26,197 nucleotides of DNA, from positions 1 through 26,197 of IMG/VR virus record IMGVR_UViG_3300025296_002718; one strand, 5' to 3'. Source of the DNA: a virus. Taxonomy: Duplodnaviria > Caudoviricetes. Positions 1-26,197 of this stretch are shown here, in pieces (position 1 is the first letter of the stretch; every line of letters begins with the position of its first letter). Under the pieces are notes generated by a model that ran no database searches, was not told the DNA's origin, and was given only the letters and a program-made list of their open reading frames with translations. Position numbers and translations under genes: made by a program.

Positions 1-96
1 ACATTTGACGACTCATTCCGGTCATGGTGGGAAACTATTTTGGTGGACGAAGAGGGAGTATCTGGAGGAGACTTGCATTAACGTGCTCACTCTCAG

Positions 97-291
97 ATGG
101 GTAGAGTACCCGGAGATGCCATGCTAGAGAAGGTCTGTATTGACTTGCACCCAACAGGCATTAAGGATGAACACCAATACCATTGGTGGCATAGCTTCAG
201 GCCCAACCACCTACCTATATACAAGATTCTATTAAGCGATGGAACCTTTTGGGGATGGCGTAGTGGCTGGAGCTTATGGGGGTGGCGTTAG
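97..291 (+). CDS. Hypothetical small Trp-rich protein
   Basis: ORF on the coding strand abutting the next gene; alternative start at ATG 121 after GGAG; no recognisable motif. Confidence 0.35.
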   Translation: MGRVPGDAMLEKVCIDLHPTGIKDEHQYHWWHSFRPNHLPIYKILLSDGTFWGWRSGWSLWGWR

Positions 292-293
292 AC

Positions 294-1064
294 ATGCTAG
301 AAGCACGTAATAATAAGCCTCTGGGCCGCAAGAGCTATGGGTCTATTGGACACCTCCCTGGAAGTCGGCTCGGCCCAGGGGATCACCATGTGTCCCCAGG
401 GCAAGCGACCATCTGCACACAGAAAACCCGTGACTGCCACGATATCATCGTAGTACAGGAGAAACTTGACGGGTCGTGTACCGCAGTGACCCTCATCGAT
501 GGGGAGATAATCGCCCTCAACCGCTCAGGCTATCGGGCTACCACCTCACCCTATGAGCAGCACCACCTATTCGCTGACTGGGTACATTGGCGTGAGTCCG
601 AGTTTAGAATGATCCTGACGGAGGGCGAGCGTATCGTCGGTGAATGGCTGGCCCAGGCTCATGGTACACGCTATAACAATCTCACCGACCCTTGGGTGGC
701 TTTCGATATTTTCACCAAAGATAATGAACGGCTCGCCTATGATGCGATGGAGGCCCGCATCTGGGCTACCAAATTACATGTGCCTCGGCTATTACACTAT
801 GGTGATGCACTGCATTTTAATGGAGCCGTGTCTATAGAAAAAGTCTGGGCTAGGCTCACCGAACTGGGGAGTTCAGAGGGGAATATAGACCCGCCAGAGG
901 GCGCTGTGTGGCGTGTGGAGCGAGGTGGAAAGATAGACTTCCTCGCTAAGTGGGTGAGACCCGATAAGATAGACGGTCTGTACTTGCCAGAAATCAGTGG
1001 GAAACCCGCAGTCTGGAATTGGCGACTGAGAGCAACACGGAGAGATAAGCACTTATGTGGATGA
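294..1064 (+). CDS. ATP-dependent RNA ligase family protein (nucleotidyltransferase domain only)
   Basis: Ligase motifs in order: I QEKLDGS, III VGEW, IIIa VAFDIF, IV EGAVWR, V FLAKWV; no OB domain as in DNA ligases. Start could be 276. Confidence 0.85.
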   Translation: MLEARNNKPLGRKSYGSIGHLPGSRLGPGDHHVSPGQATICTQKTRDCHDIIVVQEKLDGSCTAVTLIDGEIIALNRSGYRATTSPYEQHHLFADWVHWRESEFRMILTEGERIVGEWLAQAHGTRYNNLTDPWVAFDIFTKDNERLAYDAMEARIWATKLHVPRLLHYGDALHFNGAVSIEKVWARLTELGSSEGNIDPPEGAVWRVERGGKIDFLAKWVRPDKIDGLYLPEISGKPAVWNWRLRATRRDKHLCG

Positions 1065-1221
1065 TGTTGTACGTGGTCTTTAGCATGGTATCGATGCTAG
1101 CAATGGGGATATTTGGCTTGAACCCCCAGAGGACAAGGGAACGAAGGCAACCCTCTGGGTGATCGGAATAGCAGGTGTGCTCTTATCAATCGTAATGCTT
1201 CTTGGCGTAGTGAAGATATAA
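1055..1221 (+). pseudogene. Frameshifted small two-TM membrane protein
   Basis: MWMMLYVVFSMVSMLAMGIFGLNP in one frame, PEDKGTKATLWVIGIAGVLLSIVMLLGVVKI* in another; one extra C in the C5 run at 1123-1127 joins them. Confidence 0.5.
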
Positions 1222-1242
1222 TCTGCCTGAAGATGTTGACTT

Positions 1243-1464
1243 ATGGCAACAGACAAAGATAGAATGAATTCAAGTGAGGCGATAGTTACGGCTTATCATC
1301 AACTGTTCAAGCCCTGCTACGAGCCCAGATGTAGGCGCTGTGGCAAGAAGATTCTTGAGGAAGTGCATGGGCGAGCTACGGTTCGATGTCGCCACTGCTC
1401 CGAAGTCAACTGGTTCATTGAACATATACAAGAGGATGGGATAGGTACTATAGTCCGAATTTAG
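1243..1464 (+). CDS. Com-like zinc-ribbon regulator
   Basis: RCRRCGKKILEE...TVRCRHCSEVN matches the Mu Com pattern (CxxCxK.L....I.CxxC...N); lies upstream of a mom homolog. Confidence 0.7.
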   Translation: MATDKDRMNSSEAIVTAYHQLFKPCYEPRCRRCGKKILEEVHGRATVRCRHCSEVNWFIEHIQEDGIGTIVRI

Positions 1465-1489
1465 CTAGCCTGACATAAGCACTAGTGGC

Positions 1490-1534
1490 CAAAGTGCCCG
1501 TAGTAAGCGAACCATCGCTTAAACGGGCACTTTG
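1490..1534 (+). promoter_or_regulatory. Long stem-loop between com-like and parB-like genes (terminator or regulatory RNA)
   Basis: CAAAGTGCCCGT (1490-1501) / ACGGGCACTTTG (1523-1534) perfect 12 bp; inner AAGCGA-ACCA-TCGCTT; followed by TGTTTT and the purine-rich RBS region of the next gene. Confidence 0.7.
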
Positions 1535-1563
1535 TGTTTTAGAGGGGACAGAATATTACATCA

Positions 1564-2202
1564 ATGGAGATACGCAACAGGGTCAAGGAGTTAAGGATGG
1601 TCAGTGCTTCTGACCTCATCCCTAACAGCAAGAACTGGCGGCGGCACCCTCGTGGTCAGCAGGATGCCCTACGGGGGATGATCTCGGAGATAGGTTTCGC
1701 TGATGCTCTGATCGCTAGAGACACGCCAGACGGCCTTCAGCTAATAGATGGGCATCTTCGCCAGGAGATTGTTGCTGCCAATCCTGGTGCGTCTGATGAG
1801 ATTCCGGTGCTTGTTCTTGATGTTACCGAAGAAGAAGCGGATAAGCTTCTGGCTACACTGGACCCACTAGCTGCGATGGCCGAAGCTGACAAGGATGCAC
1901 TGCAATCGCTACTTCAAGGCATCGAGACTGATAATGGGGTGGTGGAGCAGCTGCTATTAGATATCGCACAACGCACTGAAATCTTGATTGATAGTATTGA
2001 ATATCCAGAATTGCCAATGGGTGATAAACAACCATTCAAACAAATGACATTTACTTTACATGATGAACAACATGACATTGTTGAACGAGCATTAGCATTG
2101 TCTAAAGCTATGGCCCCATTTATGAATACTGGGAATGAAAACAGCAATGGAAATGCTTTAGCTCGGATTTGTGAAATGTTTGATGGCAAATATGGCGGTT
2201 AG
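1564..2202 (+). CDS. ParB/Srx-like N-terminal domain protein
   Basis: LIPNSKNWRRHP..Q..AL...I.EIGF...LIAR....QLIDGHLR, typical of phage ParB-like domains next to DNA-modification and terminase genes. Confidence 0.8.
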   Translation: MEIRNRVKELRMVSASDLIPNSKNWRRHPRGQQDALRGMISEIGFADALIARDTPDGLQLIDGHLRQEIVAANPGASDEIPVLVLDVTEEEADKLLATLDPLAAMAEADKDALQSLLQGIETDNGVVEQLLLDIAQRTEILIDSIEYPELPMGDKQPFKQMTFTLHDEQHDIVERALALSKAMAPFMNTGNENSNGNALARICEMFDGKYGG

Positions 2203-2986
2203 TGCTAAGGATATACGAGTGGCTCCTATTGCCCCAAAGATAGCGCATTACTTTGTGCAACGCTATCATTATAGTGGGAAAACTGTGAATAACAGTCAAC
2301 TCCATTTCGGCATATGGTTGGGAACGGTATTAATAGGGGTGATGCAGTTTGGCCCTTCTTTAGACAAAAGTAAACTAATTGGATTGGTTAGTGGTACTCG
2401 GTGGAATGAATTCCTTGAATTGAATCGAATGGCATGTGTAGATGATACACCTAAGAATACAGAATCACGGGCATTGGCTATAGCTATGCGGCTTATGCGC
2501 CAACATTATCCTTATGTCCAATGGATTATTTCATTTGCAGATGCTACGCAATGTGGTGATGGAACTATATATAGGGCATCTGGTTTTGTGCTAACGGGGA
2601 TTAAACGTAATACACAGGTCTGGTCATTGCCGGACCAGTCAGTATTCTTGCGGCTGGTGGCTACTGACACAAGGAGGCCTGCAAGACAGCGCCTATTGTC
2701 ACGAATAAGTGTGACAAAAGGCGAGCATATTCGTGATACAGGAGCAGCTTCCATGCGTCCTTTCATTGATGCTGGGGCAAAGCTATTATCAGGCTATCAA
2801 TTGCGTTATATTTACTTTCTTGATCCATCTGCCAGAGATCGTCTCACGGTGCCAATGATACCATTTTCCTATATTAAAGAATGTGGTGCATCTATGTATA
2901 AGGGTAAGCGTGTGAAGGACTCCAGCGAACCGCTGGCTAACCATGCCAGAGAGGGCGGGGCAGCACCGACCCACACGCTCCACTGA
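2192..2986 (+). CDS. mom: Mom-family adenine modification enzyme (GNAT fold)
   Basis: RYHYSGK, LIGVMQFG, FLELNRM, PKNTESRAL, WIISFADATQCGDGTIYRASGF motifs. ATG 2192 overlaps the end of the ParB-like gene; track start is 2171. Confidence 0.85.
   Translation: MAVSAKDIRVAPIAPKIAHYFVQRYHYSGKTVNNSQLHFGIWLGTVLIGVMQFGPSLDKSKLIGLVSGTRWNEFLELNRMACVDDTPKNTESRALAIAMRLMRQHYPYVQWIISFADATQCGDGTIYRASGFVLTGIKRNTQVWSLPDQSVFLRLVATDTRRPARQRLLSRISVTKGEHIRDTGAASMRPFIDAGAKLLSGYQLRYIYFLDPSARDRLTVPMIPFSYIKECGASMYKGKRVKDSSEPLANHAREGGAAPTHTLH
2908..2982 (+). ncRNA. tRNA-Gly-like element embedded in the 3' end of mom
   Basis: 75 nt. Acceptor GCGTGTG/CACACGC (7 bp) + T + CCA; anticodon arm CTGGC-TAACCAT-GCCAG (anticodon ACC); 4 nt variable loop; T arm GGCGG-GGCAGCA-CCG(A)CC; weak D arm. 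Confidence 0.75.
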
Positions 2987-3026
2987 TTACATGGTGAATT
3001 GAAAATCATATTATGGTGATTTGATT

Positions 3027-3464
3027 ATGGCTCTCACCCCAGAAAGACAGATGTATGTGCAACAGCGACGGGCTACCGTTGCTCAATTGTTCATGGCCCG
3101 TGTTTCTCAGCGTGAAATTGCCAAGCAGCTAGACGAGTCTGATGCGGTGATCTCCAATGATGTGAAGATATTGCAAGCAGCCTGGCAGAGAGCCATGATT
3201 GATGATCCTGTCAAAGAAAGGCTTCGGGAGCTCGCCGAGATAGACGACATGGAACGGTATGCCGCCTTGCAGTTAGTCCAGACCAGAGACGGTATCTGGT
3301 GGGACCGACGCCTCAGGGCCAAAGAGCGTCGGGCCAGGATGCTGGGGCTTGACGCTCCTTTCAAGATAGACAAGACTGAGAAAATTCATATTACGGTGGA
3401 AGAAATAAGACGTGACATCTCTGATAGAGTCGATAGCATCGCTGCCCGCCTCGGAACGAACTGA
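3027..3464 (+). CDS. terS: Terminase small subunit (HTH)
   Basis: N-terminal HTH (VSQREIAKQL..S...IS.DVK), RRARMLGLDAP motif, overlaps the start of TerL. Confidence 0.8.
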   Translation: MALTPERQMYVQQRRATVAQLFMARVSQREIAKQLDESDAVISNDVKILQAAWQRAMIDDPVKERLRELAEIDDMERYAALQLVQTRDGIWWDRRLRAKERRARMLGLDAPFKIDKTEKIHITVEEIRRDISDRVDSIAARLGTN

Positions 3465-4713
3465 GCTAATCAGTTCGCTTTCGGAGGACCAACTGAAGGT
3501 CCTGTCCAATGACTGGCGGTCATGGGCAAGGCCGGAGCAGATGGCGCCCGATGGGCAGTGGCAGACGTGGTTGATACGGGCAGGTCGGGGCTTTGGCAAG
3601 ACCAGGTCAGGTGCTGAATGGGTGAAAGAGCGAGTGGAAAGTGGGCTTGCAACTCGGATAGCTCTTGTTGGGCAGACTCCCGCTGATGTACGGGACATCA
3701 TGATCCAGGGAGAGTCGGGCTTTTTGAATATTTACCCCGATGGGCAAGCTCCCAAATATGAGCCATCAAAGCGACGGCTGACCTGGCCCAATGGTGCCTT
3801 TGCTCTGGCCTTCTCCTCATGGCGACCTGACCTACTCCGAGGTCCCCAGTTTGACACGGCCTGGTGTGACGAGGTGGGGAGCTGGAAATACTCTACGGAA
3901 ACATGGGATAACTTGCAGCTGTCTCTCCGTCTAGGCCCAGACCCCCGGTGTGTTGTCACGACAACCCCACGACCAATTGAAGTCCTCAGGAAGCTGATCG
4001 CTGACCCCCATTGCGTACAGACTACAGGCTCTACCTATGCTAACCGTGGTAACCTCCCGCCAGCATTTTTTGAGCGGATTGTTGCCACGTATGCAGGTAC
4101 GCAACGAGGACGCCAAGAAATTGAAGGGGAATTGTTGGATGAGGTTGAAGGGGCCCTTTGGAAACGGGCCTGGATAGAGGCAACTCGCTCACAGGGAGAG
4201 TTGCCTGATTTGGTTCGGGTAGCGGTGGGGGTTGACCCTGCGGGTACTGCGAAGGACACCTCTGACGAGACTGGCATTGTGGTGGCTGGCATTGATGCGA
4301 TGCAGCACATCTGGATTCTGGCCGATGGGTCGGGTCGCTATAGCCCTGATGGATGGGCTACGAGGGCCATAGAGTTAAATGACCGTTTTGAGGCCAATAA
4401 TATTGTTGGTGAGTCAAACTTCGGTGGCGACATGGTCGGGCACACGATTCGGACCACAGCGACAAAACTGAAGCGCAGCATCGCGTTCAAGGGTGTCCAT
4501 GCTTCTCGGGGCAAGCGCATCAGGGCGGAGCCTGTTGCCGCTTTATACGAGCAGGGACTGGTACATCACTGGGGCTCATTCCCTGCGTTAGAGGACCAGC
4601 TATGTAATTGGGATGCCTATGCAGGGGAGAAATCCCCTGACCGGTTAGATGCTATGGTCTGGGCCGTGACCGCGATTATGGGCCGGACCGGAGGCATCGG
4701 GTTGTACACGTGA
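3412..4713 (+). CDS. terL: Terminase large subunit
   Basis: Walker A AGRGFGKT, LRGPQFDTAWCDE Walker B, VTTTP motif III, nuclease VGVDPA and SPDRLDAMVWA. Confidence 0.96.
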   Translation: MTSLIESIASLPASERTELISSLSEDQLKVLSNDWRSWARPEQMAPDGQWQTWLIRAGRGFGKTRSGAEWVKERVESGLATRIALVGQTPADVRDIMIQGESGFLNIYPDGQAPKYEPSKRRLTWPNGAFALAFSSWRPDLLRGPQFDTAWCDEVGSWKYSTETWDNLQLSLRLGPDPRCVVTTTPRPIEVLRKLIADPHCVQTTGSTYANRGNLPPAFFERIVATYAGTQRGRQEIEGELLDEVEGALWKRAWIEATRSQGELPDLVRVAVGVDPAGTAKDTSDETGIVVAGIDAMQHIWILADGSGRYSPDGWATRAIELNDRFEANNIVGESNFGGDMVGHTIRTTATKLKRSIAFKGVHASRGKRIRAEPVAALYEQGLVHHWGSFPALEDQLCNWDAYAGEKSPDRLDAMVWAVTAIMGRTGGIGLYT

Positions 4714-4724
4714 AGGAGTAGCCA

Positions 4725-4853
4725 ATGCCAAACATCGAAGGAACATCTAAACCTATTGGAATGTCAATACAGGAGGCCGTCGAAGAAGCCGCGCGCATCA
4801 GTGTTCTCGGTGCTTACCAGGATGCCGGACGTGGTAAGAACCGAACCCGGTAA
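4725..4853 (+). CDS. Hypothetical 42-aa protein (not in ORF track)
   Basis: AAGGAG RBS 6 nt upstream; MPNIEGTSKPIGMSIQEAVEEAARISVLGAYQDAGRGKNRTR*. Confidence 0.4.
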   Translation: MPNIEGTSKPIGMSIQEAVEEAARISVLGAYQDAGRGKNRTR

Positions 4854-4879
4854 ATACATGGCCCTGACAAAGAAGTCAA

Positions 4880-5833
4880 ATGATTAACCAACGAGAAAAG
4901 CTAACAGCCCGCTCCACTGGCCTGGGCTCTCAAACTGTAGGGCCATTCCCCATCGACACAGTTCAATTGAAAGACTGTGTTGAAGGGATGCGACAGATTC
5001 CAGATAGCTCTGTTGATCTAGTTATAGCGGACCCGCCCTATAACGCTAGCAAAGGAAGTGTGTGGAAGTGGGACAACTCGGTCAAATTGCCTGGATTCGG
5101 GGGCGATTGGTCAAAAATAATGGCTGATTGGGACGACATGCCATTGGCTGACTATTTGACTTTTACTATAGCCTGGCTATCAGAGGTCAAACGCATCGTA
5201 CGTCCAACAGGTTCGATTTGGGTGCACGGCACCTTTCATAACATCGGTATCATCAACTTCGTGATGCAGTTACTTCAAATCGAGATTATCAACGAGGTTG
5301 TTTGGTATAAGAGGAACAGCTTCCCGAATTTGTCAGGAAGGCGTCTTACCGCTAGCCACGAAACGATGCTATGGGCGCACACTGGTGGGAAGAAGAGGCA
5401 CTACTTCTTCAACTACGAAGTAGCCAAGGCTTCAGGTATTAACGGGGATGCCCTGAAAAAGCCAGGGAAGCAACTGCGCACAGTGTGGGATATTCCCAAC
5501 AACAAAGAACGCCGTGAGCTTGCCCACGGCAAACATCCCGCTCAGAAGCCCCTGCGCCTGTTGAAACGGATGCTGGAAATCTCAGCGATGCCTGGCGACA
5601 TCGTGGTTATTCCGTTTGCTGGGTCGGGGTCAGAGTGCGTGGCTGCCAAGGACCTAGGCATCCATTTCCTCGGTTTCGAGAACGACCCAACTTACCTGGA
5701 CATCTGTCGGCATCGGCTTGAAGATAGCTGCCCAAGCGTAGTTGGTCTTCCATCGTTCAACCCCGCTCCGGTGAACAACGGCGCTCAATTGATGCTGCTA
5801 TCGCAGCAGACTCGCGGGTGGCGGAATAGGTAG
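4880..5833 (+). CDS. Orphan beta-class N6A/N4C DNA methyltransferase
   Basis: Catalytic ADPPYN N-terminal, HPAQKP, SAM-binding PFAGSGS C-terminal (beta order); no cognate REase nearby. Confidence 0.93.
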   Translation: MINQREKLTARSTGLGSQTVGPFPIDTVQLKDCVEGMRQIPDSSVDLVIADPPYNASKGSVWKWDNSVKLPGFGGDWSKIMADWDDMPLADYLTFTIAWLSEVKRIVRPTGSIWVHGTFHNIGIINFVMQLLQIEIINEVVWYKRNSFPNLSGRRLTASHETMLWAHTGGKKRHYFFNYEVAKASGINGDALKKPGKQLRTVWDIPNNKERRELAHGKHPAQKPLRLLKRMLEISAMPGDIVVIPFAGSGSECVAAKDLGIHFLGFENDPTYLDICRHRLEDSCPSVVGLPSFNPAPVNNGAQLMLLSQQTRGWRNR

Positions 5834-5877
5834 ACGCTAATCAGGTGAAGGAGAATTTGCTCGGTGTAGCGATACGA

Positions 5878-5990
5878 TGCGGGCAGAACCGTCCAGATTG
5901 GTATGGTAAGACGGACGGGCAAGAAGTAAAACGAGGCGACATCACACGCGCCTATCCTCACTATCCAGGGTGCAAATCCCTGGCCCGCTT
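5878..5990 (+). ncRNA. Intergenic tRNA-like/T-loop structured RNA
   Basis: GCGGGC (5879-84)/GCCCGC (5983-88) closing stem; T-arm CAGGG-TGCAAAT-CCCTG; internal stems CCGTCC/GGACGG and AGGCG/CGCCT. Confidence 0.5.
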
Positions 5991-6015
5991 ATGAAAACTA
6001 AAGGGAGCGTGATAT

Positions 6016-6402
6016 ATGCCAGACGGCACACAGGAGTATAAGTACGTTGACTCATTCGAGATAAGCATCGACCCCTGGCACGGCGCGAGGCTTTCATTCG
6101 GTGCACGATCACCGGCTGGAGTAGACTCAGAAGGGAATCCACGTTCTGTCTTACATGAACACTCCCATGTTGTGATGCCTGCACGTCATTTCAAGGCTAT
6201 GGTGTTTATCATGGCGAAGCATATGAAGAAGTATGAGCAACAGAGCGGGGACAATGTCGGTCTCCCTGCCGAGTTGCTGTCAAACGCAGCAAGTGCTTCT
6301 GTTGAGGAGTGGCGCAAATTCTGGGGTGAAACTCAGTGGGGTGTTGGTCAATTGGATGAGTCTATACCCGGCACTCCTGCTGAACAAGTTGCTCCATCAT
6401 AA
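6016..6402 (+). CDS. DUF3467-like protein
   Basis: Y.DSFEI......RLSFG ... HVVM.ARHFKAM...M...MKKYEQQSG resembles the DUF3467 pattern; GGAG RBS. Confidence 0.55.
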   Translation: MPDGTQEYKYVDSFEISIDPWHGARLSFGARSPAGVDSEGNPRSVLHEHSHVVMPARHFKAMVFIMAKHMKKYEQQSGDNVGLPAELLSNAASASVEEWRKFWGETQWGVGQLDESIPGTPAEQVAPS

Positions 6403-6414
6403 GGCAGGCTATAG

Positions 6415-8547
6415 ATGCGGACAATCAATCTTGGGTTCGGGAAGCTCATTATAGGAAGAGAGCCTCAGGGTAAGGCTGCCCTGGCTGACATTCAGGGCAG
6501 CAGGGTCTTTTCTGGGCAGGATGGTGTTGGTCAGGAGTGGGCGAACCCGAAGTACGGTGAATACTATGCCACATCCGTGCCAGCGTACCGGGCGGTGAAG
6601 CTACGGGCTGATGCTGTCGCCTCAGCGCCTCTCAAGGTATATCGTCGGCGTGGTGGAGATGATCCTGAGCCTGTGCCGTCTAACCATCCTATCCAGGAGT
6701 TGCTTGACCGCGTGAATCCCTGGTGGACAGCTGCAGACCTCTGGAAGGCCACCGAGTCGTACCTATCGCTCTGGGGGTCTGCGTATTGGTTTATCGACTC
6801 GTCCGAGAGCAATCGCACCATCTGGCCCTTGCGCCCTGACCGGATGCGGATTATTCCTGATAAGAGTGCCAAGGACACCAATATGTACATCAAGGGATAT
6901 CTCCATGTTGGGGATAGCGGGCGCACAACCTCCCTCTTGCCCGAAGAGGTGGTGTGGTTTAGGTACTTCAACCCAATACATGAGTATGCAGGGTTGGCAC
7001 CAATGGCACCGGCGCGTTTATCCCTGGACCTGGGACGTAATGCCCTCAAGTTCGATAGTGCGTTCTTTGCCAATGGAGCGTTACCCCAGGACCTCATATT
7101 TCAGGTAGACGGGCCGGTGACCGAGGACGAGGTGGAAGCCTTCTATCAGCGCTTGGAGAAGCGGCATAAGGGTGTTTCAAATGCACATAGACCCATGCTG
7201 TGGGACCTGAGCCAAGGGGCCAAGCCACAGACATTAGGGCTGAATCACCGGGACATGGAGTTCATGGCTGCCCTCAATTTCACTGTAGAGGATGCTGCGC
7301 GGATATGGGGGGTGCCCCCACCCAAGATGTATTCCCAGACCCAGAGCATATATAACAATGTGCGACAGGCAGATATCGAATTCTACACGGACACCATATC
7401 ATCGGAATGGAAATTTCTCCAGTCTGAGGTTTCAGAGCTATTGATTCCCGCGCTATCCCGTAGCGATGAAGACCTGTATGTAGCTTTCGATACGTCTGAC
7501 ATACTTCCGTTGCAGGAGGCGATGGCGGAGCAGCAGGAAAGCCAGCGCAAGGACATAACTACGGGCATTATGACGATCAATGAGGTTCGGCGGAAGCGCA
7601 ATCTCCCTCCTGTCTCATGGGGTGACACATGGTGGCCGCCAATCAGCCTTACTCCAGCTGAGGGTGGTGGTGCCGTAGCCCCGAACGAGGAGTCCGGGAA
7701 CAGGGTCTTTGCCCTAAATGGTTATCACCTCTACCAGGCCAAGCAGTGGACCGATGATGTGCTGAACGCCGAGGGTGTCGCATTCACCAAGCGTCTCAGG
7801 GCGTCGGAAGATAGATTTGTGGATATGCAGAAGGCTCTATTTGATAGGCAGCGCAGATCTGTACTGCAGAAGCTAGACACCATTACCTTGAGTGCAGAAG
7901 CGGTGCTAAAACAGGGAGCTGGTGACATATTCAACCCGGATGAGTGGGTTGATGTATTTCAGCGCAATGGGCGTCCAGTTATGGCAGCGTCGCTAACCCT
8001 GGCTGCGGAACAACATGGGTCCACCTTTGGCATAGGACCTTTTGACCCATCACTGCCTGAAGTACAGCGTTGGGTTGATGACCGGGTGGTGTTCTGGACT
8101 CAGCAAGTCAACGAGTCCACTGCTCAACTCCTGCAGACTGAGATAGCGGCTGCGCTAGATGCCGGTGATGGTATCCCGCAGGTGAGAGACAGAGTTAACA
8201 AAATATTCCGGTTCAATAACACCTTTGGGGCGGAGCGGATAGCACGTACAGAAGTCCTTGCAGCGTCCAATCAAGGGCATCTCGCACTGTACCGGCAGTC
8301 TGGTGAGGTACAGGAGAAGATGTGGCTTGCTACGACGGATGACCGTACCCGGGTGGCACACATTGAGGCCCACCGGCAGACCGTCCCGCTGGAGTCCAAG
8401 TTCCTGGTGGGGGGGGAGCAGTTGGATGCACCAGGTATCGGGGGGAGTGCTGGTCAGGTAATTAACTGCCGATGCACGACAGCTCCAGTGATACGCAGGA
8501 GGGCAGCAATGCCAGAGGGGAGTGTAAATGGTTCAACAGAACGGTAG
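6415..8547 (+). CDS. HK97-family portal fused to MuF (SPP1 gp7-like) head morphogenesis domain
   Basis: Portal: LWGSAYW, IWPLRPDRM, FFANGALP, ARIWGVPP, GIMTINEVR. MuF: AERIARTE, KMWLATTDDRTR.AH, INCRC. Confidence 0.93.
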   Translation: MRTINLGFGKLIIGREPQGKAALADIQGSRVFSGQDGVGQEWANPKYGEYYATSVPAYRAVKLRADAVASAPLKVYRRRGGDDPEPVPSNHPIQELLDRVNPWWTAADLWKATESYLSLWGSAYWFIDSSESNRTIWPLRPDRMRIIPDKSAKDTNMYIKGYLHVGDSGRTTSLLPEEVVWFRYFNPIHEYAGLAPMAPARLSLDLGRNALKFDSAFFANGALPQDLIFQVDGPVTEDEVEAFYQRLEKRHKGVSNAHRPMLWDLSQGAKPQTLGLNHRDMEFMAALNFTVEDAARIWGVPPPKMYSQTQSIYNNVRQADIEFYTDTISSEWKFLQSEVSELLIPALSRSDEDLYVAFDTSDILPLQEAMAEQQESQRKDITTGIMTINEVRRKRNLPPVSWGDTWWPPISLTPAEGGGAVAPNEESGNRVFALNGYHLYQAKQWTDDVLNAEGVAFTKRLRASEDRFVDMQKALFDRQRRSVLQKLDTITLSAEAVLKQGAGDIFNPDEWVDVFQRNGRPVMAASLTLAAEQHGSTFGIGPFDPSLPEVQRWVDDRVVFWTQQVNESTAQLLQTEIAAALDAGDGIPQVRDRVNKIFRFNNTFGAERIARTEVLAASNQGHLALYRQSGEVQEKMWLATTDDRTRVAHIEAHRQTVPLESKFLVGGEQLDAPGIGGSAGQVINCRCTTAPVIRRRAAMPEGSVNGSTER

Positions 8548-9412
8548 CCGTGACATTGCAGCCCCTGACGCTCGTCATGGTCTGCGCAACATCCGGTATA
8601 CCGAAGGCCCGCGTGATCAGCAGATAGTCTCGTTTCGTAGCGAGAATACCTGGCCTCATGCTCGGCCCTTCTCAACCCTCGTGGCTGCGATGGGCGCTCA
8701 CTGGAACCCAGGATGCTGGCAACGCATTCTAGACATGATTCACTACACCAACCAGCAGGGATTCTTTTGCGCCCTTGAAGAAATCATGGACAGGTGCTTC
8801 CAGCCCTACGACGCTCTGGGTGCAATGCGCAACGAAGCCTTGATGAAGGCGTCTCAGGGCTTTGAGTACCTGCTGTATGTCGATAACGATGTCATGCCCA
8901 CGCCGGATATGCTGCTGCGCCTGATAGCGTGTGACAAAGCAATTGTCGCGCCCTATGTTATGGAGCCTGAGATCGGAAGACCCTTGCATGGGCCAGCACG
9001 TCAGAGGAATACCGGGGTTCAGCCAATCCGGTGGTGTGTCCTGTCGATGCTGCTGTTCAAGACGTCGGTATTCAACGCAACAGGACCCCAGTTCTGGGAC
9101 TCTGCGATCGGGGCTGATGAGGGTTATCACTTTCAGAAGCTCTGGCATGTGGGGCATCGGCCATACTTGGATACGGATCAGGACTTGCCGGTGTTCAAGC
9201 GTCCTACATACCCTCTGGCAACTAATCGCATGTCAGAGGGTGAATCCAAGTCCTTCTGGGACAAGCGGCGTGATTGGCTGCTGGAAGCGCCGGATAGGGC
9301 ACCGACAGACCCTAATGACATCCATCAGGAGAACGGTGAGTACCTGCCCTGGAGGGAAGTGGGGACGCCGTACCCCTACAAGGTGCTAACAGCAGGGACG
9401 AGGAGGGGGTGA
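8528..9412 (+). CDS. GT-A fold glycosyltransferase-like protein (paralog 1)
   Basis: MRNEAL....GFEYLLYVDNDV (DxD), hydrophobic LLFKTSVF strand, GADEGYHF..L...G..PYLDT. Confidence 0.75.
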   Translation: MVQQNGSRDIAAPDARHGLRNIRYTEGPRDQQIVSFRSENTWPHARPFSTLVAAMGAHWNPGCWQRILDMIHYTNQQGFFCALEEIMDRCFQPYDALGAMRNEALMKASQGFEYLLYVDNDVMPTPDMLLRLIACDKAIVAPYVMEPEIGRPLHGPARQRNTGVQPIRWCVLSMLLFKTSVFNATGPQFWDSAIGADEGYHFQKLWHVGHRPYLDTDQDLPVFKRPTYPLATNRMSEGESKSFWDKRRDWLLEAPDRAPTDPNDIHQENGEYLPWREVGTPYPYKVLTAGTRRG

Positions 9413-9413
9413 G

Positions 9414-9641
9414 TTGGATAGTTTTAGGAAATTGCCCCGTTGGGTACAAGTGCTGCTGGTGCCTCTTATCCCTATAGCCTTTCTCGTTGTTATGTTTTTA
9501 TTCGTTCCTTTCTACTTGATATATCGTTTCCTCTGGGAGCATTCAGTCAATAGTTTCACAGGCAAACTAGACGCTGGCCCATTCCATGATCCTGATCGGT
9601 GCCAGGAATGTGTCATACTCAAAAAGAAAGTAGGAGCGTAG
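9414..9641 (+). CDS. Small membrane protein with C-terminal HxPxxCxxC
   Basis: GAGGAGG upstream, long hydrophobic segment, HDPDRCQEC; similar to 17833..18093. Confidence 0.6.
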   Translation: MDSFRKLPRWVQVLLVPLIPIAFLVVMFLFVPFYLIYRFLWEHSVNSFTGKLDAGPFHDPDRCQECVILKKKVGA

Positions 9642-9643
9642 CG

Positions 9644-9835
9644 ATGAGCACGGCACTCAAGTGCGACTGTCACAGACATGAGACACTGGCGGTTGGTAAC
9701 CCCCAAGAGGGCTGTATCAGCATCCGGGACAGACGGCACGGGACATCTCACGACTTGTCCCTAGCTCTGTCTCAGATTGTGCAGATGCTGGACCCGGAGG
9801 GTACGAGCTTTCAGCCAGTGGGGACTGGGCGATGA
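9644..9835 (+). CDS. Small putative Zn-binding protein, degenerate Com-like ribbon
   Basis: AGGAG RBS; LKCDCHRHETLAV...ISIRDRRHGTSH; ATGA coupling to the next gene. Confidence 0.55.
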   Translation: MSTALKCDCHRHETLAVGNPQEGCISIRDRRHGTSHDLSLALSQIVQMLDPEGTSFQPVGTGR

Positions 9836-10320
9836 TACTATTCTTCGCCCTAATGGGACTGATTGTTATCACAGTATCGTATGCAGTCCTTGCTTTCCGC
9901 ATGAGGACCGATGAATATGACGAGAAGGTAATCTTGTCTGTTGCTGGTGTGGCGCTCGCAATTGTAGCTTTTGTCATGACGAGCATCGCCATGCCATTAG
10001 CGACCACTAGCAAAGCACAGGATTTAATCGCCTTCTATAGTTACAATGCGCCAGTATATGAGGATGCGATTGAAGATATAAGGGCAGGTATTGTGACATC
10101 TGAGGGAAGTTTATTCGACAGTGCGAATCACAGGCAGATAGAATCATATGGTCTTGTGATAAGAGATCAGCGCAAAGCGATAACGGACTTTAACGCCGCT
10201 CTCGTCCAGCACCGGCGATGGGAAAAATCCATCTGGGTAGGCTTTTTATGGGCTAATGTTCCAGAACAAATACATCCTATTCCTGTTTTATTGAGTGGGG
10301 GTAACTCTGATGCCCGGTAA
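9832..10320 (+). CDS. Membrane protein (2 N-terminal TM, helical soluble domain)
   Basis: Two hydrophobic segments, then an amphipathic helical region. Confidence 0.65.
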   Translation: MILFFALMGLIVITVSYAVLAFRMRTDEYDEKVILSVAGVALAIVAFVMTSIAMPLATTSKAQDLIAFYSYNAPVYEDAIEDIRAGIVTSEGSLFDSANHRQIESYGLVIRDQRKAITDFNAALVQHRRWEKSIWVGFLWANVPEQIHPIPVLLSGGNSDAR

Positions 10321-11119
10321 GTACACAGTTGTCAACAACTACCGACTCCTCAACACCCAACAGCAGGCTGAGGCTAACGATGAGCGCATGGACAGGGGCA
10401 TCACTACTCATGTCTCCCCAGGCTCTACGCTCATCGCTGCAATGGGAGACCATTGGAAGCCCCAGTGCTTTGAGGCCGTGAAACAGATGGCCTACCACAC
10501 CTGGGAGGCTGGATGTGAGGTCTGCTTCTACGAGGAGCCTGACCGTTGCTACAACCCCTTTGATGCCATTGGGTCCATGCGCAATATGGCCTACTGGCGA
10601 GCTATCCGTGAAGGATGGGAGTATTTGCTTTATGTGGATAATGACGTGATGCCACCTCCTGACGCACTGGAGAAGCTGCTAGCGCGTCGCCTGCCCATCA
10701 TAGCTCCCATTCTCCGGTATCTGAATGATGAAGACCACGGCATCTCTCAGGCTCGAATGGAGTTCGGAAACGGGTTGGTGATGGTGGGGTCGTGTCTGCT
10801 TTCTTTCCTGCTTATCAGGACCTCTGTGTTCCTTCCCTGGGCGACCAGTCCATTCTGGGGCAACGAAATTGGCGACGACGAGGCATACCATTTTGCCAAG
10901 CTGGACATGATAGGGCATAGACCTTTCATTGATACCAATGTAGTGGTGGAAGTTAAGTCACCGCCCCATTTCCCGTTGGATGAGAGACTAACCGGAGGCG
11001 TGAATGGCGACAAAGCAGGTGAAGCGGGGCAGGCACCCCAGGGAGCGGATGTACCCGCTGGTGAAGCTGATGCTGATACAAAGGCGCAGCAAGTGCCAAG
11101 GCTGTGGACACCATCGTAG
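10310..11119 (+). CDS. GT-A fold glycosyltransferase-like protein (paralog 2)
   Basis: MRNMAY....EGWEYLLYVDNDV, GDDEAYHFAKL; aligns colinearly with 8528..9412. Confidence 0.75.
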   Translation: MPGKYTVVNNYRLLNTQQQAEANDERMDRGITTHVSPGSTLIAAMGDHWKPQCFEAVKQMAYHTWEAGCEVCFYEEPDRCYNPFDAIGSMRNMAYWRAIREGWEYLLYVDNDVMPPPDALEKLLARRLPIIAPILRYLNDEDHGISQARMEFGNGLVMVGSCLLSFLLIRTSVFLPWATSPFWGNEIGDDEAYHFAKLDMIGHRPFIDTNVVVEVKSPPHFPLDERLTGGVNGDKAGEAGQAPQGADVPAGEADADTKAQQVPRLWTPS

Positions 11120-11192
11120 GAATCACTCCAGGTCGGGTTGCCGCCGTGACAAGGGGCCTAGAGCCTGTGGATGTGGGGTGTTTATAGGATGA
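11004..11192 (+). CDS. Small basic Cys/His protein overlapping GT paralog 2
   Basis: GGAGG RBS; CQGCGHHRRNH...GC........CGCGVF; stop overlaps the next ATG (ATGA). Confidence 0.55.
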   Translation: MATKQVKRGRHPRERMYPLVKLMLIQRRSKCQGCGHHRRNHSRSGCRRDKGPRACGCGVFIG

Positions 11193-11398
11193 ACGTGACG
11201 ACCCAGAAAATCGGCACCAAGATGTGTGAAGCACTGGGGTTGGACCCGGCCTATGTCCAACGAATTACCTTTGATTGGGACGCGGGTGGAATGGCGACCA
11301 TCTGGGTCCAGCATCTAGTGCGAGATGTTGGCGAAATCTCACATGTGTGGAAGCAATACACGCTTGAGGAGAAAGAGACTCCGGAAGGGGAAGATTAA
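11189..11398 (+). CDS. Hypothetical protein
   Basis: ATGA-coupled ORF MNVTTQKIG...CEALGLDP..VQRITFDW; fills the gap to the next gene. Confidence 0.6.
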   Translation: MNVTTQKIGTKMCEALGLDPAYVQRITFDWDAGGMATIWVQHLVRDVGEISHVWKQYTLEEKETPEGED

Positions 11399-11400
11399 GA

Positions 11401-12417
11401 TTGGTTGCTCCAGAGCGGCCTCCTAGACCGATTAATAAACCATTAATTAAAGACAATGGATTCGATTTTATCGAATCCTACCGGCGCATGTATCTGATCC
11501 GGCGAACCGAAGAGGAGATTATTGCACGATATCCCAACCAGCAGATGCGGTGTCCGGTACATCTGTCTATAGGCCAGGAAGCCCCTGCGGTGGCCGTAGC
11601 AATGGCCTTGCGTCCTGGAGACCATGCGTACTCTACCCACCGGTGCCACGCCCACTACCTGGCGATGGGTGGCGACCTGAAAAAAATGGTAGCGGAGCTC
11701 TATGGCAAGGTGACTGGGTGCGCCAAAGGCATGGGTGGGTCCATGCATCTGGTAGACGAGTCTGTGGGGTTCATGGGTACATCGGCAATCGTGGGGTCAT
11801 CGGTGTCTCTGGCGGTTGGGTCAGCGTTGGCTTTCCAGCTAAGAGGTACTGACCAATGCGCGGTGGCGTTCATGGGGGACTCGGTGCCTGAGACAGGGCA
11901 GTTCTGGGAAGCTGTGTCCTTTGCGGGGCTGCATCAATTGCCGATTCTCTTCGTTCTGGAGAACAACCAGTATGCCACGGCGACGCATATTAACAAGAGG
12001 CAACCTTACCACAATAGTGGCACTTCCATGGAAGAAAGAGTTCGTCCATTTAATGTGAGGGCATATTATCCAAGACAAGAGACTGTGCAGGATACCATCA
12101 AAAGTATGCAGTGGGTACGGGACAGACTGCCTGCTTTTTTGGAATTGGATACTTACCGTTACCGGGCTCACGTCGGCATGGAGTACGACTGGGACCAAGG
12201 GTATCGCAGCGAGGCGGAGGTGAAGCGAGCGATGGCTGGTGATCAATTGGATCGGTTGCGAGAGCAAATGGATACAGAAGCTACCTTATTGATTGAGTCC
12301 GAAATCACTAAGCGAGTTATAGAAGCCTTCGATGCGGCGGAGGCGGCGCCATATCCCACCGAAGCGGACATGCAAGCCTATGGGCACTGGGAGGCGGTGC
12401 AGTGGAGCAATCGGTAG
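11401..12417 (+). CDS. ThDP-dependent dehydrogenase E1 alpha-like subunit
   Basis: HLSIGQEA, STHRCHAHYLA.GG, G.GGSMHL, ThDP motif GDS...ENNQY, TYRY..H. Confidence 0.93.
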   Translation: MVAPERPPRPINKPLIKDNGFDFIESYRRMYLIRRTEEEIIARYPNQQMRCPVHLSIGQEAPAVAVAMALRPGDHAYSTHRCHAHYLAMGGDLKKMVAELYGKVTGCAKGMGGSMHLVDESVGFMGTSAIVGSSVSLAVGSALAFQLRGTDQCAVAFMGDSVPETGQFWEAVSFAGLHQLPILFVLENNQYATATHINKRQPYHNSGTSMEERVRPFNVRAYYPRQETVQDTIKSMQWVRDRLPAFLELDTYRYRAHVGMEYDWDQGYRSEAEVKRAMAGDQLDRLREQMDTEATLLIESEITKRVIEAFDAAEAAPYPTEADMQAYGHWEAVQWSNR

Positions 12418-12427
12418 TGGAGGGTCT

Positions 12428-13453
12428 GTGAAAATCACCTACCGTAATGGCCTAAGTAACGCTTTAACAGACTCTATGGAAGAGGCTGAGAATGTCCTTT
12501 GCCTTGGCGTGGGCGTTACCGAACCCACGGGCATATTTGGGACTACCCAGGACGCCTATCGGCGGTTCCCCCAACGTGTTATCGAATGCCCGCTGTCCGA
12601 GAATATGCTGACAGGCGCTTGTGTAGGTCTGGCGCTGGAAGGCTACAAGCCAGTTCTGGTACATGCCCGAATGGACTTCTTAATGCTTACAATGGAACAC
12701 CTAGTGAACACGGCAGCCAAATGGGGCTTTATGAACGGGCGTTACCCGAACATCACCGTTCGGGCTATTGTAGGACGTGGTTGGGGCCAGGGGCCTACCC
12801 ATAGCCAGAACCCGGCTGCACTCTTTGCCCACATTCCAGGGCTTCGGGTCTACATGCCGTACCGTCCCAGTGATGCCTATTTCGCCCTGAGACACGCGAT
12901 AGCGACTGAGGGTCCAGTGATAGTGGTGGAGCCCCGGCGATTGTATAACGATGAAGGGACGATGCCTGATCCGCACGACAATTATTACTGGGGACTGGGC
13001 AATATTTGGCATCCAGCAGGTGTGCATCCCGATGTGACCATTGTAGCTACCTCCGACACTTTGCAGGATGCACACGATTCGATAAGGGCGTTAAGGGCTG
13101 GCGGTATTTCTGCGATGGTGGTTGATCCGCAGATGTTCCCTTTGCCTGGTAACTTGATTGAGGATGCAGTAACGTCTACTGGCCGTTTGGTAGTAGTAGA
13201 CAACGGTTGGGCAACGGCTGGGCTCTCATCTGAGATTATCGCACGGGTGTGTGAGCGGGTTGACCTCGAGGTCAGGCCCGTGCGAGTTACGCCCCCATTC
13301 ATGCCGACTCCAGCATCGCACCCGCTTGAGGACACGTGGTATCCATCGGTAGATGCCATCGTGAGAGCCTGTGCCCAGGTGTTGGGCAGGGATGACCTGG
13401 TGACTCCTGTTGAGCCGTCAATCCCAGCGCCAGCGTTCAAGGGGCCATTTTGA
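12428..13453 (+). CDS. ThDP-dependent dehydrogenase E1 beta / transketolase C-terminal-like subunit
   Basis: RVIECPLSEN...G...GLAL.G.KP, GWGQGPTHSQ, HIPGLRV..P, TGRLVVVD; GTG start at 12428. Confidence 0.93.
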   Translation: MKITYRNGLSNALTDSMEEAENVLCLGVGVTEPTGIFGTTQDAYRRFPQRVIECPLSENMLTGACVGLALEGYKPVLVHARMDFLMLTMEHLVNTAAKWGFMNGRYPNITVRAIVGRGWGQGPTHSQNPAALFAHIPGLRVYMPYRPSDAYFALRHAIATEGPVIVVEPRRLYNDEGTMPDPHDNYYWGLGNIWHPAGVHPDVTIVATSDTLQDAHDSIRALRAGGISAMVVDPQMFPLPGNLIEDAVTSTGRLVVVDNGWATAGLSSEIIARVCERVDLEVRPVRVTPPFMPTPASHPLEDTWYPSVDAIVRACAQVLGRDDLVTPVEPSIPAPAFKGPF

Positions 13454-13698
13454 TGCATGAATCGTGTAAGTCATCCAAGGATGTGGATAAAAGGATGGAT
13501 GTTACGATCAAAGGCCCTATGGGTTTTTCTGGTACTTACTTCATGCCTGAAGGTGGTTACATTAATACAGGAGGCAAAGTCATCGAAGACTGCGGGGAAC
13601 ATTTGAAGGTACAGCTAGATGTCTCAGTCAATGGTGTCTATCTCATCATCATGGTTCCCAAGAATAATATCGCAAGAGTGCATAAGGAGCTGGTTTAG
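13450..13698 (+). CDS. Hypothetical beta-rich protein
   Basis: Overlap-coupled ORF on the coding strand. Confidence 0.55.
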   Translation: MMHESCKSSKDVDKRMDVTIKGPMGFSGTYFMPEGGYINTGGKVIEDCGEHLKVQLDVSVNGVYLIIMVPKNNIARVHKELV

Positions 13699-13946
13699 TG
13701 GACACCGCCATCTCCGATTCGGAGATTGTATCCCTCATATTCCCCAGCTTGGAGCTGGTGAGTATTCGGGGAACCCATGTTACAGTCTCGCTTCCAAGGG
13801 CTATGCCTACTCCAGAGCGGGGTACACTCATGCTAGAAGCGGAGAAGATGTTGCGCCAACAAGTGGACCCACGCATAGAGGTATTCCTGGAGCCCAAGGG
13901 GGATATGAACAAGCTGAGGTTGAAGCTTCGAGGGGTGAAGGTGTAA
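13698..13946 (+). CDS. Hypothetical protein
   Basis: AAGGAG RBS, GTG start overlapping the previous stop; ERGTLMLEAE...EP.GD.NKLR. From memory it resembles small partners of this radical SAM family (unverified). Confidence 0.65.
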   Translation: MDTAISDSEIVSLIFPSLELVSIRGTHVTVSLPRAMPTPERGTLMLEAEKMLRQQVDPRIEVFLEPKGDMNKLRLKLRGVKV

Positions 13947-14509
13947 TGGCAGAAACCAAGGTGACCGAGCTTAAATACTATGGTGTGCGGGTACGTGCTA
14001 TATCTGCACTCAGAAGGTCAGGATTTGAAACCATCGAAAGTGTAGTTACTCGTTATGATTCATTGATGATTGATGTCTATGGACTAGGTCCGATGATGTT
14101 GTCAGAGATACATGACGGGATTGAAGCTTGGGCAGCAGGCCAAGATAGATTTGAATTTGATCGTTATTATGCACCAAAGATTTTGTGGAAAGATGTGCCT
14201 GTCGAACGTCGTATTACTAAGTCCCATATCGAAGGTCGAGCCAAAAGTGATGTGGTCTACTACGACCAAGCTTGGTTAGACAGGCGCATCCGTTCGCTTA
14301 CCACGCCTGAGTGTCACGCTGCCGTTCATTGGTACTATAACACTCCTACTCCTCTGGCCCCATGTAGCCATCCCCCAACGCCAGGAGAATTCTTTTGCGT
14401 TGTGCATGGCGGGAAAAAGAAGGATAGTGTAACGATGAGGGATAGAGTGCTTTCCCCTGTTGTTATGCGTCGGATTGCATGTCAGGTTGATCCAGTTTTA
14501 GTACCGTGA
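13946..14509 (+). CDS. RNA polymerase alpha-CTD-like (HhH) domain plus C-terminal C3H Zn finger
   Basis: GVRVRAISALRRSGFETIESV......L..VYGLGPMMLSEI matches the alpha-CTD consensus; C-terminal C...C...FCVVHGG. TAATG coupling gives start 13946. Confidence 0.65.
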   Translation: MAETKVTELKYYGVRVRAISALRRSGFETIESVVTRYDSLMIDVYGLGPMMLSEIHDGIEAWAAGQDRFEFDRYYAPKILWKDVPVERRITKSHIEGRAKSDVVYYDQAWLDRRIRSLTTPECHAAVHWYYNTPTPLAPCSHPPTPGEFFCVVHGGKKKDSVTMRDRVLSPVVMRRIACQVDPVLVP

Positions 14510-14523
14510 CTTTGGGAGTCTCC

Positions 14524-15669
14524 ATGAAAGTGCATATTCCTCATAGCCAATTAAGCGCCGCAGATGACCACACCCAGATGATTCTGGATGGGCACAAGCT
14601 GCCCTGGCACCATGACCGGGTCGAAGCATGGGAGCGCGGGGAGCGTATAGCGCCCATCACCATAGACATGGCTCTGACCAGGGCCTGTAACTATAGCTGT
14701 GGATTTTGCTACGCCATGCTCCAGGAGAATGACCGCTCAGTTATCACGAAGGACATTATAACTTCTTTCTTGGACGACTGCGCGGAGATGGGAGTGCGGG
14801 GCATCTCACTGGTCTCAGACGGTGAGTCAACCTTGTCCCCGGCTTTTGACCACAGCCTGATGTATGGTCACGAGTTGGGCATCTCGATGGCAGTAGGGTC
14901 CAATGGCTATGTGCTGAAAGCTGACAGGATGAGACCGTTGCTGAAGACCCTCACCTACATCCGTATCAACTTCAGTGCGGGGGAGCCCAAGCGGTACGCT
15001 GAGATCATGGGAGTGAAAGAGGAGGCGTACTGGCAGGTCATTCAGAATATCCGTGACATGGTAGCTATCAAGGACGCTCAAGGGCTGGATACTACCATCG
15101 GTATCCAGATGGTCTTGATGCCCCAGGATGCAGACCAGATTATTCCCTTCGCCAAGCTAGGGAAGGAATTGGGAGTGGATTATGCGGTTATTAAACATTG
15201 CTCGGACGATGAGTATGGCAGTCTGGGCGTGGATTATGGGGCCTATGGGAGCCTCTACAGTCTGCTGCGGGAGGCAGAATCATATTCCACTGATAATTAC
15301 CAATGCGTGGTTAAGTGGAGCAAAATCGCATCTGAAGGCCAGCGATCATATCAGCGATGCTACGGACCGCCATTCCTGATTCAAATCAGTGGGTCCGGTC
15401 TGGTAGCTCCTTGCGGGATGATGTTTAACGACCGCTACGCCAAGTTCCACATCGGCAACATCTGCGAGCAGCGATGGTGGGATATCTGGCAATCAGACCG
15501 GTACTGGGATGTGATGAGTTACCTGGGGTCTGACCAGTTCAATGCCCAGAAGAGCTGCGGGACGCTGTGCCTGCAGCACAAGGTCAACGAGGCCCTTGAC
15601 CAGCATACGAAGGGCCAGAAGGTCACATCAGCGCAGGCAGGAGAGCCACTGCATGTCAACTTCGTTTAA
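14524..15669 (+). CDS. Radical SAM enzyme with SPASM/twitch domain
   Basis: CNYSCGFC; C-terminal RCYGP...I...G.V.PC......IGNI......DIW.S...C...C; GGAG RBS before ATG 14524. Confidence 0.92.
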   Translation: MKVHIPHSQLSAADDHTQMILDGHKLPWHHDRVEAWERGERIAPITIDMALTRACNYSCGFCYAMLQENDRSVITKDIITSFLDDCAEMGVRGISLVSDGESTLSPAFDHSLMYGHELGISMAVGSNGYVLKADRMRPLLKTLTYIRINFSAGEPKRYAEIMGVKEEAYWQVIQNIRDMVAIKDAQGLDTTIGIQMVLMPQDADQIIPFAKLGKELGVDYAVIKHCSDDEYGSLGVDYGAYGSLYSLLREAESYSTDNYQCVVKWSKIASEGQRSYQRCYGPPFLIQISGSGLVAPCGMMFNDRYAKFHIGNICEQRWWDIWQSDRYWDVMSYLGSDQFNAQKSCGTLCLQHKVNEALDQHTKGQKVTSAQAGEPLHVNFV

Positions 15670-16000
15670 GTTCATTGATTTCTGGAATGTGCTCGGCGGC
15701 CTCTTACTAATTGTTGGTGTTGGTCTTGTTGGCACCTTCATGGTGCTGGGTATGCTGTTGATAATCCAAACAATTGGGGGTGACAAGAATGACAGCTACG
15801 AGTGCATCCCACTGACTATCCATGTGGACTCTGTCTTTGATGATGGACGTGTAGGCATCGGCGAGCGGGAGATATGCGGTCAGAATCTCACCATCAGCAA
15901 CGAGTATGGCCCCAGTTTCACGGATGTGATCGAGATTCAAAAAGGCGAGATAGCAAGACTCAAAGCGATCATCGCGGCGGCAGGTGGGAATAAGCCATGA
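15653..16000 (+). CDS. Single-TM membrane protein
   Basis: AGGAG upstream; N-terminal hydrophobic helix; ATGA coupling to the next gene. Confidence 0.6.
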   Translation: MSTSFKFIDFWNVLGGLLLIVGVGLVGTFMVLGMLLIIQTIGGDKNDSYECIPLTIHVDSVFDDGRVGIGEREICGQNLTISNEYGPSFTDVIEIQKGEIARLKAIIAAAGGNKP

Positions 16001-16392
16001 GCATCCCTAAGAGGCATGTGCATATATTAGCATCCACAAACTGCTTGACCATTAATGATCAAGTGGTTGTTATGAAAGGTGAGCGTCAAGGGCAAGTCGG
16101 CACTGTCTCGCTCATTTGTCAAGATATGGGTGTTGTGAGAACTATTTTCTGCATGGTTCAGTTTGAAGATTCATTAGAACAGATGTATGCTAGTGAATTG
16201 GATATCGCTGCTGATGAGCGAGTACAGACAATTAGAAAAGATAAAGCCTTTTGGGATGATGTCCATGCAAGGAGTAGCGCATTCTTCGCTACGCCTGAAG
16301 GTGCAGAGTTTAGAAAACAGCGTCGTGCACGCCATGAAGAGATGCGAATAAGGCGTGATCCTGCATATATGGAATACCATCCTGATGGTTAA
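15997..16392 (+). CDS. Hypothetical protein with KOW/SH3-like motif
   Basis: INDQVVVMKGERQGQVGTV matches the KOW pattern. Confidence 0.55.
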   Translation: MSIPKRHVHILASTNCLTINDQVVVMKGERQGQVGTVSLICQDMGVVRTIFCMVQFEDSLEQMYASELDIAADERVQTIRKDKAFWDDVHARSSAFFATPEGAEFRKQRRARHEEMRIRRDPAYMEYHPDG

Positions 16393-16408
16393 CCCCGCTA
16401 GGAGTGAG

Positions 16409-17833
16409 ATGAACACCAACCCTTCTGAGGCTGAGAGAATCAGTATGTTAGAGACATTGTCTCCTGACTTTGCAGCGGTCAAGGCTCAAGAAATGCTGGC
16501 TATTCGTGAACAATATCACGATAAAATCATCGTACTGTGCGACGGGGTTTTCGACGTATTACACCCCGGACACATTGCGCATCTGAGGGAAGCACGTAGT
16601 CATGGGGATATCTTAGTTGTCGCCCTGGCAACGGATGATTGGGTGCGCAAAGGCCCTGATAGACCCATGTTCGGATACAAAATGCGGGAATCCGCTCTTA
16701 ATGAACTTGTTAATCTTGTGGACTATATTTTCCCTTGTGACGCTCATATTAACAACGTGATTCCATATCTCAAACCCAACATTTATGCCAAGGGGCACGA
16801 TTATGACCAAATTGAGCCTGACTTGGTTGAGTTGATCATTCAGCATGGGGGTACTCCGATTATTACGCAGGCCCCCATCGGTAGCTCCTCAAGCTACATC
16901 AACAGCCAAATGAGTGTCTATCCAGAAAAGACTCAAGATTATCTCAAAGGGTTCAAGTCAGATTATTCTGTCTCCGAAGTGGTGGGTTGGTTAGACGCAT
17001 TGCAGGACATGTCCATCGTGGTGGTTGGTGAGTGGATCGAGGACATTTATACCAGGGCCACACCCCTTGCCAAGTCACCGAGGGACCCAACGGTGACATA
17101 CCAGCGCCATGAGTCAGAGACCCACCAGGGCGGAATAATGGCAGTAGTTAACCATCTGAAGGGGTTCTGTGACAATGTGGTCTCCATCAGTCAAATGCAA
17201 GTGATTACCAAAGAGCGATTCTGGGACCCTGGTAGGAACCTGAAGTTTGTCGGGATGGAGACTATTCCCACCCCTCTCATGGATGAGCAGGAGATACATG
17301 ATACCTACTTTGCTCTAAAAGTGGCAGCTATGAACTCCCAGGTGCTCATGGCAATGGACTATGGTCATGGCTTCTTCGTGCCAAAACTGCGCGAACTAGC
17401 TCAGTCACAGGCCAGTTTCCTGGCTGTGAACTGTCAGACCAACTCCCATAACTACGGGTTCAACCCGCCCACTTTGTGGGCTAGGGCTGACTACATCTGC
17501 ATGAATGCACTAGAGGATCGATTGGCTGATTCCTATGGCTATGAAGAGAACTGGTGGGGGGTTAGAATGGTCACAGATGGAAGTGATGGCTCTAGCCTAT
17601 ATTCTCCCATTGCAATATATACGCCAGCTCTCGCGGTGTCAGTAGTAGACACAGTAGGCGCTGGAGACAGCCTCTTTGCAATCTCGGCTCCCCTTGTGGC
17701 AGCTGGCTGCCCTTCACCTATAGTTGGCTTCATCGGCAATGCGATGGCAGCACTCCAGTGCAACGTGGTGGGGAATAGCCAGCCAGTGGGCAAGAAGTCT
17801 CTGCAGCGATTTATCAAGGCGTTGATGGCGTAA
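16409..17833 (+). CDS. Bifunctional nucleotidyltransferase (HxGH) + PfkB sugar kinase, HldE/RfaE-like with reversed domain order
   Basis: GVFDVLHPGHI..L..A...GD.LVV, KG.DRP, KP.IYAKG.DY; C-terminal DYGHG and VVDTVGAGDS; AGGAG RBS before 16409. Confidence 0.9.
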   Translation: MNTNPSEAERISMLETLSPDFAAVKAQEMLAIREQYHDKIIVLCDGVFDVLHPGHIAHLREARSHGDILVVALATDDWVRKGPDRPMFGYKMRESALNELVNLVDYIFPCDAHINNVIPYLKPNIYAKGHDYDQIEPDLVELIIQHGGTPIITQAPIGSSSSYINSQMSVYPEKTQDYLKGFKSDYSVSEVVGWLDALQDMSIVVVGEWIEDIYTRATPLAKSPRDPTVTYQRHESETHQGGIMAVVNHLKGFCDNVVSISQMQVITKERFWDPGRNLKFVGMETIPTPLMDEQEIHDTYFALKVAAMNSQVLMAMDYGHGFFVPKLRELAQSQASFLAVNCQTNSHNYGFNPPTLWARADYICMNALEDRLADSYGYEENWWGVRMVTDGSDGSSLYSPIAIYTPALAVSVVDTVGAGDSLFAISAPLVAAGCPSPIVGFIGNAMAALQCNVVGNSQPVGKKSLQRFIKALMA

Positions 17834-18093
17834 TGATACTACTGCTACCCAACTGGGTGCGATGGTGTTTACTCCCGTACATATTTATTGTCGGGGTGGG
17901 ATATGGGTTGGTTATCCAGTTACATTTTACCTTGTGGATTTTGCCCAAAGAATTACTGGTGGGCCATGTCAATCTAAGGGAAGGTGATACTTATCTGGGG
18001 ACACTGCACAATCCATTGAAGTGCCCTGGATGCCCAGCCCCGACAGGAGTGCCAACGTTTAGGTGGGACCTCAACAAAGAAAAAGGAGGATGA
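17833..18093 (+). CDS. Small membrane protein with C-terminal HxPxxCxxC
   Basis: TAATG coupling; LPNWV..LLP, TM segment, HNPLKCPGC. Confidence 0.6.
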   Translation: MILLLPNWVRWCLLPYIFIVGVGYGLVIQLHFTLWILPKELLVGHVNLREGDTYLGTLHNPLKCPGCPAPTGVPTFRWDLNKEKGG

Positions 18094-18097
18094 AAAG

Positions 18098-19084
18098 ATG
18101 ACTGACAGACTTGTACTCATCACAGGTGGTACAGGTTACGTGGGGAGTGTCCTCGTGCCGATGGTAGCCAAGAAATATCCGGTCCGGGTGTTCTGTAACC
18201 AGCTCTTCGGGAATCCCATCGCTGAAACTCCTAACGTCGAGTTCATCGAGGGCGACATACGGGACGAGAATACCTTGGCAGTTGCTATGCGTGGAGTTAC
18301 TGATGTGATCCACTTGGCTGGCGTTGTCACTGACGAGCTTGTAGACATGAACCCAGGCCTGGCACGTGAAATTAATGTCGAGGCGATGAATAGCTTGTGC
18401 CAGATCGCCAAGACAGCCGGTGCAAATAGATTCATATATGCCTCATCCAGCAGCATCTATGGGGCGCAGGACGAGATTGCCGATGAGACGATGTTGCCAA
18501 ACCCGATGACCGAATATGCCAAGATGAAGCTGGCAGGCGAGACAATTCTAAACAATTATCAGAGTCTCGACTTTACGGTCTGCTCAGTCCGTTGCGCCAC
18601 CTGTGCTGGACCTGCTCCCAGGATGCGCCTGGACACAATCGTGAATGTGTTCTGCAAACAGGCCTACTTTGACCACCGTATCAACGTCCACGGCGGAGGC
18701 CAGTGGCGGACCAACATCCATGTTGAGGACGCTGCTGCTTTCTATACGAGGCTCCTTGACGCTGATCCTGAGCTTATCCAGGGTGAAGCATTCAACGTCA
18801 CGGCTGAGAATCACCATGCTATAGAGATCGCCCGGATCGTCAGGTACTTGGCTGGCGAATATGGGTTACCTGCTAGCATCTCTGTGGATACGAGCAAGCA
18901 GGACCCACGTAATTACCGGATGACCGCGAAGAAAGCAGAGCAGGTGTTGGGTTGGCAGCCGAGACATGATATGACTTGTGCCATCAATGACAATTTCCGA
19001 TGGTTCAAGGCTGGTGGCATAGAGGAACCCGATAGCGATCTCTACTACAACAACAGGCGGATGAAAGAATTTGTGAAAGGATAG
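18098..19084 (+). CDS. NAD-dependent nucleotide-sugar epimerase/dehydratase (extended SDR)
   Basis: ITGGTGYVGS, VIHLAG, ASSSSIYG, YAKMK (YxxxK), RMRLD, R.NIHVED. Confidence 0.94.
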   Translation: MTDRLVLITGGTGYVGSVLVPMVAKKYPVRVFCNQLFGNPIAETPNVEFIEGDIRDENTLAVAMRGVTDVIHLAGVVTDELVDMNPGLAREINVEAMNSLCQIAKTAGANRFIYASSSSIYGAQDEIADETMLPNPMTEYAKMKLAGETILNNYQSLDFTVCSVRCATCAGPAPRMRLDTIVNVFCKQAYFDHRINVHGGGQWRTNIHVEDAAAFYTRLLDADPELIQGEAFNVTAENHHAIEIARIVRYLAGEYGLPASISVDTSKQDPRNYRMTAKKAEQVLGWQPRHDMTCAINDNFRWFKAGGIEEPDSDLYYNNRRMKEFVKG

Positions 19085-19089
19085 TATCT

Positions 19090-20226
19090 ATGCAAACGCA
19101 GACTGAAATGAAAGTACCCTACGGATACCTACCCCAAGAGTATGCGGCTAACCGGGGCGACATTGACGAGGTCTTGGAGAAGATACGCCAGTGTGTCGAG
19201 AAAGGCGACTTCACCCTTGGCGATCCGGTAGGTGAGTTTGAGGAGGCCTTTGCACAGGTCACTGGCTACGCCCACGCTGTGGCGGTGAATAGCGGCACTG
19301 ACGCTCTGTTCCTGGCAATGAAGGCTATGGGGGTAGGATATGGCAACTATGTGGTGACAGTGCCCAACACCTTCGTTGCCACAGTTGGGGCCATCTGTGC
19401 GACGAGGGCGACCCCTGTCTTTACTGATGTGGGGGATGATTATTTGATGCGCTTGAATCTGACTACTGAAAAAAAGCGAAAGTTAAACGTTGGGACAAAC
19501 ATTTATGGAATCAGATACCTGCCGGTGGAATTGACAGGTCGCCCTTTGCCTGATGATCTTTTCCCCTGGCTTAATGATCAGACATTTGGACCCATCATTG
19601 TAGATTCAGCCCAATCAATTGGCAGCAAAGCGCCTCAGATTAAGGACATTGCTACCTACAGTCTCCACCCTCTAAAGAATGTCCATGTCTGGGGTGATGG
19701 TGGGGTAGTTTGCACCAATCATCGAGAGATGGCCGATGCAATACGACTGACCAGAAATCATGGGCTAAGAACGCGAGATGAAGCTGCACTTCCTGGGTAC
19801 AATAGTCGCCTGGATAGTGTCCAGGCTATCGTGGGCCTGTACTCGCTGAGGAATGTGGACTGGGTGACCGAACAACGTAACCGCCACGCCAGGGTATATG
19901 ACGAGGCCCTGCGAGGCTGTGAGGGAGTTACCCTTCCTCCGCGTAGTGCGGGTATCACTGAGGCGTTCCACACCTATGTGGTCCAGGTGGATGACCGTGC
20001 GCATTTGATAGACCGTCTCCTGAGTAAGGGGATTGACGCAAAAGTCCACTACCCGATTCCCCTGCATCTACAACCAGCCTTTAGACATCTGGGATACGAG
20101 GCGGGAGATTTGCCCGTTGCTGAGGCTCAGGCCAAACGTATCCTGAGCCTGCCAGTCCACGAGTATCTTGCAGAAGGACAGATAGAGTATGTCGTTGAAA
20201 CAATCCGAGCTTTCTACGCTTCTTGA
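19090..20226 (+). CDS. DegT/DnrJ/EryC1/StrS PLP-dependent sugar aminotransferase
   Basis: VNSGTDAL, TFVAT, VDSAQS, SLHPLKN...WGDGG, GYNSRLD..QA, HYPIPLHLQPA, LSLP. Confidence 0.95.
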   Translation: MQTQTEMKVPYGYLPQEYAANRGDIDEVLEKIRQCVEKGDFTLGDPVGEFEEAFAQVTGYAHAVAVNSGTDALFLAMKAMGVGYGNYVVTVPNTFVATVGAICATRATPVFTDVGDDYLMRLNLTTEKKRKLNVGTNIYGIRYLPVELTGRPLPDDLFPWLNDQTFGPIIVDSAQSIGSKAPQIKDIATYSLHPLKNVHVWGDGGVVCTNHREMADAIRLTRNHGLRTRDEAALPGYNSRLDSVQAIVGLYSLRNVDWVTEQRNRHARVYDEALRGCEGVTLPPRSAGITEAFHTYVVQVDDRAHLIDRLLSKGIDAKVHYPIPLHLQPAFRHLGYEAGDLPVAEAQAKRILSLPVHEYLAEGQIEYVVETIRAFYAS

Positions 20227-20764
20227 CCAATACACCAGTCAGCTAGAGAAGGGGCTAGATGCATTAGGTTACTCTGATATTGGTCTATTTGTGAGTGCGC
20301 TACATGCCTGCCAAGATAGCGGCGGAGTGGTCTATACCTGTGGCAATGGTGGCAGCGCTGCCAACGCTAGCCACCTGGCGGCTCACCTGAACCAAGCTGG
20401 CATCAGGTCCGTATGTCTCACTGACAATGTACCCTGGGTAACTGCAACCAGCAACGATGCAGATTACGGAAGCATTTTCAGTGATTATGTGCAATTAGTG
20501 GGCAATAAGGATAATGACCTGGTGTTCATCATCAGTGGCTCAGGAAACTCTTTCAATGTGGAAAGGCTGATAATTCATGGTTGGTCTGGGTTGGCCCTCC
20601 TGGGAATGGACGGCGGGCGGATCAAAGCGCTAATAGACGGCCATTCTGATGATAGCGTGCGCTATATCTTGGTGCCCGTGCGGGACTATGGCCCTATCGA
20701 GGATATCCATAGCGCCCTTATTCACATGATTTATCAGTCCCTCAAGGCGTTGACAACAGAGTAG
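20189..20764 (+). CDS. SIS-domain phosphosugar isomerase, GmhA-like
   Basis: CGNGGSAANASH, TATSND..Y..IF, ISGSGNS.NV, G.DGG, EDIH...IH. Confidence 0.9.
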   Translation: MSLKQSELSTLLDQYTSQLEKGLDALGYSDIGLFVSALHACQDSGGVVYTCGNGGSAANASHLAAHLNQAGIRSVCLTDNVPWVTATSNDADYGSIFSDYVQLVGNKDNDLVFIISGSGNSFNVERLIIHGWSGLALLGMDGGRIKALIDGHSDDSVRYILVPVRDYGPIEDIHSALIHMIYQSLKALTTE

Positions 20765-20953
20765 ACCAAGGCAATCTTCCCGTGACCAATTAGCTCACTT
20801 CTGTTCTCTACTATCCCCGGGCTTCCTTCTCAGTCTGGAGCTTTTATGTGTCTGTAATCGTTCTAGGCAACCTTTCAGCCAACGAAGCGAAGTATACCTT
20901 CATTTGATCAAGTGCGGGCATGGTAACTCATATGAATTATCATAGTTTTACTA

Positions 20954-20982
20954 TTGACATACTGGTAAAAGTATGGTAATTT
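20954..20982 (+). promoter_or_regulatory. Sigma70-type promoter with palindromic spacer
   Basis: TTGACA (20954-59), 17 nt, TAATTT with extended TG; CATAC-N8-GTATG inverted repeat at 20958-20975. Confidence 0.7.
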
Positions 20983-21019
20983 AAGAATGGAGTAAATAAA
21001 AGAGACAGAGGAGAGCAAT

Positions 21020-21325
21020 ATGTTGCTCAAGAAGACAGCAGAGTCACAGCCCCCTGTTATTACGCCCATAAGGGCGTATCAATGCCAAGATTGTTCTGCA
21101 ATCAAGACAGAAGAGGGTGGCCCTCTCTATGAGTGTGGCGAGTGCGGGACCTTGTTCAACAGGAGCTCATCCGCAAACGGAAACCATCAATGTCCTAACT
21201 GTAACAGGTTCGCTCAACGGATTGATGACATGTCCTGCGCGGAATGTGAGCAATTCGAGATCAAGGAGGTATGGGCAGTAGAGTGTGATTGCTGTGAAGA
21301 GCTACATGCTATTGCAGAAATATAA
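21020..21325 (+). CDS. Multi-CxxC zinc-ribbon protein
   Basis: CQDC, CGEC, CPNC, CAEC, CDCC; GAGGAG RBS. Confidence 0.75.
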   Translation: MLLKKTAESQPPVITPIRAYQCQDCSAIKTEEGGPLYECGECGTLFNRSSSANGNHQCPNCNRFAQRIDDMSCAECEQFEIKEVWAVECDCCEELHAIAEI

Positions 21326-21337
21326 ATGGGGGCGAAA

Positions 21338-21499
21338 ATGGCACGAATAACGGTAGAATTGCTAATCTGTGAAAGATGCGGACATGCATGGATCTCTCAC
21401 AGGACTACAGGTCCAAGAGGGCCCAAAGTTTGTCCCAATTGCCAGAGTAGAGACTGGGATGAGCCAAGGGTGTATCGTCCCAGACGGAATGCAATTTAG
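21338..21499 (+). CDS. 53-aa zinc-ribbon protein (not in ORF track)
   Basis: MARITVELLICERCGHAWISHRTTGPRGPKVCPNCQSRDWDEPRVYRPRRNAI*; GGGGG upstream. Confidence 0.75.
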   Translation: MARITVELLICERCGHAWISHRTTGPRGPKVCPNCQSRDWDEPRVYRPRRNAI

Positions 21500-21513
21500 T
21501 TTTCATTGACTTG

Positions 21514-21542
21514 TTGAGCGCTCCAATCTCTGATAGTATTAT
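21514..21542 (+). promoter_or_regulatory. Putative sigma70 promoter for hairpin RNA
   Basis: TTGAGC, 17 nt, TATTAT; predicted start coincides with the hairpin at 21547. Confidence 0.5.
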
Positions 21543-21546
21543 AGAT

Positions 21547-21634
21547 AGAAGCTCAGGGCACCATCTGACATTATACCTAGCCTCCATTGATCTAGGTGTC
21601 TTCTCAGTGGCGAGCCGCCCTGAGCTTCTTTTAT
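21547..21634 (+). ncRNA. Putative ~85-nt hairpin small RNA / terminator
   Basis: AGAAGCTCAGGGC/GCCCTGAGCTTCT perfect 13 bp, inner ACCTAG/CTAGGT stem, loop CCTCCATTGAT, ends in a T-run. Confidence 0.55.
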
Positions 21635-21664
21635 GAATAAAGTTGATCATTGCTGCTAGGGGTA

Positions 21665-21694
21665 TTGACAGAAGAATAATTCGTATGAAATAAT
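21665..21694 (+). promoter_or_regulatory. Putative sigma70 promoter upstream of protease leader
   Basis: TTGACA (21665-70), 18 nt, AATAAT with upstream TG. Confidence 0.5.
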
Positions 21695-21759
21695 AATTCT
21701 GCGCAGGCGGTTGCTTTCCATCCTGGCTCCCTCCTGATCTGCTGGGGTCCTAGGCGGCT

Positions 21760-21813
21760 AGACCGCCCAACATACAGTAATAGTTCTACTGTATGTCTTG
21801 GGCGGTCTTTTTT
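21760..21813 (+). terminator. Intrinsic-terminator-like hairpin just upstream of prohead protease
   Basis: AGACCGCCCAA/TTGGGCGGTCT plus CATACAGTA/TACTGTATG stems, followed by a T-run. Confidence 0.7.
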
Positions 21814-21825
21814 ATTGGGGGACAC

Positions 21826-22683
21826 ATGCTAGAGAACATCGCTGAACTAGAAGCACAGATACGAGAGGCTGAACTGGAGGCATTGGAAGCGTATCGGAAG
21901 GGTACGGCTGATGCTCCGACGCTTTACCGGGCCGATGGATACATGAAGGCCCACGAGGATGGCCAGCCCCAGGTGTTTGTGGCTTCCGAAGAGACCGCCG
22001 ACAGAATGGGTGACATTATCTCGGTTGAGGGCTGGGAGCTATCCAGTTACAAGAAGAATCCGGTGATGCTCCTGGGGCACGACCATCGCATTCCGCCCAT
22101 TGCCAGGGCAGGCAAAGTCTGGGCGGATGGTAAGCAGCTTCTCAACACAGTTCTGTGGGACGAGGAAGACCCCCTTGGTGCCGCGATCATGGGGAAATAT
22201 CAGCGTGGCTTTATGCGGGCCCAGAGTGTCGGGTTCAAGCCCCTTGAGTTCAAAGACCGTGATGACGGCAACGGGCTTCACTTCACAAAGCAAGAACTCC
22301 TGGAAATCTCCTTGGTTTCAGTTCCCATGCACCCCAGGGCGCTACGAAAGGCGATGGGAGATGGCAAGTTCAGCCTCGTTGTGCCAGAAGGCATTGAGGC
22401 TGTGAAGTGGGGTAACGCTGATGACAACATATCAACGAAGGCGGGAGCCGCAATTAGCAAGGCGACCAGGCAAGCACTGGTAGATGTACGCAGCACTATC
22501 AGCCAGGCCGCTGATGCTCTGGAGGCGCTTATAAGGGATGACCCCGCTCCCATAGAAGAACCTCATCTGAAAGTAGAAGAGGACGCTGATCCCACTGAAA
22601 CTCAGCCCATAGAAGAAGACCTGCCTCAAGAGGATGAGGTCGTCAAGCTGCTAGATACTGTAAGGAAGAGTTTGGAGGAATGA
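21826..22683 (+). CDS. HK97-family prohead protease
   Basis: DRMGDII...GW....Y.KNPV.L.GHD, SVGF, ELLEISLVSVP; acidic C-terminal tail; GGGGG RBS before ATG 21826. Confidence 0.93.
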   Translation: MLENIAELEAQIREAELEALEAYRKGTADAPTLYRADGYMKAHEDGQPQVFVASEETADRMGDIISVEGWELSSYKKNPVMLLGHDHRIPPIARAGKVWADGKQLLNTVLWDEEDPLGAAIMGKYQRGFMRAQSVGFKPLEFKDRDDGNGLHFTKQELLEISLVSVPMHPRALRKAMGDGKFSLVVPEGIEAVKWGNADDNISTKAGAAISKATRQALVDVRSTISQAADALEALIRDDPAPIEEPHLKVEEDADPTETQPIEEDLPQEDEVVKLLDTVRKSLEE

Positions 22684-22684
22684 G

Positions 22685-24175
22685 ATGACCATGACGCCGC
22701 TAGAACAACTGATGAGTGAGATGGAGGGCTATAAGTCCTGGGCTACCGATAAGATAGCCGAGGGCCTTGCTCCTGTCCATGATGAAGTCCAGCGTGCTAC
22801 AGAACGCTTGGATGCAGCCATGAAGGGCCTGGATGAATGGCGTCGGAGCCAGCTGATCAAGATGGACTCCAGTGGGCGTCTGATTGTCCGCGAAGGTAAG
22901 TTCGCGGGACTCGGCTTCCTGGAACTGGCGATCGTGGAACATGTCCTGCGCCACCGTTCAACCAGTCGGCCTACTTTAGTACAGCAGACAACCATTGCGG
23001 AGTTGGATGTTGCCAGGAACCAACTAGCGCAATCCTTCAACTTCGATAGTGCCTTTGAGTGGGAAGAACATTGCCTGAAGCAGTTGCGCGTGGTGCGTGA
23101 GACCCAGGATATGGAAAGTGCGTCTCGGTTCAGGAACTCTCTAACTGAATGGCGGAGTCTGATGATCAGGGCGGTGCAGAAGGCAATGGATTCCACTACC
23201 TCTGGTGCAGGCGACGAATTGGTGCCTACCCTTGAGGCAGCCCAACTGTGGATGGATGTCAACCTCGAAGCTCGCGTCCTCCCGCTCTTCACGCAGTCGC
23301 CAATGCCAAGCAACCCCTTCGACATAGGCACCCAGATTGGTGATGTGAACTGGTATCCAACTACTGAAAACGTGCAGAGCACGACTACCACACCAACTAC
23401 TGCCAAGACTACTCTCACGGCCTATGGGCTGAAGGCGGGTATCCCGTTCTCCGATGAGCTGTCAGAGGACGCTGTAATAGCGATGGCAGCGGAGCTTCGG
23501 AGTACCTTGGCCCGGAATGCGTCAGAGGTAATCGACGATGTAATCCTGAACGGCGATACCACAGTCCTTAACGGTATCAACTCTGATGGTGTCACTATCG
23601 GCACGGACACGGCAGGTAAGGCCCAGTGGCTTCTGGGTTTTGATGGGTTGATACACCTACCCCTCATCGACAACACGAGCCAGGCCAAGGCGCACAGCAG
23701 CACACCCACTGCGGCCATGTTTAACAACAACGATATCAAACTGGGCAAATACACTGCCCCGGGTCGGCGTGGTGATGTGGTCCATATCAGCGACATCAAT
23801 ACTCATATTGCCTCACGGATTATCACCGAGGTCTTGACCGTGGACAAGATGGGGCCACGCGCTACTATCTCCAGCGGTGAACTCGCCAGTGTATTTGGCA
23901 CGCCCTACATTATGTCGGAGCAGATGAAGCTGGCAGATACAGATGGGAAGGTGACTGACTCCGGTGGGAACACCACTGGCCGTGTGCTTACCCTGAACAC
24001 GACCCAGTGGCGCATAGGAATAATGCGCCCCATCACATTTGAGGCTGATCGTGAGCCTGGAAAGAGCCAGACTACGCTCTACACCAGCATGAGGATAGCT
24101 CTGACAGAGCGAAGCGGCACCCGGTCCAGTGCGAGCCACACCGCCCTTCAGTATGACATATCCAGCGTGACCTAA
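22685..24175 (+). CDS. Major capsid protein (HK97 fold) with N-terminal scaffolding/delta domain
   Basis: Position after the protease; helical N-terminus then KAMDSTTSGAGDELVP; FSDELSEDA, IDDVILNGD, FDGL, G.L..VFG.P. Confidence 0.9.
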   Translation: MTMTPLEQLMSEMEGYKSWATDKIAEGLAPVHDEVQRATERLDAAMKGLDEWRRSQLIKMDSSGRLIVREGKFAGLGFLELAIVEHVLRHRSTSRPTLVQQTTIAELDVARNQLAQSFNFDSAFEWEEHCLKQLRVVRETQDMESASRFRNSLTEWRSLMIRAVQKAMDSTTSGAGDELVPTLEAAQLWMDVNLEARVLPLFTQSPMPSNPFDIGTQIGDVNWYPTTENVQSTTTTPTTAKTTLTAYGLKAGIPFSDELSEDAVIAMAAELRSTLARNASEVIDDVILNGDTTVLNGINSDGVTIGTDTAGKAQWLLGFDGLIHLPLIDNTSQAKAHSSTPTAAMFNNNDIKLGKYTAPGRRGDVVHISDINTHIASRIITEVLTVDKMGPRATISSGELASVFGTPYIMSEQMKLADTDGKVTDSGGNTTGRVLTLNTTQWRIGIMRPITFEADREPGKSQTTLYTSMRIALTERSGTRSSASHTALQYDISSVT

Positions 24176-24226
24176 GAGTTGGCCTCAACCTGAAATAGAG
24201 ATGACTGACAATAGGAGGATACGGAT

Positions 24227-24745
24227 ATGGCAGGTACATTGAAAAGGGACGCTCCCAGCGGAGAAACCCTGCGCAACATGCTCGCAGCTGGCACTGCGGG
24301 GTCTGCTAATGCTCTCGTAGTACATCCGGTAACGATAATAGTGCCTCTGAGCACAGCCGGTGGGACAGGTAACGCAGGCTTCTTCGCTTGGACCAATCCT
24401 GAGCAAAACACCACCATTCAGATTCAGGACCTTTCCGTGCATTTTCATACCACTGGCACCGGGACCTTTGACATGGGTGTCAGCGATGATGGCACTGGGT
24501 CCAATGACGACATCTTCAACGGTGGGACAATGGATACAAGTGTCAATCTAGCGCTTGTGGCTGTCCGGGGCGGGACTGGCACAGCTGGTGTGGGAACATC
24601 GGGCACCCTGTTAGGTGTCGCTGACAGGCTGGTGCTGGGGCCTGGTGGGAGTGGGACCAACAATTCAATCGTTGCCAAGACCAGCGAGACGGCTACAACT
24701 GCGTTGGGCAACGTAACCATCACCTATTTCGTGATGGGCCGGTAG
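24227..24745 (+). CDS. Probable capsid decoration/cement protein (Gly/Thr-rich)
   Basis: AGGAGG RBS, immediately after MCP, beta-rich with terminal VTITY. Confidence 0.55.
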   Translation: MAGTLKRDAPSGETLRNMLAAGTAGSANALVVHPVTIIVPLSTAGGTGNAGFFAWTNPEQNTTIQIQDLSVHFHTTGTGTFDMGVSDDGTGSNDDIFNGGTMDTSVNLALVAVRGGTGTAGVGTSGTLLGVADRLVLGPGGSGTNNSIVAKTSETATTALGNVTITYFVMGR

Positions 24746-24784
24746 CCTGGGGGCTTAATAGTCCAAATATAGTTAGGGGGACCC

Positions 24785-25054
24785 ATGCGTTTATACCCTC
24801 ATAAGGAGCATTGGTACACAGACGCCGCCAGGAGAACCGATTATCGGTTCATGCCTGACATGTGGCGGGAAGTCCCTGAGGATGTGGCCATATACATGGT
24901 GGACGCGCATCCAGACAAGTTCTGTATCCTTGAGGAAGATGAGGCAGCGGGCAAACACCGTTGCCCCAAGAGTGAGGGGGCTCTTGCATACGCAACTGAG
25001 GAAATGGAAGAGCCCCCTGTTGATCGCATGGCGACTGCGTCACACAAAAAGTAA
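24785..25054 (+). CDS. Hypothetical protein (head-completion region)
   Basis: GGGGG RBS; typical position. Confidence 0.6.
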   Translation: MRLYPHKEHWYTDAARRTDYRFMPDMWREVPEDVAIYMVDAHPDKFCILEEDEAAGKHRCPKSEGALAYATEEMEEPPVDRMATASHKK

Positions 25055-25065
25055 GGACACGATAG

Positions 25066-25773
25066 ATGAGCTCGCTAGTAGAAGGCGTACATGATGCCCT
25101 GGTGGGCAGCACCGACCCGGACAATAAGCTAGTCCGGGTCGGGTCGAAGTACAACGCCACTGCTCCTGCAGTGTCCGATGGAGATAACGTCTATATTCTG
25201 CTAGATGCTGCTGGCCGAGTGGTTGTGACCGGGCCTGTGGCGTCTGACGGTGTAGCTCTTGGCAATCCACTGCCAATAGGAGGCGATGTAGACGACACAA
25301 GCCCTGCTGCTGCTGCTGAAGGGGATCGGCGTGTCTTCCGGTCCACCCCCGAAGGCAACCAGATTGTCGAGCTCTACAAAGACAATAACGCACTGAGCCC
25401 CATCGCCGCTATGCCGGGAGCCAGTGAGGTCAAGGCGGACTTCGATGCTACTGGGGCAACGTCAACGACCCGTGAGACCCTTATAACTCCAACCAGCGGC
25501 AAGAAGATACGCATCATAGCAATTATGGCGACCCTAAATAGCGCCACAGCTGCTATCATCGGTCTCTACTTCGGCACTGGGGTCGACTACTCAACTAACC
25601 CTGGTAGTATTGTAGCTTTGTTCCTGTTAGACCTCACGGATCTCCCATCAGACAAAACCAATTTCCCCGATGGGGGAGGTCCTGTTGGGGCCGCTGACGA
25701 AGTCTTGTCAGTGGCTACAAATGTGGACATTGGGGCTAACGCTCAATTCGCCATTATCTACCGAGAGGAGTAA
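25066..25773 (+). CDS. Probable virion structural protein
   Basis: AAGGA RBS; G/A/D/T-rich, beta-rich C-terminal domain. Confidence 0.6.
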   Translation: MSSLVEGVHDALVGSTDPDNKLVRVGSKYNATAPAVSDGDNVYILLDAAGRVVVTGPVASDGVALGNPLPIGGDVDDTSPAAAAEGDRRVFRSTPEGNQIVELYKDNNALSPIAAMPGASEVKADFDATGATSTTRETLITPTSGKKIRIIAIMATLNSATAAIIGLYFGTGVDYSTNPGSIVALFLLDLTDLPSDKTNFPDGGGPVGAADEVLSVATNVDIGANAQFAIIYREE

Positions 25774-25775
25774 TC

Positions 25776-26126
25776 ATGCCGCCCACCATCATCAAAGCTA
25801 CCGACCACGGCTACCGTAAGATAATCAAAATATGCCTGAACCCTGATGACTCTCAATATGTACACAAGGACGGGAGCCCACACCCTGCGACCAACATAGA
25901 TGGATGTGTCAATGATCCTCCAGGCTCAGGCTTCTGTCAGTACAACTGGGAAGTCAGGGAGTTTACCTGGACTGACAAAGAGATGTATAAAACCAACTCA
26001 GAAGGCCAGCCTAAATTAAAGACATCAACAGAGTTGATTGCTGAGATGAAACAAACCCTTGCGGATGAGGCAGCTGCAGCCCTCTCTCCCACAAGCATCC
26101 CCGACCTTGAAGGGATTGAGGTGTAA
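25776..26126 (+). CDS. Hypothetical protein
   Basis: GAGGAG RBS, in operon. Confidence 0.65.
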   Translation: MPPTIIKATDHGYRKIIKICLNPDDSQYVHKDGSPHPATNIDGCVNDPPGSGFCQYNWEVREFTWTDKEMYKTNSEGQPKLKTSTELIAEMKQTLADEAAAALSPTSIPDLEGIEV

Positions 26127-26129
26127 TGG

Positions 26130-26197
26130 ATGCCCCATGCCTATGTCACGCTCGAAACCCTCAAATCCACAGGTGCCCTTAATTTAGGGACAGGGAC
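26130..26197 (+). CDS. Partial head-to-tail adaptor-like protein
   Basis: MPHAYVTLETLKSTG...; the Y.TL..LK N-terminus is typical of head-tail adaptors; truncated by the window end. Confidence 0.5.
   Translation, partial: MPHAYVTLETLKSTGALNLGTG

Follow-up and report, generated by a model that had tools for sequence, protein, structure and literature searches.

A tRNA-Gly-Like Element Linked to Phage mom Genes, and Its Probable Role as a Dedicated Glycyl Donor

Can one stretch of phage DNA encode both a DNA-modifying enzyme and the carrier of that enzyme's co-substrate? The question is raised by a 26-kb virus record (26,197 nt, here called the window; coordinates are window positions unless another locus is named), in which the final 25 codons of a mom-family gene overlap a 75-nt element resembling tRNA-Gly. 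The original prediction, made from the letters of this copy, placed a cloverleaf within the codons for the Mom tail and cited reports that Mu Mom uses Gly-tRNA-Gly as its donor. That chemistry is confirmed by passages of Silva et al. (2026; PMC13219725), according to which Mu Mom transfers glycine from Gly-tRNA-Gly, rejects Gly-tRNA-Ala, and accepts all three E. coli tRNA-Gly isoacceptors. Those passages make no mention of a phage-encoded tRNA.

The Element and Its Gene

The element lies at 2908-2982 on the plus strand, as sequence reading and family covariation agree, and the cloverleaf is built as originally described. The acceptor stem (GCGTGTG, 2908-2914, with CACACGC, 2972-2978) is fully paired over 7 bp. 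Discriminator T73 (2979) precedes an encoded CCA (2980-2982) that stands one base ahead of the mom stop codon, TGA (2984-2986). The anticodon stem (2933-2937 with 2945-2949; 5 bp) closes a 7-nt loop, TAACCAT, with A33 at 2939 and the triplet ACC in the anticodon position (2940-2942); its C35 and C36 are GlyRS identity bases. The variable loop is the 4-nt AGAG. The T arm (GGCGG-GGCAGCA-CCG(A)CC, 2954-2971) has the loop GGCAGCA and an extra base in its stem, A2969, between pairs 51-63 and 50-64.

Several features of canonical elongator tRNAs are missing: the window copy has A8, A33, GGC in place of TTC, and the extra T-stem base. This bears out the claim that translation features are lost, whereas a D stem described as collapsed proves deviant but not gone: it is imperfect, with four pairs, one C-A mismatch, and one bulge.

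By itself, the window copy is weak evidence for a tRNA-like fold. Its MFE z score is -1.92, with 4 of 200 shuffles equally good, and the two strands of the window contain five fully paired 7/5/5 cloverleaves, 2908-2982 being the sole one that ends in TCCA. In the best predicted fold (-29.8 kcal/mol) the acceptor stem survives, whereas the anticodon and T arms, with a predicted pairing probability of 3-5%, do not form; the cloverleaf itself comes to -25.4. Such single-sequence folding is not decisive: all three arms are predicted for 39 of 55 family copies, versus 6 of 10 ordinary tRNA-Gly. ARAGORN called no genes in the window, Rfam gave no match over the element, and a promoter and terminator scan of the window (9 sites, 4.3 expected) returned nothing informative for it. 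Against model R1, to whose construction it contributed, the copy scores 78.8 bits. The element stands above chance because it is conserved and covaries in homologous loci, as described below.

The host gene (2192-2986, plus strand; alternative starts at 2171 and 2183) matches Pfam PF25680 (E 9e-50) and PHROG 1384. Its product belongs to the family of Mu Mom (PMC13219725; PDB 8bv8; PF25680) and shares its fold: identity is 34%, and the predicted model matches 8bv8 with E 5.5e-19 (Foldseek). Six active-site residues are kept. Mu H58, Y59, R111, S124, D149, and Y159 correspond to H26, Y27, R79, S92, D117, and Y127 here, invariant in 67 sequences. The essential Mu R151, however, aligns with Q120 (2549-2551), invariant in 67 clade members, although a one-residue gap nearby leaves the register slightly uncertain. 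Mu combines R151 with use of host tRNA-Gly and lacks the element, whereas the window Mom combines Q with a tail spelled by the RNA. The substitution may relate to donor recognition; because of it, the activity and donor specificity of the window Mom are only assumed.

A ParB-like gene (1564-2202, plus strand; PHROG 620/723) lies directly upstream of mom. ParB genes also flank mom in Psychrobacter phage vB_PmaS_Y8A, in the Dehalococcoidales locus L224, and in the Dehalococcoides modules discussed below. Downstream is a probable small terminase subunit gene (3021-3464, plus strand), assigned by position only; it has no Pfam match, and its PHROG 645 match carries the unverified label "Rnase E". 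A small terminase gene holds the equivalent place in phage Y8A. The terminase large subunit gene follows (3412-4713, plus strand; PF03237, PF17289), so that mom and its element sit among genes for DNA packaging.

Other genes of the window deserve brief mention. An RNA-ligase-family gene (PF09414) lies at 276-1064, about 1.1 kb upstream of mom, and an N6/N4 DNA methyltransferase gene (4880-5833), directly after the large terminase gene, is a second DNA-modifying gene of the packaging cluster. A run of carbohydrate and metabolism genes of cellular type (11401-20764) separates the portal gene from those for the prohead protease and capsid; it includes an E1 dehydrogenase/transketolase pair, radical SAM-SPASM, cytidylyltransferase-PfkB, NAD epimerase, DegT aminotransferase, and SIS-domain genes, and is possibly a capsid or DNA glycosylation cassette.

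A Conserved, Covarying Family

Homologous loci were sampled from the protein side: 80 IMG/VR loci picked by protein similarity, plus the window, make 81. Elements were sought with an identity-free parse, which requires paired stems and leaves the choice of bases open (score threshold 15). With a parse score of at least 15, 72 of the 81 loci carry an element after mom (55 distinct copies; 43 representatives at 90% redundancy), so this is not a remnant unique to one genome. The nine loci missed by the parse divide as follows: L052 has a weak copy, L061 and L077 have theirs displaced 0.5-0.65 kb beyond mom by an insert, L072 has a decayed one, and the other five have no element. L072 has two tandem mom genes (1890-3459 of that locus) followed by its decayed, 3'-truncated copy (3619-3690).

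All parsed copies have a 7-bp acceptor stem and a 5-bp T stem. The 43 representatives hold G1-C72 in 43, C2-G71 in 42, G3-C70 in 40, U73 in 43, and TCCA in 37. Every one has CC in the anticodon loop (ACC in 27, TCC in 8, CCC in 1, and seven loops of 6 or 8 bases), and every one has the extra T-stem base, an A in 41. Features of the decoding tRNA are much rarer: U33 occurs in 8 of 36 seven-base loops and TTC in 8 of the 43.

Covariation was assessed on a model built from a 20-copy subset, a MAFFT alignment of the 43 copies having misplaced the anticodon stem. In the 20-copy alignment 95.3% of cells are paired, against 37-43% in slid controls, and changes on both sides are seen at 18 of 21 pairs; none of 500 shuffles matched this. 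The figures are to be read with the structure taken from the same sequences and with shuffles that ignore relatedness. When 96 distinct copies from a pattern scan were aligned to the model, the acceptor stem was 99.4% paired, the anticodon stem 95.5%, and the D stem 66%, values that rest on an alignment fitted to that model. The covariation proposed as a check is therefore found: acceptor stem, CC, and U73-CCA are conserved, and the acceptor and anticodon stems covary. Rfam, run on 20 loci, returned three generic tRNA matches and no dedicated family.

In four marine DNA runs, contigs of other phages match 2906-2982 and stop matching at 2982; related contigs have T at 2940. A midpoint-rooted FastTree phylogeny of Mom (166 sequences over 216 columns; biased to element-bearing loci) interleaves lineages with the element at the 5' end, with it at the 3' end, and without it. 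Deep support is weak and sampling is biased, so no order of events is claimed.

Selection Acts on the Nucleic Acid

The tail of the protein could itself be what is conserved, since 78 of 120 homologous proteins end in G..PT..L. Others have the same DNA in other frames, or a stop ahead of the element. Among the matches listed, 99 distinct copies belong to the 3' class: 67 are in the window's frame, 16 are in other frames, 13 contain the stop, and 3 follow it, so that 32 of the 99 are out of frame or have the stop inside or before the element. Where the frame is shared, synonymous sites are frozen. At the tail G, G, P, T, and L, the commonest codon is used by 18-22 of 23 in-frame representatives, compared with a mean of 43% and a maximum of 65% at 28 conserved fourfold sites of the Mom core. 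The structure model gives Mom tail residues 244-261 a pLDDT below 50.

Nor is position within the gene fixed. In a second class the element lies just after the likely mom start codon. Tandem copies occur (L006, L031, L062, and phage Y8A), and in three loci the element is on the strand opposite to mom (L250, L276, L386). The overlap first noticed in the window is thus common but not obligatory, given copies after the stop, displaced, or on the other strand; tandem, displaced, and opposite-strand copies are compatible with a free RNA. The element at 2908-2982 is real, and it is selected as nucleic acid, not as peptide.

The Element Seen from the RNA Side

Linkage to mom was also approached from the element, with a reverse-search pattern that covers the T arm and the 3' acceptor strand only (the 3' half). 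Estimated matches number 1,400 stretches in IMG/VR, 370 in GTDB, and 2,400 in metagenomes, and 120 loci were listed from each. A match was taken as a true element if a GCG lay upstream and the four bases after it could pair with the 3'-strand positions left free by the pattern.

In viruses, 118 of 122 matches listed have this upstream pairing, and 65 of the 67 well-flanked matches listed have mom on the same strand, 51 with the element at the mom 3' end and 14 at the 5' end. In cell genomes, 53 of 120 listed matches are true elements, and 55 of 120 lack acceptor pairing and are chance matches. The 31 well-flanked true copies listed divide into 21 with same-strand mom, 1 with mom on the opposite strand, and 9 with no mom within 2 kb; mom lies beside 0 of the 55 listed matches that lack acceptor pairing. 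In metagenomes, 104 of 120 listed matches are true elements, and mom is present at 25 of 29 well-flanked ones.

Copies without mom form a minority with mostly unrelated neighbours; one faces a GNAT. Intact orphans in cell genomes, with no mom within 2 kb, include L231, L246, L275, L222, L223, L240, and L261, and the orphan in L246 adjoins RtcB-like fragments. In L284, an Acidobacteriota MAG with no Mom match, the element (2001-2075 of that locus, minus strand) lies about 1 kb before a FemAB-family gene (3-1058, minus strand) in a YdjC/GT2/GT2/FemAB polysaccharide cluster, and is a candidate donor for polysaccharide glycylation; the FemAB link was not found again in 100 relatives searched. In L256 the element (2001-2029 of that locus) stands behind a PF22559 phage GNAT-like gene and a ParB gene (2-724, 1038-2048). 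PF22559 GNATs are a possible second enzyme family linked to the element; the one PF22559 relative found is without it.

Among cultured phages, Psychrobacter phage vB_PmaS_Y8A (OQ059336) has two unannotated copies directly after the mom stop codon, at about 7786-7853 and 7858-7926 of its genome. Genome-wide searches gave no match in Mu, Sonny, Melnitz-3, or phiSHEF2 and only two weak ones in PX29 (20-23 bits); in JD024 and pAEv1818 the 1.5 kb to either side of mom held no element. A blastn search of two elements against cultured phages returned only Y8A itself and ordinary tRNAs.

A Dedicated Glycyl Donor?

What would such an RNA be for? Bacterial glycine identity, in passages of PMC9976931 and PMC7826273, resides in G1-C72, the second pair, U73, C35, and C36. 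The window copy has the complete set, its second pair being C2-G71. The original prediction had added G3-C70, which is present here but not listed among the bacterial determinants in those passages. Compared by sequence, the published glycine identity positions are exactly the family's invariant positions; among the matches listed, CC is in the loop of all 161 distinct copies from viruses and genomes.

The T stem points to a second property. Passages of PMC7826273 and PMC12256121 describe how EF-Tu sequesters ordinary Gly-tRNA from the staphylococcal transferase FmhB, and how dedicated tRNA-Gly evade EF-Tu through pairs 49-65, 50-64, and 51-63. The extra base of the mom-linked family sits between pairs that EF-Tu reads. 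Together with the invariant GlyRS identity and the consumption of Gly-tRNA-Gly by Mu Mom, this leads us to read the element as a tRNA-Gly that serves as a donor only: probably, an RNA released from the mom transcript that evades EF-Tu and is dedicated to giving glycine for adenine-N6 DNA modification. The literature search turned up no paper in which a T-stem bulge was tried for its effect on EF-Tu.

The steps would be as follows. In the late transcript, RNase P would excise the element at 2908, and the 3' end would be trimmed to the encoded CCA. Host GlyRS would glycylate the excised RNA; the T-stem bulge would keep EF-Tu off the charged product; and the window Mom would use it as glycyl donor to adenine-N6 of the phage DNA. 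Because excision would cut the reading frame after MYKG, each transcript would be either mRNA or donor precursor, and the peptide tail would be a by-product. Such a private donor would be dispensable, since Mu Mom takes all host isoacceptors and some mom phages and loci lack the element; the 5 of 81 close mom loci without it count against the donor reading, as do the orphan copies in cell genomes, the Q120 substitution, and the low predicted pairing of the anticodon and T arms in the window copy.

Other Readings of the Same RNA

The element might instead act mainly in cis on the mom mRNA, either by mimicking a tRNA and so binding Mom or GlyRS, or by giving RNase P a place to cut; it would then limit or time the output of a hazardous enzyme. 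This seems unlikely, if far from negligible. The open reading frame runs through the element in 83 of 99 3'-class and 32 of 33 5'-class copies among the matches listed, and the 5'-class element sits just past the likely start codon; Mu, which lacks the element, has a separate translational regulator, Com; and the thrS operator is a precedent for a tRNA mimic in an mRNA. A role in cis fits poorly, however, with copies that are on the opposite strand, displaced by an insert, in tandem, or beyond the stop, or with a position that switches between the two ends of mom. The family also keeps a full acceptor end with U73-CCA, whereas the thrS operator has no acceptor arm. The two roles may coexist, because donor excision would itself destroy the mRNA.

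Improbable, in our estimate, is a decoy that is not a Mom substrate: a glycylated or uncharged RNA that shields the host tRNA-Gly pool needed by Mom (from tRNA nucleases or Gly-tRNA-acetylating toxins) or raises GlyRS through T-boxes. A decoy would need the same identity marks, would explain indirectly the link to a consumer of Gly-tRNA, and would be at home in orphan copies; the non-proteinogenic tRNA-Gly of S. aureus bind the glyS T-box, according to the published passages. But no link to defence genes was seen, and use as a decoy is less direct than use as a donor. The element is present, moreover, in a Psychrobacter phage, and T-boxes would not be expected in that lineage.

An unusual but translating tRNA-Gly that boosts late glycine decoding (of a frameshift type, for copies with eight-base loops) is very improbable. 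Near-canonical copies do exist, ARAGORN detecting 25 of 171 among the matches listed and Rfam's tRNA model 3 of 20 loci. Against this, among the matches listed, U33 is present in 45 of 120 seven-base loops and TTC in 38 of 161 copies, 62 of 161 are shortened, with a D stem that is slight or absent, and 59 of 120 seven-base loops carry ACC. Ten ordinary tRNA-Gly used as controls, drawn from these hosts and from a phage, all keep U8, U33, TTC, and a plain T stem, and the extra base occurs in 0 of 10; the Streptomyces phage tRNA-Gly that was checked has a plain T stem.

The 5' class has its own peculiarity. Among the matches listed, 27 of 33 copies are without a seven-base loop, mainly having eight bases; U8 is kept, and TTC often (examples are L161, L163, L170, L120, and L129). 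Such loops may be another route out of the decoding pool, or may mark a quadruplet-type tRNA.

Least credible of all are a DNA-level remnant left by integration at a tRNA-Gly gene and a pattern produced simply by conservation of the peptide GGxxPTxxL. The frequent G..PT..L ending, and the serine recombinases that adjoin some 5'-class modules (L224; also passages of PMC3146451), are outweighed by an entire cloverleaf with long-range compensatory changes, an extra base that sets the element apart from host tRNA-Gly, Dehalococcoides islands that integrate at ssrA about 4.4 kb away (in the same passages), and the element's indifference to frame, its frozen synonymous sites, and the low model confidence of the tail; covariation and frame tests have already largely refuted these readings.

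Relatives and Precedents

A member of the family has very probably been in print since 2011. Passages of McMurdie et al. (PMC3146451) describe a conserved 76-bp tRNA-Gly-like locus with anticodon DCC that is shared by 16 Dehalococcoides ssrA island modules and a deep-sea fosmid; it lies in the opening 150 bp of a mom homologue and adjoins ParB, and those passages give it no function. The window element is similar in its 75-nt length, its ACC, its place inside mom, and the ParB gene upstream. It differs in lying at the mom 3' end in a phage packaging cluster, rather than at the mom 5' end in a genomic island. The identification rests on L224, a Dehalococcoidales MAG locus that has the gene order of the published module and carries the family element, T-stem extra base included. 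A tRNA-Gly-like locus inside mom was already known in its 5'-end form. The donor link and the 3' form appear to be new: in a search covering few subscription papers, none was found that connects the RNA with the co-substrate of Mom or reports a copy overprinted on the 3' end of the gene.

A functional parallel is with the staphylococcal tRNA-Gly NP1-NP3, which, in passages of PMC7826273 and PMC12256121, keep the GlyRS marks, have altered T-stem pairs where EF-Tu binds, and are proposed to feed GNAT-fold transferases (FmhB/FemX, FemA, FemB). The solutions differ in detail. NP1-NP3 weaken EF-Tu binding with A-U pairs at 49-65, 50-64, and 51-63 (A49-U65, U50-A64, A51-U63) and have a UCC anticodon (passages of PMC7826273), whereas the window element has G49-C65, G50-C64, and C51-G63, the extra base, and ACC. 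NP1-NP3 are described as chromosomal, apart from the enzyme genes, and with a cell-wall role; the mom-linked family overlaps its own enzyme gene, has ACC or TCC, and often no D stem. By analogy, then, the element would work like the staphylococcal non-proteinogenic tRNA-Gly without being a member of that family.

A further likeness is to allo-tRNAs and SelC* tRNA-Cys (passages of Mukai et al. 2017; PMC5389517), non-canonical cloverleaves from metagenomes and phages, some with a bulged T arm and some charged but untranslated. Those RNAs have an 8/4 or 9/3 acceptor branch, a bulge at 51a, and other identities, whereas the mom-linked family is 7/5, bears glycine marks, and places its extra base in the 3' half of the T stem.

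Implications

If the donor reading is correct, numerous phages and islands themselves supply the aminoacyl carrier with which their DNA is hypermodified, which would solve the competition with EF-Tu, and a pseudo-tRNA published in 2011 without a function would be explained. Dedicated non-translating tRNAs would extend from staphylococcal cell walls to the chemistry of DNA. The GGxxPTxxL motif found at either end of many Mom proteins would be the footprint of an RNA. The short copies would be natural minimal GlyRS substrates, of 68-70 nt with little or no D stem, and the extra T-stem base would be a candidate for a new EF-Tu antideterminant. The cultured phage Y8A, with its two copies, offers a testable model.

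More tentatively, and at somewhat less than even likelihood, we suggest that widespread, mostly unannotated, mobile genes for donor-only tRNA-Gly, marked by the extra T-stem base, feed aminoacyl-tRNA-dependent GNATs: Mom above all, occasionally FemAB-like enzymes, and others. Where the element is overprinted, donor excision would destroy the enzyme mRNA, so that one gene would set the ratio of enzyme to co-substrate.
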